DNA of 64,000 nucleotides, taken from positions 1-64,000 of the IMG/VR virus record IMGVR_UViG_3300025860_000003; one strand, given 5' to 3'. Below, piece by piece: positions 1 to 64,000 of this stretch. Position 1 is the first letter of the stretch. Every line of letters starts with the position of its first letter. The notes beneath the pieces are model-generated. The model saw only the letters and a program-made list of their open reading frames with translations, had not been told where the DNA came from and did no database searches. The stretch comes from a virus. The translations under genes were made by a program, and so were the position numbers.

Positions 1-126
1 ATAATGTTTGTATTGAGTCTTTTCAAAAATCTTACCTGGAGTTTCTTTCCACTCAAACGGAATATTTCTATCTTCGTACCAACGAGTGGAGACTGGACCC
101 ATCCAATTTGTGCTATAAGTTATCAT
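1..126 (-). CDS. hypothetical protein, 5' part (runs off window)
   Basis: ATG at 126, open frame MITYSTNWMGPVSTRWYEDRNIPFEW to the window edge; AGGA upstream; read by eye. Confidence 0.6.
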   Translation of the reverse strand, partial: MITYSTNWMGPVSTRWYEDRNIPFEWKETPGKIFEKTQYKHY

Positions 127-136
127 AATCGTCCTA

Positions 137-316
137 TTAAAAATGCTTAGTGAATGTTATTTCAAAGTAATCTTTATCGCTTAGATCAATATGGAAATAT
201 GACTTCTTACCATATAGGATTGTCCACTCCATATCATAATCTTGTTTTAGTTTGTCCATTGTTGACATTGGTTCTGCCATCGTTAAACATAGAGTACACA
301 GTAAAGGACTAAGCAT
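137..316 (-). CDS. small hypothetical protein
   Basis: open frame MLSPLLCTLCLTMAEPMSTMDKLKQDY...KHF*; below the 60-aa track cutoff; start uncertain (316 or 280). Confidence 0.45.
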   Translation of the reverse strand: MLSPLLCTLCLTMAEPMSTMDKLKQDYDMEWTILYGKKSYFHIDLSDKDYFEITFTKHF

Positions 317-319
317 TGA

Positions 320-433
320 TTATAATTTTCGGTTGATCCACAAACAAGTTTTAGTAACTATAATAGTGGCTGTGATGATTGATAGTATAATAGCAAATGA
401 TAACAAAAACCCATACATAAATTCTAATAACAT
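320..433 (-). CDS. small membrane protein
   Basis: MLLEFMYGFLLSFAIILSIITATIIVTKTCLWINRKL*, one hydrophobic stretch, packed directly behind the 435 ORF. Confidence 0.5.
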   Translation of the reverse strand: MLLEFMYGFLLSFAIILSIITATIIVTKTCLWINRKL

Positions 434-434
434 G

Positions 435-839
435 CTATTTTCCTTTATCATTATCAGGGAGGTCGTAGTCAGGATCCGCAGGGTCTACTGGGAATGGGAT
501 ATTCTCATCAACATCCATCATCCATTGAGCATAAACCATATCATCTTCTTCGTCAATCTCTACAGCAATCATCTTATCAGCTACGTGTTGGAACATATGC
601 CCCTCGCCTCTGTTTCGATAGACTAGTGATCGTATTGCTTCGGTTATGAAAACAAAGTCACGGGCAAACGTTTGAGAGTCATCCGCAACATCAGTTTCCA
701 TCAACTCATCAAGGAGATAGTTGATCCACTTCTGAACTATCTCTTCAGTCTCACCTTGATACTCATCATATTGCTCCTGAGCTGTAGCAGGCTTTGGTTT
801 AAGTCTTGAAGTTAAATCAATTACATTACCTTTACTCAC
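435..839 (-). CDS. acidic hypothetical protein
   Basis: track ORF 435..1022; more plausible GTG start at 839 with GGAGG RBS, overlapping the stop of the upstream gene. Confidence 0.7.
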   Translation of the reverse strand: MSKGNVIDLTSRLKPKPATAQEQYDEYQGETEEIVQKWINYLLDELMETDVADDSQTFARDFVFITEAIRSLVYRNRGEGHMFQHVADKMIAVEIDEEDDMVYAQWMMDVDENIPFPVDPADPDYDLPDNDKGK

Positions 840-1428
840 CAAAGAAGTCCTCCAAGTTAGATAACCCAGCAGCAACAATCGGTTGCTCAACAGCCGCTTC
901 TTGTGTGTCACCCCAGTCAGCAGGCATACCACCCTTATCTTCAGAGACGCCCCAAACATAACCAAGGTCTGGATAAAATACACCTTGAGTGCGTTTCGGA
1001 TTGCCTTGCGCATCATATGCAAGAGTTAAACAGACTTCACCCATCCTGTTCTGTCGATCTTTACCCCAGAACATATCACACCAATCACCGCTTTCAAGAT
1101 AACGCTGCATGTTGCGGGCATAACCTTCAGCCATAATCTTCTTGGCAAGCGCACCCTTAATACCAGCACGGTCGTTCTTACCCTCAGCCGAGGCAATTTC
1201 ACGTTGATGTTTGATCCACTCTTTCACATTAGACATGTGGAGCGGATCATCAGTCGGGAGGTCAAGAACATTTTGGTGGATGTTCTTATAGGTTGGTGGG
1301 TTCTCAAGCATACGCTTTTCGCGAGCTTTAGCCAGACGCTCTACCGCAGCAGCCTTTTGCTCAGCTGACATTGGTTTGCGTGGTTTACGGATCTTTTTGC
1401 GGACGTAACTTTCAGGTTCTTTAGCCAT
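832..1428 (-). CDS. conserved T4-like phage hypothetical protein with basic N-terminus
   Basis: MAKEPESYVRKKIRKPRKPMSAEQKAAAVERLAKAREKR; GAGTGAG RBS and sigma70 promoter upstream. Confidence 0.75.
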   Translation of the reverse strand: MAKEPESYVRKKIRKPRKPMSAEQKAAAVERLAKAREKRMLENPPTYKNIHQNVLDLPTDDPLHMSNVKEWIKHQREIASAEGKNDRAGIKGALAKKIMAEGYARNMQRYLESGDWCDMFWGKDRQNRMGEVCLTLAYDAQGNPKRTQGVFYPDLGYVWGVSEDKGGMPADWGDTQEAAVEQPIVAAGLSNLEDFFGE

Positions 1429-1457
1429 AATCTTAATCTCACTCAATTTGAACAACA

Positions 1458-1486
1458 AGTATACTATAGTCTATGTAGGATGTCAA
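1458..1486 (-). promoter_or_regulatory. sigma70-type promoter
   Basis: TTGACA-17 nt-TATACT. Confidence 0.7.
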
Positions 1487-1498
1487 CCTTTTTTTGAT

Positions 1499-1804
1499 CT
1501 ATCTGCCGATATGGGTTAAATCAGAGTTGGGCACGACCATGTATCCACCTTTATTGTATGCTATTGATACGGTGTAATTCTTTGATACTTCGCGCTTGTA
1601 TGAATCGTCGACTTGAACGTTAGACGATGGGGGAGTGAGTGGAGCAGACATATAATCATTCTGCTCCTCTCTTCGGTATGGCACTGCCTTAACTGGCATC
1701 TCTCTGAATGCGGGCTTATACTTCTTTGTTGTATTTAATGCCTTTGTTTTACGCTTACGTCCAGACATATCATATCTCAATGATCCAGCAGTCGTACCTT
1801 TCAT
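1499..1804 (-). CDS. hypothetical protein
   Basis: 101-aa ORF, C-terminal YTVSIAYNKGGYMVV motif of the kind seen in T4-like phage hypotheticals. Confidence 0.7.
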   Translation of the reverse strand: MKGTTAGSLRYDMSGRKRKTKALNTTKKYKPAFREMPVKAVPYRREEQNDYMSAPLTPPSSNVQVDDSYKREVSKNYTVSIAYNKGGYMVVPNSDLTHIGR

Positions 1805-1807
1805 AAT

Positions 1808-2809
1808 TTATTCTCTCAGTAGCTTACTAAACAGTTGGAGCCATTCACTCTCTCTGTAACTCCAATTATAAAAATTGTCAATATATACTTTAGCCATTTC
1901 CAACTTACTTTGCTGTCCAGCAGAGCGATGGCTGTGTATGGCATTGACCAATGTCTCAATGAATTCATGCGCATGGCTATTGGGATCTTCATGATACTGG
2001 TACATTGTCGCAAACCCAGCAGTCGTTTCTGGTAATGCTGCATGATTAGGACAAACAATCTCGCATCCAGCACTCATAGCTTCTATAGCAGCAATACATG
2101 AAGTCTCTTGCCAAATGTTAGGATATGCAAAGATATGTGCTTGTTTTAGAGCTTCACGCACAACATCATTAGGCTGATAACCATGATACGTCATATTTGG
2201 ATGAGAGTCAACCTTTTCAAACACACCTTTATATGGGATATCTCTATCTGCCCAACCATAAGCATTGAATGACGAATACACATCAAGGTGTAATTCCACC
2301 TGATCTTTAAAGTGATTACATATCCACTCAAAGCAAGGAACAAGAATCTCAAGACCGCGATGAGGAGTTGTGTGATAGATTAGGTTGATTCGCTCGGTTG
2401 GCTTTGGTTCGGTCAACACGATTGGATCGATAGCATTGTGGATAACATGCGTTTCTTTATAGCGAAGAGCATGTTGATAGTGGAATGATTGCATCTGGTG
2501 ATTGCTCACAAATACAATTTTATCAAACTTATTCCTGCTGCTCGGCTTACTTAGATGGGCAGCTTCTGGATCATCACAAGTGTCATGCAGAAGAAGAATG
2601 TTCTTTTTAGAAAGATCAATACTATCTTCACGAACTCTAGAATGGATCACATTGATCTTATCATCAAGCCCATTCCTTTCTAAGATATCAGTTATCCGTT
2701 CAGCCATCATTTCCGTGCCGCCTTTAGCGTCAGCATATGTGCCGTCAGCTTGGGGTTTCGGAAACGAGACATCAACCATTTCTTCTTCTGCAATGACATC
2801 AAGGCTCAT
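1808..2809 (-). CDS. glycosyltransferase, GT-B fold (GT4-like)
   Basis: GGTE N-terminal motif, VFVS, YHTTPHRGL, and ETSCIAAIEAMSAG (EX7E) motif. Confidence 0.85.
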   Translation of the reverse strand: MSLDVIAEEEMVDVSFPKPQADGTYADAKGGTEMMAERITDILERNGLDDKINVIHSRVREDSIDLSKKNILLLHDTCDDPEAAHLSKPSSRNKFDKIVFVSNHQMQSFHYQHALRYKETHVIHNAIDPIVLTEPKPTERINLIYHTTPHRGLEILVPCFEWICNHFKDQVELHLDVYSSFNAYGWADRDIPYKGVFEKVDSHPNMTYHGYQPNDVVREALKQAHIFAYPNIWQETSCIAAIEAMSAGCEIVCPNHAALPETTAGFATMYQYHEDPNSHAHEFIETLVNAIHSHRSAGQQSKLEMAKVYIDNFYNWSYRESEWLQLFSKLLRE

Positions 2810-3090
2810 TATGCTTCAACTTCCGAGTCAACATGAGCAACAGATTTAATTTTATCCATACGGAAAGATCGCCAGCCATTAGCATTAACGTCCCAAACAG
2901 ACAAAGAAGTTTCCGCAGCTTTCTTAGTGTCACCATCAACTTTAGAAGCAACAGCAGCTGGAAGAATGTCACGTTTAAGAGTACATGTCATAACACGCTC
3001 GTCACCGTTCAGTTTGTCGAATGTAACTTGTAGTACATTCGCGACAAGAAGATCGCGCAATTCGTCACGACTAAATTGATTATAAACCAT
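2809..3090 (-). CDS. WYL_2/DUF2693-like SH3-fold protein
   Basis: VTFDKLNGDERVMTCTL...VWDVNANGWRSFR signature; GAGG RBS before ATG 3090. Confidence 0.75.
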   Translation of the reverse strand: MVYNQFSRDELRDLLVANVLQVTFDKLNGDERVMTCTLKRDILPAAVASKVDGDTKKAAETSLSVWDVNANGWRSFRMDKIKSVAHVDSEVEA

Positions 3091-3129
3091 ACAATACCTC
3101 ATAAAATATCACCGAATTAAATAACAAAA

Positions 3130-3193
3130 GAAGTGGTTCTTCGATCACGTGTCACAGAGCTTTTGGCTCTATCGTGATCCTCGTTGAGACTTC
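3130..3193 (-). ncRNA. candidate structured RNA (nested three-stem element)
   Basis: GAAGU/ACUUC, GAUCACG/CGUGAUC and AUAGAGC-CAAAA-GCUCUGU stems; one pair is G-U on the minus strand but C-A on plus. Confidence 0.5.
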
Positions 3194-3210
3194 CCCATTG
3201 CCTCATATAT

Positions 3211-3381
3211 TTACGCTTTGTCTCGTTTCAACCATTGGTCTACTTCGCAACCGATAAGTGTAACACTTACCACTATTTGTACAGGATCAAACATCACAAT
3301 ACCAGCGACCAGCCCAACAAGACCGATCGTTAAACCAAAGCCGATAGCGGCACGTGTCTTCATAAATTTACTAAACATCAT
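3211..3381 (-). CDS. small membrane protein
   Basis: MMFSKFMKTRAAIGFGLTIGLVGLVAGIVMF..., GGAGA RBS, two hydrophobic segments. Confidence 0.6.
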   Translation of the reverse strand: MMFSKFMKTRAAIGFGLTIGLVGLVAGIVMFDPVQIVVSVTLIGCEVDQWLKRDKA

Positions 3382-3508
3382 TATCTCCAACAAGTCTTCT
3401 ACATTCTTCGAATCTTCGCATTGACGTTCTAACGCCATAAAGGTCGTCTTGATTATCAACCGCAAACGCCAACCAAAATAACAACCAGATCCGAGCAATC
3501 AATAACAT
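3371..3508 (-). CDS. small hypothetical protein
   Basis: MLLIARIWLLFWLAFAVDNQDDLYGVRTSMRRFEECRRLVGDNDV*, starts just after the 3515-3543 promoter. Confidence 0.4.
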   Translation of the reverse strand: MLLIARIWLLFWLAFAVDNQDDLYGVRTSMRRFEECRRLVGDNDV

Positions 3509-3514
3509 GAGTTT

Positions 3515-3543
3515 ATTATACTACATTGCTCAATATAAGTCAA
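3515..3543 (-). promoter_or_regulatory. sigma70-type promoter
   Basis: TTGACT-17 nt-TATAAT. Confidence 0.75.
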
Positions 3544-3807
3544 CTACAATACAACTTTAATATTCTCAGCAGGAACGATATTTAGTTTCTTTCCCTCTAC
3601 AGTAATGGGAATACTATTAGCCCAACTCAGGTATACGACATCACCGACTACCACGTCTTCGACGCTATCGGCTACAGCCAATACAGTTGCTGGCTTAGAT
3701 GATTGATCATCGTCAGGTGTCCCAGTTAGGATAATGCCGCCCATCGTTGTTGTTTCTTTTTCTTCCGCTTCCAGCATGACTAACACGCTATCATTTAACA
3801 TCTTCAT
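3544..3807 (-). CDS. GroES-like co-chaperonin (gp31-like role)
   Basis: LNDSVLV...ETTTMGGIILT mobile loop, VLAV, VVVGDVVY; cpn10 pattern. Confidence 0.85.
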   Translation of the reverse strand: MKMLNDSVLVMLEAEEKETTTMGGIILTGTPDDDQSSKPATVLAVADSVEDVVVGDVVYLSWANSIPITVEGKKLNIVPAENIKVVL

Positions 3808-3810
3808 CTA

Positions 3811-3915
3811 TTATTCACCTTGTTTTAAACGTTCAATTATTTCAATTAAATCATCCATAGCTTCCATATCGCTCTGGGATTCAGTATCAATTTCTAGCTC
3901 AATTTTTATTTTCAT
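3811..3915 (-). CDS. small hypothetical protein
   Basis: MKIKIELEIDTESQSDMEAMDDLIEIIERLKQGE*, fills the gap between tRNA and GroES-like gene. Confidence 0.55.
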   Translation of the reverse strand: MKIKIELEIDTESQSDMEAMDDLIEIIERLKQGE

Positions 3916-3930
3916 CTGTCACACTTTATC

Positions 3931-4006
<76 letters not shown>

Positions 4007-4020
4007 ATTGTTAAGTTGTT

Positions 4021-4049
4021 ATTATACTACACATTTGGGTGAAAGGCAA
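4021..4049 (-). promoter_or_regulatory. sigma70-type promoter for tRNA-Thr
   Basis: TTGCCT-17 nt-TATAAT directly upstream of the tRNA. Confidence 0.75.
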
Positions 4050-4072
4050 GCGTTATTTGGGTAATAGTTGGC

Positions 4073-4225
4073 TTACCATTGGTGGATCACGCCTGCTATG
4101 ATAACAAAGCATGTAATAAAGTTTACAAGGACAATCACCGTTCTTATGGACGCTACAAGATCAGCTTCGCTTTTACTGCCGACTTTCTCGCCCAGTGACT
4201 TAGCCCATAATCGCCACCAACGCAT
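4073..4225 (-). CDS. small membrane protein
   Basis: MRWWRLWAKSLGEKVGSKSEADLVASIRTVIVLVNFITCFVIIAGVIHQW*; pattern recognised from T4-like phage hypotheticals. Confidence 0.65.
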   Translation of the reverse strand: MRWWRLWAKSLGEKVGSKSEADLVASIRTVIVLVNFITCFVIIAGVIHQW

Positions 4226-4347
4226 TAGTCCTTGCCTCTACGACGATCAATGCCAATGTCTGTTACCACAATCAAATATAACACACCAACGATAACACTT
4301 GTGACCATAAGACCAATCATCGCATAACTTAATGTATTTCCTAACAT
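4225..4347 (-). CDS. small membrane protein
   Basis: MLGNTLSYAMIGLMVTSVIVGVLYLIVVTDIGIDRRRGKD*, TAATG coupling to the next gene. Confidence 0.5.
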   Translation of the reverse strand: MLGNTLSYAMIGLMVTSVIVGVLYLIVVTDIGIDRRRGKD

Positions 4348-4364
4348 GTTTAATATATCCATGA

Positions 4365-5000
4365 CTATTCCTCTATTGCCATTATCATACTAGTTTTATC
4401 AACGCCATTGCTTATAAACTCTTGCCCCAACCACTGTATCTCATCATGAAGTTCTAGAGCCATATGCTCTATGGTCTCAATACCAGTCCTCTCACGCTCA
4501 TGAGCATACCAAGCCAACACATTAGATACCTCATGTATTTTATTGTCGATATAAAGCGCATTAGTGTTCGGGTTTGTTGAGTCTCCAGAGACAGCTAACA
4601 AAGAATCAGGCAGGACAATAGTATTCATCACAATTGAGTCGATGTTAAGAACTAACACCTTTCCAGCATTAGCCAATACAACTGGCAAATTTTTGTGTTT
4701 TGAATTTCTATATTCTTTGACACGGTCATCATCAGTCATACCATTAGTGTCTAGTTCTTCAAATGTACATGTAAACTTCTCTTCCACATCATCCATGAGA
4801 AAGGAAACTCTTTCATATACCATCGGAGAAGGATTCACTATATGTACATGGCAAGGCATTCCACCACTACCAGTAACCGACCTGACGAATGCTTCGCCAT
4901 GTTTCATGAAGTACAGACTATCGCAGGCAGCAAATACTACTGGGTTGCATTGCACTATTCCATCAAGATTTTCTTCATCTATAACTATTGTGTCACTCAT
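4365..5000 (-). CDS. nucleotide-diphospho-sugar transferase-like protein (degenerate DxD)
   Basis: VVFAACDSLYF, HVHIVNP, VLVLNIDSIV; coupled to the adjacent glycosyltransferase. Confidence 0.5.
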   Translation of the reverse strand: MSDTIVIDEENLDGIVQCNPVVFAACDSLYFMKHGEAFVRSVTGSGGMPCHVHIVNPSPMVYERVSFLMDDVEEKFTCTFEELDTNGMTDDDRVKEYRNSKHKNLPVVLANAGKVLVLNIDSIVMNTIVLPDSLLAVSGDSTNPNTNALYIDNKIHEVSNVLAWYAHERERTGIETIEHMALELHDEIQWLGQEFISNGVDKTSMIMAIEE

Positions 5001-5719
5001 TGTCCGATAATCCCATATTGTATACCACGATCAACCGCATAATCTTCAACACGATATCCTTCATTTTCAGCTTCATCCACTTTATCCCAAAACAACTCAA
5101 CCAGCTCGTGTTTAGGATGGTCAACAGTTTCGCCAGTAAACCATTTCGGCTTCCATGGCTGGGTTGGCATATGAGTGTAATGTATTTGTTTGAATGGCTC
5201 GACATCACCGTCATGGCTATTCCATGCAGGGTCTAAAGTGCCGATGGGTATCTCTTGTTGTACAAAGTTTATGAACCTGTGGTGTGCTCTTGGATCGACT
5301 TTCCATTGAGCTGACGGCTTTTGACCTTTAAACTTAGAGCAGTCAAATAAGATAACACAGAACTCTTTACCGCCAAACCGTTTGCCGTCTCGGGCAAGCA
5401 TTACATTGTCACCCATATCCATATCAAACAACTCACCAATGTCATGGAAGTTTAACATATCAACATCAGTGTATATTGCTCGTCCTTCAAAGTTACAGTA
5501 TTCGGGGATAGCCCAGCGGAATCCTGAGAATGGAGTAGACCAATTCTGATCAGCAAAGCCATGCCAGAAAGAATTAGGATCATCTGTTTTACGCATCCAA
5601 ACAATTTCAATACTACGAAAGGAATTGTTCCTCAGCGTGTACTCATACGCCATCTCAATCAATGCGTCTTCACCATTAGATGACGTACCAATAAACAACT
5701 TCACAGGATCTTTTTTCAT
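4997..5719 (-). CDS. glycosyltransferase, GT-A fold (GT8-like)
   Basis: KLFIG, STPFSGFRWAIP, GRAIYTDVDML (DxD), IHYT...PW. Confidence 0.85.
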   Translation of the reverse strand: MKKDPVKLFIGTSSNGEDALIEMAYEYTLRNNSFRSIEIVWMRKTDDPNSFWHGFADQNWSTPFSGFRWAIPEYCNFEGRAIYTDVDMLNFHDIGELFDMDMGDNVMLARDGKRFGGKEFCVILFDCSKFKGQKPSAQWKVDPRAHHRFINFVQQEIPIGTLDPAWNSHDGDVEPFKQIHYTHMPTQPWKPKWFTGETVDHPKHELVELFWDKVDEAENEGYRVEDYAVDRGIQYGIIGQ

Positions 5720-5737
5720 AATAACCTCATTATATAT

Positions 5738-6187
5738 TTAAGACTTGAACTCTTCCTTCAACTTACTCACATGCTTACTATGTATCTTACAGCCGATGAA
5801 CTCGTTATAATACTCGTCCCGCAAAAGAACATCTTTCCCAAACTGTTCCTTTGCCTCGTAGTATGTACACTCACCCTTTGTTCTTGCTAGGTGTAGTATC
5901 TCACGTTTGAATGGTGTGCCATTCTCAACTAACAGCTTAACCGACTCACTGGATCCATAATAATCTTTCCAGTCAGACGGAACTTTAGTCTTAACCCTGC
6001 GCTTGCGAGTCTTGGTTACTGGCAGAGTCTTTGGCTTCCAGAAAAACTTCTTACCAACATACATCTTGCCAGTTTCCAATTCAGTCAGGCGATAACAAAA
6101 GCCGACCCATTCCTTTAACTCTTCTTCGGATGGGTCGTATGGTCTGCCTTTATATATCCAAGGGTTTACATAATTATTCGTCTTCAA
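5738..6187 (-). CDS. GIY-YIG nuclease (near the position of T4 endonuclease II)
   Basis: GFCYRL...MYVGKK, WKDYYGSS, YYN motifs; lies just downstream of nrdB. Confidence 0.75.
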   Translation of the reverse strand: MKTNNYVNPWIYKGRPYDPSEEELKEWVGFCYRLTELETGKMYVGKKFFWKPKTLPVTKTRKRRVKTKVPSDWKDYYGSSESVKLLVENGTPFKREILHLARTKGECTYYEAKEQFGKDVLLRDEYYNEFIGCKIHSKHVSKLKEEFKS

Positions 6188-6368
6188 AATCTAACTCGTC
6201 AAGCGCATCAAACTCAATAACGTCACTGAGATCAACTTCTGCTCCACAATAGGGGCAATATAGCGGTGGGTCTGTAATGTCATCCTGATTAAGGAGAATA
6301 ACCTGATATTCACTGCTACATTCTTCACAACATAACGTTGTTACTTCCTTTACTTCTTCTTCCATCAT
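6174..6368 (-). CDS. small zinc-ribbon protein
   Basis: CEEC...CPYCG. Confidence 0.7.
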   Translation of the reverse strand: MMEEEVKEVTTLCCEECSSEYQVILLNQDDITDPPLYCPYCGAEVDLSDVIEFDALDELDFEDE

Positions 6369-6374
6369 TCCTCT

Positions 6375-7574
6375 CTACGATGCGTATGCATCATCCCACG
6401 TTCCTGTAAGACCAGCAACTTCATATTCTGTCACACGGTTCTCAAAGAAGTTCGTGTGGTCTGCACCATTCAATACCCACTCCAACCATGGGAGCGGATT
6501 CTCTTTTACTCTGAAGTTTGTTCGTAAACCTAACTGAAGCAATCTTCTGTCTGTTATATAGCGGATATACTGTTTTACTTCTGCAGCGTCTAAGCCTTCA
6601 ACCTCGCCCATCTTGTAAGCCAGATCAATAAACTTATCTTCTAGCTTCACAGCTTGTCGTGCTATCTCATATATATCTTTCTTAAAATCTTCGTCTACGA
6701 TACGTGGATGCTCAGCGCAGAATGCTTTGAATAGCTTAGAGTTACCCTCAACGTGAATCGACTCATCACGGATAGACCATTCTACAACCTTGCCCATGCC
6801 TTTCATCTTACCATAACGCTGGAAGTTTAGTAGCATTACAAACGATGCAAATAACGCAACACCCTCGTTGAACACAGACTTAGCAAGCGACAATCCGAGA
6901 CCACGCATAGTAGTAACATCATTCTCGGTCATAAAGTCGATCTTATCAGCCATCTCTGAATACTCAAGAAAGGCATGATACTCGCTGTCAGGCAGACCAA
7001 GTGTTTCGTTCAGTAGAGCATATGCTCTTTGGTGGATACCCTCACGAGCAGCAAACGATCCAAGCATATTACGCACTTCATTGTTCTTAAATTTAGGAAC
7101 AAAGTTATCGTAGTAATTCTGACCAACCGCAACGTCTGACTGAGTAAACAAGCGCAGTACATTGGTGATGTAATCTTTCTCTACCTGTGTAACCTTACCC
7201 ATCTTCCAATCAGTAACGTCTTCAGAGAGATCAATCTCGTCTTCGATCCAGTGAGCCTTTTCGTGACGTGTAGTAATATCTACAGCCCAAGGATAATGGA
7301 ATGGTTTGTACGTTTCAGAGAACTCAAGCAGACCGCCAGCTTTCTTAACTAGCGTGTCAGCAATCTTCATAAGATCGTCATATGTTCCAATGTGTTTATC
7401 ATCAATAAAGATCTGCGGTACAGATCGTGCGTTCGGCAGTTTCTGGTAGAACGCCAAACGTTGTTCTTGATCATCTAGCTTGACCTCACGGACAACATAT
7501 CCATGAGTCTCAAACCAATACTTTGCCTTTACACAAAATGGGCAATTACTTTTACTGTAAATTAATACGTCCAA
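6375..7574 (-). CDS. nrdB: ribonucleotide reductase class Ia beta subunit with N-terminal glutaredoxin domain
   Basis: CPFC, SVPQIFI glutaredoxin (about residues 1-80) fused to di-iron REGIH...Y and DESIH motifs; TTG start with GGAGAG RBS. Confidence 0.95.
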   Translation of the reverse strand: MDVLIYSKSNCPFCVKAKYWFETHGYVVREVKLDDQEQRLAFYQKLPNARSVPQIFIDDKHIGTYDDLMKIADTLVKKAGGLLEFSETYKPFHYPWAVDITTRHEKAHWIEDEIDLSEDVTDWKMGKVTQVEKDYITNVLRLFTQSDVAVGQNYYDNFVPKFKNNEVRNMLGSFAAREGIHQRAYALLNETLGLPDSEYHAFLEYSEMADKIDFMTENDVTTMRGLGLSLAKSVFNEGVALFASFVMLLNFQRYGKMKGMGKVVEWSIRDESIHVEGNSKLFKAFCAEHPRIVDEDFKKDIYEIARQAVKLEDKFIDLAYKMGEVEGLDAAEVKQYIRYITDRRLLQLGLRTNFRVKENPLPWLEWVLNGADHTNFFENRVTEYEVAGLTGTWDDAYAS

Positions 7575-7611
7575 TTCTCTCTCCTAGAATATGTATATTT
7601 CATTTGACTCA

Positions 7612-9402
7612 TCACCCTTCGCATGCAAGGCAAGAATCCTGACTATCATCGTCTTGTGTAGCAACATCACTGAATTCAGCAAGCCTATCACGAGCGACTT
7701 TAGTCGTAACGTTCTCAGCTTTGTTAGATGTTTCTGTTCTTAGATAGTATAACCCTTTTGTGCCGTAAAGCCAAGCATTATAATGTACTTTATGTAGGTA
7801 ATCTTTGGTAGCTCCTGACGGGAAGAAGATATTCAATGACTGACCTTGACACAGATACTTTTGACGATCACCAGCTTGCATAACAATCATATCTTGATCC
7901 AACTCAATGGCTGTCTTGAATACGCCTTTGATGTGGTCAGATAAGAAGTCTAGGTGCTGTACTGAACCGCCGCCAGTGATGATCGAAGACCAAACCTCAT
8001 CAGTATTCATACCAAGCAACTCTAATTCTTCCTGCAAGTATTTGTTCTTAGTCAGGTGTGAACCAGCACGTGTGCGAGAAGTAAATGCGTTTGCTTTCCA
8101 TGGCTCAATAGAAGGTGATGTTCCGCCAATCAATGAACTGTTTGCATTGGGGGCGATAGCTAACATGTGTGCATTACGCTTTCCAGTGCCTGCCATATCT
8201 GGCGCTTCACCACGCTCGGATGCGAGTATTGATGTCTCTACTTCTGCCCACTGCTTGATGTTTTTAAAGATCTCTATGTTTGTTGACACTGCTTCTTCAG
8301 ATTCAAATTCAATACGGTGTTTCTGGAGGTATGCGTGATAGCCCATCGCTCCAAGACCCAAAGACCTTTCCCGCATAGCAGAGTATTTCGCTCTGTGGAT
8401 TTCGTCCCCTGCGTGGTCGATAAAGTACTGCAGGACGTTGTCAAGGAAACGAATAAGATCAGCAACAACAGTTGAATCTTTCCATTCATCATACTTCTCC
8501 AAGTTCAGTGAAGATAGGCAGCAAACAGCACTACGCTCTTCGTTTGTTACTAGGTGTATTTCATTACACAGGTTAGAACCTTTGATAGTAAGACCCATAT
8601 CTTTCTGTGATTGAGGCAATGCTTTGTTAGCAGTGTCAATGAAGTTTAGATATGGTTCGCCTGTACGATAGCGAGTCTCTAAAATTAGTTCCCACAACTT
8701 ACGCGCACGCATAGTATCACGCACTTCTTCTTTGTTTGGATCCTTTAGTTCCCACACATCATCATGAGCAACTGCACGCATAAACTTATCAGATAAATTC
8801 ACAGCGTGATGTAGGTTCAAACATTTACGGTTCACGTCACCAGTCGGGATACGCATGTTAATGAACTCTACGATATCAGGATGAGAGATGTCCATATAGG
8901 AAGCGTATGAGCCTTTACGGGTCTTTCCTTGACGATACGCAGTCATATCACTATCTACAGTGTGTAAAAACGGCATTGGACCTGGAGCTACGTCTGAAAC
9001 AGAACGCACGTCTGACCAATGACCACCAACACCGCCACCCTTTACTGACAACCAACGCAACTCTGCGCTGTGATCAATTAATCCTTCTAGAGTATCAGGG
9101 ACGTATGTTAGGAAACACGAGATAGGTAATGACTTAACCTTTTCACCCTTGAGCGGAGCATTAGAAAGAATTGGTGATGAGAACATAAACCAACCGTTCG
9201 ATGCAGCGTCATAGATTCTTTGCGCAAGTTTCTTATCTCCTGCCGAGAATGCTACTGCAGCACGAGCAAACGCTTCTTGCGGCGTGCTTTCGTCATCTCT
9301 GCAATAATAATCTTTTAGAAGTTTGACAGCTTGCTCTGTCATTGTTTTGTCTTTGCTGGGATCAATTTTCACACCCAAATGCTGACGAGGAAGCCCAAAC
9401 AT
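7612..9402 (-). CDS. nrdA: ribonucleotide reductase class I alpha subunit (no ATP cone)
   Basis: ISCF, SNLCNEI, SLGLG, IAPNA, KGLYYLR, C-terminal CLAC. Confidence 0.95.
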   Translation of the reverse strand: MFGLPRQHLGVKIDPSKDKTMTEQAVKLLKDYYCRDDESTPQEAFARAAVAFSAGDKKLAQRIYDAASNGWFMFSSPILSNAPLKGEKVKSLPISCFLTYVPDTLEGLIDHSAELRWLSVKGGGVGGHWSDVRSVSDVAPGPMPFLHTVDSDMTAYRQGKTRKGSYASYMDISHPDIVEFINMRIPTGDVNRKCLNLHHAVNLSDKFMRAVAHDDVWELKDPNKEEVRDTMRARKLWELILETRYRTGEPYLNFIDTANKALPQSQKDMGLTIKGSNLCNEIHLVTNEERSAVCCLSSLNLEKYDEWKDSTVVADLIRFLDNVLQYFIDHAGDEIHRAKYSAMRERSLGLGAMGYHAYLQKHRIEFESEEAVSTNIEIFKNIKQWAEVETSILASERGEAPDMAGTGKRNAHMLAIAPNANSSLIGGTSPSIEPWKANAFTSRTRAGSHLTKNKYLQEELELLGMNTDEVWSSIITGGGSVQHLDFLSDHIKGVFKTAIELDQDMIVMQAGDRQKYLCQGQSLNIFFPSGATKDYLHKVHYNAWLYGTKGLYYLRTETSNKAENVTTKVARDRLAEFSDVATQDDDSQDSCLACEG

Positions 9403-9413
9403 ATTATATCCTT

Positions 9414-10094
9414 TTATTCTTGTTCTTGTAGTAATGAATTTGCCATGGGGAATATCTCAGCAATAGCGCATGCGCACTCACGAGCAATTTCCATGTGTTC
9501 TTTTTGTGTACCGTTAGCAGCACGCAGATTAATATAATGAATCCAACTTCTCAAAGTGCCATTCATATATAGTCGAGTTTTAGTAAGTCCCTCTGGGAGT
9601 ACTGCTCTCGCCTGCTCTTTCGCGATGCCCGCTTTTATTGCCCAGTCATATGCTCTCTGAGATGCAGCGATAACGGTTTTCTGAGCAGCAACCCAATCGC
9701 GCCTTAATGACTCATCATTAGTGTCAACACTGTTCTGACGGTTCTTATCATCCTGTAGTCGCGCTTCACGCAGAACATAAGGATATCCCATTTCATCAGG
9801 CGTAGCATAACGCTGGCTGAATTCTTGGAAAGAGAAAGAACGATGACGCACAATCTGATGTGCAATATCTCTTGTCGTGTCGATCATCATACACGCACTG
9901 ACCATCTCTAAAGGAGACCAATGTTGGTGTTTGATTAGATACTTTACCAACTTCTCTGAAGTCTCATTGTTGAACTGATTGGCAGGATTAGAAACCCTCG
10001 CACAGTACGCGATCATTTCTAATAAATCAGGATTCTCATTCTCACCAAATAAACCATCCACTGCTGCCGAATACGACACTAATTTTACATGCAT
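9414..10094 (-). CDS. thyX: flavin-dependent thymidylate synthase
   Basis: HWSPLE and RHRSFSFQEFSQRY ThyX motif. Confidence 0.95.
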   Translation of the reverse strand: MHVKLVSYSAAVDGLFGENENPDLLEMIAYCARVSNPANQFNNETSEKLVKYLIKHQHWSPLEMVSACMMIDTTRDIAHQIVRHRSFSFQEFSQRYATPDEMGYPYVLREARLQDDKNRQNSVDTNDESLRRDWVAAQKTVIAASQRAYDWAIKAGIAKEQARAVLPEGLTKTRLYMNGTLRSWIHYINLRAANGTQKEHMEIARECACAIAEIFPMANSLLQEQE

Positions 10095-11123
10095 TTAAAT
10101 CTTTCTCCACTCACTCAGTTTAGCCTTCGCGGACAATCCTTTGAAGGTGTTATTACTTATAATACTTTGAATCTCATCGACACACTTACCAGACAGTATC
10201 ATGTCATTAATGTCTTTTTCTTTCACACTATTTGGGAACAACGCAATCGAATGATTCTCAAGTATCGTCTTTTCAATACGTCTTACTATTTCCTTGCTTC
10301 TTGGTTCATTATCATACACAAAGACATACTCAGCTGCAGCATTAATGCCACTCACATCAGCTCCAGCCATCGCAATTGCGTTATCAACGAACATACTATC
10401 AATTGGTCCTTCAACAACATAGACTGGCTTGCGGTAGTCTACAGTATCTAGCCCAAATATCTTCGGCGCATCAGGATCAATCATTATGGTTACATACTTC
10501 AGATCGGACTTGCCTATTGCTCTGCCCTGAAACCCAATCAAGTTGTCATTCTTATCTATAAAAGGAATGATGATTCTTGGCTCATCTTTAGTGATGTTGG
10601 GAACCTTATCTTTCACACAAGCATTAACGAACTCGTAGAATTTAGGAGCATAAAAAAGTTTGTAGTGGCACTTAGTAGGGATAGCACGACTTAAAATATA
10701 TTGTTTGGCTCGGTGTGTTGGAGGCAGTTGAGAGACCTTTTTCAGCTTACCCAGCGGTGTTTTGAGATAGTTCGCTTTCTTCTTGAAGTGGAACTCTGTC
10801 TTAGTTTTCTTTGGCAGGGGAGTAGTATTAGCTGCTCTGTGACCACCCCCATCCTTGAATTTCTCCATAGTATATTCTTTATAGAGATGAGGACTGACGT
10901 GTTTTATAAGGTTGCTGACGCTTGCGCCCATGCCGCAGTTATGACACTTAAATATATAGGAACTCTCTTTAACAAACACATAACCACGCGCCTTGTTCAG
11001 ATTCGTTTGAGAATCCATACAATAAGGGCATCGAAAATTGTATAGTGTGTCGTTCTTCCGCTTGAATTGCTCTAGCTGAGAAGAGAGAAGATGAAGGTAT
11101 TTTGATTCAATATAATTACTCAT
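10095..11123 (-). CDS. DNA primase (T4 gp61-like)
   Basis: FRCPYC...CHNC zinc finger, VVEGPIDSMF TOPRIM, YDNEPR, KDINDM. Confidence 0.92.
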   Translation of the reverse strand: MSNYIESKYLHLLSSQLEQFKRKNDTLYNFRCPYCMDSQTNLNKARGYVFVKESSYIFKCHNCGMGASVSNLIKHVSPHLYKEYTMEKFKDGGGHRAANTTPLPKKTKTEFHFKKKANYLKTPLGKLKKVSQLPPTHRAKQYILSRAIPTKCHYKLFYAPKFYEFVNACVKDKVPNITKDEPRIIIPFIDKNDNLIGFQGRAIGKSDLKYVTIMIDPDAPKIFGLDTVDYRKPVYVVEGPIDSMFVDNAIAMAGADVSGINAAAEYVFVYDNEPRSKEIVRRIEKTILENHSIALFPNSVKEKDINDMILSGKCVDEIQSIISNNTFKGLSAKAKLSEWRKI

Positions 11124-11129
11124 GTACTC

Positions 11130-11158
11130 ATTATACAACAAAAAGCTCAATAAGACAA
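11130..11158 (-). promoter_or_regulatory. sigma70-type promoter for primase-thyX-nrd genes
   Basis: TTGTCT-17 nt-TATAAT. Confidence 0.7.
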
Positions 11159-11165
11159 GGAGTTT

Positions 11166-11543
11166 TTACATATGATCTTTAATATATGGGAAGACTACTG
11201 TGATTAAGAATGCTAGTAAGCTGAAGCCGCCAGCTGCTTGCCATTTCCACTGTTCTAGCTTACCGACTCGGTTGGACATTTCACTAGCGTGGTCTCGCTG
11301 ATCTTGCTTCAGCTCTTTGATCTCGGACATAATCTCTTTGTGAGAGTTACCAAGACCTTTCTGTAATTCTTCGCGCAAACTTCCGATCCTTTTATGCAAG
11401 ATGTCTTGTTGGTCTCTCGCTTCCTTTCTGCGCTCTTCGAGCAATGTAAATAAGTCCATGTCTAACCCGATCTTTGCCGATACAATCTCATCCGACTCGA
11501 GAATAATCTGTTCTGCTTTCTTTGCTCGTTGTCTCATAATCAC
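11166..11543 (-). CDS. coiled-coil protein with C-terminal membrane anchor
   Basis: heptad-rich body, LEQWKW then hydrophobic tail; start uncertain. Confidence 0.65.
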   Translation of the reverse strand: MIMRQRAKKAEQIILESDEIVSAKIGLDMDLFTLLEERRKEARDQQDILHKRIGSLREELQKGLGNSHKEIMSEIKELKQDQRDHASEMSNRVGKLEQWKWQAAGGFSLLAFLITVVFPYIKDHM

Positions 11544-11579
11544 TATCGCTTTGGTGAGTTTGTCTTTTATTTGTTTCTT

Positions 11580-11888
11580 CTATTTATTATCTTTAGAATG
11601 TTTGTCCGACTGTTTCCGCAAGTATTCGGCAATTTCTTTGGCTTGCATCGAATATAATGTTTCTAAGTCTTCTTCTAAAGCCTCTAAACGATCAGCTATT
11701 AGTGGGTATTGCTTACGAAACTTGGCGTCTTTTTTGGCGAGCGAAATATCATACTTAACAGCGAGATATTGCATAAAGGCATCAACATGCTTCTGGAACC
11801 AAATGCCCATAGTTGTGCCTTGAAACCAATTATAAAATGAACTGCCGACAACAGATCCGAGAATAGACTTTAGTATAAACCAATACAT
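11580..11888 (-). CDS. hypothetical protein with N-terminal hydrophobic segment
   Basis: MYWFILKSILGSVVGSSF...; starts right after the lipase stop. Confidence 0.7.
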   Translation of the reverse strand: MYWFILKSILGSVVGSSFYNWFQGTTMGIWFQKHVDAFMQYLAVKYDISLAKKDAKFRKQYPLIADRLEALEEDLETLYSMQAKEIAEYLRKQSDKHSKDNK

Positions 11889-11889
11889 A

Positions 11890-12630
11890 TTATTTGTCAA
11901 CCTTTTCAATGTCGTTCAACGAGGCTTCAACAGACAAAACAACATAGTTCTGCATGCCATGATCAGTAAGCGCATCAAAGAACTTACCTTGCTTCCATCC
12001 AGACCACGTACCACGGAAGAAGTCTTTCCATCTCTGCCAATATGTAGGATTGCGCTCATATCCATATGCATTGAAGTAACGCTCGTCACCACAATGAGCA
12101 TAACCAAGTATCTTTGGTGGAACCTTGGTAACTATGTCATTGTTATTAACAAATCGTTGATGTGGACATTTAAGCTCTTGAACAAATCGCTTACCGCCAA
12201 CACGTGGTGAACCGAAAGTAAACAAACACTCAGCTTCAATACGTGTCGCAGCGATTGTTGCCATTGCAGCACCGAGACTATGACCAGTGAGATAGATTGT
12301 TCTGGGTGTTTTTAACTTACTGTTTGCTTCTATCTCTTTTAAGCAATCAGCCCATAATTCATCGAGTTCATCCTGAAACCCTGAGTGTACCTTACCTCCA
12401 GCAAGAGCGGAATTCCTTGTCACTTTCAGATCCGCAGCTATGTCATTCAGCTTTGTCGGTTCAGTACCCCGAAACGCGAACCACAATTCTTTTTTACTCT
12501 TAGCGACCAATACCTGTGCACCATTTCTGTCAATCAACTTGCCCTTATAGCCGTCGAGACTCTTCAATGCTTCTGCGTCAAGGTATGCTGACTGCGCAAG
12601 ATACGCTGCAGCTTCTGTTTTATTGGTCAT
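11890..12630 (-). CDS. class 3 lipase (alpha/beta hydrolase)
   Basis: AFRGT, VHSGF, TGHSLGAA (GxSxG), TFGSPRVG, DIVTKVP, DH. Confidence 0.9.
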   Translation of the reverse strand: MTNKTEAAAYLAQSAYLDAEALKSLDGYKGKLIDRNGAQVLVAKSKKELWFAFRGTEPTKLNDIAADLKVTRNSALAGGKVHSGFQDELDELWADCLKEIEANSKLKTPRTIYLTGHSLGAAMATIAATRIEAECLFTFGSPRVGGKRFVQELKCPHQRFVNNNDIVTKVPPKILGYAHCGDERYFNAYGYERNPTYWQRWKDFFRGTWSGWKQGKFFDALTDHGMQNYVVLSVEASLNDIEKVDK

Positions 12631-12638
12631 CTACTTAG

Positions 12639-13364
12639 TTATCCTTTATTTATTTTTATGTTCTTTATAAATTCAATGTAATCGAATGGTATATATTTAT
12701 CTTCTTCAAAGAAGTGTACTGCGATAACGTTTTGGGCACCATCAACACCACTCTCTATAACGTGAGAAACATTATCGATTCCTCCGATCATATACTCTTC
12801 AAACAACTTAATATCATATTTGTCTTTATGTTTGACCATAATATGATACATCTCTTGGCAAAAATAGAGATAATGTTGATCCAATGTTTCGGGTGTCGTA
12901 GTATAAGCATTCACCAAAGCATCATAAATGATTTCACTATTTGGCTTCGCACCTATAAACCCGTTAAATACTGTCGTACCTAGAAGAAAGTTCTCTCCAT
13001 TAAGAGACACTTCAGCATTCACATTCATATCCAAGTCACACACAGTGAATAGATGATCGTGTCCATCTATATCCAGCTCAGATAAATCCCCTGTTAGCAT
13101 TAGATCAGAGTCGCAAAAGACCCCACCATTCAAATACAAGTAATAGTATCTAAACAGGTCAGATTTATGCGCACCTGTGAAACTATTAAAAACATCTACT
13201 ATGTTCGGGAATTCTGGTAGTGGATTTTCGTCAAAATACTCCAGTATTCTTTCGTCGTCATACCAGTCTATCTTCCAACCACAACCATTTCGTTCAGCCC
13301 ATCCAGCATTAACTTCATCAAGGAAAGGCTCTCTCGAAACTTGCAATAAAATCTTTGGTATCAT
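12639..13364 (-). CDS. glycosyltransferase, GT32/OCH1-like
   Basis: MIPKIL, KSDLFRYYYLYLNGGVFCDSD. Confidence 0.85.
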   Translation of the reverse strand: MIPKILLQVSREPFLDEVNAGWAERNGCGWKIDWYDDERILEYFDENPLPEFPNIVDVFNSFTGAHKSDLFRYYYLYLNGGVFCDSDLMLTGDLSELDIDGHDHLFTVCDLDMNVNAEVSLNGENFLLGTTVFNGFIGAKPNSEIIYDALVNAYTTTPETLDQHYLYFCQEMYHIMVKHKDKYDIKLFEEYMIGGIDNVSHVIESGVDGAQNVIAVHFFEEDKYIPFDYIEFIKNIKINKG

Positions 13365-13380
13365 AATATAATTCTCAATG

Positions 13381-13764
13381 TTATTGTGTCGGTTCTTCCT
13401 CTTTTGGCTTTACCGAATCTTCATAGTAAATAATAATTTCTTTCTGTTGTAGTATATAGCGTCTTAGATCAGCAAGGTTTAAGCTGATGTTCTCATAGCC
13501 TCTAACAGAGATTGCCATGAATACTATGTCGCCATTATCCTTCTCAAACTTTCCAAGAAACTCTTCCATGTTTCTTTCAGTGACAACATACCAATCAACA
13601 TCTGATAGATCTAATTGCTTTGGTCGTTCAACAACAGGGATTATAGGTTGAATGATCTTTGTTACTGTTACAATCTTTTCTTCTGGTTGTCTGTTTAATA
13701 GACTACAACTGCTACTTAGCAGTATCAGACTCAAGATCAGCAAATATCTTAGTTGTGCCATCAT
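13381..13764 (-). CDS. o-spanin (outer membrane lipoprotein)
   Basis: lipobox LSSSC after a hydrophobic signal; overlaps the 3' end of the i-spanin candidate. Confidence 0.75.
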   Translation of the reverse strand: MMAQLRYLLILSLILLSSSCSLLNRQPEEKIVTVTKIIQPIIPVVERPKQLDLSDVDWYVVTERNMEEFLGKFEKDNGDIVFMAISVRGYENISLNLADLRRYILQQKEIIIYYEDSVKPKEEEPTQ

Positions 13765-14089
13765 TTATTCTCTTTTCAATTAATCCAGGTTTTCTCAAAC
13801 TCAACAACGTCAGGTTGTGCTTCTTAAATTTCTGTAACAAACCATCAGAGTATGCTTCTGCTTTCTGAAGGTTTTTCATTAGGTCTTTGGTCAGAGCGGC
13901 TTGTACTTCTGCAGTTTCTTGCATAGTGTTTATTGTGGCTTGCTGCTCTTCAGCCGCAGCTTTCAATGTCGCGTTGTTCTCTGCGAGCTGTTGAATACGA
14001 TCCTGAGTGTCATTGTAGTAGCTCTTGGCGGCATAACCAACACCACCAAGTATCACTATCAATGCGATACATGCATACAATTTAATCAT
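13712..14089 (-). CDS. i-spanin
   Basis: N-terminal TM helix, long coiled coil, KPGLIEKRIN motif as in T4-like Rz proteins. Confidence 0.75.
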   Translation of the reverse strand: MIKLYACIALIVILGGVGYAAKSYYNDTQDRIQQLAENNATLKAAAEEQQATINTMQETAEVQAALTKDLMKNLQKAEAYSDGLLQKFKKHNLTLLSLRKPGLIEKRINDGTTKIFADLESDTAK

Positions 14090-14092
14090 AAT

Positions 14093-14968
14093 TTATCCGT
14101 GTTTCTTAAAGGTAACTTTCGGAAACGCTAATGTCGCTTTCAACACTTCGTCTTTAGAGGCGTTGAATTGTATAGCAACTATCTCATCAGCTTTTGTGGC
14201 TATAGCAGCCAACCAACGATGATTGCCATCAATAACATAGTTATCTTTACTGATAAGTATTGGCTTCTTGTTCTTGTCGTCTTTCTTAATAGAAGCGATA
14301 ACACCTTTATCTGAAAATTGTGACTGTATAGCTTTTAGTTTTTTCGGGTTTGCGACAATTCTCTTACCAACTATGCCTTTGCGCTTCATATGTAGGATAT
14401 ATGCAGCATAGTCTTTCTGTTCAATCTGAGGCATTTTGTTTCGAGGAATATCACCACGAGTAGGGACAGTGACCTGCAACTCATTAACTTTCTGTAGAGT
14501 TGTGTTTGCTTTAGCGTATACTGATGTTGGACGAGTGCCTCGAACTGGAGCTTTAGTCTCGAACAGTTTCTTGAAGTCCTTTCCAGCTTTAGCAGGAGTG
14601 TTTCGCTTTGCCATCTCAACCGCCAATTCACGGTCAGGCGTCTTAAAATTCTTCTTACGCATTACTGTCTTGGCCACCAACTCCAACTCACCTCTTCGCA
14701 GATTCAATACGAATGGTACGTTGATGTCCGTTTGCATATCTTTCAATACAGCTTCAGCGTCTGGACCAAGTTTTGGTATAGCTTTGCCGTGTTTCTTAAA
14801 TGTTTTCTTAAATAGACGTATCAGTTCGGCTGAAGTGATGTCTTTTTTATTGCGAGCATCGTTGGCGCGATCTAGAAAATGACGAGTGAACTCAACATCA
14901 ATCCCCACTTTAGCGAAGACTCTATCGGCATATTTTTCAACGGCATCTAAATCAGCTTGAGTTATCAT
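14093..14968 (-). CDS. two-domain protein with C-terminal ParB/Srx-like domain
   Basis: PILISKDNYVIDGNHRW motif; N-terminal FTRHFLDR domain. Confidence 0.7.
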   Translation of the reverse strand: MITQADLDAVEKYADRVFAKVGIDVEFTRHFLDRANDARNKKDITSAELIRLFKKTFKKHGKAIPKLGPDAEAVLKDMQTDINVPFVLNLRRGELELVAKTVMRKKNFKTPDRELAVEMAKRNTPAKAGKDFKKLFETKAPVRGTRPTSVYAKANTTLQKVNELQVTVPTRGDIPRNKMPQIEQKDYAAYILHMKRKGIVGKRIVANPKKLKAIQSQFSDKGVIASIKKDDKNKKPILISKDNYVIDGNHRWLAAIATKADEIVAIQFNASKDEVLKATLAFPKVTFKKHG

Positions 14969-15774
14969 GCGTTATCAACTAGTATAAGATCAAATGCCGC
15001 AGAAAGAACGCCATTAGCAGCGCCAATAGCCCGCACATCAATATCGGTCTTCTCGGTAAACTTAATCGGAGTAGCATACTCGATAGTGTGGTCACTTTGG
15101 AATAAGTACACCCCACCAACGACTCGGAATGCGCCACCAAAAGGACGGGCAAACATAGCAATCTCTACTGCCTGATTCTTACTTGCTGTCATCTGTACAG
15201 TGTTTAGGAACCCAGTACTACCTGCAGGAACAGTGTAAAATGCCTGTAGTGATTGTCCACGCTCTGCTTTAATCTCTGTGATAACAGTAGGTGTCGCATT
15301 CTTAACAACAATAGTGCCGACATTAGTGGCAGTACCAGACATAAATGCACGGTTGATTCTGTGCCAAGTCTTGGTGCCAGTTACAGGAGTTTCTCCAGTC
15401 AGGCAAATAGTTTCAGTCTGGAAGGCATAGTTAGTATCCAACCCTTCTAATGTAACATCAGTTGTGTCAGCATCGTCATCAGATACGACAGTAACGACAC
15501 TAGCGTCAACGATAGCTGGCCAAGGATACAACTGTTGGCCAACTGTTTCTCCTCCAGTCCAAATAGTTGACCAACCAGTACCGACAGTACCGTCAAGCGC
15601 ACCAAACTTATGTACGGCAGTGTATCCTTCTAAATCACCATTTGCTAATGGGATATTCGATGCATTGCCAAATGTGTTGATGATATTACCGTTCTTATCA
15701 GCAAGCATATTTGCTTCAAAAATAGTAGTACCATTGGCGAGATATTCTTGACTGTCTATTCTATATTGTGCCAT
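14965..15774 (-). CDS. putative virion structural protein
   Basis: G/T/A-rich, beta-strand-like composition, in the late block. Confidence 0.55.
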   Translation of the reverse strand: MAQYRIDSQEYLANGTTIFEANMLADKNGNIINTFGNASNIPLANGDLEGYTAVHKFGALDGTVGTGWSTIWTGGETVGQQLYPWPAIVDASVVTVVSDDDADTTDVTLEGLDTNYAFQTETICLTGETPVTGTKTWHRINRAFMSGTATNVGTIVVKNATPTVITEIKAERGQSLQAFYTVPAGSTGFLNTVQMTASKNQAVEIAMFARPFGGAFRVVGGVYLFQSDHTIEYATPIKFTEKTDIDVRAIGAANGVLSAAFDLILVDNA

Positions 15775-15797
15775 GCTCTTTTTCCCTTATAGTTCCC

Positions 15798-16355
15798 TTA
15801 TAGTCCAAATTTCTTCATGAAGTCTTTGCGTTCTTTGATCTTAACTCTCTTCGCTTTCTGCTCAAGATACCGCTTCAAAAACGCTTTCATATCTTTCTTA
15901 CGAGCATCTGGCTTCTTGAAGTCCGCAACATCATCGCCAGTACCAGCAACTGCAGCGCCAGTAGCATTGGCAGGAGCATCTTCAAATAGTGTATTGAAGT
16001 CCTTTTGCTCTGTTGTGCTTTCTTCTATCTTATCCATAGCTTCGTATAACCCTCGTACCATTTCTTCTTCGGAGAATTCAGTTTGTGTGTGGCTTTCTTT
16101 AATGAGGAACAAAGCAGCAGCATAGGAAGCAAACTTGGTTTTGCCTCCTGGAACTTTTTCTAGGAGTTTTTTAAGATTGAACACCATCCGATCATAATAC
16201 CCATAAGCATTATTCTCTTCAGTAGTCTCAGGCGACTTTATCTTCTTGCCGCTCTTGTCTATAATCCCCAACTTAAATGCATCAGTCTTTTCAAAGGGCG
16301 TTGTCAGCCTTTTGATGAACTGGTACGCGAGGAGTAAATCTGTAATCTTGCCCAT
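15798..16355 (-). CDS. conserved T4-like hypothetical protein
   Basis: YQFIKRLTTPFEKTDAFKLGIID motif; LFED possible head-protease site. Confidence 0.75.
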   Translation of the reverse strand: MGKITDLLLAYQFIKRLTTPFEKTDAFKLGIIDKSGKKIKSPETTEENNAYGYYDRMVFNLKKLLEKVPGGKTKFASYAAALFLIKESHTQTEFSEEEMVRGLYEAMDKIEESTTEQKDFNTLFEDAPANATGAAVAGTGDDVADFKKPDARKKDMKAFLKRYLEQKAKRVKIKERKDFMKKFGL

Positions 16356-16741
16356 TAAATCTTCCTAAGCGTTTCTACTATGTGTGCGTCTAACCCAATC
16401 TCACTATCTATGATTCTTTTACCTGCAACCAAACCAAGTTCAGTCGGGTAGTATTTCATCATGATCAAGAATGGCTTCAGGTAATGTAGATACCCTTCCA
16501 GCTTCAAGAATAACATTCTGGTAGCAGCTCTACTCTCAAACATGTTATAAATTACAACCATATGATTGATGATCAACCTTTCTTTAAGATCTCCTGATTG
16601 CTCATACTTTCTGAACAATCTTTTAATGTAGCGTATCCTCTTCAGGTCGTCATAAAACTCTAACAAATCCGTACAGTGGGGATTCGTATATGACTTCATA
16701 GCGAACATTTGGAAGTTATCTTCCGTCAAATCGTCAAACAT
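16355..16741 (-). CDS. conserved T4-like hypothetical protein
   Basis: NFQMFAMKSYTNPHC...EFYDDLKRIRYIKRL...ERLIINH pattern. Confidence 0.8.
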   Translation of the reverse strand: MFDDLTEDNFQMFAMKSYTNPHCTDLLEFYDDLKRIRYIKRLFRKYEQSGDLKERLIINHMVVIYNMFESRAATRMLFLKLEGYLHYLKPFLIMMKYYPTELGLVAGKRIIDSEIGLDAHIVETLRKI

Positions 16742-16758
16742 ATAATTCCATCAATTAA

Positions 16759-17079
16759 TTAAGTAATATCGCTCAGTGCCGCTCTCTTGATGACAGTCGC
16801 GCTTACAGCCACATATATATAGTCAGCATCAAACCAAATAGATCCAGCACCAACCGTTGGAGATGTTGTTGTTGGATTATTTGTGGATGGTGTCGAACTT
16901 GTTAGGCGTAAATTTTTACCCGCAACAATAGCTAAGTCAGACGGTACAGCACCAAAAAGGTTTTGTACCGTGACTTTCTTACTAGAGGGCGTAGATCCAG
17001 GATTATCAACAACCATAAAAAGGTCGTCGCTCGACACCGAAGTGGCAGCAGTAAGTGCTGTAACCTTTTTATCAGCCAT
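16759..17079 (-). CDS. small putative virion (decoration-type) protein
   Basis: MADKKVTALTA...DDLFMVVD...SKKVT and WFDADYIYVAV...KRAAL motifs. Confidence 0.6.
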   Translation of the reverse strand: MADKKVTALTAATSVSSDDLFMVVDNPGSTPSSKKVTVQNLFGAVPSDLAIVAGKNLRLTSSTPSTNNPTTTSPTVGAGSIWFDADYIYVAVSATVIKRAALSDIT

Positions 17080-17091
17080 TATCTATAATCC

Positions 17092-17571
17092 TTATTCGCT
17101 ATCAGGTAATTGAGTATCATCGGCAGCATCGCCAGAGATAGAACCCATAGCAACTAATGTTTCATACTGTACACGACCAGCACGACCACCAGTTCCAGGT
17201 GTACGCTTAACCCAACCAGCATGAGCAACGCTCTTACCTTCGCCAGTAATACCAACTTCTGTTTTATCAGCACCGTAGATAAAAGCAGCATCAATGTTTT
17301 CTGAATACACAGTATACAATGGCTTCTCAGATACTTCGTATGCAGCAGCAGAAGATACTGCGATATCAGCACTGCCGTCAGCTTGACGTACAGTTGCGTT
17401 TGACGCATCGGCGATAGCAGTGAATACATAATCGTTAGCACCAACACGCAAGAAGTCACCAACTTTATAGTCGGTTAAAACTGCGCTTGACGCACCAGTT
17501 ACAGCTCCAGCATCAGTAACAGCACATGTGCCTACTGTGGTTTTGCTGTCTTTATTTCCCCATAAACTCAT
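17092..17571 (-). CDS. putative virion structural protein
   Basis: MSLWG...HAGWVKRT...GRVQYETLVAM motif; AGGAG RBS; CTAAATA late-promoter variant about 35 nt upstream. Confidence 0.7.
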   Translation of the reverse strand: MSLWGNKDSKTTVGTCAVTDAGAVTGASSAVLTDYKVGDFLRVGANDYVFTAIADASNATVRQADGSADIAVSSAAAYEVSEKPLYTVYSENIDAAFIYGADKTEVGITGEGKSVAHAGWVKRTPGTGGRAGRVQYETLVAMGSISGDAADDTQLPDSE

Positions 17572-17668
17572 CTTATTTCTCCTAAGATATATTTGTTATT
17601 ACTTCTATTTAGTAGTTTTCATAATCAACTTGGTGGCAGCTACACCAATTTTATAGCTGCCATATTCT

Positions 17669-20536
17669 TTATAGTTCTCTGAACGCCAACTCTTTAGCTT
17701 TCAAGAACTTAACTGCGCTCTTAATGGCAGGCATAGGACTTCTCTCAGTACCGACTTTGGTATTGCGACCTGTCTTATACTTAACCTGAACACCATCATC
17801 AGTTGTCTGCATTGTAACAAGCAAGTTGTTATTTTTAGGATCTTTCAACTCTACAGAGATGTTATCCTTTAATGCCAATACTAATGGAGCGATATCTTTA
17901 TCTTTCAGTAATGTGAACTTTTCATTAAGCTCTTGTTGCTCAGCCAAACGATTAATGGTTGCTTCCATAACAGCTTCCCATCTAGAACCATACTTGCTCT
18001 TGAAGGTAGCTTCATTTAATCCACAGCTTTCTTTGAGTGCAGATCGTACTTGCTGAACCTTAGTTTCCATATCTCTGATTTCGCCTTCAATCTCTTTACG
18101 TTGGCGACCTTTACTTTTCTGGATTAGGTCTTGTAATTGAGACTCAAACGAACTTAGTTTGCGTTTAAGATCAGCTGAACTCTTACCCTTATAAGGATTC
18201 TTCAAACCTTCGTCTAAAGATGGAGAAGTATCAACCTCGTCAGCCTTTTTGTCTTTCTTCTTGTCATCCTTTTCTTTTGACTCATCTTTAGAAATAGCCT
18301 TAGAAATTGCCTTACGCTTCTTGTGTAAGAACTTGTCTGAATCGTCTACATCACCATCGTTGTCGATGTCTTTGTCTTTACGATCTTTGAACTTCTTCTT
18401 AACAGCTTTAGGCTGAACTTTATCAAGACCTTCACCGTCATCAGACTTATCGTTGCTGTTATCTTCATTAATAGCTTCAACACCTTGCTCAACAACAACA
18501 TTAGTATCGTCAGTAGAAACTTCGACAGTATCGGCTTGTCCAGAAACAACAGCGTTTACAGCAGCAAGCAATGAGTCACTAGAACCATAATTGTCTTGCG
18601 TTCCGAAGACGTTTGCTTCTTCAAGTCCTTCCATTGCACCTTTAACTTTGAACATTTTGTATTCACCCTCTTTGTTTGTTTTATTTGCACGATCAAGATA
18701 CTTCTTAGCCTTTGATGCATCATCAAACTTAGAGAACTTAGTTGTGTCGGCTTTACCTTTCTTATCGTAGTATTGAACTATGAAGTAATCTTCATTGAGT
18801 TCTACGCTCTCGACCTTAAATCCTTTTTTCTTCGCATCAGCGATACGCATTATAGCGTTTGCGCCAGATTTTGGATCAGGAAACTTGTTTGGATTTTTAG
18901 GTGCTTTACTGTAACCAATAATTTTATCGGTCTTTGGATTATTATTTCCACGAACATTTGCTTTAGCAATATGAACAAGATCGTTATCGCCAAATTTAGC
19001 TTCGTCTAGCTCAACAGACTCTTTGATCGCACCTTCAAGAGAACGGAAGAACTTCAGCTTAACACCTTTGGTCTCAAACTTAGCATCTTCAATAGTACCC
19101 TCTGAAGACTCTTGGGTTAGATTATAGTAGATTCCTTTGGCGATATTGACTTTCACAAGTGGAAAGATGTCACCAGCAATGCTAATCTTTGTGGCATATC
19201 TGAATACAGTTTCGCCAGACTTTACGTTAGAACCTTTGATGTACTTCTTATCACCAGAATCTAGAGCAAATAGTACCATTGGGTGTTTGCTATTGTTATC
19301 GCTCATTACAGCAACTTCTTTATAGCCTTTCTTACGACCGAATGTTAGTGCTTGATCTTCACCCCAATTAGGAGTCTTATCTGTGAACTGTTGGTATGCT
19401 TCGTCTAGTTGATCACCTTCTGCTTCAAAAGAGTTCAACAAATGCTGCTTTCTTTTTGCAAGAGCAAACGCTTTATTCATAACAGAAGCAGCTTGTGCGA
19501 TAAATTTAGATGACTGCTTTTCTGCCTTTTCGCCAGCCTTAATTCCCATTTCTAACCCAATGATCAGTTGTTCAACTGAATCGATTAAAGTGGGATCATC
19601 GAACTTTTTCTTTTCGCCCTCAGCCTTTGCTTTCAGACCTTTCAATTTTTCTATAGCAGTGAGTAGTTCGCTATTAGGCATATCACCAGCTTTAAATCGA
19701 ATCTGTTCATCAAGAGAGACTGATTCGTTTAAGAAGTCATCCGCTGACTTAGCGCCCAAGGCGACATTAGCTATCTTATCTAGCTTGGCAATATTAATTT
19801 TGTATTTGTTTAATATAGCGTCAATGATATCTGAAGCATCGCCATCGCCTTGTCTATTCACAAGTTCAAACGCAATTTTAGTATCAGCAATATTGCCTGC
19901 AATATTCCAATCTTTCTTAACGGCTGCTAAGTCTTTATATTCTTTATGACCATCATCAGTGACTACGAAGTAAACTGTTTTCTTATTCTTACCTCTCGAC
20001 TGAGCCGCTAATCGAGCAGGAGTCTTATCTTTCTTACTTGTTAGCTCATCACCATAAACACTACCGCCCAGCTTTTTAATTCTTTTTAGAGTGTCTTCTA
20101 TTGATTCGCCTAACATTGCTTCGAATGCTTCATCAAGAGAGACTGATTCTTTCACTACTTTACCAGTCTTAAGGAATTTAAAGTCGACACCTAATTGCTT
20201 AGCAGCTTTAGTGATAGCTTCTCTGGCTGTTCTAGCCTTTACTACGATTGGCTGTCCACCACCAAGTTTTTTGCCATTCAGAGTCTGCTTAGGAATAGGA
20301 ACAGAAAAGCTGCCCATTGCTTCTTCAAGAGCATCTTCATCTTCATCTTCATCTTCATCTTCAGGCTTCTCGTGAGTGTAGCCTTTAGCAGCAAGAGCTT
20401 TGTGCTCTGCTTCGCTATTAGCAACTTCTTTCTCGCCAGTTTCTGGGTCAAACATATCGTGTGGATACTTAGCAGCTTCTTCTGCTTCCTGAAGCTGCTT
20501 GAGCTGCATCACCTTTATTGTGTTCGCTAGGTTCAT
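17669..20536 (-). CDS. large modular putative internal head protein with repeated L-x-E protease sites
   Basis: 955 aa; repeated ESVSLDE/ESVELDE/ESVELNE/LEEA/LDEG/LNEA linkers between basic modules; DIDNDGDVDDSD Ca-binding-like loop. Confidence 0.7.
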   Translation of the reverse strand: MNLANTIKVMQLKQLQEAEEAAKYPHDMFDPETGEKEVANSEAEHKALAAKGYTHEKPEDEDEDEDEDALEEAMGSFSVPIPKQTLNGKKLGGGQPIVVKARTAREAITKAAKQLGVDFKFLKTGKVVKESVSLDEAFEAMLGESIEDTLKRIKKLGGSVYGDELTSKKDKTPARLAAQSRGKNKKTVYFVVTDDGHKEYKDLAAVKKDWNIAGNIADTKIAFELVNRQGDGDASDIIDAILNKYKINIAKLDKIANVALGAKSADDFLNESVSLDEQIRFKAGDMPNSELLTAIEKLKGLKAKAEGEKKKFDDPTLIDSVEQLIIGLEMGIKAGEKAEKQSSKFIAQAASVMNKAFALAKRKQHLLNSFEAEGDQLDEAYQQFTDKTPNWGEDQALTFGRKKGYKEVAVMSDNNSKHPMVLFALDSGDKKYIKGSNVKSGETVFRYATKISIAGDIFPLVKVNIAKGIYYNLTQESSEGTIEDAKFETKGVKLKFFRSLEGAIKESVELDEAKFGDNDLVHIAKANVRGNNNPKTDKIIGYSKAPKNPNKFPDPKSGANAIMRIADAKKKGFKVESVELNEDYFIVQYYDKKGKADTTKFSKFDDASKAKKYLDRANKTNKEGEYKMFKVKGAMEGLEEANVFGTQDNYGSSDSLLAAVNAVVSGQADTVEVSTDDTNVVVEQGVEAINEDNSNDKSDDGEGLDKVQPKAVKKKFKDRKDKDIDNDGDVDDSDKFLHKKRKAISKAISKDESKEKDDKKKDKKADEVDTSPSLDEGLKNPYKGKSSADLKRKLSSFESQLQDLIQKSKGRQRKEIEGEIRDMETKVQQVRSALKESCGLNEATFKSKYGSRWEAVMEATINRLAEQQELNEKFTLLKDKDIAPLVLALKDNISVELKDPKNNNLLVTMQTTDDGVQVKYKTGRNTKVGTERSPMPAIKSAVKFLKAKELAFREL
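19706..20149. repeat. 21-bp direct repeat encoding the ESVSLDE linker
   Basis: TTCATCAAGAGAGACTGATTC at 19706-19726 and 20129-20149. Confidence 0.85.
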
Positions 20537-20548
20537 TTCTTAGATTCC

Positions 20549-22687
20549 TTAGTTATCAACTTTTTCGCCAGCACGCCACTGGTAACATGACCAATACCCA
20601 GCTGTTGTTTTGTCTTTTTTGTTTTCGCAATCGTGTCTTGATCTGAATGCTGCTCTTCGCTTTGGATCGTCTCGTTTGATTTCCATATTTGGATCACCAA
20701 ACGTAACCTTAATCACATTGCCTTTGTCATTCTTAACATACACGCCAAATTTCTTTTTCGATCCTGATGGTAGTCTGAAAGGATTATTTAAATCAACCTT
20801 TCTTCCTTTATACTCAGCAGCTTCAACCACTAAATCTTCATACATGCCAGCGCAATCTTCTTGACACGGAGTGTCTTTTTTATACTTCTTGGTCAATGCA
20901 TCAGTACCAAACTCACCAGCAGCTTCTTTAAGGTCTGTATACATATTCGCAAGAACACGTGGGTTAACACCACTATATTGTCGCGCCACAACACCAGCAT
21001 AATAAACAACACCGTGCCTCATGGGGTCTTTACCAGCTTCTTTCTTCTTGCGGTCTACAACCTGCTTCAGAACACTCAATGCGGCTTGATACTTATTCTT
21101 TGAGATAGTCTTAGACTTCAGCTTGGCAATTAGTTCTCCAGTAGGAACCTCATCCAACATCTCAACAGACTCGCTCACATTACCCTTGTGTTGTTTCCAC
21201 AAGTCAGCATCGCCAGTAGTTCTTGTCTTACCGCCAGTAATGAAAGAGTTTACACGAGCATATGCCCATTGCTGTTGGTTTGCTCCTGGACGATGTCCAG
21301 TCTTCCAAGCAGCCATGCCACGATTGTAAACTTTCTTCAGGATACCAAGAGATATGCCAGACTTGTCTGACTTCTTCTTCAGCGCAGTGGCTGAGTCTTC
21401 GGTGATCTCAAAAGATTCTTCTTGGTTCTTAGCTTTAGTGTCTGAAGTGCGAGCGCGATCCATCATACGATCATGCTTCTTCTTATCAACAGCCTTTTCT
21501 CTGTCTATCTTAGCCTTAGCCGCATCAACTTCACCTTCACCAAACATATCACGATACTTCTTAGTGTGTTTGGAGAGTTTAGTCTCAGCGCCAGTATCGC
21601 CAGCATGCTTATCTGGATATGCTGTCGGGTCGTCTGAATCTTTCTCAGCGCCTTTCTTGAATTCTGCGTCACGCTTTGCTTTGGTAGACTTAGATAAACC
21701 GCTATGGTATTTCTTTGGCTGTGTTCCTTCGCGATCTTTGATGTCTTTGTCTTGAGCAACAGCTTCAAACAACGCATCATAATCTAACTCTTCCTTGACA
21801 CCGCCACGAGCTTTCTTCAATCTTTCGATCTCAGCTTTACGGATTTTAGGTAATAGCTTCTTGGCAATTTTAGGAATGAGTGATGACTTCTTCTGTACTA
21901 GCTTATCAACTTGAATCTTATCTGTGGGAGATAGGTTAGCATAGTTCTTACCGCGATCACCCGCAACTTTCTTACGGATAACAGCAATAGCAGCCTTGTT
22001 GGCACGCTTCTTAATCACATCTGTGTTAGCCATCTTCTTGGCTTTGATCTTCTTAAGACGCTGCATCTTTGGAGCAAGACGCTTCATTCTACGACCAATA
22101 GCTTTACGCTGAGAGATACTTAATGGCTTTCTATCTTCGTCCATGTCTTCTGTAAGTACAGAGCGGATAGTGTCATAGATATCTTTAGCATCACGATCAC
22201 TTAATTTCTTTGCCAGACCAGACTTGAATGTATCGAAGTCGCCCTCAACTGCAATTGCTCTTAGCTTAGATGCAGACATTCCTTCAACGCCAGTTGCGTC
22301 AGGATCACGTGCGCCAGCAGAGACTACTTTGATTGAGTCGAAGTCATAGTTCTTACCATTATACTTCTGGAGCAGACCATTGAATTCGGTAACTCGATCA
22401 GATCCAACAACCATGATGACTTCATCAAACTCTTTATCCAATTCAGCCATTATCTGGAAGATTGTCTTAGACTTTGATTGGAATGCTGTTTTACCGAATG
22501 CTTTGCGGGCGAAACTAATCTTCTCAGCATAGTTGAGAGGATCTTTCTTATTATTCTGGGTGTGTGAAAGATAAATCCTTGCGGGCGCTTTTTCTTTCTT
22601 AGCAATCGCCTCAACTTTGTCGACCAGCTTTTGGTGACCGATAGTTGGTGGATTCATACGACCAAACGTAAATACTACTTTTGACAT
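20549..22687 (-). CDS. cytidyltransferase-like (HxGH) nucleotidyltransferase with multiple C-terminal modules
   Basis: VFTFGRMNPPTIGHQKL, VVGSDR, GMSASKLR; later modules such as GHRPGANQQQWAYARVNSF. Confidence 0.85.
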   Translation of the reverse strand: MSKVVFTFGRMNPPTIGHQKLVDKVEAIAKKEKAPARIYLSHTQNNKKDPLNYAEKISFARKAFGKTAFQSKSKTIFQIMAELDKEFDEVIMVVGSDRVTEFNGLLQKYNGKNYDFDSIKVVSAGARDPDATGVEGMSASKLRAIAVEGDFDTFKSGLAKKLSDRDAKDIYDTIRSVLTEDMDEDRKPLSISQRKAIGRRMKRLAPKMQRLKKIKAKKMANTDVIKKRANKAAIAVIRKKVAGDRGKNYANLSPTDKIQVDKLVQKKSSLIPKIAKKLLPKIRKAEIERLKKARGGVKEELDYDALFEAVAQDKDIKDREGTQPKKYHSGLSKSTKAKRDAEFKKGAEKDSDDPTAYPDKHAGDTGAETKLSKHTKKYRDMFGEGEVDAAKAKIDREKAVDKKKHDRMMDRARTSDTKAKNQEESFEITEDSATALKKKSDKSGISLGILKKVYNRGMAAWKTGHRPGANQQQWAYARVNSFITGGKTRTTGDADLWKQHKGNVSESVEMLDEVPTGELIAKLKSKTISKNKYQAALSVLKQVVDRKKKEAGKDPMRHGVVYYAGVVARQYSGVNPRVLANMYTDLKEAAGEFGTDALTKKYKKDTPCQEDCAGMYEDLVVEAAEYKGRKVDLNNPFRLPSGSKKKFGVYVKNDKGNVIKVTFGDPNMEIKRDDPKRRAAFRSRHDCENKKDKTTAGYWSCYQWRAGEKVDN

Positions 22688-22726
22688 GTACGTGTTTCCC
22701 TTGGGCTTAACGTGTTAAATTAGTGG

Positions 22727-22754
22727 TTGACTTATCTCTTCATTGATGTATAAT
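22727..22754 (+). promoter_or_regulatory. antisense-oriented sigma70-type promoter
   Basis: TTGACT-16 nt-TATAAT on plus, preceded by AAATTAGTGG like the phage early promoters. Confidence 0.5.
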
Positions 22755-22775
22755 AGAGATGTCGCTTTGTAAGTG

Positions 22776-22783
22776 TATTTATA
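22776..22783 (-). promoter_or_regulatory. T4-type late promoter
   Basis: TATAAATA in the intergenic region upstream of the nucleotidyltransferase. Confidence 0.75.
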
Positions 22784-22788
22784 ATATC

Positions 22789-24015
22789 TTACTTTTGCCA
22801 TCCTTTGATGAATTCAGGAGAGAAGTTAGCTTGACTGAACTGCATCCGATCTACGAGCTTCAATGCACTACCATCTGTATCAATAGCAACATATCCCTCT
22901 GGAGCAGTAACCTGAAACCCATCCTTTGTTCTTAGTAGGGTTGTGATGTTACTTGCCTGATCCATCTTACGAATGATCATTTCTTTCGCATCAATCAAAA
23001 GGTTCATCATTGTAAAGATATTCTCTAGGTGACGAACATTAGCATTAGAAAAGAACTTCAAGACATCATCTCTTTTCTCTATCTGTGTAGCCTTACCTTT
23101 CTCAGACTTTCGTTTACCAGCCTCTTTATCATAGAAAGCAACAATGTAATTGACCAAACCTTTCACATGAGACTTAACGTTGGTGATCTTCTGTCCATCG
23201 CGAACTTTAGTGTTAAAGTGTGTCTTAACTTTCTGTAACAATAAGGCATCATCCGAGATACCATTAAGAGTCTTGGCGTCTAACTTACTGAACAGCTTAC
23301 CTGCTTCAGACAACAGCTTAGTAATTTGTTTTGTTTCTTTATCAGTAAATGTAGCAGAGCCAGATACATCAGTGAACATAGCATCAACAGACCAAACGTT
23401 CTTGCTCTTGCGTAGCTTAGAGGCAATCTCTTTACCGAACGATGCCTTCATTGTTTCAAACGATGTTCCAGTATATATAGTATGCCACACAATACCGATT
23501 TTAGCTTGGCGAATAGTATTGCCGAGAGGTGACTTGCTTGGTACAGAGTATACAATAGTGTTAGGATGGAATGTTGTAACCTTTTCTCCGTCATACACTT
23601 CAGACTTCAGGTCAGACTTACTGAATAGAAAGTCTCCTTGAATAACACCAGTGATTCCTAGCTCTGGAAGATACTTCAATGCGTCTTTCAGTTTTGTTGC
23701 CAGCTCACCGCTAGTGTCAGCGTCTACCTCTTCAGCGGTCTTATAGACTTTAGGGTTCTTATTAAAGATACCTTTCTTAGCCACAAAGAACTCGCCGTCA
23801 CGCGGATCTTGTCCAGCAAAAATAGCAGGAGCGCCGTCCCACTTAACAGTAGTAGAAACGCCACGGCTAGAATTACCCGAGAGCATATCACGCATACTTC
23901 TAAGAAGATTGATAGCTTGTCGTGTACCATTTACCCCTCCATTCAACACGGCATCTTCTAGATGTTCCATGTGTGTATTTTTATCTTCAATTAGGAATGA
24001 ATTAAATTTTTTCAT
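22789..24015 (-). CDS. DUF6267-like protein, ligase-type nucleotidyltransferase fold
   Basis: KNTHMEHLED, VKWDGAPA (KxDG), QGDFL, PEGYVA, KLVDR; N-terminus MKKFNSFLIE. Confidence 0.75.
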   Translation of the reverse strand: MKKFNSFLIEDKNTHMEHLEDAVLNGGVNGTRQAINLLRSMRDMLSGNSSRGVSTTVKWDGAPAIFAGQDPRDGEFFVAKKGIFNKNPKVYKTAEEVDADTSGELATKLKDALKYLPELGITGVIQGDFLFSKSDLKSEVYDGEKVTTFHPNTIVYSVPSKSPLGNTIRQAKIGIVWHTIYTGTSFETMKASFGKEIASKLRKSKNVWSVDAMFTDVSGSATFTDKETKQITKLLSEAGKLFSKLDAKTLNGISDDALLLQKVKTHFNTKVRDGQKITNVKSHVKGLVNYIVAFYDKEAGKRKSEKGKATQIEKRDDVLKFFSNANVRHLENIFTMMNLLIDAKEMIIRKMDQASNITTLLRTKDGFQVTAPEGYVAIDTDGSALKLVDRMQFSQANFSPEFIKGWQK

Positions 24016-24313
24016 TATAGTGCTCATCGTGCCATCGTTGGGCTTCTTTCTTAGCAGTTCCTACATTTCTATATGCAGTGACTGGGTGACGAGGCTTATC
24101 GCCTCCTACTTTGGTGTTATCGAACAATGTGGGCATTACTTTCTGGCTACCATCTTTGTTCTTTTTCATAGAATCCATACCAGATAAACGGATCTCATAC
24201 TTACCGTCTGAGGAAACGTGCTTGAACACTTTCTTATTGCCAGCACCATATCCATCTGGAACTTTCTTCCATTTGATATTAGCTGACTCATTAAACTGCA
24301 TAAAAGATTTCAT
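24002..24313 (-). CDS. small basic putative internal head protein
   Basis: N-terminus MKSFMQFNES resembles the T4 internal protein capsid targeting sequence. Confidence 0.6.
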   Translation of the reverse strand: MKSFMQFNESANIKWKKVPDGYGAGNKKVFKHVSSDGKYEIRLSGMDSMKKNKDGSQKVMPTLFDNTKVGGDKPRHPVTAYRNVGTAKKEAQRWHDEHYNEKI

Positions 24314-24316
24314 CTA

Positions 24317-25648
24317 TTAATAAACCTTACAATGTATTGATGAGAAGTCGTTTTTCTTTATAGCCGAGTAATAACAACTCTTCAGTATATCTGGATCGCT
24401 TTCTGCTAGGATCTCGAGATAGTATGTTAACCAAGCACCAGCCTTCAATTGCACTTCAGATGTCGGGAAAGGGGAAACCTTATCAATTACAAATGACTTC
24501 TTCAATAGTTTAGGTAACGTTGTATTTAGGTATTTCATCGGATTGTTCATAATCTTAGTCTTATCAGCTTTAAGGTCAAACCCATTCTTAGAAGCAAGCT
24601 CAGGGAATAGTTGCGCAGATACAGAACCCAATTGAACATCAGCACCCTTTTGTCTACCCTCAAGATACACACGGATATCTCCGACCTTAGAGATTGTACC
24701 TGCTTTATATCCAACACGCAACTGGAAGTTGCTTATATTACCTTGCGTTTCGAAGATAAAGTTCTTCTGGAATGGGTCGAACAAGACACGCATTGGTGTC
24801 AAGTCTACATCAGGTATGTCAGATGTTGATACAGTTTCCACTTTAGCAGTTTTGTTCTTAGAGATCTTCTTGAGTGATACACCGAGGATTTCTTTACTCT
24901 CAAACTTATCAGCAAGCCAAGCATTGAATTCATGTAGTGATGTAACGTCTTTGGTCTGCTTAATTACCTGCGCTTTGTTGATTGACATAATCCAGATGTC
25001 AGCAGGGTTCCAGTTATCTTTTAAGTCTTTTAAACCAAATCGTTTCGCTAGATTAAATAATACATTAGAATCATTCTTTTCAGAGTCTAAGTATATCTTG
25101 TGTTTAGGGAAGTTGCCGAAGTTCTTGGAGAATGCGATGTACTGTTGCTCGAAGTTATGCATCCACTCTGGACTGAAATCAAATCCAACCTTTTCAGACA
25201 CCTGCTTCAGTGTCAGCTTCTTACCTTTAAATGCGGTCTCAAAATAAGCAATCGTTCCTGCCTCTTGCTCAGCAGTTGATGGGTTAGCTACTTTCTCACC
25301 TTTCTTGGGGAGACGACCACTGCCACGCATACCACCAGATGGAACAAGAGCGATATTAACGAGCTTAGAGGAAACAAACTTTTCACCCTTTTTAATAAAC
25401 CCATAACCAACCAAGTCTTTGTTCACAGCAAGTTTAGGGATAAGCTGCTTGTCTGTAACCTTGATGACGAGCTGTGTGCTCGCTTTCTTGAAGTCATACT
25501 TTGGTTCAATGTAGATAACATCGTCGTCAGCATGTTTCTTAAGACGAGTAATGAATCTCTTCAGCTCAGGGTTCATTGCTGTTGGTAGGTGCTCAAACCC
25601 TAACCAAAGTTTGGTTGATTCGATAAGGTATTCGTTAAACTTGTGCAT
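24317..25648 (-). CDS. putative PD-(D/E)xK-like nuclease
   Basis: TAEQE, WNPADIW, GVSLKK motifs; N-terminus MHKFNEYLIE. Confidence 0.55.
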   Translation of the reverse strand: MHKFNEYLIESTKLWLGFEHLPTAMNPELKRFITRLKKHADDDVIYIEPKYDFKKASTQLVIKVTDKQLIPKLAVNKDLVGYGFIKKGEKFVSSKLVNIALVPSGGMRGSGRLPKKGEKVANPSTAEQEAGTIAYFETAFKGKKLTLKQVSEKVGFDFSPEWMHNFEQQYIAFSKNFGNFPKHKIYLDSEKNDSNVLFNLAKRFGLKDLKDNWNPADIWIMSINKAQVIKQTKDVTSLHEFNAWLADKFESKEILGVSLKKISKNKTAKVETVSTSDIPDVDLTPMRVLFDPFQKNFIFETQGNISNFQLRVGYKAGTISKVGDIRVYLEGRQKGADVQLGSVSAQLFPELASKNGFDLKADKTKIMNNPMKYLNTTLPKLLKKSFVIDKVSPFPTSEVQLKAGAWLTYYLEILAESDPDILKSCYYSAIKKNDFSSIHCKVY

Positions 25649-25687
25649 AGCCAGCCTTTAATGGATACAATAATGGATATTATAACC

Positions 25688-25695
25688 TATTTATA
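25688..25695 (-). promoter_or_regulatory. T4-type late promoter
   Basis: TATAAATA about 40 nt upstream of ATG 25648. Confidence 0.8.
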
Positions 25696-25710
25696 ATCCA
25701 AAGGCAATGT

Positions 25711-25738
25711 AAAAATGAGCATTTTAATGACATGCTCA
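25711..25738 (-). terminator. intrinsic terminator after gp41
   Basis: UGAGCAU-9 nt-AUGCUCA followed by UUUUU. Confidence 0.65.
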
Positions 25739-25743
25739 GGTCA

Positions 25744-25794
25744 TGGTGATGTGCGCGAGTGAGAGTGAGAGAGAGAGTCTCCCGCACATCACCA
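25744..25794 (-). ncRNA. candidate small RNA hairpin with CU-rich loop
   Basis: 12-bp perfect stem UGGUGAUGUGCG/CGCACAUCACCA enclosing GGAGACUCUCUCUCUCACUCUCACUCG. Confidence 0.55.
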
Positions 25795-25795
25795 A

Positions 25796-27223
25796 TTACA
25801 TATTAAATCCACTGAAGTTCTTACGACCCATCTTCTTAGTCGCCCACTTCATTTGGTCATCTTCTTTCATACGCTCACCATAACCCGAATTGTCAAATAC
25901 TGGACCAGTATCAGTAACGTCTTCTTGCGCTGTCTGTTCGACATCATACAACCGCATCTTAGCTCGATCAATACCAACCATGAACCTCTTATTGGTACTC
26001 GGATCACCATAACGATTCTTCAACTGCTTGATCATTATCTGATTCATCTCGTCAAGCTCTTCAGTCACAATCAATGCCGCCATGAAGTCAGCTGTAGCAG
26101 GTAGACCAAACGATTCAGATGTATCGGTCAGCTCAATGTCGCTGCTGCCATAACCGCTTCGTGTTACCTGTGTAGCAGATACAATCGGCACGTTCTGTTC
26201 TACAGCCAACCCACGCAGCTCTTCGGCAATAGCCTTGATCAATGTATATGAATTGACATTAGACCCAGCTTTCATCCTTGAAGATGAACAGATATTCAGA
26301 TAATCAATATAGATGATGTCAGGAATAAATGACTTCTTCAGCTTCATCTCATTCAGTAGGTGACGGAAGTGACCAACACCACCCGATGCAGTAGGATATT
26401 CTTTAATGATTAACTTGCCTGCCGTCTTACCTTTAACACGCTCGATCTTCTTCTTGTACATATCCTTAGACAAGGACTTGAGATTATCGAGTGTAACATT
26501 GAGTAGATTCGCATCAATACGTTCTGCGATCTTTTCCTCAGCCATCTCCATAGTGATGTACAAAACGTTCTTGCCGTCCATAAGGTTAGCCGCACCCATG
26601 TGACACATAGCCAAAGACTTACCAGCGCCAGTACCAGCCATCAATATATTCAAAGACTTGCGAGGCAAACCGCCCCCAGTAATCTTGTTCATATACTCTA
26701 GATCAAAAGGAACACGTTCTTCCTTACGATGATAGAAATCAAACCGCTCATCAGCATCTTCAACAAAGTCATGACCGATGTTAGGATCAAACGAAACACT
26801 CAGAGCCTCGGACAACAACTCAGGTATAGCGCCCTTATCACGAACATCTTTACCAGTCCCGTCTTCATCGAGTATATTGATAGACTCCATGATAGCATTG
26901 TAGACTGCTTTCTCTTGACAAAACTTCTCGGTTGTCGCAATAAGCCAGTCTGAATCTTCAGCTTGTTCAACAGAGAGTGATGAAACTAACTCACCACACT
27001 CTGCGAACTCGCTGTCTGAAAGATTGTTCTTTGTATCAAGCTCAATCACCAATGCTTCTTTGGTGGGAAGCGAATTGTATTTATTAATAAAATTATCAAT
27101 TTGCTCATATACCGTTTTCTCAACACGGCTGGCAAAATACTCGGGCTTTAGATAGGGGAGTGTTCTCCTAGCATATATTTCATCATTCAGCAGATGTCTC
27201 AGTATCAGTGTTTCCGTCGCCAT
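25796..27223 (-). CDS. replicative DNA helicase (T4 gp41-like)
   Basis: AGTGAGKS Walker A, YITMEM, IYIDYL, SATQ, KQLKNRY. Confidence 0.95.
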   Translation of the reverse strand: MATETLILRHLLNDEIYARRTLPYLKPEYFASRVEKTVYEQIDNFINKYNSLPTKEALVIELDTKNNLSDSEFAECGELVSSLSVEQAEDSDWLIATTEKFCQEKAVYNAIMESINILDEDGTGKDVRDKGAIPELLSEALSVSFDPNIGHDFVEDADERFDFYHRKEERVPFDLEYMNKITGGGLPRKSLNILMAGTGAGKSLAMCHMGAANLMDGKNVLYITMEMAEEKIAERIDANLLNVTLDNLKSLSKDMYKKKIERVKGKTAGKLIIKEYPTASGGVGHFRHLLNEMKLKKSFIPDIIYIDYLNICSSSRMKAGSNVNSYTLIKAIAEELRGLAVEQNVPIVSATQVTRSGYGSSDIELTDTSESFGLPATADFMAALIVTEELDEMNQIMIKQLKNRYGDPSTNKRFMVGIDRAKMRLYDVEQTAQEDVTDTGPVFDNSGYGERMKEDDQMKWATKKMGRKNFSGFNM

Positions 27224-27494
27224 TCTCTATCTCTCTCAATTGCGTTTCGATAATATCTATTAGTATATCACCCATTATACCAACAACCGACTCAGAAGTC
27301 AAGTCATTTTCTTTGGGGTTTTCAATAGAAATAGTTTGGAAGTCTAACACACCTTGTCCATCTACTTCATTGAATTGGACAGTATCATACTGGTAGGTGA
27401 GTCCCTCACACTCACCCTCCAATATCTGGATAGCCCAATGATCTGAGTGATATCCTTCACCCTCGCTTTCGACTAACTTATAATTAACTGCCAT
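27183..27494 (-). CDS. gp40-like acidic protein, paralog 1
   Basis: located between uvsX and gene 41 like T4 gene 40; ILEGECEGLTYQYD. Confidence 0.55.
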   Translation of the reverse strand: MAVNYKLVESEGEGYHSDHWAIQILEGECEGLTYQYDTVQFNEVDGQGVLDFQTISIENPKENDLTSESVVGIMGDILIDIIETQLREIENGDGNTDTETSAE

Positions 27495-27774
27495 TGTCGA
27501 CCTCCTTATTCATCTCTTTCAATTTAGTCTCGATAATATCTACAAGAATATCGCCCAATATTTCTTCATTCGACTCGCTGTAGAGGTCAAGTTCCAACAC
27601 GTCACCATCGACTTCTTCACCTGTCACGTCTAAGATGTTGAAGTCAAGACAGACCTCGGCTCCATCTTCATTAATCTTGACCGAATCATACTGGTAGGTG
27701 AGTCCTTCTAACTCACCCTCCAGAATTTCTACCGCAAACTGATCTGATTCGAGTAACTTATACTTAACCGTCAT
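27484..27774 (-). CDS. gp40-like acidic protein, paralog 2
   Basis: ILEGELEGLTYQYD...ILGDILVDIIE, clearly homologous to its neighbour. Confidence 0.55.
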   Translation of the reverse strand: MTVKYKLLESDQFAVEILEGELEGLTYQYDSVKINEDGAEVCLDFNILDVTGEEVDGDVLELDLYSESNEEILGDILVDIIETKLKEMNKEVDNGS

Positions 27775-28816
27775 TTTCTAGCTCCTCTAATGCAGCAGCT
27801 TCTTCAACACCGACCTGTCCATATTTAAACTCTTTGGCGGCAGCGACTTCAAGCTGTTCCATAATCTCAGGAGTGTAATACTCAGTAGGATTATTATTGA
27901 TCGCTTTACCAAACACTTTACGACCATCAGGCAACTCATAGCGAGTCGATACTTTCTTGATGATGTCATACTTCTCAGCTAGATCAAGCAAACCATAATA
28001 CCGATCAAGACCTGTATCATACGATAACTTAACTTCAATCTTTTTCTGCTCTTTAGTGAAGCGAGACTTATGCATTGTAGCTCTGATAATGTTACCAATT
28101 ACATCAGTACCCTCTTTATCTTTCTTCTTGCCTAACATAACAATAGAAGACGCAGCATACTTCAGACCAGAACCACCAGAGATCTCCTTGGTAGGAACAT
28201 AAGCGCCAATAACATCATAGACGTGGTTTGTTACAAGTAACGGAACATTCGCCTTAGCCAGCTTCAGAGACAGTACTCGGAAAGTGCCACGAAGCAATTG
28301 AGCTTTAGTCATATCACGCTTGTCAGTACCAGCTTCAGTATCAGCTAATTCTTTGGCAGAAGATAACATACCTAACGAATCAAGAACCATCATCATCGGC
28401 GGAGCGTCTTTGCCTCTCTCAATGTATGTGGTTAGGATGCGAGTTGCGTTTGTGCGGAACTCTTCAATAGAACATGGCTCAGAGATAATAACACGCTTAG
28501 TGTCAATACCACGTTCTTCCATCATCTGTTTAGTTACAGCAGCCTCAGTGTCAAAGTAAATAACACCACCCTCTGGATTGTCTGTGAGAAACTGCTTGAG
28601 TACACCCAAAACAAAGAATGTTTTACCTGTAGCAGACTCACCAGCAAATGCGCTGATCTTATTATTAGGCACACCGCCATACAGACTCCCAGAGATAGCA
28701 GCGTTCAGAATATATGAACCTGTATCAATAGAACCTGAGAACTCGGAGCTATTTGCTCCATCATTAAGGAGAGACGTATTGTCAATCCCTTTTACCATAT
28801 CAGTTAAAAAACTCAT
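27764..28816 (-). CDS. uvsX: RecA-like recombinase
   Basis: DTGSYILNA, AGESATGKT, YFDTE, VLDSLG, GGSGLKYAAS. Confidence 0.95.
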   Translation of the reverse strand: MSFLTDMVKGIDNTSLLNDGANSSEFSGSIDTGSYILNAAISGSLYGGVPNNKISAFAGESATGKTFFVLGVLKQFLTDNPEGGVIYFDTEAAVTKQMMEERGIDTKRVIISEPCSIEEFRTNATRILTTYIERGKDAPPMMMVLDSLGMLSSAKELADTEAGTDKRDMTKAQLLRGTFRVLSLKLAKANVPLLVTNHVYDVIGAYVPTKEISGGSGLKYAASSIVMLGKKKDKEGTDVIGNIIRATMHKSRFTKEQKKIEVKLSYDTGLDRYYGLLDLAEKYDIIKKVSTRYELPDGRKVFGKAINNNPTEYYTPEIMEQLEVAAAKEFKYGQVGVEEAAALEELENDG

Positions 28817-29355
28817 CTAAAATTTTCCTCACTCGGTTTAGTTATCCAAATATTCGTAGCAAAGCATCTACGCATACCACCAGTTACAGGTGTCACACGA
28901 TGTACCTTTGCTGAATCAAATATAACAAGACGGTTAGAGACTGGTTGAATACGCTCAACATCACCCTCGCCATCTCCTCTCCTCATTTCCAGATATCCTT
29001 CATCTGGCAATCCAGTGTGCGCATAATACACAGAGCCGACATATGGCGATATTAACTCACCAGTGGCAGCACAATGCGCTTCGTCCTTATCAAAATGCCA
29101 TGGGAGATCTTGCTGTCTTCCGCCCACGGACATTATGTTGCTCCAGTACTCGACACCGTCGAAACTATCAGGGACTTCACCGAAGTCCTTACCGACAGTA
29201 GACCATATCATTGCTGTTACTCTTTCCCAGACATTACTTGGCGGAGATCCGCAACTATCAAACCAGCTATAAGGTAATGTACCTTGCCAGTTCGAGTCGC
29301 TTTGGATCTCAGCCAAGAGACGTGGGTCTTTAATGAAGTTATCAATTATAATCAT
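28813..29355 (-). CDS. 2OG-Fe(II) oxygenase (prolyl hydroxylase-like)
   Basis: IIIDNF, WHFDKDE (HxD), NRLVIFD...HRV...R. Confidence 0.85.
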   Translation of the reverse strand: MIIIDNFIKDPRLLAEIQSDSNWQGTLPYSWFDSCGSPPSNVWERVTAMIWSTVGKDFGEVPDSFDGVEYWSNIMSVGGRQQDLPWHFDKDEAHCAATGELISPYVGSVYYAHTGLPDEGYLEMRRGDGEGDVERIQPVSNRLVIFDSAKVHRVTPVTGGMRRCFATNIWITKPSEENFR

Positions 29356-29362
29356 AATGTAT

Positions 29363-29391
29363 ATTATATATCAAAGTAGATCAAAAGGCAA
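29363..29391 (-). promoter_or_regulatory. sigma70-type promoter
   Basis: TTGCCT-17 nt-TATAAT. Confidence 0.7.
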
Positions 29392-29397
29392 GCATTA

Positions 29398-29655
29398 TTA
29401 GCTATTATATATCTTGTCTATCAGGTCGCTAAACTCTTCCAGCTTGGCGTTTCTGTTTGGCCAAAATATATAATCTTTCTCTGGGTTCTTCTGAAGGTTA
29501 TTCAGTAGAGGTTTGAAGTGGTTGTATAGCTTGTTTAATTTCTCTTGAGCATCTTCTGCGGTATGATTTAGATCAGTCAAATCAGACTGCACTTTTTGGA
29601 CAGCGTCCAACTCATCTTCGGAGACGGCTGTGAAGCCAAAATCGAAATCACTCAT
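29398..29655 (-). CDS. conserved T4-like hypothetical protein
   Basis: FDFGFTAV...PLLNNLQKNPEKDYIFWPNR. Confidence 0.75.
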   Translation of the reverse strand: MSDFDFGFTAVSEDELDAVQKVQSDLTDLNHTAEDAQEKLNKLYNHFKPLLNNLQKNPEKDYIFWPNRNAKLEEFSDLIDKIYNS

Positions 29656-29834
29656 TTGGATGTACCTCTTGTGTCTTTATATTCTGTCATCAGGAAGTCT
29701 ACATTTTGACTATACCATTCCGAGAATGGAACTTTCTCATCACCCCAATCAAACCGTTCTGCCATAGCATCAGCGTATAGCCTGTGCGCGAATGTATCAA
29801 AGTCATCTAAATTCAACGTTACTCTCCTATCCAA
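29652..29834 (-). CDS. hypothetical protein
   Basis: 60-aa ORF overlapping both neighbours, GGAG RBS. Confidence 0.6.
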   Translation of the reverse strand: MDRRVTLNLDDFDTFAHRLYADAMAERFDWGDEKVPFSEWYSQNVDFLMTEYKDTRGTSK

Positions 29835-30930
29835 AAAAACTTTCTAATGAACTCTTCTTTTCTGTGCTCCAGTTAACAGAATCAAGTATCGCAATCAGCG
29901 GATCTAGAAACGCTTTCTGGAACTGGGTATCACGGTCTATGTAGGAATCCAAGTTAAACTCGCTTGGCAGTGTAGTCATCACACTAAGTACATTTTGCTG
30001 CATCGGATTAGGCATCTTGAGATAACAAAATTTGATCTTCTCGCCATCCTTAACCAGCTCATACTTTTTGGTGAGTTTCTCAGCACGCAACGCATGGTTA
30101 TACACCAACCCACCGCGAACATGGATCGGACACCCTTTAGGGATTGTTAGACCAGCACCCTCGACGACATATTTATTTAGATCAGATATTCCACGCGGAA
30201 ACGCAATCTCCTCGAAAGAGAAGTTGTTGAACTGTTTGCGGAATTCAGCAATATAATCTTGGGCATCCTGCTCACTTTTGTTCATGATAATATTGATTGC
30301 TTTCTTCAGAGCATCACGACAAACAGCTGGAGTCGAAGACTTAACAGTCTCGATACCCATCATCTTCAGCTTTGGCTCAGCATACCGAACACCCTCATTG
30401 TCATACACATTGAGCATATAACGCTTCTTGGCAGTCCAGATACCCTTATCAGCTATCGCCTCTCGCTTCATAAACATCTTCTGCGAGTGGGCATTCATTA
30501 GCTGTGCCAGTTCCTCATAACTTTTATCAATAAAAGGTTCCAGCTTCTCAGTTGCAACCTTGTCCAAGAAATTGACAACTTTGACAGGGTCACTTCCCTC
30601 TTTAAAGCATTTGCGTACAAGTGCATCGAGATTGACATAAATTGAATCTGTGTCCGATGCAATAACATAGTCAACTTCGCTTGTATCCAAGATAGTGTTG
30701 AGGTATTCATTAACTCTCCTTTCAATCCACTTAATTGATAGCTGTCCTGATAGTGTAATAGCTTCCGCTTTCCTCACATCGAAGAAGCGGAAGTATTTAT
30801 TACCAACTGCACCATACGCTGAGTTCAGCTGAACCTTTTTCGCAAGCTGCAGGTTCTTGTACTTACTTATATCTTTGACAAGTTGCTTCTTTCGATCAAG
30901 GAGATCAGCCTTACTCATAGTATCGATCAT
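29827..30930 (-). CDS. family B DNA polymerase, C-terminal subunit (gp43B)
   Basis: KVQLNSAYG motif B, SDTDS motif C, KKRY, clamp-binding SLESFF tail. Confidence 0.93.
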   Translation of the reverse strand: MIDTMSKADLLDRKKQLVKDISKYKNLQLAKKVQLNSAYGAVGNKYFRFFDVRKAEAITLSGQLSIKWIERRVNEYLNTILDTSEVDYVIASDTDSIYVNLDALVRKCFKEGSDPVKVVNFLDKVATEKLEPFIDKSYEELAQLMNAHSQKMFMKREAIADKGIWTAKKRYMLNVYDNEGVRYAEPKLKMMGIETVKSSTPAVCRDALKKAINIIMNKSEQDAQDYIAEFRKQFNNFSFEEIAFPRGISDLNKYVVEGAGLTIPKGCPIHVRGGLVYNHALRAEKLTKKYELVKDGEKIKFCYLKMPNPMQQNVLSVMTTLPSEFNLDSYIDRDTQFQKAFLDPLIAILDSVNWSTEKKSSLESFFG

Positions 30931-31202
30931 TAAAGGATAATTCCACTTGTGGCACTAAGATACGCTTTCTCAATATCAGCATTACTTGGAGTCATGAACA
31001 CCACACCACCACTAAAGAATTCAACCTCTTTCACGTCTTTCTGTCCAGTAGCGCAGACACCATGGGCAAATCCCATACCTTGCTCGCCGTGGATTAACAT
31101 GCGTGGGTCTTTGATCTTAACACCTGTTGGGCTTCGATCTTCATACTTACCTACAAACTCTCCAGTCAAAGTTACTAGAGATACTACATCACCTTTCTTC
31201 AT
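30930..31202 (-). CDS. small beta-rich (Sm/SH3-like) protein between the polymerase halves
   Basis: GDVVSLVTLTGEFVGK...IKDPR...YLSATSGIIL; coupled to both gp43 halves. Confidence 0.65.
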   Translation of the reverse strand: MKKGDVVSLVTLTGEFVGKYEDRSPTGVKIKDPRMLIHGEQGMGFAHGVCATGQKDVKEVEFFSGGVVFMTPSNADIEKAYLSATSGIIL

Positions 31203-32650
31203 AATTGTAACAACCTTTTGTTTACTAATTCAAGTTCCGCTTCGGCTTCAAGCATTTTCTTCTTGTAGCCTTTGCGCTCATTATACATCTTTTCCATCAT
31301 CTCAGGCAGAAACCCCTGCTTATCCTTTCGGAAGTAGCGACCATTACCAGCCATCGAATACTCTTCATGGGTCTCAACCTTACGATCAATTATATCCTCT
31401 ATTGACACATCAGTCAACCAATCATCTTCAACAAACGTCTCGGGAGAGATGTTGTATTGCATGATCAAGTGAGGATATAGTGAGTTCAAATCGAAACTCA
31501 TAACCCAGTTATGCATACCAACCTGCGGATCCTTAACATAAGCTCCTGCAAATTGTTCGTTCTTAAATGTCTGTTCCTTTGGAGGAATGACAATATTCTT
31601 GCTCATCAAGTAGTTGTGGATCAACGTATCCCACATTGTTACTTGAGTGAACACATCATTGTAGTTTACCTTGGCGTCATAAGCAATAGCCAGAGCACCC
31701 TCGATCAGCTTCATCTTATCTTCGAGCCTATCAACAATCTCAACATCTTTGATATTATAATCAATAAACTTTTTATAATCTTGCTTATGTAGTTGATTGA
31801 GGTTATCAAACTCGGAGTAATCAATCTTGCGCTCACCAAGCTCTACATAAGCAATGTGATCAAGTCGATAAGACTCCTGTTGCGAGTATGTAAACTTTTT
31901 GTAGAGTTGGAGATAATCCAGCGTGGCTATACCAGTCAGCTCATAGATCGTATCTTCACGATTAAAGTTCTTGATGGTACGCTCTTTGATCCAGCCATAT
32001 GGAGAGAGCCGCTTAACAAACTTATCATCAAACAGCTTACCAATACGATTCACAAGATATGGAATATCAAACCCTTCAATGTTCCAACCAGTTACGATAT
32101 CTGGATCGAGTCTCTGCCACAAAGCGACAAACGCAGATAACAAACGTTTCTCGTTGATGCAATTAACATACTTCACATCATCACGCTCACTGTCATCATA
32201 CTCGCCAACGCCCATAACATAGTATTGACGCTTGCCGTTCCTCGTCAAAGAGACGGTGATTGCAGTCACTTCTTGGTTTGCTAACTCAGGAAGCGGGAAG
32301 CCATCTTCAGAAGCAACCTCAATATCAATGTTGGCGACACGGATAGTGTCCGTATCATAATCATTACCGAACCGCTCGTTGATGCAGACATGCGCCCACT
32401 TAGTGGAACCATATGTCTTGAAGTTAGAAACACCCTCGTATTTCTGGACAAACTGTGCAGCCTCGCGGATGTCACCAAGCGCAACCTCGTCTACATAGTC
32501 GCCCTCTAGTGTTGTCCACTTAGTGGGGTTGGGTGACGGCACATACAACTTTGGGTTGTACTCAACTTTGTGGACAAAGCGTCTGCCGTCCTGATAGCCA
32601 CGGATGTTGACATTGTTGCCTCGCACATGGGCATGGGTATAAAAATACAT
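31199..32650 (-). CDS. family B DNA polymerase, N-terminal subunit (gp43A)
   Basis: DIEV exo I, GWNIEGFDIPY exo II, YNIKD exo III, SFDLNSLYP motif A; ends in the fingers helix. Confidence 0.93.
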   Translation of the reverse strand: MYFYTHAHVRGNNVNIRGYQDGRRFVHKVEYNPKLYVPSPNPTKWTTLEGDYVDEVALGDIREAAQFVQKYEGVSNFKTYGSTKWAHVCINERFGNDYDTDTIRVANIDIEVASEDGFPLPELANQEVTAITVSLTRNGKRQYYVMGVGEYDDSERDDVKYVNCINEKRLLSAFVALWQRLDPDIVTGWNIEGFDIPYLVNRIGKLFDDKFVKRLSPYGWIKERTIKNFNREDTIYELTGIATLDYLQLYKKFTYSQQESYRLDHIAYVELGERKIDYSEFDNLNQLHKQDYKKFIDYNIKDVEIVDRLEDKMKLIEGALAIAYDAKVNYNDVFTQVTMWDTLIHNYLMSKNIVIPPKEQTFKNEQFAGAYVKDPQVGMHNWVMSFDLNSLYPHLIMQYNISPETFVEDDWLTDVSIEDIIDRKVETHEEYSMAGNGRYFRKDKQGFLPEMMEKMYNERKGYKKKMLEAEAELELVNKRLLQL

Positions 32651-33108
32651 TAAGCGTCAATAGCCTCGACTTCTGTAATTTCAAGTTCGCCAATCATAAT
32701 AACGTTTGATTCCTCGCTATCATAACCCTCTTCCTCAAGGAAGAAGAATCCATCCTCATTATAACCCTCTTCAAGAGTTTCCTGCTGTTCCTTAGTGAGA
32801 TCACCGCCGACAAAATTGATGTCCACTGAAACCCCATCCCAAGTAGAACCGAATTCAAATTCCTCAAAGGAATATGGCTCAAACTCATCGTCATCTTCAG
32901 CGTATAGTGCTGCTTCCAAAGCCTCGACTTCATCCGCATTTTGCGGAATAACATTGACCGTTCCGTTGCGCCACAATACACTCACGAGCATTTTTTGCTC
33001 AGGATCATCGCAGTGGACGAATGTCTCAGTCTCAACAAAACATTTTTTATACATCGGGGAAACGCTGTATGTCTTACCAACCTTAATTTCCATCAACCCA
33101 ATTTCCAT
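32650..33108 (-). CDS. acidic hypothetical protein (paralog of 44329-44772)
   Basis: IKVGKTYSVSP...WRNGTVNVIPQNADE. Confidence 0.7.
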   Translation of the reverse strand: MEIGLMEIKVGKTYSVSPMYKKCFVETETFVHCDDPEQKMLVSVLWRNGTVNVIPQNADEVEALEAALYAEDDDEFEPYSFEEFEFGSTWDGVSVDINFVGGDLTKEQQETLEEGYNEDGFFFLEEEGYDSEESNVIMIGELEITEVEAIDA

Positions 33109-33109
33109 C

Positions 33110-33700
33110 TCACTCTCCGATTATCATATAGTAAATATCACGCCAGTTCTTGGCTCTTGTTCCATTATACTCTTTATTGTACCTGTGGTCAATCAAAATA
33201 CTCTTTAACCCAAACCGATCACCTAACTCAGCATTGGCAGGCTTATCTTCGATCCACCAACACTCGGAGTCTCTATATTGTAACAACGCTTCATCCTTAT
33301 CAGCACCACAATCAAGGCAGGTCAATAATTCAAAGACACCTTTACCGAATACCGCATCAAGATTTCTCTGTCTCAGCGCAATGGCTTTCACATCATCCGA
33401 CATAGAAGTGATACAGTGGAATACATAACCATGTTCTTCATGTAACTTGCGAACATACTTAACTGCGTCTCTGAGGGGCGGGATGTCTTCCATCCAAGCA
33501 CTCTCATTGAAGTGTCTGACCATCGGCTTAGACTCAGCACGTGTCAGCATGTATCGCTCATTGACATTATAGATATCTCTATATCCGTCTACAGGCTCAT
33601 ATCCTTTTGAATCCATCCACTTACTGAAAGCATACTCCCAGTCAAGCAGAACACCATCACAGTCAGTTAAAATGACCTTATCGTTAGTAGCGTACATCAC
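33110..33700 (-). CDS. HAD-superfamily phosphatase (T4 30.2 / 5'-nucleotidase-like)
   Basis: LTDCDGVLLDW, ITS, WIEDK motifs. Confidence 0.85.
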   Translation of the reverse strand: MMYATNDKVILTDCDGVLLDWEYAFSKWMDSKGYEPVDGYRDIYNVNERYMLTRAESKPMVRHFNESAWMEDIPPLRDAVKYVRKLHEEHGYVFHCITSMSDDVKAIALRQRNLDAVFGKGVFELLTCLDCGADKDEALLQYRDSECWWIEDKPANAELGDRFGLKSILIDHRYNKEYNGTRAKNWRDIYYMIIGE

Positions 33701-33728
33701 ATTATTACCTTATCGTTATTGAGTTGTT

Positions 33729-33757
33729 ATTATACTACATGCAACACCGACTGTCAA
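33729..33757 (-). promoter_or_regulatory. sigma70-type promoter
   Basis: perfect TTGACA-17 nt-TATAAT. Confidence 0.85.
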
Positions 33758-33955
33758 CTACTTTCCCCAAGCATCTCCAATTCCGTCGCGGACAAAGTAC
33801 AGAGAGATGAACACTAAGATCAATGTTTGTCCGAAGTAAAGCCTCTCCACAACATCAGGATCAGCAGGGTTGGTCATGCAATGATAAAAGATACCAGCGC
33901 CGATTAAGCCGAGGATACCTGTTACGAAGTTTTTCTTACTTTCAAGTTTAAACAT
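33758..33955 (-). CDS. small membrane protein
   Basis: two hydrophobic segments, AGGAG RBS. Confidence 0.65.
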   Translation of the reverse strand: MFKLESKKNFVTGILGLIGAGIFYHCMTNPADPDVVERLYFGQTLILVFISLYFVRDGIGDAWGK

Positions 33956-33967
33956 TATATCTCCTGA

Positions 33968-34390
33968 TCAATTATTTGATGTAACAAACGAGACTTCTTC
34001 TCTAATTGCTCTTAGTTCAAGTTCTAATCTAAATGCTCTAGCATAAGAGTCACCGATAGATGGCACATTTTTCAACACAGCGTTGATATGATCAGTTTCC
34101 ATATCACATAGTCTTACCCACCTCAAAGGCTGATCACCATTGATTCCATAAGTACCCCATTCGACTGCTTTACGCACCTTGTCAAACGGATCGTCATCCC
34201 AGACGCAATGATGAATCTCATCACCATTAGCTGAACATCTCACATAGTCAAGACCACCATCGATCATATATGTTTTACCATTAGCGTCTAGATGCGTCTT
34301 ATAATCATGTCGACTACGAGAGTATAACACAGTACCGTCTGGTGTTTCAAGACAATTCTTTACTAATTTCGCAACTTTTTCTTCACTCAT
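33968..34390 (-). CDS. hypothetical protein
   Basis: TPDGTVLYSRSRHDY...YMIDGGLDYVR; GGAG RBS before ATG 34390. Confidence 0.7.
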   Translation of the reverse strand: MSEEKVAKLVKNCLETPDGTVLYSRSRHDYKTHLDANGKTYMIDGGLDYVRCSANGDEIHHCVWDDDPFDKVRKAVEWGTYGINGDQPLRWVRLCDMETDHINAVLKNVPSIGDSYARAFRLELELRAIREEVSFVTSNN

Positions 34391-34391
34391 A

Positions 34392-34805
34392 CTAACTCCA
34401 GCTAATCGTCGGACGTGTATCGCCCTTTCCGTTCCAATGTATCTCACATCCACATTCTTCAATGATGGGGATGATCGCTTTTAAATTCTTAACTCCTTCC
34501 TTACTGCCATCAAAGCAGAAGCAACTACTAAACATCTGATCAGAACTCAGCATGTTAGTATGATCATACTCGAGTTCAGCATCTTCTGTTTCTTCTTCCA
34601 TTTCTTCATCATCCCAATTTTCACAGTCCTGCTCATGATTAAACAGGACTTTAGAAAGATCTACATCTTCACCTTTAAATGGACCAATGTCGTGTTCATC
34701 AGGTAGAGACATCCAAGCACAATTTGTGCAACACATCTCGCCCCAACCACAAAACCAACCGTCTTCACGGAGTCGGTCAAACAACTTTTCTAATTTATTG
34801 CTCAT
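34392..34805 (-). CDS. hypothetical protein
   Basis: 137-aa ORF with CCTNCAW motif, packed in the operon. Confidence 0.7.
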   Translation of the reverse strand: MSNKLEKLFDRLREDGWFCGWGEMCCTNCAWMSLPDEHDIGPFKGEDVDLSKVLFNHEQDCENWDDEEMEEETEDAELEYDHTNMLSSDQMFSSCFCFDGSKEGVKNLKAIIPIIEECGCEIHWNGKGDTRPTISWS

Positions 34806-35004
34806 CGCGGTTTGGCTCCTTAATGCTTGCTTTAAACTTAGCCATCAATTCAGCATCGCGTTTTCTAGCACGGGCTTGTCCAGCCAGTCGTGCGGCGGTC
34901 TTTTCTTTCTCGAGAAGATACAAACAACACACAAATCCAATAACAATCACGACAGCCAACAAAATCATTGTTGCGGTCAGTAAGCTACTCAATAACGTTC
35001 CCAT
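34795..35004 (-). CDS. small membrane protein
   Basis: N-terminal TM helix then basic tail. Confidence 0.6.
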   Translation of the reverse strand: MGTLLSSLLTATMILLAVVIVIGFVCCLYLLEKEKTAARLAGQARARKRDAELMAKFKASIKEPNRDEQ

Positions 35005-35006
35005 AA

Positions 35007-35492
35007 TCAGTACCCTTTCGCGACAAGTGTATATTGAGATTGGTCATATCTTGGAGGTTCATACGTGTTTAAACATTCTGCGTCTTCTCCTAATACAACA
35101 CATTTATAATTTTCACGACCACCTTCAGCAGTCATAGTGTAGTTTTCCACTACTGGCTTTGCCCAGTGGGTGGGTCTACGAGTAGCAATCCAGTTGCCAT
35201 TCTCGTACTTGAGAATCCAAGGTTGCTCATAGTCGTCCCAAGGTGTAGCAACATCATCGACAAAAGTAAAGTCGAGAATGAACTCCTGAAAGAACTCATC
35301 ACTACGCTCTATCAATTTGGATAGCGTAGGAATACCCTCCTTGCGGATTTTAGAAACTTGAGCCGAACTCAGATTCTCTACCACATAGGTAGAGCCGCCC
35401 TTATTCTTCCAGTACTCCAGACATTCACCTGTACCATCCCAATCGTGGGCACCGTAGTTTTCTCTGTGCTGAGTATCAATAATCAATTTCAT
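35007..35492 (-). CDS. hypothetical protein
   Basis: TQHRENYGAHDWDGTGEC...YWKNKGG. Confidence 0.7.
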   Translation of the reverse strand: MKLIIDTQHRENYGAHDWDGTGECLEYWKNKGGSTYVVENLSSAQVSKIRKEGIPTLSKLIERSDEFFQEFILDFTFVDDVATPWDDYEQPWILKYENGNWIATRRPTHWAKPVVENYTMTAEGGRENYKCVVLGEDAECLNTYEPPRYDQSQYTLVAKGY

Positions 35493-35821
35493 TTGGAGAT
35501 CCTCTTAGATTTAGGTTTGGCTTTAGGCTTGGCTTTAGGCTTGGCTTTAGGCTTGGCTTTAGGCTTGGCTTTAGGCTTGGCTTTAGGCTTGGCTTTCACT
35601 TTAGGTTTAGGCTTCTTGACTACAACCTCTTTGACCACATTGACTTCGCTCTTCGACAGCTCACCGTCAACCAACCCATACACAAACTTATTTGTCACAA
35701 CTTGAATACCGTCAAATAACACAACCTTTTCTTTCGTCTTCTTAGAGTTATAATCATTGACGATTCTAGTCTTCAGGCTAGTCAGGCTGTCCCAGTTCTT
35801 CTTTTTGGTATAGTCGATCAA
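35489..35821 (-). CDS. basic protein with (AKPK)n histone-H1-like tail
   Basis: C-terminal KAKPKAKPK repeats. Confidence 0.7.
   Translation of the reverse strand: MIDYTKKKNWDSLTSLKTRIVNDYNSKKTKEKVVLFDGIQVVTNKFVYGLVDGELSKSEVNVVKEVVVKKPKPKVKAKPKAKPKAKPKAKPKAKPKAKPKAKPKSKRISK
35510..35593. repeat. 12-bp tandem repeat
   Basis: TTTAGGCTTGGC six perfect copies plus one single-mismatch copy. Confidence 0.95.
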
Positions 35822-36066
35822 AGTGCTGTCGCGTTTCGATTAGCGATTATGGCATACACTTCTTTCAGGTCTTTCGCTACCGCAGCAGCTTCAGAGCGAG
35901 AGCGTTCACCGTCCATATGCAGGACTTCAGGCTCAAGTTTAGAAGTGATGATATTCATCAACTCAGCCGCAGCATCTTCTGTAAGAGGGAGTTCAATAGG
36001 TGCTTCGCCCCAGAGTGAGCGAAAGGCATTTTCACGGATAAGGAATTCTTCTAATAATTTATTCAT
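35818..36066 (-). CDS. early hypothetical protein
   Basis: LEPEVLHMDGE motif; GAGAGAGA RBS and promoter upstream. Confidence 0.7.
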   Translation of the reverse strand: MNKLLEEFLIRENAFRSLWGEAPIELPLTEDAAAELMNIITSKLEPEVLHMDGERSRSEAAAVAKDLKEVYAIIANRNATAL

Positions 36067-36098
36067 AATATAGGTCTCTCTCAATCAATTCAAATACA

Positions 36099-36127
36099 AT
36101 TATACATCAACGGAAGACTGAAGGCAA
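36099..36127 (-). promoter_or_regulatory. early sigma70-type promoter
   Basis: TTGCCT-17 nt-TATAAT. Confidence 0.75.
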
Positions 36128-36132
36128 GGGAT

Positions 36133-36357
36133 TTATACCATACTGGCTTCAGCCTTATATGCCATCTCAAGGACGCGCATGTTTTCATTATAGATATTCA
36201 CCAGCTCAGAGTGGGTGTATATCTCATAACCGCTGAAGAGGATCTCTTTACCAACACTAGGAACTTCAGTATCAGCAAACGGCTTCAGCGTCAAGGCATC
36301 AACCTCAAAACCCAACAACTCAGCCAATTCAGCGGTAGTCTTAATCTCAATACTCAT
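36133..36357 (-). CDS. early hypothetical protein
   Basis: AGGAG RBS, own promoter. Confidence 0.7.
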   Translation of the reverse strand: MSIEIKTTAELAELLGFEVDALTLKPFADTEVPSVGKEILFSGYEIYTHSELVNIYNENMRVLEMAYKAEASMV

Positions 36358-36381
36358 GTCAAACTCCTATCTCAAAAACAC

Positions 36382-36420
36382 ATTATACACTATCGACAAC
36401 CTAAAGTCAACAACTATTTT
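36382..36420 (-). promoter_or_regulatory. early sigma70-type promoter
   Basis: AAAATAGTTG-TTGACT-17 nt-TATAAT. Confidence 0.8.
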
Positions 36421-36725
36421 GAATTATTTACATATAATTGGTGACGGTTGATAGCCCACTTCTCAACAACGGGATCACCGTTCTCGTCCTCGTCAGTGAT
36501 GATATAGGCGACAGTCTTCAGCACGCGAGCGTATCTCCAAGCGTGCATACCACCGAGTGGATTGCTCGTTACATAGACCTTATGGGGATATTCTTCAGGA
36601 TTGAATGCGCTGGTCTCTTCATCATTCACAGTGAACTCGAACAGCTCATCGAAGTCTTTCTCAACAAACGCTCCGAGGATGGTAGCGTCTTGATCAAAGT
36701 AAGTGTTTATCGGGGCAAATGACAT
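36414..36725 (-). CDS. early hypothetical protein
   Basis: GAGGAG RBS; WRYARVLKTVAYIITDED. Confidence 0.7.
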   Translation of the reverse strand: MSFAPINTYFDQDATILGAFVEKDFDELFEFTVNDEETSAFNPEEYPHKVYVTSNPLGGMHAWRYARVLKTVAYIITDEDENGDPVVEKWAINRHQLYVNNSK

Positions 36726-36751
36726 AGGAACTCCTCAATTTCAGAACAGAT

Positions 36752-36780
36752 ATTATACCATATCCGAACGCCGAAGACAA
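36752..36780 (-). promoter_or_regulatory. early sigma70-type promoter
   Basis: TTGTCT-17 nt-TATAAT. Confidence 0.75.
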
Positions 36781-36825
36781 GCATTATTTTGATTAATTTT
36801 AGGTAATAATTGGTATTTCAGGCAT

Positions 36826-36850
36826 AAAAAAAGGGACTCGAAAGTCCCCT
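36826..36850 (-). terminator. intrinsic terminator
   Basis: GGGACU-UUCG-AGUCCC followed by a U run. Confidence 0.85.
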
Positions 36851-36869
36851 GATTCGGTTAAAAAGTAAC

Positions 36870-37382
36870 CTATTTAATTGATCCACCCATGGGGTTGGCT
36901 AAGTAGTCCATGCCGTCCCAGAGGTTATCGACTTCCTTTTGAATTCGATCTAACTTCTTATTGACTTCATCACTCTTTTCTGTGGCTATCTCGGCTTTGG
37001 TCACGGTCACTTGCATGTCCTTAACCAGTTTCTCAACCTCAACCACTCGCTCTTGGAGAGCAACCAACTCTTGCTGACGATCCATAATCGTTTTAAGGTT
37101 TGTGCCTAACTCGACTAACTTACCTTGTAGATTATCAATGTCACTTACTTTGAGTTCTTCCTCAATGACAGCCACTCTGGATTTGAAATCAGAAAGGTCA
37201 TTGCCAGTGTTTTCGATGAATAGCGGAACAGTTATTCCAAGGTCTTCAACCGCTTCAATGCGAGAGAAGAACTCAGATGCTGTCCAAATACCACCACCAA
37301 TTGTTGTTGCAAAACTAAGAAGAACAGCAATCCAAACTCCCTTTATCTTAGTACCGCCTACATCTAACTCCATATTTTCCAT
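36870..37382 (-). CDS. membrane-anchored coiled-coil protein
   Basis: N-terminal TM (WIAVLLSFATTIGGGIW), long heptad region. Confidence 0.75.
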   Translation of the reverse strand: MENMELDVGGTKIKGVWIAVLLSFATTIGGGIWTASEFFSRIEAVEDLGITVPLFIENTGNDLSDFKSRVAVIEEELKVSDIDNLQGKLVELGTNLKTIMDRQQELVALQERVVEVEKLVKDMQVTVTKAEIATEKSDEVNKKLDRIQKEVDNLWDGMDYLANPMGGSIK

Positions 37383-37397
37383 AGCTCTACTTTCCTA

Positions 37398-38273
37398 TTA
37401 TCTTGGTTCTGGGTCTATCATTGGATCATACATCTCACCGTCACACTCTATACTCATCGGATCGAAGAAGCAAGGATCACCGCCAGTTGGTCCAGTGTTA
37501 TAAAACTCAGAATTCATACCATCGCCATATATTTGAGCAGAGTTGATATATCCCATTCCAAGATCGAATGATATAAACATCGAAGTTGTGTTGAAAAGTG
37601 TTACTACAGTTGGACCTTCTGCTGCCGCTACAAACATGAGAGAATCAGCATTCAGGAAGTCTTCGCCAGCAGCCGCCACTTCACTTTCCATCTGTGACAT
37701 AAGCTCACCGTTATTGGCAACCGCAACAAAGGCAGCGAACGCCTGACCAGATTCTTCAACAGCATCAAGTGAATCGTTATATACATCAACATGAGTGTCA
37801 GATATTGTCACATCATTTGTTGCAATGTATGACTGGACACTTTGAGCCTTTATAGCATCACCGCTTTTTTCAGCATCGTTTGCCATATCATTTACCGTAA
37901 CAGCCTCAATCAATACACTAGATGCTCCAATGTATGAATCAACAGCAACACCAAAATCTGCTGCCGCATCTTGGCGAGCAACGTCCACATACTCCTGAAC
38001 TGACATAGTGTATACTGCTTGCTGTGTGGCGTCCAAAGCAGCATTATACGCATCTGCTTGTTCATATGTTAAATGCGATTCAGAAGCAGTACCTACTCCT
38101 ACAATCTCTCCATTGACTGTGGCAGTAGTGACACCACCCACATATTGTATTCCCTGATCAAATGTTGTTACGATACTACCACTGGCAGTAACCAGTTGGT
38201 CTAAATCAATCTGACTTTGTGCGGAAACGCTCAGACACGCTAAGACCGCCACCATCAATAGTTTCTTCTTCAT
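37398..38273 (-). CDS. secreted acidic protein
   Basis: signal peptide MKKKLLMVAVLACLSVSAQS. Confidence 0.75.
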   Translation of the reverse strand: MKKKLLMVAVLACLSVSAQSQIDLDQLVTASGSIVTTFDQGIQYVGGVTTATVNGEIVGVGTASESHLTYEQADAYNAALDATQQAVYTMSVQEYVDVARQDAAADFGVAVDSYIGASSVLIEAVTVNDMANDAEKSGDAIKAQSVQSYIATNDVTISDTHVDVYNDSLDAVEESGQAFAAFVAVANNGELMSQMESEVAAAGEDFLNADSLMFVAAAEGPTVVTLFNTTSMFISFDLGMGYINSAQIYGDGMNSEFYNTGPTGGDPCFFDPMSIECDGEMYDPMIDPEPR

Positions 38274-38895
38274 CTATTGTTACCCCTATCCCGAGTAAAG
38301 AGTTATATGTTTTTTGGTTTTTTAATGTACCAAACTTAGTCTTTTCATTATAGTCAGGAATGTATAGTTCTGGTCGCCTTTTCATAGCGATCAGTGCATT
38401 CTTACCGAAGATCATCTTTCCGTTCACTAAGACAGGACATGGTGTCCCTGCCGAAAACATTGCTTTCCAGTTCTCTAGATTCTGGCACATTCGCGCAACT
38501 GCGGCGATCGACATACCAAGATCCTTCAATACTTTCGCATCCTTTCGTCTATTACATTCTTCATCTTGTTTGTATCCACCGCCACTAAGACCGAGAATAT
38601 CCATCTGGAGCGCAATGCTTTTGCTCTTGAGGCAGGTGTCATTACCTGACGACATTAATGATGGGGATATTGCGGTTGGTGGTGGAGCGGGTGATCCAGC
38701 GCCAGCGCCCACGTTTTGCGTAGTCTGGCTATTTGATGTTGTTGTATTATTTGAGTTGACCGTTGAGTCCTGAGTATTTGTGTTCAGGTCTCCGTTTTGG
38801 TCGTTAGTCTCGTCGTCTTGGGCATAAGCCATTGAACAGAATGACAGACACAACAATACAAATGCAACTTTGCCCTTGCGCATAATCTTATCCAT
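38206..38895 (-). CDS. secreted cysteine-containing protein
   Basis: signal peptide ending AYA-Q, N/T-rich linker, PPPTAISPS, conserved-looking Cys pattern. Confidence 0.75.
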   Translation of the reverse strand: MDKIMRKGKVAFVLLCLSFCSMAYAQDDETNDQNGDLNTNTQDSTVNSNNTTTSNSQTTQNVGAGAGSPAPPPTAISPSLMSSGNDTCLKSKSIALQMDILGLSGGGYKQDEECNRRKDAKVLKDLGMSIAAVARMCQNLENWKAMFSAGTPCPVLVNGKMIFGKNALIAMKRRPELYIPDYNEKTKFGTLKNQKTYNSLLGIGVTIDEEETIDGGGLSVSERFRTKSD

Positions 38896-38949
38896 TTCAT
38901 TGTTATTATTATAATAGAATAATGTAAATTTTTACATCGTTTTACGATC

Positions 38950-38957
38950 TATTTATA
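38950..38957 (-). promoter_or_regulatory. T4-type late promoter
   Basis: TATAAATA upstream of the three-gene envelope operon. Confidence 0.75.
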
Positions 38958-38994
38958 AAATGGATTCTTGCATCGGGCGTTTTTTTGTGCTTTC

Positions 38995-39240
38995 CTATAA
39001 ATTATTGGCGACTCCGCTGAGCAGCAGAGTAAGCATAACTGAATTTAATATGATCAATGCTCTATCATTCCAAAGGATAGAAACCCATAACCACATGATA
39101 GTACCAGCCGAACCAACTGCCATGTCTATCAGATGATACTCTGTTCCAGCTTGACGGAACAAGACTGAAATCAAAATAAGTATAGTGGCAGTCCACTTGA
39201 CATACCACTCGACCGACTTTTTCGGTGAACTATTCTCCAT
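38995..39240 (-). CDS. small polytopic membrane protein
   Basis: WYVKWTAT...WLWVSILWNDRALIILN, three hydrophobic segments. Confidence 0.75.
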   Translation of the reverse strand: MENSSPKKSVEWYVKWTATILILISVLFRQAGTEYHLIDMAVGSAGTIMWLWVSILWNDRALIILNSVMLTLLLSGVANNL

Positions 39241-39394
39241 GGAGATTCATCCTCGACACCGCATTCATGGCAACGATAATACCAACAAGAGCAATTGTTG
39301 TGCCCATCGCAAAACTCATTCTTTCTGTTTCCATACTTCCAACAGACCCAAACATTAAAAAAGCACCAATTGCTAATTGCAATTTATCTAACAT
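39230..39394 (-). CDS. small membrane protein
   Basis: MLDKLQLAIGAFLMFGSVGSMETERMSFAMGTTIALVGIIVAMNAVSRMNLHGE*. Confidence 0.55.
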   Translation of the reverse strand: MLDKLQLAIGAFLMFGSVGSMETERMSFAMGTTIALVGIIVAMNAVSRMNLHGE

Positions 39395-39395
39395 G

Positions 39396-39848
39396 TTATT
39401 CTACCTCACCTATTTTCTTATACCGATTAAGTTCATTAAGTTCCAGCGCCCATGGCCAGCAATCAAGAAACAATTCTCGCTCCAAGCGATATGCTTCCTT
39501 TTCCCATGGCTGATTCTCATACTGGAAGTTGTTAGCGTTTCGACCTTTCCACTTCCACACGCCAGTCGAGGATAACTCCCCACGAAGAAACTGTTTAGCG
39601 TGAACCATCTCATGAGCCAGTGCTTGCATCTGCATCATAAATGGTTGATCCTTTGTGGCGATACTGATGTCAACTTCTTTCTTATCGCCGACACAGAGTC
39701 CTTGAGCATCATTATCTAAAGTGCCTTTGAAGTGCACAGTCACACGTCGACTCAGGCGATTGATCTTCAGCTTCCTAGCCATAAGATATAGATACAACTC
39801 GACGTGATCTTTGTTCCTGTGACATCCTACAGTTTCAACAAACATCAT
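39396..39848 (-). CDS. zincin-like metallopeptidase
   Basis: LAHEMVHAKQ (HExxH) and PWEKEA. Confidence 0.8.
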   Translation of the reverse strand: MMFVETVGCHRNKDHVELYLYLMARKLKINRLSRRVTVHFKGTLDNDAQGLCVGDKKEVDISIATKDQPFMMQMQALAHEMVHAKQFLRGELSSTGVWKWKGRNANNFQYENQPWEKEAYRLERELFLDCWPWALELNELNRYKKIGEVE

Positions 39849-40072
39849 ACAGCTTCACTCAGTTTAGTCTCATTTAAATCACGGGCATGCTCAGTGTGGC
39901 GGATAACAGTCTCAACGACATCAGAATAATCGGCAGCAATGCTGATCAGCATACCCACCAAGTAGCCAGCAGCATAAGCGGGATTGCCATCTACTTTCAA
40001 CTCAGCATACAGAGCTTCCACGGCATTTCGGGCAATTGCTTTTTCTTCAGTAGTGGGGATATTAATATTCAT
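39845..40072 (-). CDS. early hypothetical protein
   Basis: GAGG RBS before ATG 40072. Confidence 0.65.
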   Translation of the reverse strand: MNINIPTTEEKAIARNAVEALYAELKVDGNPAYAAGYLVGMLISIAADYSDVVETVIRHTEHARDLNETKLSEAV

Positions 40073-40107
40073 AGTAGACCTCAATAATAAAAGAAAGGGG
40101 ATGGAGA

Positions 40108-40383
40108 CTACGCTTTTGCAAGCATAGTCAAAGGGACGTTCCAGCGCTGACCAGCAGCAGTCTCAACGATGGCTTTGGTTCTATTAACTTTAACAACAAC
40201 AGCGTTCATACCCTCACTAGGGATGAAGACTTTAGAACCCTCACCGAGCGCAGACTTGATGACTACAGATTTGGCTTTACGAAGAGATTTTTGCTTTAAT
40301 TTGACAGCATCAATAATAGCATTCAAGTCAGATGTATTATCAATAGTCATAATAGACGCGATAGCAGAAGTAACTTTACTCAT
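40108..40383 (-). CDS. early hypothetical protein with C-terminal SH3/KOW-like domain
   Basis: GSKVFI...VVKVNRTKAIV...WNVPLTML. Confidence 0.65.
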   Translation of the reverse strand: MSKVTSAIASIMTIDNTSDLNAIIDAVKLKQKSLRKAKSVVIKSALGEGSKVFIPSEGMNAVVVKVNRTKAIVETAAGQRWNVPLTMLAKA

Positions 40384-40392
40384 AATATAATC

Positions 40393-40467
40393 CTATAGGT
40401 ATTGTAGTGCTAATACAGCAACAGCGATGATAATGGCAAATTGAAACAGAAATCTTAAAACAGGCAT
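40393..40467 (-). CDS. 24-aa hydrophobic peptide
   Basis: MPVLRFLFQFAIIAVAVLALQYL*, GAGAGA RBS, first ORF after an early promoter. Confidence 0.5.
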   Translation of the reverse strand: MPVLRFLFQFAIIIAVAVLALQYL

Positions 40468-40501
40468 AATATATTCTCTCAATTCATTAATTTATAAGGG
40501 A

Positions 40502-40567
40502 ATTATACGGCATATATCAGGGGAAGACAACAACTATTTTGAGGTTTCTTATACCGATTTGGAATAA
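40502..40567 (-). promoter_or_regulatory. early promoter cassette with upstream 19-bp box
   Basis: TTGTCT-17-TATAAT at 40502-40530; TTATACCGATTTGGAATAA at 40549-40567. Confidence 0.8.
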
Positions 40568-40632
40568 GCGTTATAACTTTTAGTTCTTTCGTTGTATTCT
40601 TCGGTTTCAAAGTATCTGATGTCAGCCCTCTC

Positions 40633-40815
40633 TTATTTTAAAAATAATCTTTGCGTGTGCAAACTAAGAACTTTGCTCCTATCCGATCTTGTATTGTGTA
40701 AAACCCTAGCATCGTCTATACCGCTATAAACTTTACCATCGTCCATCTGGACAATAATATCGTCGTCAAGGTCTTGGATTAATTTCTTTAAATCACCGAC
40801 ATTAAATATCATCAT
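40633..40815 (-). CDS. early hypothetical protein
   Basis: 60-aa ORF, VGDLKKLIQDLDDD. Confidence 0.55.
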   Translation of the reverse strand: MMIFNVGDLKKLIQDLDDDIIVQMDDGKVYSGIDDARVLHNTRSDRSKVLSLHTQRLFLK

Positions 40816-40979
40816 ACTGTACGCTTCTTAATGTCATATGCAGCTTTCCACATATCAAAAGAAACTGGCTCGCTATAGTTGACCATCTCTTTATCGTACC
40901 GAGCTTGAAGATAAAGTTCTTCTTCACGCTTCATGTCACGAGCTTCTAGGTTATTCATCATAATAGTCTGGTCGTTCAT
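40812..40979 (-). CDS. early hypothetical protein
   Basis: MNDQTIMMNNLEARDMKREEELYLQARYDKE...*, GAGAGAGA RBS. Confidence 0.6.
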   Translation of the reverse strand: MNDQTIMMNNLEARDMKREEELYLQARYDKEMVNYSEPVSFDMWKAAYDIKKRTV

Positions 40980-41007
40980 ATTTTCTCTCTCATCAATTTA
41001 GGAAGCC

Positions 41008-41113
41008 ATTATACCGCGATTTCGGGTTGACGACAACCACTTTCTTATACCGATTTGGAATAAAAGGAGAGTTTTAAGAACTTTTTTGTATATGCTGTAA
41101 AATCAACAACTTA
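41008..41113 (-). promoter_or_regulatory. early promoter cassette with 19-bp box and IHF-consensus site
   Basis: TTGTCG-17-TATAAT at 41008-41036; box at 41045-41063; AATCAACAACTTA at 41101-41113. Confidence 0.75.
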
Positions 41114-41155
41114 GAGAGCCTGCTCGCCCGAGTAGAGCGAGCAGGAGGGGACAGG

Positions 41156-41620
41156 TTATTCGGTCAGACCAACGCTGTAGTGGGTCTTGCCGTCTACGCG
41201 AGCGGCTGTTAAGACGCTCTTGCGGTTATCTTCTGAACTCACATATGATACATGAACCCATCCTGAGTCGGGGATACCTGATGTATAGAACTCAAGGATC
41301 AGCTGATCAAAGTCGCAGTTGTCTTCAATCCACGTGGCGAGCTCATAGTTCGGAACTCCTGGAACTTCAATGTCTGCTGCCTGACCTTTACAGTGTTGTG
41401 ACTTTGAACTACCACCAACAGCTTCGTTTAATTCAGGACCACGATATCCGCTATTCAATACAGTAGGACCAAAATGATCACGAACCTTTTGTACTACCTT
41501 CTCGAATAATTCTACCGCTGCAGCCATGTGTTCTTCGTTAGGAGTATTATCAATTCCTTTACGTTCTGCTGTTTGGCTCTTTGTGAATTCAGCCAATGAG
41601 AAATTTTTACTTAGTTTCAT
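41156..41620 (-). CDS. peptidase M15A, probable endolysin
   Basis: LSKNFSLAEF, SGYR, SQHCKGQAADI, WVHVS. Confidence 0.88.
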   Translation of the reverse strand: MKLSKNFSLAEFTKSQTAERKGIDNTPNEEHMAAAVELFEKVVQKVRDHFGPTVLNSGYRGPELNEAVGGSSKSQHCKGQAADIEVPGVPNYELATWIEDNCDFDQLILEFYTSGIPDSGWVHVSYVSSEDNRKSVLTAARVDGKTHYSVGLTE

Positions 41621-41628
41621 ACGTCAAC

Positions 41629-41997
41629 CTATACAAATTTGTTCATGTTTGGTGCCCAGTAATTTGGACCTTTTAATACTTTACCGTCTTCACGATAGAT
41701 AGGACTGCCATCTTCACCTAGCTTGCTCATATTTGATTCATGAACTTCACTGAATGTTGCGTCTAGATCAATGCCATATGCAGCGCCAGCACCATAGACA
41801 ACATACAACAGGTCAGTAAGAGCATCAGCTATCTCAGCCATGTCTTTTTGATCAACAGCCTCACACAATTCTTGTAGCTCTTCAGCAATCAACTCAATAC
41901 GAAGATCCGCAATATCGTCCCCAGCCCAATCGGGATCAGACTTCACTTCTTGTCCAAACGTGTTCATAAAATCTTTAACTTTTTCATAATTACTCAT
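41629..41997 (-). CDS. MazG-like NTP pyrophosphohydrolase
   Basis: EELQEL...DALTDLLYV, VHESNMSK, DGKVLKGPNY. Confidence 0.85.
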   Translation of the reverse strand: MSNYEKVKDFMNTFGQEVKSDPDWAGDDIADLRIELIAEELQELCEAVDQKDMAEIADALTDLLYVVYGAGAAYGIDLDATFSEVHESNMSKLGEDGSPIYREDGKVLKGPNYWAPNMNKFV

Positions 41998-42016
41998 AAT
42001 ATACTCTTTTGTGTGT

Positions 42017-42415
42017 TTAGAATTTCTTGCCGATGTTATACTTAGTTTCCAATGCCCACTCGTCTTTCTCTTTATATGGAAGGACTTTAATTTGGTTTAA
42101 TGGGGCAATTGGCTCTTTGCTCTTCTCCGCATCCACTAACTTAATCAAACCCCATTCAGCTAGTAAATTTGCGATTGTATTACGTCTGCCGACATCTTCA
42201 ATGCCAAAGTTACTTGGCTTACCGTCTAATGCAAATAGTTCTTTAAAGTGGACAATGTAATACTTACCTTGCTTATGCAAGATATGGCATGATTGATACA
42301 GTGTTTTGTTTTTGTGTGAAGCCACGCCAATGCGTGTGAGTGTTTCGCGGATCTTCAGAAAATCGTCATCATCCTTTAATACTACTTCCACCAGACTATC
42401 CAGCATGTTTCCCAC
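42017..42415 (-). CDS. regA: translational repressor
   Basis: FLKIRETLTRIG, LYQSCHILHKQGKYYIVHFKELF. Confidence 0.95.
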   Translation of the reverse strand: MGNMLDSLVEVVLKDDDDFLKIRETLTRIGVASHKNKTLYQSCHILHKQGKYYIVHFKELFALDGKPSNFGIEDVGRRNTIANLLAEWGLIKLVDAEKSKEPIAPLNQIKVLPYKEKDEWALETKYNIGKKF

Positions 42416-42800
42416 CCTTATCCATTCTTGTTTTTATATCACTGATTTGGTCAGCAGTAAGAATGGTGAGGGCTTGGTGGGCTTTAATATCGCTGTATCC
42501 ATAATATTCTTTGACACACGCCACGTCACTATCTTTCTGCTTCTTTTCCCATTTAGCATAACGCTTTTTGGGTCTAACAGTATTTATAAAAAACTGAAAC
42601 TGCGGCTTCTTATCTAGATAGTGGCGTGTGTTCATTTCATTAGCAAGAGCGATTGTGTCCGTATGATATGACAACGCACGGTTTGTTAAGAATGGCTCAT
42701 AACCTTTCTCGGCAAGTTGATCATTAGCAGTACCAGTCATCAAGTCGACCTTGGAACTGTTGATAGCATTGATGTAGTCGAAAGGATTTGCTTTTGCCAT
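42396..42800 (-). CDS. clamp loader small subunit (gp62-like)
   Basis: PFLTNRALS...ANEMN, KEYYGYS; directly upstream of regA as in T4. Confidence 0.88.
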   Translation of the reverse strand: MAKANPFDYINAINSSKVDLMTGTANDQLAEKGYEPFLTNRALSYHTDTIALANEMNTRHYLDKKPQFQFFINTVRPKKRYAKWEKKQKDSDVACVKEYYGYSDIKAHQALTILTADQISDIKTRMDKGGKHAG

Positions 42801-43033
42801 TATGAGTAATCATCCAATTTGTTGATCTGTAGGAATGTGTTCCATAGTTTTTGGAACCTCAACTCATATAAGTCGCCTATACCTGTCAATTGATTGCTCA
42901 ATTGGTCTTGATGTTTAGGATCAAGTCCCTTATACATATCGGTGTCGACAATTATTTCTGCCATGAGTTTAGTGTCATCAACTACATTCCAACAATTCAT
43001 TATAGCAGCTTCTAAATCAAAACGGTCGTTCAT
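42800..43033 (-). CDS. hypothetical protein
   Basis: RFDLEAAIMNCW...YELRFQKLW. Confidence 0.7.
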   Translation of the reverse strand: MNDRFDLEAAIMNCWNVVDDTKLMAEIIVDTDMYKGLDPKHQDQLSNQLTGIGDLYELRFQKLWNTFLQINKLDDYS

Positions 43034-43626
43034 TATTCGTCTCCTGCAACGATGTCAATGAGCTTTTGCATGCGCATAACATCCATAACAATATCATGGC
43101 GTGGATCGTGACCCACGAATTTGTCGGCTAACTCTTCAGGTATAAACGAATTCTTCAGAGGCGAGCCATATGATAAACCCTCAATGAATGATCGAGTATC
43201 TCGAATCAACCACCAGTCAAACGGATCTTTCTCGCCAGAGTGCGCAAGTAATGTCCGTAGAAAGATAGGATCAAATGAGTTGCCTCGTGTCCAGACCTTT
43301 CTTACTGGCGCTACATCAAGTTTATCACAGAACCAATTATACAACTCTTTGACTGATTTGTCAAGCGGCGATGGAGCTAGTAACGCTTGCGCTTCTTTGG
43401 GCTGATTCTTCCACCAAGCCAAAGTGCTCTTCTGGATGTTGCGTCCAAGTTTAACCTGCTCAGCAACATCAAACTTAATCATATGAGTGTCAGCAAGTAG
43501 CTCTTCATAGGTGTATGGATTCTTCAGGAATCTCTTATCGTCATACTGGAGAACAGCCAAGCTAACCGCAACACCATTCACCATATCTTGACTTAATGTT
43601 TCAAAGTCATATATCACACTATTCAT
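43033..43626 (-). CDS. dexA: DEDD 3'-5' exonuclease (DexA-like)
   Basis: IYDFETL, WTRGNSFD, RDTRS, HDPRHD. Confidence 0.75.
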   Translation of the reverse strand: MNSVIYDFETLSQDMVNGVAVSLAVLQYDDKRFLKNPYTYEELLADTHMIKFDVAEQVKLGRNIQKSTLAWWKNQPKEAQALLAPSPLDKSVKELYNWFCDKLDVAPVRKVWTRGNSFDPIFLRTLLAHSGEKDPFDWWLIRDTRSFIEGLSYGSPLKNSFIPEELADKFVGHDPRHDIVMDVMRMQKLIDIVAGDE

Positions 43627-44332
43627 ATTTCCATCCTATAGGGGTTTTGTTGCAGTGGTCGTTATAATCTTCTTCCTGATGCCATGATGATGCCCAATGG
43701 TGGACTGCATATGCTTCAGGGCATGTTTCAGCAAAGTCTTCATTCCTTCTATCCATCTCATCCCAGAGATATGGATATAACAGTTCACGCGGAACAGCCT
43801 TTTCATATCCTGCAGTGTCGCTGAAAAATACTGTACCATATTTCTTTTGCGCAGGGTACACAAACCCTTCATTCATCAATGTCAGCTGGGCTTGGGTTTC
43901 TTTGATGTGCTGGTGTCGGGCATAACAACCCTCAACAAGGTCGTGCATCTCGACACCACCCTTTGCTGAGGCTATGAACGCATTACACATATATTCATCG
44001 CTCTCAGCCCCAGCAACAAAACTCTTTCCACTCATAAGATCATCAATAGGCTTCAGACATTCATAATCAATATCAGTATAAACTCCACCATATCTAAACA
44101 GTATCTCATATCTCAACAAATCAGACACTTCAGCCAAAGATGTCGCATATTCAGCTATATATGAGTTCTTGAACAAAAACCCATCAAGCCTAGCTACACG
44201 TAGAGCATTCTCATCCCAGACAATAAATTCCCATTCTGGATTATGCTTCTTCCATGTTGATTGCCAATACTTTTGCTCTGCGCTTAATCTTCCACCACCC
44301 AGCCATATTTGGTGTATTATTTTAGGTATCAT
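43619..44332 (-). CDS. glycosyltransferase, GT32/OCH1-like
   Basis: MIPKIIHQIW, SDLLRYEILFRYGGVYTDID, HHWASSW. Confidence 0.88.
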   Translation of the reverse strand: MIPKIIHQIWLGGGRLSAEQKYWQSTWKKHNPEWEFIVWDENALRVARLDGFLFKNSYIAEYATSLAEVSDLLRYEILFRYGGVYTDIDYECLKPIDDLMSGKSFVAGAESDEYMCNAFIASAKGGVEMHDLVEGCYARHQHIKETQAQLTLMNEGFVYPAQKKYGTVFFSDTAGYEKAVPRELLYPYLWDEMDRRNEDFAETCPEAYAVHHWASSWHQEEDYNDHCNKTPIGWKYE

Positions 44333-44772
44333 ACTTCCACCACATTAAGAGTCCCAGTCAAAAGGCATTCATTGCCAGACAATTCATATCCATTCTCTTC
44401 AAGGTCAAACATAACCATATTACCAGACGCTTCATATAGACTGGTGACATGCTTTCGATTATCTTCTTCCCACCATCCTTCAGTAAGGAACACCTCTGAA
44501 ACGCTCGAGCGTTTAACGCTCTCAAAGCAAGACATATTTTCCCATTCCTCAAACACCGCATCTGGATCTAAATCACAATTACTGTCACCAGTACTTATAA
44601 GATTCATCAAAGCAATCTCATCTTCGGTCTGCGGAGTAACTTCAATCGAGCCAGTTTGCCATACACTCTCTAGAACAACAATCTCAGCATCACGAGCATA
44701 TGTCTCTGTTGTGCAGAAGCACCCATTCTCTTTAGGGCTTAACTTATATGTTTTACCAATTTCTATTCTCAT
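44329..44772 (-). CDS. acidic hypothetical protein (paralog of 32650-33108)
   Basis: IEIGKTYKLSP...WQTGSIEVTPQTEDE. Confidence 0.65.
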   Translation of the reverse strand: MRIEIGKTYKLSPKENGCFCTTETYARDAEIVVLESVWQTGSIEVTPQTEDEIALMNLISTGDSNCDLDPDAVFEEWENMSCFESVKRSSVSEVFLTEGWWEEDNRKHVTSLYEASGNMVMFDLEENGYELSGNECLLTGTLNVVEV

Positions 44773-44773
44773 T

Positions 44774-45301
44774 TCAATCCCATAAACTTTGATAGTATTT
44801 GCCGAACAACATGAAGCCATTTGCAATACGATCTTGTTCTAATTTTAAACCTTCAAGATCTAACTTGTAAGTATGACCTTCACCCTTTTCCCAAGTGTAT
44901 CCAATCTCGGTTCCATCTTTACCTATAACTGGAATGCTATCATAATCGATCTCGCCAGTAGAATACTTATCTTCCCAATCATTTAGTTTAGACTCGAAGG
45001 CAAAGATCATCTCAGACATTACCCAATCCCATCGATCATGAACCATTAGCTCACCTTCACCCTCAGAACTTCTTAAAGCCTCAGGCACATCTTCGTCATC
45101 GACCAATGCTGATCCATGCTTAGTCTTCGCTAGTTGATATAGCATAGGGATAATAATATGAGCTAGTGTAGTGTCCATGCTCCACGTATCGTAGTTATGG
45201 ATCTTCACTTTAACCTTTGGAGTAGGAGCATAATCAAACCAATCATGCAAATAGTTATGATACCAACGCCAAGTTGGATATTTACCGATTTTAACTTTCA
45301 T
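44774..45301 (-). CDS. hypothetical protein
   Basis: DTWSMDTTLAHII...GFMLFGKYYQSLWD. Confidence 0.75.
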   Translation of the reverse strand: MKVKIGKYPTWRWYHNYLHDWFDYAPTPKVKVKIHNYDTWSMDTTLAHIIIPMLYQLAKTKHGSALVDDEDVPEALRSSEGEGELMVHDRWDWVMSEMIFAFESKLNDWEDKYSTGEIDYDSIPVIGKDGTEIGYTWEKGEGHTYKLDLEGLKLEQDRIANGFMLFGKYYQSLWD

Positions 45302-45305
45302 TACA

Positions 45306-45986
45306 TTACCCTGCGAATGATGTCCAGAGTTCCATCGCTTCTTCAAGCGATTCAACTTGGAAGTTTATTTGGTTCTTGTTAGACTTTGAGTCAAGCGTGT
45401 ACTCGCTCAGCACTTCATCACACTTAGCAACAAGTGCTTTGAAATACTTATCACCATTTGCTTTCACATAACAAGTGATCTGTGGGTCTTTGGTTTGAAC
45501 CTTAATGCCAAAGTATATATTATCTTTCGCAGGAGTCTCAATAATGTAAGACGATGCACGAGTCTCGGTGTATCCAATATTGTTGAACACTTCACTGTTA
45601 GATAGAACGAGATCCGAGATCTCAGAGAACATATTACGCTGGCTGTCGACATACGAACCAAACAATTTAGATAAATCTGCCATAACAAAACAATCCTTAT
45701 AATGACCAGAGACTGAGTTGTCTTCTGGCGACCAATGTGCTATCAAGTAAGACTCAAGGACAAACGAAGCATCCTTTTCATCCAGTTTAAATTTCTCAAG
45801 GTTTCTTGCTACAATGACGCAATCGTCAATACTATAACCCTTGTCTTTCAGGTGGGATAAACATCTTCCACCAGTGCCTTTACCAACATATGCTGGACCA
45901 GCACCCAAGGTACGACTGCGATACATGTAGACATAATCACCTAGTGTATCAAAGAACGCTGCAGTAGGTTTGATTGGAGAGAACAT
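45306..45986 (-). CDS. GIY-YIG-domain protein
   Basis: YVYMY...YVGKG...R...H, later E and N residues. Confidence 0.6.
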   Translation of the reverse strand: MFSPIKPTAAFFDTLGDYVYMYRSRTLGAGPAYVGKGTGGRCLSHLKDKGYSIDDCVIVARNLEKFKLDEKDASFVLESYLIAHWSPEDNSVSGHYKDCFVMADLSKLFGSYVDSQRNMFSEISDLVLSNSEVFNNIGYTETRASSYIIETPAKDNIYFGIKVQTKDPQITCYVKANGDKYFKALVAKCDEVLSEYTLDSKSNKNQINFQVESLEEAMELWTSFAG

Positions 45987-46928
45987 TTACTTCCACTCAC
46001 AATCAATCATCATCTCAGTCAACATAGCCATCATGTTGATCTCAGCATCTGCCGCAAACGCAGCTTTGTACTGATAGTCGGCTAGGGTAACAACCACTTG
46101 TGGAACACTGTTCGGCGCAACATACTCACCAGCAGTATCGTAGATTTTACGGAATGTTTGAGACGTATCGCCATCCACATTCTGAGCAACCCACTTACGA
46201 ACCTTGGTGAACTCTTTTGCTTTCATTGAAGCCATCAAGTCTTTCAGGTTTAAGTCTGCATAGTTTACTAGGATGCCAGAATCAATCTTACCAGTGCCAG
46301 CATAACGCTGTAATTCATTCAAGACTCTGCGGTTATCGGGGAAGTGGCGCTTCACAACCTCAGCGACCACCTGCTTATCATACTCCACATTCTCAGTGTC
46401 AAGAATACTAGAGACACGCTTGAATAGTTGAGCCGCAAGTTTAGGTTTATCAGAAGCAGCCATCTTGAACTCAACGACAGAACATCGTGAGTGTAGCGGA
46501 GCAATGATCTTGTTCACAAAGTTACATGTCAGGATAAACCCACAGTTGGCGCTATACTCTTCCATAAAGTTGCGAAGAGCTGGTTGGACTGTCTCAGCAT
46601 TAAGATAGTCCGCTTCGTCTAGGATGACATACTTTCTGCCACCCGCCAAAGACATAGACGAGGCGAATCCTTTTATCTTAGTGCGTAGCGTATCAATCAA
46701 ACGTCCCTCATCGGATCCGTTGATTACGATATAGTCACAACCCAGCTCTTCAAGCATTGCTTTGGCGATAGTCGTTTTACCAACACCTGCGGTGCCAGTG
46801 AGTAGTAAGTTTGGAACATTTTTATTATCAACAAATGTCTGGAATGTTTCTTTCAGAGCATTAGGTAGGATTGCGTCAGCCACGGTCTGTGGACGATACT
46901 TCTCAACATACAAAAATTCATTCAACAT
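45987..46928 (-). CDS. clamp loader large subunit (gp44-like)
   Basis: VEKYRP, GTAGVGKTT, ILDEAD, SRC. Confidence 0.93.
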   Translation of the reverse strand: MLNEFLYVEKYRPQTVADAILPNALKETFQTFVDNKNVPNLLLTGTAGVGKTTIAKAMLEELGCDYIVINGSDEGRLIDTLRTKIKGFASSMSLAGGRKYVILDEADYLNAETVQPALRNFMEEYSANCGFILTCNFVNKIIAPLHSRCSVVEFKMAASDKPKLAAQLFKRVSSILDTENVEYDKQVVAEVVKRHFPDNRRVLNELQRYAGTGKIDSGILVNYADLNLKDLMASMKAKEFTKVRKWVAQNVDGDTSQTFRKIYDTAGEYVAPNSVPQVVVTLADYQYKAAFAADAEINMMAMLTEMMIDCEWK

Positions 46929-46956
46929 AATATAGTTTTCTCCTCAATATACATCT

Positions 46957-46985
46957 ATTATACTACAAGATAGGTGGTATGTCAA
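46957..46985 (-). promoter_or_regulatory. sigma70-type promoter
   Basis: perfect TTGACA-17 nt-TATAAT. Confidence 0.85.
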
Positions 46986-47746
46986 GCGGAAAATGGTACA
47001 ACCGCACCTCTACCGCCTGACTGATAGTAGAAGTTGTATGTGTCTGGCAGGTCTAATTTGAGGTCTTCGGGGATGTTGATGTCCCTTGATACCATGCCTC
47101 TCTCAAACTCATAGTTAAATGTCACTAGATCTAGATGATGAGCTTCAGTGATTATATCAACCACATCATCAGTGTAGTAACTCCGATAGTCATACTCCCT
47201 CATCGATGAGTTCCAATATGCGAGTTTGGAGAAACTGGGCAGACCAATTGCATCCGCGACTATTTTCCAGTCTTGTTTTATAGACTCATAACGACCAATG
47301 AAGTTCATGAGACTATTACCATCGGGATCAATGAAGTTGCCGATCTGCGGTCTGATGCAAAAGCCTCTGTTCCATTGGTAGTCGTAGTCGGATGATTCAA
47401 CGTCCAGCACTACAGCTTCATCGTATCTCCACTTAACCCAGTCGGCGAAAGACACATCCCACTTACATTCAGCGATACACTGAGAAGCGTATATACTCAC
47501 CTCACGATCAAACGGATTTCTGACAAAGCCAAACTTATAGCGTGTGTCGAATGTTTCCTTTGGCAATACGCGAGAGGCTTCATATGCTATTCCGTGTTGA
47601 GGAACAACACCGCTATGATCACAGAGAGCGTCATATGTAGACGAACCACCCTCTGTATCACAGACAGTCATGTCAGTCGGTCTAAGCCAATCAAGCATAC
47701 TGGTTCCAGCAGCTTTTGGGTTATGGACAAATATCCATTTAGTCAC
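46982..47746 (-). CDS. sulfotransferase (family 2)
   Basis: FVHNPKAAGTS 5'-PSB, FVRNPFDREVS 3'-PB, FIGRYE. Confidence 0.85.
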   Translation of the reverse strand: MTKWIFVHNPKAAGTSMLDWLRPTDMTVCDTEGGSSTYDALCDHSGVVPQHGIAYEASRVLPKETFDTRYKFGFVRNPFDREVSIYASQCIAECKWDVSFADWVKWRYDEAVVLDVESSDYDYQWNRGFCIRPQIGNFIDPDGNSLMNFIGRYESIKQDWKIVADAIGLPSFSKLAYWNSSMREYDYRSYYTDDVVDIITEAHHLDLVTFNYEFERGMVSRDINIPEDLKLDLPDTYNFYYQSGGRGAVVPFSA

Positions 47747-48005
47747 TGATCGGTCTCCATCCAGTCACAGTATTGGTGCGGAATGATCTCCACGCCTTAA
47801 CATCAATTCCCCAAACAGGGATGTCAGCAGAGCCACCAGAAACAGAACTCACGGTGATAGCAGAGCCAGACTCCTCCAAGATTATCTCAGGATTGAGAGT
47901 ACAAGGCATCACCCTTGTACCCCCATCATTGATCTTCTCAAAAGTAACTTCGACCACACCCTCTTTGAGGTGTTTGATCAAGTCATTAACCACAGACGTC
48001 AACAT
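47739..48005 (-). CDS. WYL_2/DUF2693-like protein, second copy
   Basis: VTFEKI...RVMPCTLNP...AWRSFR. Confidence 0.75.
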   Translation of the reverse strand: MLTSVVNDLIKHLKEGVVEVTFEKINDGGTRVMPCTLNPEIILEESGSAITVSSVSGGSADIPVWGIDVKAWRSFRTNTVTGWRPISD

Positions 48006-48265
48006 TACTTCAACACCGTTTCGTACAATGCCTCAACATCTTCCATCTCACCAACAGTCTCGCTTAGATTCTGTTTGTGGAAGATTTTAGCCAATTTGTT
48101 CAGGTACTTCTTTGGCACATCAACGTCATCAGCAAGAGCTTCAATCGCTTCTTTGATGAATTCACGCTCTGCTTCCATCCGTGTGTACGAGTTGCTGATC
48201 TCTTCCATACAACCTTTGATTCGTTCTTTGTCTGAATCGCTAGACGGTAAAATAATATTGCTCAT
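48005..48265 (-). CDS. double-stranded DNA-binding protein (T4 DsbA-like)
   Basis: EISNSYTRMEAEREFIKE...LNKLAKIFHKQN pattern. Confidence 0.65.
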   Translation of the reverse strand: MSNIILPSSDSDKERIKGCMEEISNSYTRMEAEREFIKEAIEALADDVDVPKKYLNKLAKIFHKQNLSETVGEMEDVEALYETVLK

Positions 48266-48301
48266 TGTGTTTCTCCATTGTAAAGTTATATTTCAATTTA
48301 A

Positions 48302-48862
48302 TTATATCACACCATAAATATCTTCAGACTCAACCCATGTCATATAACCTTGCTTATGCAAGATGTTTGTGATAAGGCTATCATCTATGTGCGCATGCTC
48401 AATCTTAACAAATGTGGGTTTAACTTTCCAGCTGTACACGCCGAGGATATTTAACTCATGCCCCTCAACGTCGATCTTCATGAAGTCAATATGACCAATC
48501 TCGTTTTCTATGAGATAAGTGTCCAGTCTACAACATGGCACTTCAATCCTATCCAACAGAAGATGGGCGTTAGCTGGGCGACTGAACATGCGCCCACCTA
48601 AATGATCCGCATCGTCCACAACACCAATCCCACGCGCCCAGTCATCGGTTTGAATGCTTTGGTTGAACGCAACTGTACCATTCTTATTCGATACAGCCAT
48701 GTTATCAACTTTGACATCATATTGGGCTGTCTTGTTAGCCATAATTTCAGCATAACGTGGATCAGCCTCAATCATATATCCAGACCAACCTGCTTCAGCG
48801 AGAGGAAGACACGTGTCAAAATCACACGTGCCTATCTCTAGGAAGACTTTCCCATTACCCAT
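48302..48862 (-). CDS. FkbM-family methyltransferase
   Basis: FLEIGT, IEAD, IDFMKIDVEGHE, IEH. Confidence 0.85.
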   Translation of the reverse strand: MGNGKVFLEIGTCDFDTCLPLAEAGWSGYMIEADPRYAEIMANKTAQYDVKVDNMAVSNKNGTVAFNQSIQTDDWARGIGVVDDADHLGGRMFSRPANAHLLLDRIEVPCCRLDTYLIENEIGHIDFMKIDVEGHELNILGVYSWKVKPTFVKIEHAHIDDSLITNILHKQGYMTWVESEDIYGVI

Positions 48863-49523
48863 TGTATTTGCTTCCAGCCTCAGTAGCAACCCAATACTCA
48901 ACAACAGAGCCGAGGAAGTGGGAGATGCCTTTAGACGATACACTAACCTTATAATCATCAGACATAAACTTCAGATTCTCGGTCTTGAAGATGAACTCAA
49001 ACTCAGCTTCAGTGTTACCAACCGACAGACCAAACTCATTAGAAGTTGGATTCTTTGTATCAGTAGCAACCAAAGAGACAGTGCCGTCCGAACCACGAAC
49101 AACAACTTCAGGCAATGACAGTTGATTCGCAGCGTTGACAACTTTCTTATAGTTGGCAGCGGTCATATCAAATTGAACTTCAGGATCAGGCAGCTCAAGA
49201 TTCTTCTCGGGTGGAGAAGTTATCATTGACGGATCAGTGTATGTGTAGCGACATTGACTACTTGGTTGTGACGCTTCACTGACGGTTAGTGACGATGAGC
49301 CGAAGTCAAAGACAGCATCCTCAAACAAACTAGTCAACCCAAGAAACTGATTCATCTCATAGATGGCAAAGTCTTGTGGGAATGATTCACTTACAACAGC
49401 AGACGCAAGGATGTTCTTCTGGGGTGATACAGTTCGTAACACGTTGCCAGTCTTAAATGATAACGATGGATTTATCGTTGAGAAGTTCTTTAAAACTTCA
49501 AAGGTGCTTTCACTAATTTTCAT
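48855..49523 (-). CDS. sliding clamp (gp45-like)
   Basis: LKNFSTINPS, FAIYEMNQFL, ENLK, YWVATE. Confidence 0.92.
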   Translation of the reverse strand: MKISESTFEVLKNFSTINPSLSFKTGNVLRTVSPQKNILASAVVSESFPQDFAIYEMNQFLGLTSLFEDAVFDFGSSSLTVSEASQPSSQCRYTYTDPSMITSPPEKNLELPDPEVQFDMTAANYKKVVNAANQLSLPEVVVRGSDGTVSLVATDTKNPTSNEFGLSVGNTEAEFEFIFKTENLKFMSDDYKVSVSSKGISHFLGSVVEYWVATEAGSKYNG

Positions 49524-49526
49524 AAT

Positions 49527-50003
49527 CTATCTCTCCAGTTCTTGTAAGTCGTGATTGTGTAATGCGATCAACGCATAATGTAATACTTTCATTAAGTCCG
49601 CACGATTATAGCCATTCTTGTTGCCATATCGTTGGACATATTTAAGAACATTTCCAAGGGCAAAACCCTCACCATGTCCGCAGTCAATAATAAACTCAGT
49701 TGACTGGAATTTATTCTTCGAGTAATGGGCTGAGTAAGTCGAGTCGACATACTCTTGAAATTCATTAATTAACTCAGCTTCATTAAACTTATAGAGATTA
49801 TAGTCGAAATCATTGCGTCCGTCAACCCCAGAGTCACCATCACCACACATTGCTTGGTTACGGTCAATATCAGCATAATACTCGTCGGTGTGGGCATAGC
49901 TATCTTCGACACTTCCCTCTTTATTAACATATGGGTATGTTTGCGTTACCTCTGCAGTTGTCCGTTCCTTTCCATAAGTTGTCCAATTCCAATTCTTTTC
50001 CAT
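49527..50003 (-). CDS. DUF3310-like protein
   Basis: HYS...GFALGNVLKYVQRYG...DLMKVLHY. Confidence 0.7.
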   Translation of the reverse strand: MEKNWNWTTYGKERTTAEVTQTYPYVNKEGSVEDSYAHTDEYYADIDRNQAMCGDGDSGVDGRNDFDYNLYKFNEAELINEFQEYVDSTYSAHYSKNKFQSTEFIIDCGHGEGFALGNVLKYVQRYGNKNGYNRADLMKVLHYALIALHNHDLQELER

Positions 50004-50863
50004 TACTTTTTCACCCTTTTCTTGTTTCTCTTTATGTCAGTCCCAGCAGTAGGTGAAGCACCCACCTCAGAAAGGTCTGCCAATGAACCACCAAATGTGT
50101 ACGAACCAGTATGAAGCAATCTCATCCAAGGACACAACCAAGTCTCAACACCAATCTTTTGCATCCACTGACAGAACATATAATCTTCTGACAAGTATCG
50201 CTTTGAGTCTGGATCAATCAATGCTTGGAAGTACATCATGATCTCGCGTGAACCATCAAACGACTCAGTTCTTGCGTGGTCAGGCAAGTATGTATAATCT
50301 GGATATGCTTCTTGGAACTTCTCAAACGCAGATCGTTGAATCATCATGAACCCAGTGCCACCCTCAAGAACCTTACACGGCTGATTGAGTAAGATATTTC
50401 CTGATTCTTTGGGGTTGAATACATAATCACCAACATACTTCTCAAGATCATTAGGGTTGTCGTCAGCAAAACCTTTATCGACAGCCATCTTAATCTTTTC
50501 CCAAGCAATCGTTTTCTTGGGATATGCACCACACATCACTTCTTTGCGGTCTTCACCCTTTTCTTCTGGATCCATAAATGCAGCCAGAGACAAAACGTCA
50601 TGAGGATCAAACCCGATATCCGAATCAATGAACATCAAGTGGGTGCATTCACTTCTCATAAACTCATCAACGCAATAGTTTCTGGCGCGAGTGATTAGCG
50701 ATTCATTGAACAAATAAAAGAATGTTAGATCCACACCATATGCTTGGCATAGTCTAGACAAGTCAGAACAGGATTTAGAGTACATCCCGTGACACTGTCC
50801 CCCATACATTGGAGTGGCGAGCATAATTTTGCGTTTCCGCAACTCTTCAACTGGTATTTCCAT
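50003..50863 (-). CDS. GT-A fold glycosyltransferase-like protein
   Basis: ATPMYGG, ESLITRARN, MFIDSDI (DxD), GTGFM, LSEDY. Confidence 0.8.
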   Translation of the reverse strand: MEIPVEELRKRKIMLATPMYGGQCHGMYSKSCSDLSRLCQAYGVDLTFFYLFNESLITRARNYCVDEFMRSECTHLMFIDSDIGFDPHDVLSLAAFMDPEEKGEDRKEVMCGAYPKKTIAWEKIKMAVDKGFADDNPNDLEKYVGDYVFNPKESGNILLNQPCKVLEGGTGFMMIQRSAFEKFQEAYPDYTYLPDHARTESFDGSREIMMYFQALIDPDSKRYLSEDYMFCQWMQKIGVETWLCPWMRLLHTGSYTFGGSLADLSEVGASPTAGTDIKRNKKRVKK

Positions 50864-50899
50864 CAGTACCTCTTTGATTATAAATTAAGTTATGTGTAG

Positions 50900-50947
50900 A
50901 TTATACAATAGAAAGGGAGAAAAGTCAACCCGAAAGTTGACTCTCCC
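50900..50947 (-). promoter_or_regulatory. sigma70 promoter whose -35 lies in a terminator-like hairpin
   Basis: GGGAGAGTCAAC-TTTCGG-GTTGACTTTTCTCCC hairpin after cobS; TTGACT-17-TATAAT at 50900-50928. Confidence 0.7.
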
Positions 50948-50954
50948 ATTACCG

Positions 50955-52124
50955 CTAGAATGGAGCGTCTTGAGTAGTGTCAGCATTGGCAAGAGGATCA
51001 CCCACATCACTGTCACCGCCCAAGTTTACATCAGCGTCCAGCTTGGCGTACAAGTCACGAAACGAGGCTTTGGTGTCCTCATCAAAGCGATTAATACACA
51101 TGTCAATAGACTTCATACGGTCATCAAATATCTTGAACGCTTTGGCGATGTGGACAAGGCGACGAGTAGAAATTATCTCATCAATACCACCATCATAGAA
51201 AGTCTTGCGGATGATGTCAGCCCAGTCAACCAGTTTAGAAACAAACTCATCATCTTGGACAGCAAGGTCTTCAAACACAGCCGAGAGTATTTTCTTCTCA
51301 ACAGCAACACTAGGATATTCTTGCTCAAAGGTGACAGGGAAACGCTCAAGGAACGCTTCATTCAAGACGTTAGTCCCGATAAATCGACCATCATCAGATC
51401 CTTTACCTTTGGTGTTACCAGTAGCAACAACAGTGAAGCCAGCAGCAGGAGAGACAAACTCACCAGTCTTCTTGATGAAGTAGCCTTTACCCTCAAGGAT
51501 AGACTGGAGACACATGATCTTGGCAGGGTTGCCCAAGTCAATCTCATCCAGAAGCAATACCGCACCACGCTCCATAGCTTTGATGACTGGACCTTTGAAG
51601 AAGCGAGTCTCACCATCAACAAGACGGAAGCCACCAATCAAGTCATCTTCATCTGTCTCAACAGTAAAGTTCACACGGATTGATTCACGCTTCAATTGAG
51701 CACAAGCCTGATCAACCGAAAACGTCTTACCATTACCAGACATACCAGTAATGAATACGGGATAGAACATGTTAGACTTGATAACATTCTTCAGAGTGCT
51801 GAAATTACCAAACGGAACAAACAGCGGATCCTTGACGGGCACTAAGTTTTGAGTGAAGCCTGTAGAAACGACATTCAAGTCAGCGACTAAGGCGTTTGGC
51901 TGTAGCGCAGGCGCAGGAGCTGGAGCCGAAGCTGGAGCAGGTGCAGGGACGGTATTCGGCGCTATATCAGGGAGATTGTACAACCCACGATCAACGCGCA
52001 AGGATTTGTGGAAGTATGAACTCGGAACTTTCACCCCAAGCTCACGAGCTACTCGCTTCGTCTCAAGGCTAGGAACAGGCGCATCGGGATATAGGCTCTT
52101 CAAAGTATCAAATAAATTGGTCAT
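50955..52124 (-). CDS. CobS/MoxR-type AAA+ ATPase
   Basis: GMSGNGKT, LLLDEID, TGNTKG, NEAFLERF, STRRL; PA-rich linker. Confidence 0.9.
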   Translation of the reverse strand: MTNLFDTLKSLYPDAPVPSLETKRVARELGVKVPSSYFHKSLRVDRGLYNLPDIAPNTVPAPAPASAPAPAPALQPNALVADLNVVSTGFTQNLVPVKDPLFVPFGNFSTLKNVIKSNMFYPVFITGMSGNGKTFSVDQACAQLKRESIRVNFTVETDEDDLIGGFRLVDGETRFFKGPVIKAMERGAVLLLDEIDLGNPAKIMCLQSILEGKGYFIKKTGEFVSPAAGFTVVATGNTKGKGSDDGRFIGTNVLNEAFLERFPVTFEQEYPSVAVEKKILSAVFEDLAVQDDEFVSKLVDWADIIRKTFYDGGIDEIISTRRLVHIAKAFKIFDDRMKSIDMCINRFDEDTKASFRDLYAKLDADVNLGGDSDVGDPLANADTTQDAPF

Positions 52125-52157
52125 ATAGGTCTCTCTCATTCATTCATTTAAGTAGCC

Positions 52158-52271
52158 ATTATACGGCATAATTCGGTATAAGACAACAACTATTTTCAGT
52201 TTTTTTATATCGTTTTGGAATAAAGAATCCTTTCCTTATAACCAAAATATAGGTTAAATATCAACCTATTT
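52158..52271 (-). promoter_or_regulatory. early promoter cassette with 19-bp box and IHF-like site
   Basis: TTGTCT-17-TATAAT at 52158-52186; TTATATCGTTTTGGAATAA at 52205-52223; TATCAACCTATTT at 52259-52271. Confidence 0.75.
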
Positions 52272-54483
52272 AAGCGATAGCCGAGATCAGGTCGGACAAC
52301 ATCTTTCTAGAAGACTTCTTATCATTGTTTGCTTTCTTAAACGCAGTCCGCACCGAACGCTTCGACTCACCACGCTCCACTTCAATAGCACCATTAGCAG
52401 TCTGAAGGTTCTTGCCGCCACTAATAAGATAAAGGTGATCGTATCCAGAGTTTGGAACCACCGCAAACTTTTCCTTGCGGACGCCAGAATATAGGCTTTG
52501 GCCATCTTCCCAACTAACCGACGATGGAAGCGAATTGCTGAACTGTCGTCTATTCAACGGCATAATTCGATAGCCGATAGTGGTAGAGCCAGTTTGATCT
52601 CGATAGAATTCAAGTAAGGTCTTGGTGATAGCATCTCTCTGACCATTAACCCGCTTGCGCTTCTTGGTTACTGGATCAGTAATATAAAGGACTTTGGATC
52701 CAATATAGTTAAATGCCCCACCAACACGCTTGTTAAATTGTCGATCAGGAGCTTGTTCAGCATCATAGTAGAAACTTGTGTTACTATCACCGTCAGTCAA
52801 GAACATAGTGTTGACAATATCAACGCGAGTCTTTTTCTTGAAGTCATCATGTATTTTAAACGCAGCCATGATTGATTCGTTCAATGGAGTCGAACCGAGC
52901 ATCAAGCGATTCGGGATATAATAATTGATGTATCCACGCGTATATCCAGAAGAATATTGATTATAATAATTACCAAGAACCAACATATTTTCAGCCATCT
53001 CAGTAAACTTCTTGCGGTTCATATCGCTAGAGAAAAATTCAATCAAGCGGAATCTTGGATCATATGTCATCTGTCTATCACTAGCATTATCTGGGTGAAG
53101 CGCACTGGTCGTTTCCAACTCCGCGAACCTATCACTAAAGGCATACACGCGGAATGGGATATTGACTTGGCGACAGAACAAAACAAGGTTCAGCATTTGA
53201 TCAATAGTGGGCTTCAAGTCTGCAGCCATAGAACCAGACCAATCAATATACATGATCATACCATGATTTTTTCCGTCAGGCGTTATGCTAACCTTTCGGA
53301 AGATATCGTCATTGTAACGATAGCTGTTCATCTTGACAGGATCAATAACACCAGTCTTTGACACAGACTGGCGGGCATATTCTGCCGCAGACTTTTTCAT
53401 CTCAAATTCTTTTGCCATATACTTGATAGCAGGCTTATTGTTCACAAGGAATTGTTTGTAGAGCGCGACACCAGTCGCTCTCATCGTGGGCGCAAACTCA
53501 CTAGTGTTAAACATCTCAAAGATATCGTCAGCACGAACAACAAGATCATCAACAGGGTTGGTCGGGAAATGAATACTGGTCACTTCAACATTAGGATCAT
53601 CACCATGTTCAGCGCTGATAGCTTGACGAAGAGCGCTGTCAGTCTTTGAGGCGATTGATTCTTCTGGGTCACCCGAGTCATCACGGTCATAGCCAGAGCC
53701 AACCGATTCATCACCGTCATAATCTTCATCACCGTCTTCATCTTCTTCTTCATCTGATTCTTCATCACCAGCGCCTTTCTCATCACTCTCAGTCTCATCA
53801 TCAGAATCATCATCTGATTCTTCATCACCAGCCTGCTCACCAGCACCGTCAGTCTCAGGCGAGTCATCTTCACCGTCAGCATAATCTTCTTCATCAGCAG
53901 CCTGATTGGCAGCAGCGCGATCATCTTCGTTTCGCTCTTTACAAAAAGCATACAACTCATCAGTAAGGGCAACAACTTCTTCCCATGTTTGAAGCTGCTC
54001 AATCTTTTTGATCCAGACCATTTCATCACGCTCAATACGAACACCAGCAGAGCGTCCTGCTTTGAAGTAAGTATTGATTCGGTCAATGAAGCTGTAGCGA
54101 TTAATCTCTACAATGTCACCACCAAAGAACCCATCAGCAAGCATGCGCTTATAAGAAGATATAAACGAGCGGCGCAATCCAGGATATCGTGTCTGAACCA
54201 TTTTCTCAATGCGGGCATCTTCAACGATGTTCAGATACTGGCGATAGATTTCACCCTTTGAAGAGGCAGACTCATGCCAACCAGCTTCAGGAGTATATAA
54301 GGCATGACCAACTTCATGACCTACAAGATGGTCATAAGTGTCAGCATGCATGTTATCCCACATAGGGAGAGTAAGGACGCGATCACGAACATTAAAGGAA
54401 GCAGTCGGAGCTGTCTTATGAACAACCGTGATATTCTCGGAAGCCAACAGGCGAGCTAGGATGTCTTTAGAAGCGATATTCAT
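52270..54483 (-). CDS. CobT-like protein: HExxH domain, acidic linker, VWA domain
   Basis: HEVGH, EDARIE, D/E-rich linker, DWSGSM MIDAS, TPL, LTDG. Confidence 0.85.
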   Translation of the reverse strand: MNIASKDILARLLASENITVVHKTAPTASFNVRDRVLTLPMWDNMHADTYDHLVGHEVGHALYTPEAGWHESASSKGEIYRQYLNIVEDARIEKMVQTRYPGLRRSFISSYKRMLADGFFGGDIVEINRYSFIDRINTYFKAGRSAGVRIERDEMVWIKKIEQLQTWEEVVALTDELYAFCKERNEDDRAAANQAADEEDYADGEDDSPETDGAGEQAGDEESDDDSDDETESDEKGAGDEESDEEEDEDGDEDYDGDESVGSGYDRDDSGDPEESIASKTDSALRQAISAEHGDDPNVEVTSIHFPTNPVDDLVVRADDIFEMFNTSEFAPTMRATGVALYKQFLVNNKPAIKYMAKEFEMKKSAAEYARQSVSKTGVIDPVKMNSYRYNDDIFRKVSITPDGKNHGMIMYIDWSGSMAADLKPTIDQMLNLVLFCRQVNIPFRVYAFSDRFAELETTSALHPDNASDRQMTYDPRFRLIEFFSSDMNRKKFTEMAENMLVLGNYYNQYSSGYTRGYINYYIPNRLMLGSTPLNESIMAAFKIHDDFKKKTRVDIVNTMFLTDGDSNTSFYYDAEQAPDRQFNKRVGGAFNYIGSKVLYITDPVTKKRKRVNGQRDAITKTLLEFYRDQTGSTTIGYRIMPLNRRQFSNSLPSSVSWEDGQSLYSGVRKEKFAVVPNSGYDHLYLISGGKNLQTANGAIEVERGESKRSVRTAFKKANNDKKSSRKMLSDLISAIA

Positions 54484-54512
54484 ATATTGGTCTCTCATCA
54501 AATTAGACGCCC

Positions 54513-54724
54513 ATTATACGGCACAATCAAGGGCAAGTCAACAACTAATTTTAGCCAACTTTTACGGACAGCAGGCTCTCATCAATTTAGAAGCCCATTA
54601 TACGGTATATTCAGAGATTAGACAACAACTATTTGGGGGATTTTTATACCGATTTAGAATAATAATCGAGGTTTTTAGAACTAAAAAGAATAAGGGAATA
54701 AAGCCTTGTAATAACAACAACTTA
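54513..54724 (-). promoter_or_regulatory. tandem early promoters with 19-bp box and IHF-like site
   Basis: TTGACT-17-TATAAT at 54513-54541 and TTGTCT-17-TATAAT at 54597-54625; box at 54644-54662; TAACAACAACTTA at 54712-54724. Confidence 0.8.
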
Positions 54725-54746
54725 GCTCTATTCCCTCATTTGGGTG

Positions 54747-54839
54747 TTACGTTAGGCTGAAAAGACAATAACTCATAACAGCATATGCAGTCACTTGAAA
54801 TGCCCAACAACCCACGCATTCGGCTTTTGACCTTAACAT
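54747..54839 (-). CDS. 30-aa hydrophobic peptide
   Basis: MLRSKAECVGCWAFQVTAYAVMSYCLFSLT*, GAGGAG RBS, follows hsp20. Confidence 0.5.
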   Translation of the reverse strand: MLRSKAECVGCWAFQVTAYAVMSYCLFSLT

Positions 54840-54858
54840 GGGGATTTCTCCTCGAAAA

Positions 54859-55275
54859 TTAGTTTATATTAATTTTTCGAGGACGCTTCTCTTCTGGTAA
54901 ATTGACCTTTAGATTTACTACAAGGATTCCTTTATCTAGAGTTGCTCCAACTACTTCGACATACTCGGACAGTCGAAAAGTTCTTTGGAACCTTTTTGTG
55001 GAAATACCTTTGTGTAGATACTCACACGATTCATCGTGGTATTGATCGCCCACGATATTCAAAGTTCTTTCATCTTGTTCAATAGATAGATCCTTCATAT
55101 CGAAACCCGCGACCGCAACCTCAATCACATATTCATGCTCGCTGATTTTAACAACGTTATGTGGTGGGTATGTATCCTTGGCGCTTCGAGTTACAAAGTC
55201 TAGTTCACTGAACAGGTGGTCAAATCCAACAAATGATGCGCGTGGGAAAAGACTCGGTGTTTTAATACTCGTCAT
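54859..55275 (-). CDS. small heat shock protein (Hsp20/IbpA-like)
   Basis: YPPHN, IEVAVAGF, YLHKGIS...FQRTF, GIL, PRKINI; AGGAG RBS before ATG 55275. Confidence 0.93.
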   Translation of the reverse strand: MTSIKTPSLFPRASFVGFDHLFSELDFVTRSAKDTYPPHNVVKISEHEYVIEVAVAGFDMKDLSIEQDERTLNIVGDQYHDESCEYLHKGISTKRFQRTFRLSEYVEVVGATLDKGILVVNLKVNLPEEKRPRKININ

Positions 55276-55336
55276 AATGCTCTCCTTTTTAAAGCAAGAT
55301 TGATAAGTGAACCCGATTATTCGGCATTCACTCACC
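55276..55336 (-). promoter_or_regulatory. structured 5' leader, ROSE-like RNA thermometer candidate
   Basis: 5' hairpin GAGUGAA...UUCACUU then UCUUGCU able to pair with AGGAG. Confidence 0.55.
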
Positions 55337-55344
55337 TATTTATA
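55337..55344 (-). promoter_or_regulatory. T4-type late promoter
   Basis: TATAAATA upstream of the hsp20 leader. Confidence 0.75.
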
Positions 55345-55899
55345 TCAACTGGCTATTGATTTCTCAATAAAGTCAATAATTTGTTGTGTATCTTCAGGGA
55401 CATTGTGAGCAAAGGTATGGACACATCCAGCTTCACCCATCAATATTTTCTCCCCAAACATATCTTCAATGTTAGCAACCTTAGTCACCCGTCCATTGAT
55501 AAACGTCTCAGACTGATCAGAACCTCTGTCCGCATAACGCTGTTGGCGTACTGCGTCATCTGTTTTCAGAACTATGATTGATAGATCATGTCCCGCTCTC
55601 TTCACAGCCTCGAAAAATTTAGAAGAAGTAAGCCGATCACCCTCGAACACAACGACAGGTGATGGCTCATTCCCCATATACTCTACTGCCATTGGCTGTA
55701 CTGCCATTGACAACTTATCAGTTCCCGCAAAGACTTCACCGTCTTCATACTTACCAAACAAGCGGATGTCGCCTGAAACATAACCATCAAGCAACTTAAC
55801 AGGAGTGTCTTTAGTCCATTCCCGCTTTGCCATCCACTGCCGCATGAGCGTTGTTTTGCCAGTTCCTGGAATACCAATGATACCAATCACTTTACTCAC
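55345..55899 (-). CDS. P-loop kinase, putative hydroxymethyl-pyrimidine DNA kinase
   Basis: GIPGTGKTT, GTDKLSM, FEGDRL; gene context. Confidence 0.75.
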   Translation of the reverse strand: MSKVIGIIGIPGTGKTTLMRQWMAKREWTKDTPVKLLDGYVSGDIRLFGKYEDGEVFAGTDKLSMAVQPMAVEYMGNEPSPVVVFEGDRLTSSKFFEAVKRAGHDLSIIVLKTDDAVRQQRYADRGSDQSETFINGRVTKVANIEDMFGEKILMGEAGCVHTFAHNVPEDTQQIIDFIEKSIAS

Positions 55900-57281
55900 G
55901 AGAAGAAACCCTCTAATGATGTTTGCGATTCAGCTTCTGGATGATATTGATTCAGCATATCAACTCCACCTTTATCTTTAAGGTAATCAAACCACTCATC
56001 TTCAGCCCACATACTTGGCGAAACGCCATTCCAAAAACTTTTCCATAGCTTATGATCTTTGTTTAATCTACGATCATCAACATACTGCTTTCGGAGAGAT
56101 TCATATTCCCACGAGCCAACATCAAGCATTTTCTCACGGAAGTAGCATACAAGCGAGATACGCTCCATGTCTTCAATAGAAGTTCCAGCAGGTGGCTTCA
56201 GCTCAGTGTTGCCGTGTATGCCGCCATGGTTGTTGATCAATAACAGATCTCCAGGACGGATGTTAATGCCAACACGAAACTCTGGAAGAACAAGATAACC
56301 ACCCTCCCAATTCTTTGCTTTAGCAACAACAGTTAGATTAGAGAAACCTTCATTCAAGTCGCCAGCATCTCGGTGACATGCGGTGCGGAAGTTCTTATTC
56401 ACAGTAACTGTAGTGAACGGAGTATCTTCGCCCGCAACACGGAAGCGTGGATCTAGTTTAGCGGCAGCTTCATTCTGAATACCATATCGAATAGGCAAGT
56501 GTTCTTTAAACTTAGCGGACAACTGACGCATGAAAGGATAGCACTTCTCATATACGCTGTAGTTGTTCTCAGTGTACGCAGTCGCTCGACCATATGGGAT
56601 GCGAGGATAGCGATCAAAGAAACCAGCAATACCTGACAACACCATGTTAGCATATGTTGTCTCAGAGATATAGTTCTTCTGTGTTGCCTTTGCGTCTTTC
56701 TGAGAATCTTCGGCAGACATACCTTTCCACTCTTCAACCTTATCACTGAAGAACGATTCATAGTTGTAGCCATTGTCGGTAATCTTAGAACGGATCCAGA
56801 CAATACCACGTGACTCACTCTCAGCAGCCACAGCGTGTCTAGCTTTGATTCTTTCTACTGGATCAGTGTCGTCCTCAAACAAAGTAACTTCACGTTCAGC
56901 AAAGTGCTTCATAATGTCTAACTGTTCTTCAGTAACCCAATCACGACCGCCTTGCTTTGCTCCTTTTGGACCAGCAGCTAGACCACGATTCTGTGTGGGT
57001 AATGCCGCACCAAGTAATCCCTCATATGCGCCATGTTGTTGTTCTTCAGTGAATACGTTTTTACGAAACTTGAAGATAATGTTGTCTTCGTTATTCTCTC
57101 CACCAAAGCCAGCAGGAGCATAGAAGTCAGTGTTCTCCTCACAGATAAAGTCCCAGTCAGTATCTTCCATATACTTGCCGAGTTTGTCTTCGCAATTATC
57201 CCAAAATTTAGCGGTAACAGTTCTGACTCCAGTTCTGTTATCTACACTCACATCATATCTTTCGTTTATCACGCCAATCAT
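55896..57281 (-). CDS. TET/JBP-family 2OG-Fe(II) dioxygenase
   Basis: FTTVTVNKNFRTACHRDAGD (HxD), GGYLVLPE, GDLLL, HGNT, RISLVCYFR. Confidence 0.82.
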   Translation of the reverse strand: MIGVINERYDVSVDNRTGVRTVTAKFWDNCEDKLGKYMEDTDWDFICEENTDFYAPAGFGGENNEDNIIFKFRKNVFTEEQQHGAYEGLLGAALPTQNRGLAAGPKGAKQGGRDWVTEEQLDIMKHFAEREVTLFEDDTDPVERIKARHAVAAESESRGIVWIRSKITDNGYNYESFFSDKVEEWKGMSAEDSQKDAKATQKNYISETTYANMVLSGIAGFFDRYPRIPYGRATAYTENNYSVYEKCYPFMRQLSAKFKEHLPIRYGIQNEAAAKLDPRFRVAGEDTPFTTVTVNKNFRTACHRDAGDLNEGFSNLTVVAKAKNWEGGYLVLPEFRVGINIRPGDLLLINNHGGIHGNTELKPPAGTSIEDMERISLVCYFREKMLDVGSWEYESLRKQYVDDRRLNKDHKLWKSFWNGVSPSMWAEDEWFDYLKDKGGVDMLNQYHPEAESQTSLEGFFS

Positions 57282-58288
57282 ATCATAAATCTCTCTAGAC
57301 CGATATCGGTCATCTCATTTGTAAATGTATTCATATGGTCAATTTTCCCAGTATCTAGGAAGAGTTCCATTTTACCCTTATTCACTGAATTTGTCAAGTA
57401 TTCATTTCGTAGTGTTTCTTTCCTAGCATCCCACATAGGAGTCCAGTCTATACCAACCCACTCATCGCACTCGACTTTCTTTATTTCCTCAGCCTGTCTA
57501 TCTATATAATATCCGAGATAGCGTCCTCTGCTCTTGCGGAATAACTTCTTGAATGAGCACAGCGCAGTTTCCATAGCAAAGAAGTCAGCCTTGTGAGCCG
57601 AGTCAGGAAACGCAGTCTTGACCTCAGCCAACATATCCGCACCCTCATCTTCCATCCACTGTATTTGATCAGCAGTCAACTTAGTGCTCACCCAGTCATC
57701 TTTACCCAGAGCATAACATAAACCGTTGCGGTGGGATTTAGATCCTGAGTAGTCATGTAACCATAGGTTTGGAACATCAACATTCAAGTCAGCACACTGC
57801 TTCAGAGTCTGTATATAGAACCAAGAAGTGTAACGACCAAACTTATGTAGAGAGTTGACAGCTTCCCACACATTAGCAAAGTTCTCATATTTATCACCAT
57901 TACATAACTCGGCAAACGCTTGAGCTTGAGTTCTATCACCAACCCATGCTTTGTATGATTCAAACTGATCCGCTAGATGACCTTTGTTCCACTTAGTGTC
58001 AGTCTGATAACGTAGTCTTGAATAGTTTTCGTTGTTCCATTCTCTCAGACGATCTACACCAACCAGCTCCATATCAGGAAACTCATTCCAGATAAGATAT
58101 GCTGTAGGGAAGTTGTATGTCGTACCATATAACCAACACAACCAAAGGCGCTGCTCTATATTATACTCAAACCGATCAAAGAAATAGTTTGTGATGTATA
58201 GCGCAGAGTCACAATCTTCTATCTCAAGACCCCACCCAAACCAATTGATGAATGCTTGCTTACGATGTTCACTTAGTCGATAATCCAT
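57278..58288 (-). CDS. aGPT-Pplase family amino-acid/amine:DNA transferase (HhH-glycosylase-like fold)
   Basis: QRLWLCWLYG, FGRYTSWFY HhH-like turn, ETALCSFKK, YLGYYIDR; context with kinase. Confidence 0.7.
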   Translation of the reverse strand: MDYRLSEHRKQAFINWFGWGLEIEDCDSALYITNYFFDRFEYNIEQRLWLCWLYGTTYNFPTAYLIWNEFPDMELVGVDRLREWNNENYSRLRYQTDTKWNKGHLADQFESYKAWVGDRTQAQAFAELCNGDKYENFANVWEAVNSLHKFGRYTSWFYIQTLKQCADLNVDVPNLWLHDYSGSKSHRNGLCYALGKDDWVSTKLTADQIQWMEDEGADMLAEVKTAFPDSAHKADFFAMETALCSFKKLFRKSRGRYLGYYIDRQAEEIKKVECDEWVGIDWTPMWDARKETLRNEYLTNSVNKGKMELFLDTGKIDHMNTFTNEMTDIGLERFMI

Positions 58289-58941
58289 TAAAAGAAACCC
58301 TCTAGAGTATTTGGCTCATCACCTATCAATTTATCACGCATCCAATATTCGCCTACAGCAGCAATTGCTTCTTCTACAGTAGCGGTCTTTTTCTTACCAA
58401 AGCCATGTGATTCAAGCGACTCATTTGTAAGCTGCTTCACAACCTTAGCGTCAGTGGGTGTGGCTAGATGAGGCATCTTAATTGCGGTAGCTCTGAACAT
58501 CCGTTGTTCTCTCGCAGAGGCAAATAGTGGCTGGTCAGATCGTAACGAGCCTGTCGGATCAACTGCCCAGAATACTAGACCATTTCTCTTATGCCAAGTA
58601 ACTGATGATGGAGTACATGACAACTTCAATCGAGTCATACCATTATCGCAAGCATCAGCCATAACCTGTTCCCAGATAATTGTAGCGTAACCTTTACCCT
58701 CTTGCCCTTGGCGAGTTACGATCTCATATAGATTGATGTATCGTGATCTCTGACTATATGTAGCGAATACAAAGGCAACCAACTCACCATCCACTTCCAA
58801 AGCAAACGGCGGATTCTTATCATAGTTCTTGAATCGAAACCAAAGGCTGTGTGAAGAGTTGAGAAACTTAGTGTTTCTACCCTCTGGGGAGTCCTCTATG
58901 ACTGCCTCCACCATCTCTTGTGTACAACGTACTAACTGCAT
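58288..58941 (-). CDS. GNAT acetyltransferase
   Basis: LYEIVTRQGQEGKGYA acetyl-CoA binding motif A. Confidence 0.75.
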   Translation of the reverse strand: MQLVRCTQEMVEAVIEDSPEGRNTKFLNSSHSLWFRFKNYDKNPPFALEVDGELVAFVFATYSQRSRYINLYEIVTRQGQEGKGYATIIWEQVMADACDNGMTRLKLSCTPSSVTWHKRNGLVFWAVDPTGSLRSDQPLFASAREQRMFRATAIKMPHLATPTDAKVVKQLTNESLESHGFGKKKTATVEEAIAAVGEYWMRDKLIGDEPNTLEGFF

Positions 58942-59624
58942 TGTAGATCCCTCACTAAAGCGCCGCCACGTATTTTTTTTCCGACACTTAGCTCACCATT
59001 GTAAATATAAGACTGGTACATACCGCATTGTGTTGTATCGCCGCAGCCGCTTCGATTCAGGATATCTTTGGTTGACGCAAACACTACACCATTGCTTCTG
59101 GCACTATACCATAATGGTCTTGCTTCGTTTCTAAACGCAGATAATGTTTTGTCTTTGGTGATACTACAAACTGCCATACTAGCAGGAGAGAAGTCATTGA
59201 GTGGATGTCTATTGGCTTCAAAGGACTTCAATATGAGCTCACTATCATTTGCTGTCTCGGTGTCATACTTCCATTGGCTCATATCTTCTTGCGAGATAAC
59301 GCCGTTATGGACTATGCTTTGATTGCCGTTAGAGAATGGTTGGTTGTAACGCAAGTCAGAAGTGGAGTAGCGGATATGACCAATAAGGTATATTCCACCA
59401 TCCTCATTGACCATACTGCTGATGGGGTATCTCTCTAGAAATTGGTCGCAAGGAATCCCTTCCTTAATGGTGTGAATTTCGCCATTCTTGATATAAGAGA
59501 CTCCAGTCGCATGCTTGCCTCTTATCATTGACTGTTGGAAGACATTCTCGACTAGACGGATATTCTCCAAAGAGTCGCGACTCACTGTCGACCTTTCCAA
59601 CCATACACCTATCACACCACACAT
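58932..59624 (-). CDS. stand-alone class II glutamine amidotransferase (Ntn hydrolase)
   Basis: MCGVIG (Cys2), RGKHATG, GHIRYST, NQP, HNG, NDSE, RPL. Confidence 0.88.
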   Translation of the reverse strand: MCGVIGVWLERSTVSRDSLENIRLVENVFQQSMIRGKHATGVSYIKNGEIHTIKEGIPCDQFLERYPISSMVNEDGGIYLIGHIRYSTSDLRYNQPFSNGNQSIVHNGVISQEDMSQWKYDTETANDSELILKSFEANRHPLNDFSPASMAVCSITKDKTLSAFRNEARPLWYSARSNGVVFASTKDILNRSGCGDTTQCGMYQSYIYNGELSVGKKIRGGALVRDLQCS

Positions 59625-59653
59625 AATATACCCTGAATTAGTTGATTTCAGTT

Positions 59654-59682
59654 ATTATACACTACTTCACCAGATTAATCAA
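59654..59682 (-). promoter_or_regulatory. sigma70-type promoter for the modification operon
   Basis: TTGATT-17 nt-TATAAT. Confidence 0.65.
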
Positions 59683-60195
59683 GTATTTTTTTCGCAATTT
59701 GTCTAGCCTTTTCTTTTCTTTCCTAGCTCTGTCTACTTGGACAGATGAAGCTCTGCTGGTGAAGTTTATACCAATAAGGTAATCGTTCGCTTGCTGAAAA
59801 TACTTCGCCATGAACTCATTAAGTTTGTGTGTGTCAACGTTACCGTCAGCAGCGGCATATCTTGCTCTAATATACGATGGACGCTTCACCTTAATGAACA
59901 GCCCATTATATGTAACACATCCCTCTTCTTCATTTATTGTCTCTTCCGATTCCCACACGATAGTTGGGTTGAATACGGTGATGATATTATTAGGATCATC
60001 AGGATTCCCGACAACAAAAACCGAAAGGTTGATTCCACACTGATTAGCCGACAGCGCATAGGCACGATTAGCTATCATCGTTTCTTTAAGGTTCTCTGCC
60101 AACTCAACTGGATCCATCTGTGGATTGTCGAAGTCAAACTTCACTGTTGCTCTGCGCAAACCAATATGGTCTAACGACATCAAATTATATATCAT
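59662..60195 (-). CDS. peptide deformylase homolog lacking the HExxH metal site
   Basis: ALSANQCG, FNP, EEGCVT, VKRP match PDF; QHExDHLxG appears as QQANDYLIG. Confidence 0.8.
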   Translation of the reverse strand: MIYNLMSLDHIGLRRATVKFDFDNPQMDPVELAENLKETMIANRAYALSANQCGINLSVFVVGNPDDPNNIITVFNPTIVWESEETINEEEGCVTYNGLFIKVKRPSYIRARYAAADGNVDTHKLNEFMAKYFQQANDYLIGINFTSRASSVQVDRARKEKKRLDKLRKKYLINLVK

Positions 60196-61907
60196 GGTGC
60201 TATCCTGCTAAACGATTTAACTTTCTCAAAACGGATCTGGCTGCGGAATTTATCAGTCAGAACGTCACCCTTGGTATGTGTAATGATAAAGACATTAGTG
60301 TCAGACATATCATTCAATAACTTTGTCAACTCATCAGTACCTGTAATGTCAAGAGAGTTATCAAACACTTCATCGAGTATCAGTAGGTTTGTGTTTGTTG
60401 AATTCTTCAGCTTTGCAATGGCTCGCCATGTAAGTAGTAAGGCGATATCAATACGAGTCTTTTCTCCCTCAGAGAAACTAGCATAAGAAAACTCATCACG
60501 ATGGCGACTTTTAATAATTTCATTGAATTCCTCATCAAGTTCAAAGTTCACAAAGAAGTCTAATGCTGACAAGTATTTGTTCACCAGCTTATTCATAATA
60601 GGGACATACTGCTTGATGATCTTTGACTTAATGCCGCCATCTTTAAGCATAGTAGATGCGATCTCAAACAATGCCTTATCTTCTGACAATGCGCTGGCTT
60701 GTTTACTATACACCCCCAAGTCTGTCTTGTAGCTATCCAGTTTAATGGTCGCATCGCTGTCTACAGTAGATTGCTGCTCGGCAGTTTGAATCTTCTGCTC
60801 AACACCTTTGATCTGATCACCATACAAACTAATTTGCGTTTGACAATCACGTATCTTATTCTGAGCATCTTGTATCTCATACTGTATAGTATTCATCTGA
60901 CTCAGCTCTTCATGCAGCTCATCATACTCAACCTTCAATTGGCTTATAGCGTCTTGCGTTGTATGCAGTATCTCAGCGGTCTTGTCGATCTTCTGCTTCT
61001 TAACTTGCATGTCAATGATCTGTTCGCAGGTCGGGCAATTATCGTTGTTGTCATAGAACTTGATGCGCTTCTCAGCTTTCGACGACTTATCATGTAGCTT
61101 ATCTAAGAGCGTTGACATCTTATTTGACTTAGCTTCAGACTTTCCTTTATGAGAGATTGAGTCAATCAGAGTATCAGCTGTCATAGTAAGCGCAATACAA
61201 AGGTTGTCAGCATCCTGCTTTGACTCAACATATCCCTGAGCCTCATCCTTTAGCGAGACAATCAGCTTATTGGCGTCCGAAGTAACCTGTCGAAGATATT
61301 CCTTTTGTACATCTATCTTCTCTTGAGTTATATCAAGTTGATAATTGACTTCAGCGATATTCCGTTTGTTCTCAGAAACTCTTTCTTTCAACAAGAGATT
61401 CATAGTGGAGAATATCTGGATATCAAGCAAGTCCTCAATAACCTCTCTACGATCACGTGTAGATAACTGCATGAACGGAGTGAAGGATGCGTTGCCTAGA
61501 ATAACGATCTGAGTGAACGATTTATAATTCAGCTTGAGGATAGTGTTCTCTAGAATAAGCTGATAGTCTCTGGCATTTCCAGGTTGGTCAACCAACTTAC
61601 CATTTTTGTATATCTCGAAGAATGCAGGCTTCATACCTCTACGAACCTTATACTCAACGGTTCCTACATTGAACTCAATCTCAACCACACATCCCTTTTC
61701 GTTGATACTATTACAGAGCAACGCCTTATTGATCTTGCGGAAAGGTTTGTTGAATAGACCAAAGACGAGAGCGTCTAATATGGTAGATTTACCCGCACCA
61801 TTTTCGCCTGTAATGACCGTGCTCGGAGACCGATTAAGCTGGATCTCTGTAGCCACATTACCTGTGCTCAGGAAATTCTTGTAGGATAACTTCTTGAATA
61901 GTATCAT
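60192..61907 (-). CDS. recombination endonuclease ATPase subunit (gp46, Rad50-like)
   Basis: GENGAGKS, CPTC zinc hook, FSEGEK signature, LILDEVFD, ITH. Confidence 0.95.
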   Translation of the reverse strand: MILFKKLSYKNFLSTGNVATEIQLNRSPSTVITGENGAGKSTILDALVFGLFNKPFRKINKALLCNSINEKGCVVEIEFNVGTVEYKVRRGMKPAFFEIYKNGKLVDQPGNARDYQLILENTILKLNYKSFTQIVILGNASFTPFMQLSTRDRREVIEDLLDIQIFSTMNLLLKERVSENKRNIAEVNYQLDITQEKIDVQKEYLRQVTSDANKLIVSLKDEAQGYVESKQDADNLCIALTMTADTLIDSISHKGKSEAKSNKMSTLLDKLHDKSSKAEKRIKFYDNNDNCPTCEQIIDMQVKKQKIDKTAEILHTTQDAISQLKVEYDELHEELSQMNTIQYEIQDAQNKIRDCQTQISLYGDQIKGVEQKIQTAEQQSTVDSDATIKLDSYKTDLGVYSKQASALSEDKALFEIASTMLKDGGIKSKIIKQYVPIMNKLVNKYLSALDFFVNFELDEEFNEIIKSRHRDEFSYASFSEGEKTRIDIALLLTWRAIAKLKNSTNTNLLILDEVFDNSLDITGTDELTKLLNDMSDTNVFIITHTKGDVLTDKFRSQIRFEKVKSFSRIAP

Positions 61908-61917
61908 AATTTACAGT

Positions 61918-62976
61918 TTACTCTATTGTGAGGGATTCATTATATAACGAACGGAGCAAAGAGTCAAGCCTTTCTTTGGGTACGTTGTCAGATAAGCCTC
62001 CGACATACTTGGAGAGTATCGTCATAGTGTCCTCAGCCTCATTCACTATATCCTCATCGTCCTCTAGATTCAGGTTCATATGATCATCTACGATCTGGAT
62101 ATTGAGCGGATCAGACTTATACAGCTTGTCAATGAATAGATCAAACCAGTATGGATTGTCACACTTCTGTTTAATCACCTTGACATAGGTGTTCTTGAAC
62201 CCGTCAAAGTCTACATCAAGAAGATCTTCCATCGTCTTGCCGTCTTCATTATAGAACACTTTATGGAACATAGAGTATGGATTGCGTACAAACTCAAGCT
62301 CTCGCTTATCAGTATCGTAGATATGGAAGCCTTTAGTATCGCCATAATCAGCCCATGTAAGCTCATAGGGACAGCCGAGATACTCGATATTGTTTGTAGT
62401 TGACTTATGGTGGAAGTGACCAGAACATACAAGCTCAAACTTAGAGAAGTCCGCAATCTTCATACCATGCTCGTTCATGTTACCGCGATCCATCAGACAG
62501 CCAGCAATCTCTAGGTGACCAAACAACACTTGAGCTGGGGTGTCTTTCATAGACTGAATCGCAGCGGCATAGTTTTGATTGTTTATCCAAGGCATGATAT
62601 GAATGTCATGACCATCAAACTTCAGGTCAGTAGGCTCTGAGTAATAGTTCACATTAGACTTATCAAACAGCTCCCGCATGGAGTTCACATCATTAGTGTT
62701 TTTATATGGAACGTCATGATTGCCGACTATAACGTGTAACTCAATACCCTCTTCAGTACACTTATCAATGAACATCTCCTTCATTCTACGGAGAGTTACA
62801 TAGTTGATATACTTGCGTCGATCGACAATATCACCCAGATGGATGATTGTATCAATACCCTGCTCCTTCAGGTGAGGAAAGAAGTGTTTGCTGTAAAACT
62901 TCTCAAAGTAGTCTAAGAAGTTTACGCTGTCATTACGAATACCGAAGTGTGTGTCGGTTACTAATCCAATTTTCAT
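61918..62976 (-). CDS. recombination endonuclease nuclease subunit (gp47, Mre11-like)
   Basis: DTHFG, LGD, GNHD, GHFH phosphoesterase motifs. Confidence 0.95.
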   Translation of the reverse strand: MKIGLVTDTHFGIRNDSVNFLDYFEKFYSKHFFPHLKEQGIDTIIHLGDIVDRRKYINYVTLRRMKEMFIDKCTEEGIELHVIVGNHDVPYKNTNDVNSMRELFDKSNVNYYSEPTDLKFDGHDIHIMPWINNQNYAAAIQSMKDTPAQVLFGHLEIAGCLMDRGNMNEHGMKIADFSKFELVCSGHFHHKSTTNNIEYLGCPYELTWADYGDTKGFHIYDTDKRELEFVRNPYSMFHKVFYNEDGKTMEDLLDVDFDGFKNTYVKVIKQKCDNPYWFDLFIDKLYKSDPLNIQIVDDHMNLNLEDDEDIVNEAEDTMTILSKYVGGLSDNVPKERLDSLLRSLYNESLTIE

Positions 62977-63536
62977 TGCTGAAGTTTGCCCTCTTCCGTT
63001 TCTTTCTTCTTCTTGATCTTTCTTCGCTTATTTTCTTCGAAGTCCTCAACAAACCTCGCCATGTAGTCTTCAGTCCACTCGCCATACTTAACGTTGTCAT
63101 TGTAGTCATTACCAGAATCATGACCTTGAGTGTCCGCAGTATCACCCAACACATTAGTGTGCTCAGAGAACTTAATCTTCACATACAGGTTCTTTTTCTC
63201 TTTCTGTATTCTACGGAGGAACGCATAGTAGATGATCTGTGTGAAATACGCAAATGGGTTGTTCGACTTCTCAGGGTTGAAGTTGTCAATATATTGTAGG
63301 CAGTTCTCGATACCATCACAGACCATCTCATCTCGAAAGGTGTAGTTGATGAAGTTTGGTTTGTATGATAGGTGAGTCGCTATCTTCATAATGCAGTCAG
63401 CAATATAGTTCGAGACGATAGGTCTTGGTGCACCACTTTCCTTTGCGTCTATGACGCTCTGACGGAACTCAGTCATAGCCCCCAAGAACTTCTTGTTATC
63501 AACATAGTATGGCTTCTTCTTTGCTGCTTTTGACAT
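62973..63536 (-). CDS. late sigma factor (gp55-like)
   Basis: YVDNKKFL, NFINYT, DGIENC, NPFAYFTQIIYYAFLRRIQKEK. Confidence 0.93.
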   Translation of the reverse strand: MSKAAKKKPYYVDNKKFLGAMTEFRQSVIDAKESGAPRPIVSNYIADCIMKIATHLSYKPNFINYTFRDEMVCDGIENCLQYIDNFNPEKSNNPFAYFTQIIYYAFLRRIQKEKKNLYVKIKFSEHTNVLGDTADTQGHDSGNDYNDNVKYGEWTEDYMARFVEDFEENKRRKIKKKKETEEGKLQQ

Positions 63537-63545
63537 AATATAATC

Positions 63546-63953
63546 CTAATGCATCGTTGTATTAGCTGTTGATTCTGATTGAGCCACGACTTTAGCATAC
63601 ACTTCCTGTATCTGTCTATCGGTCATCTGTTCTTCATCATCAGAAGAGAAAAATGAAGCAGAGCTATCACTTTCCATTGAATCATTTATTGTTTCTAGAC
63701 ATCTATTATAATACGTTATCATGTCCTCGTCAACCTCTGATTTCAACATAATTGCGCTTTGCTTTATGTGAAACAGATTCACTTCTTTAGTCAACGGAAC
63801 CCATATTGTACAGATGCAAATAGGCGAAGCATCCTTTCTGGTGTGTACAGTTATCTGTACTGGGTCGATGATATGAAGATGCGTTTCGTCTTCAAATGTA
63901 ACTTCAGTAAGAAGCGTCTCTCCATTGATTAGCTTAACAATCTCAATGCTCAT
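63546..63953 (-). CDS. conserved hypothetical protein (Sm-like N-terminus)
   Basis: IVKLINGETLL...P...W.P pattern, upstream of gp55. Confidence 0.65.
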   Translation of the reverse strand: MSIEIVKLINGETLLTEVTFEDETHLHIIDPVQITVHTRKDASPICICTIWVPLTKEVNLFHIKQSAIMLKSEVDEDMITYYNRCLETINDSMESDSSASFFSSDDEEQMTDRQIQEVYAKVVAQSESTANTTMH

Positions 63954-64000
63954 TCTCAATCCCTATATTATATATTTTATATTCAAAATTCTCTTCATTA
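63943..64000 (-). CDS. 3' end of an upstream gene, probably UvsW helicase
   Basis: NEENFEYKIYNIGIENEH* resembles UvsW C-termini; only 19 codons visible. Confidence 0.45.
   Translation of the reverse strand, partial: NEENFEYKIYNIGIENEH

Follow-up and report, generated by a model that had tools for sequence, protein, structure and literature searches.

A conserved CU-loop hairpin behind a gp41-like helicase gene as a putative anti-ribosome-binding-site RNA of T4-like phages

Introduction

The locus examined here raises the question of what function is served by a hairpin with a CU-repeat loop that stands directly behind the gp41-like replicative helicase gene of a T4-like phage. It lies in a stretch of 64,000 nucleotides (hereafter the window) that forms positions 1 to 64,000 of the 133-kb virus record IMGVR_UViG_3300025860_000003 (G000). 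An initial annotation had read the hairpin as a phage small RNA, made with the replication transcript, that shuts off a class of early mRNAs and so provides an RNA-based early-to-middle switch alongside RegA, a protein that is indeed present in this phage. In T4, RegB and RegA are proteins that silence early messages post-transcriptionally at their ribosome-binding sites. The outcome proposed for the hairpin, early shut-off, is the same, whereas the effector here would be an RNA.

Results

Two hairpins follow the gp41-like gene

The 3' end of the gp41-like gene bears an element composed of two hairpins, SL1 and SL2 (Table 1). The sequence agrees with the earlier description of a 12-bp perfect stem and loop directly after the gp41 stop, and the second hairpin and U-tract described behind it were located as SL2 and a run of five U residues. 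Folding of positions 25700-25800 gave -35.2 kcal/mol, compared with -17.97 +/- 3.07 kcal/mol for 200 dinucleotide shuffles (z -5.61, none of the 200 being as good), and in the minimum-free-energy fold the SL1 loop is single-stranded, bar three weak pairs. The whole record contains one copy of the SL1-type hairpin and one of the SL2 motif. With its 27-nt loop and no U tract, SL1 of the window falls outside the definition of an intrinsic terminator; SL2 did not appear in the terminator scan, whose loop limit is 8 nt. A pseudoknot between CUCA of the loop and a downstream UGAG was rejected, as it comprises merely 4 bp and is lost in two relatives (L113 and L118), and the sequence AUGCUCA was rejected as a MotA box on account of its wrong spacing to any -10 element.

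A promoter consensus scan found no promoter for SL1 between the gp41 body and the hairpin in the window, the sole promoter-like site in the gp41 3' end being TTGATC-17-TATGAT (25971-25943, 9 of 12 matches), 140 nt upstream.

Table 1. Features of the hairpin element, the gp41 locus and the GA-repeat leaders. All element coordinates are on the minus strand, as is every gene of the window.
Feature	Position	Strand	Basis or remark
gp41-like replicative helicase gene	25796..27223	-	Pfam DnaB_C E 1.4e-18; BLAST matches annotated DNA primase-helicase
gp41 stop codon	25798-25796	-	sequence
gp41 own leader UGAGAGAGA	27230..27238	-	6 nt before ATG; perfect 9-nt complement of loop
Sigma-70-like promoter before gp41: TTGACT, 17-nt spacer, TATAAT, with TG	27274..27302	-	11/12 consensus matches
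SL1	25744..25794	-	12 perfect pairs enclosing 27-nt loop; sequence and fold z -5.61
SL1 5' arm UGGUGAUGUGCG	25794-25783	-	sequence
SL1 CU-repeat loop GGAGACUCUCUCUCUCACUCUCACUCG, proposed seed	25756..25782	-	27 nt
SL1 3' arm CGCACAUCACCA	25755-25744	-	sequence
Conserved spacer (U)GACC, SL2 and U5 tract	25711..25743	-	terminator-like, sequence-conserved
SL2 arm UGAGCAU	25738-25732	-	sequence; 7-bp stem
SL2 loop	25731-25723	-	9 nt
SL2 arm AUGCUCA	25722-25716	-	sequence
U5 tract after SL2	25715-25711	-	sequence
Sigma-70-like promoter: TTGCCT, 17-nt spacer, TATAAT	25679..25707	-	10/12 matches; drives next gene (ATG 25648)
Late-promoter-like TATAAATA	25695-25688	-	inside spacer of the 25679..25707 promoter; invariant among relatives
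Early-promoter cassette leader UGAGAGAGA	36075..36083	-	gene start 36066
Early-promoter cassette leader UGAGAGAGA	40984..40992	-	gene start 40979
Early-promoter cassette leader GAGAGAAU	40473..40480	-	24-codon ORF, start 40467
Early-promoter cassette leader UGAGAGAGA	52130..52138	-	MoxR/CbbQ-type AAA gene, start 52124
Early-promoter cassette leader GAGAGACC	54489..54496	-	737-aa gene, start 54483
Early-promoter cassette leader GAGUGAGA	1437..1444	-	start 1428; matches loop part containing CAC
Leader GAGAGUGAG abutting ATG 33108	33109..33117	-	9-nt complement of CUCACUCUC of the loop; no nearby promoter

The loop is conserved on covarying stems

The element is present in all 25 loci retrieved via the downstream gene, a search that was blind to the loop, and the three closest gp41 homologues likewise carry it. 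Among 21 unique sequences, at least 11 unrelated stem sequences surround a nearly constant loop. Covariation of SL1 was assessed in a model-fitted alignment of 20 relatives (A4), in which 95.7% of cells are paired and the covariation score is 0.559. Shuffling gives 0.204 +/- 0.019, none of 500 shuffles reaching the true value, and slid controls stay at or below 0.138; SL2 shows no covariation in the same test. The MAFFT alignments A1 and A5 lose the stem register and were therefore used solely for conservation of the loop and SL2. The pattern GACCUGAG.A.GUC...AAA.UGCU is invariant in the aligned spacer and SL2, and 22 hairpins drawn from four contexts share the loop core CUCUCA..CUCUC without change. 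Seven loci were excluded as unrelated low-complexity matches (L089, L090 and L099; L273, L277, L287 and L292), the uncertain members L176, L232, L268 and L323 were left out, and L086 was omitted wherever its N bases interfered. Stem covariation around a conserved CU loop, which the initial annotation had suggested looking for in related phages, is thus present: the loop is kept and the stems covary, with compensatory changes at all 10 core pairs. Conserved in this manner, the element is under selection, beyond what chance would give.

The same loop occurs in four genomic contexts

The flanking genes differ across the four contexts in which the loop was found. In the second, family 2, the loop CCUCUCUC(UC)ACUCUCUCUCAA is carried by six further stem types, and 18 of 22 matches to the loop pattern place it 3' of a DUF3310-like gene; a U-rich tract directly follows SL1, the leader of the gene that the hairpin follows is GAGG, without a GA run, and a GA tract lies directly 3' of TATAAATA. 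The third context presents the loop on a 10-bp stem. The fourth is the cultured OM43 phage Melnitz, in which a loop variant is displayed on a 15-bp stem (fold z -6.83) at a locus without any host gene. A TTGACT-17-TATGAT promoter-like site ends 7 nt upstream of this stem, downstream of which come a terminator hairpin and its U8 tract; both are consensus matches only, and this promoter-hairpin-terminator unit favours a trans-acting RNA. There is one copy per genome in G000, in the complete genome G011 and in Melnitz, and the interrupted core CUCUCACUCUC is shared by lineages whose gp41 proteins are just 57% identical. A search of bacterial genomes with the 19-mer loop core returned 12 matches, close to the chance expectation, with none in a strict hairpin.

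The initial annotation had wondered whether the second hairpin belongs to a known phage-associated Rfam motif; it has no match at the gathering score and nothing below E 0.2. At that score Rfam 15 matched tRNA alone in the window, and the best match to positions 25640-25830, with E values up to 10 allowed, was mir-550 (18 bits, against a cut-off of 81 bits). The Melnitz, family 2 and G016 loci gave tRNAs alone, and for L322, L323, L274 and L222 no match fell below E 0.47.

A purely structural role would have SL1 and SL2 block read-through into the next gene, which has a late promoter, and protect the gp41 mRNA against 3' exonucleases, with a self-propagating CT microsatellite as a loop that plays no part in pairing. 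Its number of CT units does vary among near-identical relatives (4, 7 and 10 in L114-L116; 5 in the window and 6 in L083), in two families the element follows the end of a gene and precedes a TATAAATA late-type promoter, and the U tract of family 2 would suit termination. The element also resembles the PeSLs of T4-like phages, composites of terminator and promoter outlined in PMC4122927. However, a loop of 19-29 nt weakens termination, yet it is the loop that is conserved and the stem that is free; a neutral microsatellite would decay, yet the core is retained across the divergent gp41 lineages; and in Melnitz, where a promoter-like site directly precedes the hairpin, no credible gene is available for it to terminate or protect. 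We regard this explanation as quite unlikely.

Nor does it seem at all probable that the element acts as DNA, with the inverted repeat around a homopyrimidine-homopurine tract forming a cruciform or triplex or serving between gene modules as a signal for recombination or replication. In all four contexts it is the gene strand that carries the CU tract, and the Melnitz promoter and terminator frame suits an RNA gene. Each G-U pair of a stem is an A-C mismatch on the opposite strand: a lenient count of 28 G-U versus 3 A-C was rejected as a strand test for bias of the stem finder, and with the same even-handed rule the excess is 8 versus 3 (p 0.23). Mirror repeats favour intramolecular triplexes, and the loop is close to a mirror repeat in many members (ACTCTCTCTCACTCTCTCTCA) but not in the L114 clade. 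The location at module boundaries would fit a DNA signal, as would the finding that most differences between otherwise near-identical RNA-library contigs fall in the hairpin region. These libraries, four runs of one study that may contain DNA, hold the region as contigs only, which cannot show transcript ends, strand or level; variants coexist at the hairpin, and so the contigs end there.

GA-repeat leaders are tied to early promoters

Most genes use AGGAG or UAGGA leaders. The initial annotation had listed GA leaders upstream of the starts at 36066, 40467, 40979, 52124, 54483 and 1428, all of which are found in the sequence, and at 7574, where the sequence is in fact AGGAGAGAGA, with a canonical AGGAG. 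Three further GA-leader cassettes lie beyond the window, at 123321, 127485 and 127897. GA leaders precede 10 of 24 promoter-proximal genes as against 8 of 142 others (Fisher p 1.3e-5), the cassettes being paralogous copies and hence not independent events. The loop holds the exact complement of GAGAGAGA, and all six sense-strand GAGAGAGA sites of G000 lie just upstream of start codons, so that the proposed complementarity between the loop and a class of early-gene leaders stands. In G011, 17 sites are complementary to the loop over 9 nt or more, and six or seven of these are leaders that follow early promoters; one of them, GAGAGUGAGAG, matches the CAC of the loop. The variants GAGAGAGG, GAGAGAGUG and UUGAGAGAG each fit a different register of the loop, and the U before the GA run matches the A that ends each CU run in 9 of 10 cassettes, as read by eye. 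It may be that GAGAGAGA is simply a weak Shine-Dalgarno variant.

Statistical tests of the loop-leader relationship

Perfect complements of at least 8 nt to the loop occur in 8 of 166 leaders, compared with a mean of 1.24 for mononucleotide-shuffled loops (none of 1000 gave as many). This enrichment is gone with dinucleotide-preserving shuffles, 557 of 1000 of which reach the observed count, and RNAduplex placed 22 of the 166 leaders at or below -14 kcal/mol with the true loop, which is no better than the result for shuffled CU-rich loops (17.9 leaders on average and up to 41). The target enrichment over shuffled controls proposed as a check in the initial annotation is therefore found against mononucleotide shuffles and is absent against dinucleotide-preserving ones and in duplex energies; the signal is that of a CU repeat meeting a GA repeat. 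Seed and target show no clear covariation: a loop matches its own leader over no greater length than it matches the leaders of other loci, save in the L145/L146 clade, where a pure (UC)n loop accompanies a (GA)6.5 leader, and the length of (GA)n does not track that of (UC)n.

Cassettes of promoter and GA leader number 8.3 per 100 kb in G000, 3.0 in G011 and 1.4 in Melnitz, and neither of the latter two densities stands above the level in six further T4-like contigs in which no hairpin was detected (2.0 overall), a set of hairpin negatives that is weak because the scan missed the known Melnitz hairpin. The pattern GAGAGAG..ATG is absent in 16 of 21 CU-negative contigs, each of which is a 9-25% fragment. 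Co-occurrence of hairpin and GA leaders at the genome level is weak.

This weak linkage and the lack of seed-target covariation would both be expected if the hairpin were instead a decoy or binding site that titrates or recruits a host or phage RNA-binding protein that favours unpaired pyrimidines, of which ribosomal protein S1, cold-shock proteins and KH-domain proteins are examples; the fit to GA leaders would then be incidental. The hairpin is single-copy, portable and displayed on a stem, and its loop is conserved far past the needs of short-repeat pairing, including the A interruptions and the CAA end. We nevertheless consider such a role unlikely. The As that end the CU runs match the U before the GA run, as pairing predicts, the three leader variants each find a separate register of the loop, and no candidate protein is common to all four contexts with their differing flanking genes.

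The gp41 message carries both loop and leader

Overlooked in the initial annotation was the leader of gp41 itself, which is UGAGAGAGA. All 15 distinct gp41 leader/loop pairs are perfectly complementary over 9-16 nt, and among 78 assessable gp41 loci three have both hairpin and GA leader, 75 have neither and none has one alone, a co-occurrence that is weakened as a point for pairing because it represents a single clade. These same observations would be accounted for if the 3' loop acted only in cis, masking the GA leader of its own message so that the helicase is autoregulated and the remaining GA leaders are irrelevant; the GA leader persists, moreover, both in coding sequence and in the promoter region, and icaR of Staphylococcus aureus provides a precedent within the account given in PMC3868564. 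The family 2 gene with the hairpin has no GA run in its GAGG leader, however, and the Melnitz hairpin has no host gene, so that cis pairing cannot be the family-wide function, and we hold an exclusively cis-acting role to be very unlikely. T4-type masking of the ribosome-binding site of a late gene in early read-through transcripts was rejected for the window family, in which the leader of the next gene (AAAGGCUGGCU-AUG) is without a GA run; it may apply in family 2, with its GA tract directly behind TATAAATA.

Discussion

The explanation that we favour, and to which we give about an even chance, is that SL1 is a putative base-pairing, anti-ribosome-binding-site RNA directed against early GA leaders, as suggested by comparison of sequences. 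SL1 would be the active part of a small regulatory RNA, which in the window phage would be formed as the 3' end of the gp41 mRNA, terminating at SL2 and the U tract. Its stem, stable but unconstrained in sequence, would present a conserved loop of CUCUCUCA-type units, and these would pair with the (U)GAGAGAG(A/G/U) leader tract of genes behind sigma-70-type early promoters, gp41 being a predicted member of the target class. Since pairing would occupy the 30S landing site, translation of GA-leader messages would most likely fall as the RNA accumulates. We infer that the RNA accumulates as a discrete species and pairs in vivo, and the sign of its effect and the balance between action in trans and on its own mRNA are inferred likewise, as is the direction of a proposed early-to-middle switch by repression. 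Of the small-RNA switch first envisaged for this locus, the conserved loop, the covarying stem and the leader complementarity are retained, while the Rfam match and the enrichment by dinucleotide shuffles and duplex energies are not.

A broader proposal, which we advance tentatively and judge to be on the doubtful side, is that the hairpin is a master riboregulator of early-cassette translation common to several lineages of abundant marine T4-like phages, namely OM43 phages and, judging by relatives, probably also those that infect SAR11-type hosts. A single small RNA whose loop repeats CUCUCUCA units in tandem would dock on the UGAGAGAG leaders of the entire cassette class and so time their translation, as an RNA counterpart of protein shut-off by RegB and RegA. 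It is far-fetched, by comparison, that two mirror-symmetric CU tracts might clamp a GA strand in a pyrimidine-purine-pyrimidine triple helix, or might bind the GA/CT duplex at the family 2 late promoter.

Small RNAs with related designs are known. The c4 antisense RNA is cut from the same transcript as its targets. In phages P1 and P7, translation of a phage mRNA is blocked when loop-borne complements in c4 anneal to its ribosome-binding region, according to the section on c4 in PMC12197685. The candidate RNA is likewise phage-encoded and displays the complement of a ribosome-binding region in a loop, but c4 acts on one operon (ant) of a temperate phage through unique sequences, whereas the element described here has a low-complexity CU loop, dispersed early leaders as candidate targets and lytic T4-like phages as carriers. 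In icaR mRNA, as summarised in PMC3868564, initiation is blocked when a pyrimidine anti-Shine-Dalgarno motif of the 3' UTR base-pairs with the message's own ribosome-binding region. The gp41 mRNA has the same layout in 15 of 15 variants; the icaR motif, however, is UCCCCUG in the long 3' UTR of a single gene, whereas the phage loop also occurs detached from GA-led genes. RNAs of the RepG (Helicobacter pylori) and RsaE/RoxS type use a pyrimidine-rich hairpin loop as a seed against a purine repeat or Shine-Dalgarno region, but these are bacterial genes without sequence relation to the phage element, which has no Rfam match.

PeSLs, as the relevant parts of PMC4122927 present them, are repeated units of T4-like phages that each combine a stem-loop, a sigma-70-like promoter, a Shine-Dalgarno sequence and a start codon; they are multi-copy and proposed to drive recombination. 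The order of SL2, promoter (25707-25679) and ATG 25648 is similar, and the GA cassettes share promoter, leader and start, whereas SL1 and SL2 are single-copy and the conserved part of SL1 is its loop. A recent review of phage small RNAs lists no trans-acting regulatory RNA for T4-type lytic phages, and neither 'T4 phage' nor 'phage T4' appears in its main text (PMC12197685). If the favoured pairing mechanism is correct, a large group of ocean phages would shut off early genes in part by means of RNA, and a stem with a CU loop set against a GA leader would constitute a compact portable module. Melnitz and its OM43 host form a cultured pair with a stand-alone copy of the hairpin, so that direct experiment is possible. 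In four GenBank records a 'hypothetical protein' is probably a mis-annotation that the element brings to light.

A covarying CU-loop hairpin downstream of gp41

The window comprises the first 64 kb of an IMG/VR record (133,055 bp; completeness estimate 74%) that represents a T4-like phage. Every window gene lies on the minus strand, and the nearest named relatives of its gp41 are cyanophage 'DNA primase-helicase' genes (~70% nucleotide identity). The initial annotation had accurately described two hairpins after the gp41 stop, a CU-loop hairpin (SL1) and a second hairpin with a U-tract (SL2); the 101-nt SL1/SL2 stretch folds with -35.2 kcal/mol (z -5.61 versus shuffles).

Features of the gp41 locus, the early-promoter cassettes and the Melnitz locus
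Feature	Position	Strand	Evidence
gp41-like helicase, DnaB-type	25796..27223	-	Pfam DnaB_C, E 1.4e-18
gp41 stop codon	25798-25796	-	sequence
SL1, perfect 12-bp stem, 27-nt loop GGAGACUCUCUCUCUCACUCUCACUCG	25794-25783 with 25755-25744	-	sequence
SL1-SL2 spacer, UGACC		-	sequence
SL2, UGAGCAU / AUGCUCA, 9-nt loop, then U5 tract	25738-25711	-	sequence
Sigma-70-like promoter TTGCCT-17-TATAAT after SL2, late-type TATAAATA within its spacer		-	
Next gene, 443 aa, no known family	start 25648	-	
RegA translational repressor homologue	42029-42394	-	PF01818, E 1.7e-45
Cassette gene starts	1428, 27223 (gp41), 36066, 40467, 40979, 52124, 54483, 123321, 127485, 127897		
MelnitzEXVC044M_66	L321:2348-2527 = MZ577097.1 38547-38726		

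Among the best 80 gp41 relatives in IMG/VR, a hairpin occupies the same position in the three closest (98, 83 and 83% identity), and 12 more distant gp41 loci inspected are without one at the gp41 3' end. At loci L003 and L004 the stems are wholly unlike that of the window and the CU loops have CUCUCACUCUC in common. A second search, through the downstream gene and blind to the loop, retrieved 26 loci, and SL1, SL2 and TATAAATA are present in each of the 25 whose sequence extends to the upstream region. A pattern search combining the loop core with GACCUGAG found 22 loci, 19 members and 3 unrelated. By tally of the searches, the hairpin occurs in 29 contigs besides the window record, and the window-type set comprises 21 unique sequences with at least 11 unrelated stem sequences. 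With E 0.01 as the limit, a covariance model of this type recovered 20 of the 21 members searched; L084 matched weakly (E 0.62).

In an alignment fitted to the covariance model, which therefore leans towards it, all 10 core pairs of SL1 have compensatory changes and 95.7% of cells are paired. The SL1 covariation score is 0.559, compared with 0.204 +/- 0.019 in shuffles (0/500 as high) and at most 0.138 in a slid-partner control. The core pairs of SL2 are invariant across the same alignment; this hairpin, single-copy in the genome, is kept as sequence (GACCUGAG.A.GUC...AAA.UGCU). The gp41 3' regions show what the initial annotation had proposed to look for, a covarying stem around a kept CU loop, and, judged from the aligned sequences, the loop is the conserved part of SL1. 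Its number of CU units varies among near-identical relatives (4, 7 and 10 in L114-L116). The suggested kinship of the second hairpin with a known Rfam motif was not borne out; no Rfam family matches the element.

The gp41-hairpin region is represented in four metatranscriptome runs of one study, as contigs only. The contigs vary at the hairpin (25742-25795): relative to the window, one of 1390 nt from run X3 has 13 substitutions and 11 gap letters. Of the differences listed for run X3, all but two (25481, 25496) fall within 25742-25807, which reflects either a stem exchange among near-identical strains or a chimeric assembly.

The same loop in other contexts

With the loop core as sole query, IMG/VR yielded at least 121 matches. 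Among the 80 loci listed, 65 are without a hairpin; in L171, L180, L186, L206, L214, L222, L225 and L227 long G+C-rich stems carry the loop and SL2 is absent. A 19-mer search retrieved 22 loci, of which 18 belong to this same second family (family 2), with the order DUF3310-like gene, small hairpin, stem, U-rich run, TATAAATA, (A)GAGAGAGA directly abutting it, and GGAGAGAA-AUG. Six stem types of 11-17 bp surround the loop CCUCUCUC(UC)ACUCUCUCUCAA(U). Family 2 phages, T4-like as well, have a gp41 that is 57-58% identical to that of the window; in the complete 165.6-kb record G011, 10 kb separate the hairpin from gp41. In family 2 (L274-L294, e.g. L280 ~2540-2600, minus strand) the hairpin stands only ~10-15 nt upstream of the late-type TATAAATA/GA tract, so read-through RNAs could fold the loop on that tract; GGAGAGAA is the Shine-Dalgarno sequence of the next gene. 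The third context is a 10-bp stem on the L005 contig, whose gp41 (73% identical) is not followed by a hairpin.

The fourth context is the cultured OM43 phage Melnitz (MZ577097.1), where a promoter-like TTGACT-17-TATGAT is followed after 7 nt by a 15-bp stem with loop ACCUCUCUCUCGACUUUCUCUCUCA, then by a terminator hairpin and U8 tract (fold z -6.83). Four Melnitz records agree exactly over this region. A 59-codon 'hypothetical protein', MelnitzEXVC044M_66, is annotated across the CU hairpin, the terminator and the next promoter, and is probably a gene-caller artefact; the words sRNA, small RNA, non-coding and hairpin do not occur in the main text of the Melnitz paper (PMC9004378).

Hairpin scans found one CU-loop element each in the whole window record (G000), G011 and Melnitz, and in each of the four contexts the gene strand carries the CU tract. 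Several features point to an RNA with a function that would be seated in its loop: a stem that covaries while the loop stays fixed, portability across four contexts, single copy number, sense orientation and, in Melnitz, the promoter-hairpin-terminator frame. The hairpin resembles C/U-loop sRNAs such as RepG.

Bacterial sites with sRNA-like contexts also occur: in a Planctomyces sp. MAG (L323) an imperfect 15-bp hairpin has the 19-mer CUCUCUCACUCUCUCUCAA in its loop, and the same 19-mer lies single-stranded just 5' of a strong terminator in Caenispirillum salinarum (L322, L327). In contig G016, four tRNA genes are clustered ~2.1 kb from the CU-loop hairpin (L308:157-474, minus strand).

GA leaders form a distinct class behind early promoters

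On the G000 sense strand GAGAGAGA occurs six times, each immediately 5' of a start codon. Ten G000 genes have a cassette in common, consisting of a sigma-70-like promoter, ~16 nt ending in (A)AUUGAU, GAGAGAGA, 4-8 nt and AUG. GA leaders precede 10/24 promoter-proximal genes versus 8/142 others (odds ratio 12, p 1.3e-5), which bears out their earlier assignment to early promoters. Since most genes have AGGAG or UAGGA, the host reads canonical Shine-Dalgarno sequences and GAGAGAGA is a distinct class; a MoxR/CbbQ-type AAA ATPase and a PD-(D/E)XK nuclease are among its known products. The promoter-leader repeats fit the PeSL concept of T4-like phages (PMC4122927), and the cassettes, being paralogues, are not independent events. 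The early promoters at 36357, 52124, 54483 and G000 127485 have a common block, aaaatagTTGTTGACTT, beyond -35, which suggests copied PeSL-like cassettes. Several early promoters have a late-like TATAAAT(T) box between -10 and the GA tract.

Loop-leader complementarity and candidate function

The CUCUCUCA units of the loop are the exact complement of UGAGAGAG, and the gp41 leader has 9-16 nt of perfect complement to its own 3' loop in 15/15 distinct pairs, whether it lies inside an upstream ORF or in a promoter region (L145/L146). Among 78 assessable gp41 loci, three have both GA leader and CU hairpin, 75 neither and none one alone, a co-occurrence that represents one clade. Pairing only within one mRNA cannot be the general mechanism, because the hairpin-carrying gene of family 2 has a GAGG leader and the Melnitz hairpin has no host gene.

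In G000, 8/166 leaders match the loop perfectly over at least 8 nt and 6/166 over at least 9 nt, against means of 1.24 and 0.28 for mononucleotide-shuffled loops (0/1000 reach the observed counts). Dinucleotide-preserving shuffles match the leaders as well as the real loop, and its duplex energies are no better than those of shuffled CU-rich loops; the enrichment over shuffles expected in the initial annotation therefore holds against the first control but not against the second or on energies. G011 has 17 sites complementary to the loop over at least 9 nt; 6-7 of them are leaders that follow early promoters, among them GAGAGUGAGAG, a match to the loop's CAC interruption. In Melnitz, UGAGAGAGG stands in two early cassettes of identical sequence. 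Cassettes per 100 kb number 8.3 in G000, 3.0 in G011 and 1.4 in Melnitz versus 2.0 in six other contigs, so that density is high in G000 only. The gp41 leader/loop pairs reveal no clear seed-target covariation, and the stem excess of G-U over A-C is not significant by an even-handed count. The energies, the dinucleotide shuffles, the paralogy, the lack of clear seed-target covariation, the modest cassette density outside G000, the G-U count and the contig-only RNA data all speak against a tight regulon.

GA leaders are the sole partner visible in sequence, and include the leader of the hairpin-carrying mRNA in the window phage. Given this and an RNA with a loop-seated function, we favour, at about even chances, a base-pairing RNA that would act in trans against ribosome-binding sites, for gp41 possibly on the same mRNA too. 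A protein-binding decoy is possible and ranks first among the three remaining alternatives, followed by a pure terminator or stabiliser and then a DNA-level element, each likewise possible. The RegA repressor, alongside which such an RNA had been proposed to act, does have a homologue in the window. Base pairing of this kind would be analogous to the loop-displayed antisense RNA c4 of P1/P7 (PMC12197685) and to icaR 3'UTR-Shine-Dalgarno pairing (PMC3868564).

Other features of the window

Upstream of gp41 lies a phrog_3998 paralogue pair (27183-27494, 103 aa, and 27484-27774, 96 aa; minus strand); the first has a 40-nt overlap with the gp41 start, and in its frame the GA leader reads ..(L/M)-R-E-(I/M)... 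Downstream of SL1/SL2, a late-promoter-led gene run (20549-24027, minus strand) sits amid the replication gene block and encodes two proteins, one of 412 aa (DUF6267) and one of 712 aa whose PHROG matches are cytidyltransferase-like. At 6375-7574 (minus strand) a glutaredoxin-like N-terminus (..CPFC..) is apparently fused to an NrdB-sized ORF, with UUG as apparent start after UAGGAGAGAGAA, and a tRNA gene is located at 3934-4006 (minus strand).

What the first reader, a model, noticed from the sequence alone, without database searches (positions are those of the whole stretch)
55345..59682. Five-gene post-replicative DNA hypermodification operon: GATase + GNAT + aGPT-Pplase + TET/JBP + P-loop kinase
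Seen: five overlapping or abutting genes behind one sigma70 promoter, with the motifs of a class II glutamine amidotransferase, a GNAT, an aGPT-Pplase-like transferase, a TET/JBP dioxygenase and a P-loop kinase. Established: characterised thymine-hypermodifying phages (phiW-14, SP10, ViI, M6, PaMx11) incorporate 5hmdU made by a dUMP hydroxymethylase, phosphorylate it with a P-loop DNA kinase and displace the phosphate with an amine via aGPT-Pplase; PaMx11 reaches 5-acetylaminomethyl-U through glycine, a flavin enzyme and an acetyltransferase. TET/JBP genes next to such enzymes have been predicted computationally. Inference: this phage makes ordinary dTMP (ThyX, 9414-10094; no dUMP hydroxymethylase in the window), so 5hmU would be made on the DNA by TET/JBP, phosphorylated, aminated with glutamine-derived ammonia (or Gln transferred then trimmed by the Ntn hydrolase) and N-acetylated: T to 5hmU to 5-PmU to 5-aminomethyl-U to 5-acetamidomethyl-U. 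I know of no experimental characterisation of this route. A 5mC-based variant is possible if a C5 methyltransferase lies elsewhere in the genome.
Basis: partly seen in the sequence, partly recalled or inferred. Interest (0 to 1): 0.92.

Follow-up and report, generated by a model that had tools for sequence, protein, structure and literature searches.

The report
Clamp-tethered thymine hypermodification operon in phage
A T4-like marine phage carries five linked genes that most likely turn thymine in its finished DNA into a bulky amine-bearing base, a gene set already described in print, and several of these enzymes end in the same short tail as the phage's DNA polymerase, which suggests they ride on the replication clamp.

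Summary
Five overlapping minus-strand genes at 55345-59624 encode a class II glutamine amidotransferase, a GNAT, an amino-acid:DNA transferase (AADT, formerly aGPT-Pplase), a TET/JBP dioxygenase and a P-loop kinase. The AADT keeps the catalytic Glu-Thr..Cys.

The 133-kb record and 15 related records hold no C5-methyltransferase, no ThyA-family hydroxymethylase and no ParB. ThyX is present. Thymine is therefore the likely substrate.

All five genes co-occur in 12 of 42 related loci. In 21 of the 42, the same dioxygenase sits beside a TET-associated glycosyltransferase instead.

The route T to 5hmU to 5-PmU to an amine adduct is well supported. It is not new: Lee 2021 and O'Toole 2026 describe this gene association, and phage T-dioxygenase activity has been shown. 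Glutamine-derived amination followed by N-acetylation remains inference.

One feature was not found in print. TET, AADT, GNAT and the alternative glycosyltransferases end in a conserved [ST]LExFF tail like the phage polymerase's own tail. This suggests gp45-clamp tethering in place of ParB. The complex prediction gave weak support only.

An earlier scan note on this same genome had already flagged the tail.

The parts
59654..59682 (-). sigma70-like promoter candidate TTGATT-17-TATAAT upstream of the GATase start
   Evidence: 10 of 12 matches; sequence. The number of such sites in the region is not above shuffles, so function is not shown.
58932..59624 (-). stand-alone class II (Ntn) glutamine amidotransferase, 230 aa, with N-terminal Met-Cys and an invariant C-terminal DLQ
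   Evidence: PF13522 1.7e-9. phrog_4736 1.4e-21. Ortholog profile against PDB: PurF 6lbp_A 4e-8. C2, R35, G36, R85, T88, N107, G108 and D127 are invariant in 11 orthologs.
58288..58941 (-). GNAT acyltransferase, 217 aa, with a C-terminal helical extension and the tail ..NTLEGFF
   Evidence: PF00583 2.8e-7. Model pLDDT 67.4. Foldseek hits are RimI, Ard1 and spermidine acetyltransferases at 5.6e-5 to 1e-4. Tail present in 12 of 12 orthologs.
57278..58288 (-). amino-acid:DNA transferase (AADT, clade 2 aGPT-Pplase), 336 aa, tail ..GLERFMI
   Evidence: PF18724 8.7e-24. E240-T241..C244 align with PaMx11 gp46 E243-T244..C247. Tail present in 18 of 20 orthologs.
55896..57281 (-). TET/JBP 5-methylpyrimidine dioxygenase, 461 aa, with extended N-terminal half, a C-terminal helical extension and the tail ..TSLEGFFS
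   Evidence: PF12851 3.1e-24. Model pLDDT 75.1. Foldseek: CcTet 2.2e-8, TET2 3.9e-8, NgTET1 1.4e-7. H303, D305, H352 and H356 are invariant in 20 orthologs. Tail present in 36 of 44 orthologs.
55345..55899 (-). P-loop kinase, 184 aa, candidate 5-hmdU DNA kinase
   Evidence: PF18751 3.2e-17. phrog_800 5.4e-15. BLASTP against M6 gp54 aligns only the P-loop. It follows TET in 21 of 42 related loci.
48855..49523 (-). gp45 sliding clamp, proposed docking platform for the tailed enzymes
   Evidence: PF09116 7.8e-20. ORF. Complex prediction with TET 421-461 gave weak support.
29827..30930 (-). C-terminal part of the split gp43 DNA polymerase, ending ..SSLESFFG; the reference tail
   Evidence: phrog_262 1.8e-149. 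PF00136. Tail. Polymerase tails in related records: SLESFFA, SLEDFFG, TLDDYF.
9447..10031 (-). ThyX flavin-dependent thymidylate synthase (makes ordinary dTMP)
   Evidence: PF02511 1.2e-43

Best explanation
This is an early-expressed operon for post-replicative thymine hypermodification in a T4-like marine phage.

Proposed steps:
1. The phage makes normal dTMP with ThyX and incorporates T into its DNA.
2. The TET/JBP dioxygenase oxidises T in DNA to 5-hydroxymethyluracil. This step is inferred from the family and from the lack of any C5-methyltransferase or dUMP hydroxymethylase.
3. The P-loop kinase phosphorylates the hydroxymethyl group, giving 5-PmdU. This is inferred by analogy with the M6, ViI and PaMx11 kinases.
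4. The AADT attacks C6 with Cys244, expels phosphate and adds a nitrogen nucleophile at the exocyclic methylene. The catalytic residues are shown to be conserved; the nucleophile is inferred.
5. The stand-alone GATase keeps every glutamine-binding residue and always accompanies this AADT clade. The nucleophile is therefore most likely ammonia from glutamine (or, equivalently, a gamma-glutamyl adduct trimmed by the same enzyme), giving 5-aminomethyl-dU.
6. The GNAT then N-acylates it, most simply to 5-acetamidomethyl-dU. That is the base of PaMx11, reached here by another route.

TET, AADT and GNAT each end in a short acidic-hydrophobic tail like that of the phage's own DNA polymerase. They are therefore probably recruited to freshly replicated DNA by the gp45 sliding clamp. 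In this ParB-less group the clamp would take the place that a ParB-like activator holds in other phage T-dioxygenase systems.
For: - Family assignments are all above Pfam cut-offs.
- The TET fold matches CcTet, TET2 and NgTET1, and the HxD and downstream His are invariant.
- The AADT E-T-x-x-C aligns with PaMx11 gp46 E243/T244/C247 and M6 gp51. The roles of these residues come from PMC11472151 section 14 and PMC8989533 passages.
- ThyX is present.
- PF00303, PF00145 and PF02195 give no match in the own record or in any of 15 related records, one of them 89% complete.
- Co-occurrence in the 42 related loci: AADT+kinase with TET in 21, GATase also in 17 (the other 4 are cut off upstream), all five genes in 12.
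- In the other 21 of 42 loci the orthologous TET sits beside a TET-associated glycosyltransferase (PF20691), with or without sugar-nucleotide enzymes. This fits TET making a hydroxymethyl acceptor. The module type needs 6 changes on the TET tree, at least 4 of them forced by supported branches, among 32 distinct sequences.
- GATase: C2, R35-G36, R85..T88, N107-G108 and D127 are invariant, and the closest solved relatives are PurF glutaminase domains.
- Tail: 6 of 178 own-genome ORFs match, against 0.77 +/- 0.86 in shuffles (the highest of 1000 shuffles was also 6). Three of the six are operon genes and one is the polymerase.
- The tail is kept in TET 36/44, AADT 18/20, GNAT 12/12 and TAGT 12/12. 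It is absent from GATase 0/16, PDF 0/10, HSP20 0/12 and the other non-tailed families counted.
- Polymerases of related records carry the same motif.
- Non-T4-like phages have short TETs without the tail, and HTVC112P has a ParB-like gene next to its TET.
- The acidic-hydrophobic C-termini of gp43, gp55 and gp33 are the known gp45-binding epitopes (PMC2988020, passages).
- Complex prediction of three gp45 copies with TET 421-461: weak support, score 0.48 against a best control of 0.02. The mark was reached by 58 of 80 solved complexes and 2 of 110 mismatches. At 0.60 or under it was reached by only 7 of those 80 and by both passing mismatches. The runs agree in at least 46% of contacts and the partner pLDDT is at least 39. 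A clamp-peptide complex has been solved for RB69, so the pass may reflect likeness.
Against: - No chemistry was measured. The substrate base, the nucleophile and the acyl donor are all inferred.
- The kinase is PF18751, not PF18748 or PF18747 as in the characterised 5-hmdU DNA kinases, and BLASTP against M6 gp54 aligns only the P-loop.
- The glycine-binding Trp146/Lys150 of PaMx11 gp46 are Tyr153/Phe157 here. This shows a different donor, but does not show that the donor is ammonia.
- Stand-alone phage GATases also occur beside amidoligases in unrelated contexts, and five related loci add an amidoligase-like gene and other genes. The end product may therefore be more complex.
- The AADT clade profile found no solved structure at E <= 1, and hhalign to PaMx11 gp46 alone was insignificant. 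Homology rests on the Pfam and PHROG profiles.
- The kinase, which must act on DNA, lacks a clear tail (1 of 21), so the tail is not a universal mark of DNA-acting enzymes.
- The record is 74% complete, so a methyltransferase or ParB could lie in the missing part.
- ParB-less clade C1 enzymes were reported inactive on T and 5mC in E. coli (PMC13229309 section 5).
- For T4 itself, binding of the glucosyltransferase to gp45 was recently not reproduced (bioRxiv 10.64898/2025.12.06.692756, passages).
Confidence: 0.7

Rival explanations
1. The pathway is the same up to 5-PmdU, but the AADT adds a whole amino acid or amine (for example glutamine, glutamate, serine or a polyamine). The GATase and GNAT then tailor that side chain, so the final base is not 5-acetamidomethyl-U.
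For: - Every characterised AADT transfers an amino acid or putrescine (PMC8989533, Table 1 passage).
- Five related loci add an amidoligase-like gene, a different GNAT and a 433-439 aa unknown.
- Phage stand-alone GATases often sit beside amidoligases.
Against: - The GATase keeps the Asp and Arg that, by recall of the GlmS and PurF structures, bind the free alpha-amino and alpha-carboxylate of glutamine. An N-alpha-linked glutamine would therefore not fit.
- The glycine-binding Trp/Lys of PaMx11 gp46 are replaced by Tyr/Phe.
- There is no PLP, radical-SAM or flavin tailoring gene in the operon.
Confidence: 0.25
2. The dioxygenase acts on 5-methylcytosine, and the operon builds a cytosine hypermodification.
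For: - Phage TETs of clades A and B oxidise 5mC, and kinases next to such TETs have been suggested to phosphorylate 5hmC (PMC8256090, passages).
- The record is only 74% complete.
Against: - There is no PF00145 match in the own record or in any of 15 related records, one of them 89% complete.
- Published work finds that phage 5mYOXs without a neighbouring C5-methyltransferase are T-dioxygenases (PMC13229309, sections 5 and 12).
Confidence: 0.04
3. The shared C-terminal tail is not a clamp-binding epitope. It would be a motif for mutual assembly of the modification enzymes, or for another partner, and its likeness to the polymerase tail is coincidental.
For: - The complex prediction gave only weak support.
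- The kinase and GATase lack the tail.
- The ORF in the gp55 position (62973-63536) ends without it. That ORF's identity was not tested.
Against: - The same motif closes the polymerase in the own record and in five related records.
- It is kept across four unrelated enzyme folds while the linker before it varies.
- It is absent from TETs of phages without a gp45-type clamp.
Confidence: 0.3

Closest known systems
ParB-associated clade C1 phage T-dioxygenase (5mYOX) gene clusters (O'Toole et al., PNAS 2026, PMC13229309)
   Same: A TET/JBP dioxygenase without a neighbouring C5-methyltransferase, linked to a GATase, a P-loop kinase and an AADT. The dioxygenase has a C-terminal extension beyond the core.
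   Different: - No ParB_N gene in the own record or in 15 related records.
- The dioxygenase is 461 aa. By comparison, the paper's last residue conserved across both subclasses is C280 of 5mYOX176.
- The C-terminal extension ends in a polymerase-like tail.
PaMx11 5-acetylaminomethyl-dU pathway (gp46 AADT, gp47 flavin lyase, gp48 acetyltransferase, gp49 kinase; PMC8989533, PMC11472151)
   Same: A kinase, an AADT with the Glu-Thr..Cys active site and a GNAT acetyltransferase. The predicted end product is the same.
   Different: - 5hmU comes from a DNA dioxygenase here, not from a dUMP hydroxymethylase.
- There is no flavin enzyme, and a GATase is present instead.
- The glycine-binding W146/K150 are Y153/F157.
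- The two GNATs are barely alike (BLASTP E 0.004 over 56 residues).
TET + TET-associated glycosyltransferase clusters of phages (PMC8256090; Pfam PF20691)
   Same: The orthologous dioxygenase (61-66% identity) sits beside TAGT, with or without an epimerase or UDP-galactopyranose mutase, in 21 of 42 related loci at the same genome position.
   Different: The window carries the kinase/AADT/GATase/GNAT module and has no TAGT.
gp45-binding C-terminal epitopes of T4 gp43, gp55 and gp33 (PMC2988020)
   Same: A short acidic-hydrophobic motif at the extreme C-terminus, behind a variable linker, matching the phage's own polymerase tail.
   Different: Here it is carried by DNA base-modifying enzymes. 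Binding has not been shown. The proposed gp45 binding by T4 alpha-glucosyltransferase is contested (bioRxiv 10.64898/2025.12.06.692756).

Membership tests
TET/JBP (5mYOX) dioxygenase | Match to Pfam PF12851 above the gathering score | tested here: met
   85.5 bits against a cut-off of 34.9; 88 bits in the genome search
TET/JBP (5mYOX) dioxygenase | HxD...H iron ligands and a 2OG-binding Arg (motif recalled) | tested here: met
   H303, D305, H352, H356, R374 and R382 are invariant in 20 orthologs. Which His and which Arg act as ligands was not resolved.
TET/JBP (5mYOX) dioxygenase | TET-type double-stranded beta-helix fold | tested here: met
   Foldseek: CcTet 2.2e-8, TET2 3.9e-8, NgTET1 1.4e-7 (TM 0.50 on the target, rmsd 3.9). 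Model pLDDT 75.1.
TET/JBP (5mYOX) dioxygenase | Oxidises T (rather than 5mC) in DNA | not testable with these tools
   Context only: no C5-methyltransferase in 16 records
ParB-dependent clade C1 5mYOX system | A co-located ParB-like activator gene | tested here: not met
   PF02195 is absent from the own record and from 15 related records. The control phage HTVC112P does have one next to its TET.
ParB-dependent clade C1 5mYOX system | Linked GATase, P-loop kinase and AADT | tested here: met
ParB-dependent clade C1 5mYOX system | Placement in clade C1 by phylogeny with the published sequences | not testable with these tools
Amino-acid:DNA transferase (clade 2 aGPT-Pplase) | Match to PF18724 above the cut-off | tested here: met
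   85 bits against 26.2. M6 gp51 and ViI gp247 match the same family.
Amino-acid:DNA transferase (clade 2 aGPT-Pplase) | Essential Cys with a nearby Glu | tested here: met
   E240, T241 and C244 are invariant in 13 orthologs and align with PaMx11 gp46 E243/T244/C247
Amino-acid:DNA transferase (clade 2 aGPT-Pplase) | Glycine-binding Trp146/Lys150 of PaMx11 gp46 | tested here: not met
   These positions are Y153 and F157. This argues against glycine as the donor, not against family membership.
Amino-acid:DNA transferase (clade 2 aGPT-Pplase) | [quoted passage not shown] | not tested
PDB sequence and profile searches found nothing at E <= 1.
5-hmdU DNA kinase | P-loop kinase encoded beside an AADT | tested here: met
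   The Walker A stretch GIPGTGKT is in the translation and aligns with the P-loop of M6 gp54. The kinase is adjacent to TET and AADT in 21 of 42 loci.
5-hmdU DNA kinase | Membership of the Pfam families of characterised enzymes (PF18748, PF18747) | tested here: not met
   The window kinase matches PF18751 instead. M6 gp54 is PF18748 and ViI gp243 is PF18747.
Class II (Ntn) glutamine amidotransferase | N-terminal catalytic Cys and glutamine-binding residues (numbering recalled from GlmS and PurF) | tested here: met
   C2, R35-G36, R85..T88, N107-G108 and D127 are invariant. The profile hits PurF at 4e-8.
Class II (Ntn) glutamine amidotransferase | A fused or identified acceptor (synthase) domain | tested here: not met
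   The protein is a stand-alone 230 aa, and Pfam matches cover residues 79-189 only. The acceptor partner is presumed to be the AADT.
GNAT acetyltransferase | PF00583 match and GNAT fold | tested here: met
   31.3 bits against 20.7. Foldseek matches GNATs at 5.6e-5. The model is of moderate quality (pLDDT 67.4).
gp45 clamp-binding C-terminal epitope | An acidic-hydrophobic motif at the extreme C-terminus that matches the phage's own polymerase tail | tested here: met
gp45 clamp-binding C-terminal epitope | Physical binding to the clamp | tested here: inconclusive
   The complex prediction gave weak support: 0.48 against a best control of 0.02

The most novel reading that the evidence does not exclude
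In T4-like phages the replicative sliding clamp gp45 serves as the toolbelt for DNA hypermodification. The T-dioxygenase, the AADT, the DNA acetyltransferase and the alternative glycosyltransferases all dock on it through polymerase-type C-terminal tails, so modification follows the replication fork. The clamp would fill the role that a ParB-like CTPase clamp plays for ParB-dependent phage T-dioxygenases. This could also explain why ParB-less clade C1 enzymes looked inactive when expressed alone in E. coli. In addition, the AADT of this clade would work with a stand-alone glutaminase as a glutamine-dependent DNA aminase, a new way to make 5-aminomethyl-dU.
Probability: 0.4. Interest if true: 0.8.

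Novelty: new variant of a known kind. Interest (0 to 1): 0.62.

Why it matters
Post-replicative thymine hypermodification shields phage DNA from restriction enzymes and other nucleases, and its enzymes are used as sequencing and labelling tools.

The gene set itself is already known from metavirome surveys. Three points are added here, and each can be tested directly:
1. This group has no ParB. Its DNA-acting enzymes instead carry the polymerase's clamp-binding tail. That gives a concrete hypothesis for how a dioxygenase is activated and targeted to new DNA, and a reason why such enzymes failed when assayed alone.
2. The glutaminase-AADT pairing predicts a new glutamine-dependent amination of DNA.
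3. One conserved dioxygenase is combined with amine or sugar modules that were exchanged several times at a fixed genome position. This is a natural experiment in modular DNA chemistry.

Tried and rejected
- Megablast of the operon against 50,697 phage records found nothing.
- NCBIfam gave only sub-threshold purF and asnB hits for the GATase, and nothing for the GNAT, AADT or TET.
- phmmer of the GATase and the AADT against PDB chains found nothing. The AADT clade profile also found nothing at E <= 1.
- hhalign of that profile against PaMx11 gp46 alone was insignificant (probability 0.3%). The link to solved AADTs therefore rests on Pfam PF18724 and the MAFFT alignment.
- phmmer of the GNAT against PDB gave only E 0.39 or worse.
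- The Atlas look-up of TET residues 1-205 scored under 0.8. I read this region as the N-terminal part of an extended TET domain, not as a separate known domain, but this is not shown.
- A 5mC-based reading was considered and rejected, because no C5-methyltransferase is found in 16 records.
- A hidden ParB fused to the N-terminus of TET was considered and rejected: there is no PF02195 signal, and Foldseek hits span the TET enzymes.
- BLASTP of the window kinase against M6 gp54 aligned only the P-loop.
They list the contigs and neighbourhoods studied and may include this very contig or close relatives.
- The statement that a clamp-binding tail on these enzymes is not in print rests on searches and on a term search inside PMC13229309 only.

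Full report
**What is there.**
Five ORFs run head to tail on the minus strand from 59624 to 55345, with overlaps of 10, 1, 4 and 4 nt. Pfam places them, each above its curated cut-off, as:
- a class II glutamine amidotransferase (PF13522, 1.7e-9)
- a GNAT (PF00583, 2.8e-7)
- an amino-acid:DNA transferase (PF18724 ADDT, 8.7e-24; formerly aGPT-Pplase)
- a TET/JBP dioxygenase (PF12851, 3.1e-24, residues 236-383 of 461)
- a P-loop kinase (PF18751, 3.2e-17)

PHROGs agree. A sigma70-like site (TTGATT-17-TATAAT) lies in the 37-nt gap region upstream of the first gene. Such sites are no more frequent in this region than in shuffles.

The flanking genes are a peptide deformylase homolog and gp46/gp47 on one side, and Hsp20 and a CobT-like protein on the other. 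The window belongs to a 133,055-bp viral record estimated at 74% complete. That record has T4-type replication genes, including a gp45 clamp and a split gp43 polymerase.

**Which base is modified.**
The record encodes ThyX. It has no ThyA-family enzyme, which is the family of dUMP and dCMP hydroxymethylases, and no C5-cytosine methyltransferase. The same two families are absent from all 15 related records searched, the largest of which is 89% complete.

The dioxygenase is thus the only visible source of a 5-hydroxymethylpyrimidine, and thymine is the only 5-methylpyrimidine the phage is seen to make. The model of the enzyme (pLDDT 75.1) matches CcTet, TET2 and NgTET1. The HxD motif and the later His residues are invariant in 20 orthologs.

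**The downstream enzymes.**
- *AADT.* It aligns with M6 gp51, ViI gp247 and PaMx11 gp46. E240-T241-x-x-C244 falls on PaMx11 E243-T244-x-x-C247. These are the residues reported as metal- or base-contacting and catalytic (PMC11472151 section 14; PMC8989533 passages). The two residues that hold glycine in PaMx11 gp46 (Trp146, Lys150) are Tyr153 and Phe157 here, and both are conserved across the clade (Tyr153 invariant, Phe157 nearly so). The donor is therefore not glycine.
- *GATase.* It is a stand-alone 230-aa protein beginning Met-Cys. The residues that, by recall of GlmS and PurF, form the oxyanion hole and bind the alpha-amino and alpha-carboxylate groups of glutamine are invariant in 11 orthologs. 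Its closest solved relatives are PurF glutaminase domains.
- *GNAT.* It has a GNAT fold. The stretch RQGQEGKG fits the acetyl-CoA loop motif, which I recall rather than tested.
- *Kinase.* It belongs to PF18751, a sister of the families that hold the characterised 5-hmdU DNA kinases (PF18748 for M6 gp54, PF18747 for ViI gp243). BLASTP against M6 gp54 aligns only the P-loop.

**Relatives.**
A scan of viral contigs with the dioxygenase returned 42 loci at 61-100% identity.
- In 21 loci the dioxygenase is followed by the kinase and preceded by the AADT.
- In 17 of those 21 the GATase is also present. The other four contigs end before it could appear.
- 12 loci carry all five genes.
- 5 loci replace the GNAT with another GNAT plus an amidoligase-like protein (PF12224, E 0.023, below cut-off) and a 433-439-aa unknown.
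- In the other 21 loci the orthologous dioxygenase is mostly accompanied by a TET-associated glycosyltransferase (PF20691) and, in various loci, an NAD-dependent epimerase, UDP-galactopyranose mutase, UDP-glucose dehydrogenase or a small APS-kinase-like protein.

On a maximum-likelihood tree of the 32 distinct dioxygenase sequences (identical copies dropped from 44), the amine-or-sugar label needs 6 changes. At least 4 of these are forced by well-supported branches. The downstream module has therefore been exchanged repeatedly around a conserved dioxygenase.

**Mechanism proposed.**
The proposed route is T in DNA to 5hmU (TET), then to 5-PmdU (kinase), then to a C5-aminomethyl adduct (AADT), then to an N-acylated base (GNAT).

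The GATase accompanies this AADT clade wherever enough upstream sequence is available, keeps a full glutamine site and has no acceptor domain of its own. The simplest reading is that it supplies ammonia to the AADT. A chemically equivalent alternative is that it trims a gamma-glutamyl adduct. Either way the product is 5-aminomethyl-dU, which the GNAT would acetylate.

That end product matches the PaMx11 base. The route differs: PaMx11 uses a dUMP hydroxymethylase, glycine and a flavin lyase (PMC8989533). These last two steps are inference, and I put the specific product at about one in three.

**The tails.**
An earlier scan note (e1-6168900) flagged a shared tail, and I tested it.
- The C-terminal polymerase fragment ends ..SSLESFFG. 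TET ends ..TSLEGFFS, the GNAT ..NTLEGFF and the AADT ..GLERFMI.
- Only 6 of 178 ORFs in the record match a loose pattern, against 0.77 +/- 0.86 in tail shuffles (maximum 6 in 1000).
- Across relatives the tail is present in 36 of 44 TETs, 18 of 20 AADTs, 12 of 12 GNATs and 12 of 12 glycosyltransferases.
- It is present in 0 of 16 GATases, 1 of 21 kinases, and in none of the PDF, Hsp20, gp46, CobT, epimerase, mutase and other accessory families counted.
- Polymerases in five related records end in the same motif.
- Of 509 other ORFs in the loci, 12 match. They include polymerase ends, a small Cys-rich protein just upstream of TET, and weak HNH-like proteins after the kinase.
- TETs of two non-T4-like phages are about 290-300 aa and lack both the extension and the tail. 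One of them, Pelagibacter phage HTVC112P, has a ParB-like gene immediately upstream.

The acidic-hydrophobic C-termini of T4 gp43, gp55 and gp33 are the established gp45-binding epitopes (PMC2988020, passages).

A complex prediction of three gp45 copies with TET residues 421-461 gave weak support:
- The score was 0.48, against 0.02 for the best of three controls.
- The mark was reached by 58 of 80 solved complexes and 2 of 110 mismatches. At 0.60 or below it was reached by only 7 of those 80 and by both passing mismatches.
- The runs agree in at least 46% of contacts, and the partner pLDDT is at least 39.
- A clamp-peptide complex is solved for RB69, so the pass may only reflect likeness.

**Comparison with print.**
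- Lee et al. (PMC8989533, section 21) report metavirome contigs in which a TET_JBP gene replaces the dUMP hydroxymethylase next to thymidine-hypermodifying genes, and note unassigned amidotransferase genes.
- Burke et al. (PMC8256090, passages) note kinases, aG/PT-PPlases, glycosyltransferases and epimerases beside phage TETs.
- O'Toole et al. (PMC13229309; abstract and sections 5, 11, 12, 13) show phage T-dioxygenase activity. They define ParB-dependent and ParB-independent subclasses and state that the ParB-associated clade C1 is linked with GATases, P-loop kinases and AADTs. They also report that some ParB-less C1 members were inactive when tested.

The operon type is therefore known. This group differs in three ways: it lacks ParB, its dioxygenase is much longer, and the enzymes carry polymerase-like tails. 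I found no mention of a replicative-clamp tail in that paper or in three literature searches. The supplements were not available.

For T4 itself, an older proposal that alpha-glucosyltransferase binds gp45 was recently not reproduced. That work used C-terminally tagged enzymes (bioRxiv 10.64898/2025.12.06.692756, passages).

**Verdict.**
The general interpretation is supported, but it is not new. The specific chemistry is plausible and untested. The clamp-tether reading is a new, testable variant of a known kind of system.

Noticed in passing
window 29827-30930 (-) and 31217-31624 (-): The gp43 DNA polymerase appears split into two ORFs. The open frame around the N-terminal match is 485 aa, and the C-terminal ORF is 367 aa. 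Four related records have a single 809-811-aa polymerase ORF, while the closest relative also has the short C-terminal ORF.
   Followed up: partly
window 48302-48958 (-): An FkbM-family methyltransferase ORF (PF05050, 5.4e-18) overlaps the 3' end of the gp45 clamp gene. An FkbM methyltransferase also sits directly after the TET gene of Pelagibacter phage HTVC112P. A role in DNA or sugar modification was not examined.
   Followed up: no
window 832-1458 (-): A 208-aa ORF with no Pfam or PHROG family ends ..GLSNLEDFFGE, the same polymerase-like tail. It may be another clamp-binding protein of unknown function.
   Followed up: partly
window 58932-59624 (-), and orthologs in L009-L035: The stand-alone GATase ends in an invariant Asp-Leu-Gln, kept in 11 of 11 aligned orthologs while the 20 residues before it vary. 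This may be a docking motif for a partner, perhaps the AADT. It was not tested.
   Followed up: no
L020:6675-7013, L027:5270-5608, L044:6678-7007, L045:6678-7007: A 109-112-aa protein directly upstream of TET in some relatives carries the same tail (..GSLEEFMV). It has no family above cut-off.
   Followed up: partly
L032:8932-9597, L033:3965-4630, L034:8005-8676: A 221-223-aa protein after the kinase has weak HNH matches (E 0.002-0.003, below cut-off) and also ends in the tail (..NTLE[EK]FFV). It is possibly a clamp-tethered nuclease linked to the modification island.
   Followed up: partly
L012:5842-7016 and L015:6525-6998: In the glycosyltransferase-type loci, TET is preceded by a UDP-glucose dehydrogenase-like protein and a small APS-kinase-like P-loop protein. 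This suggests a modified or charged sugar on the base.
   Followed up: no
window 62973-63536 (-): The 187-aa ORF in the position where T4-like phages carry gene 55 ends in a basic stretch, not in the acidic-hydrophobic clamp epitope. Its identity was not tested.
   Followed up: no
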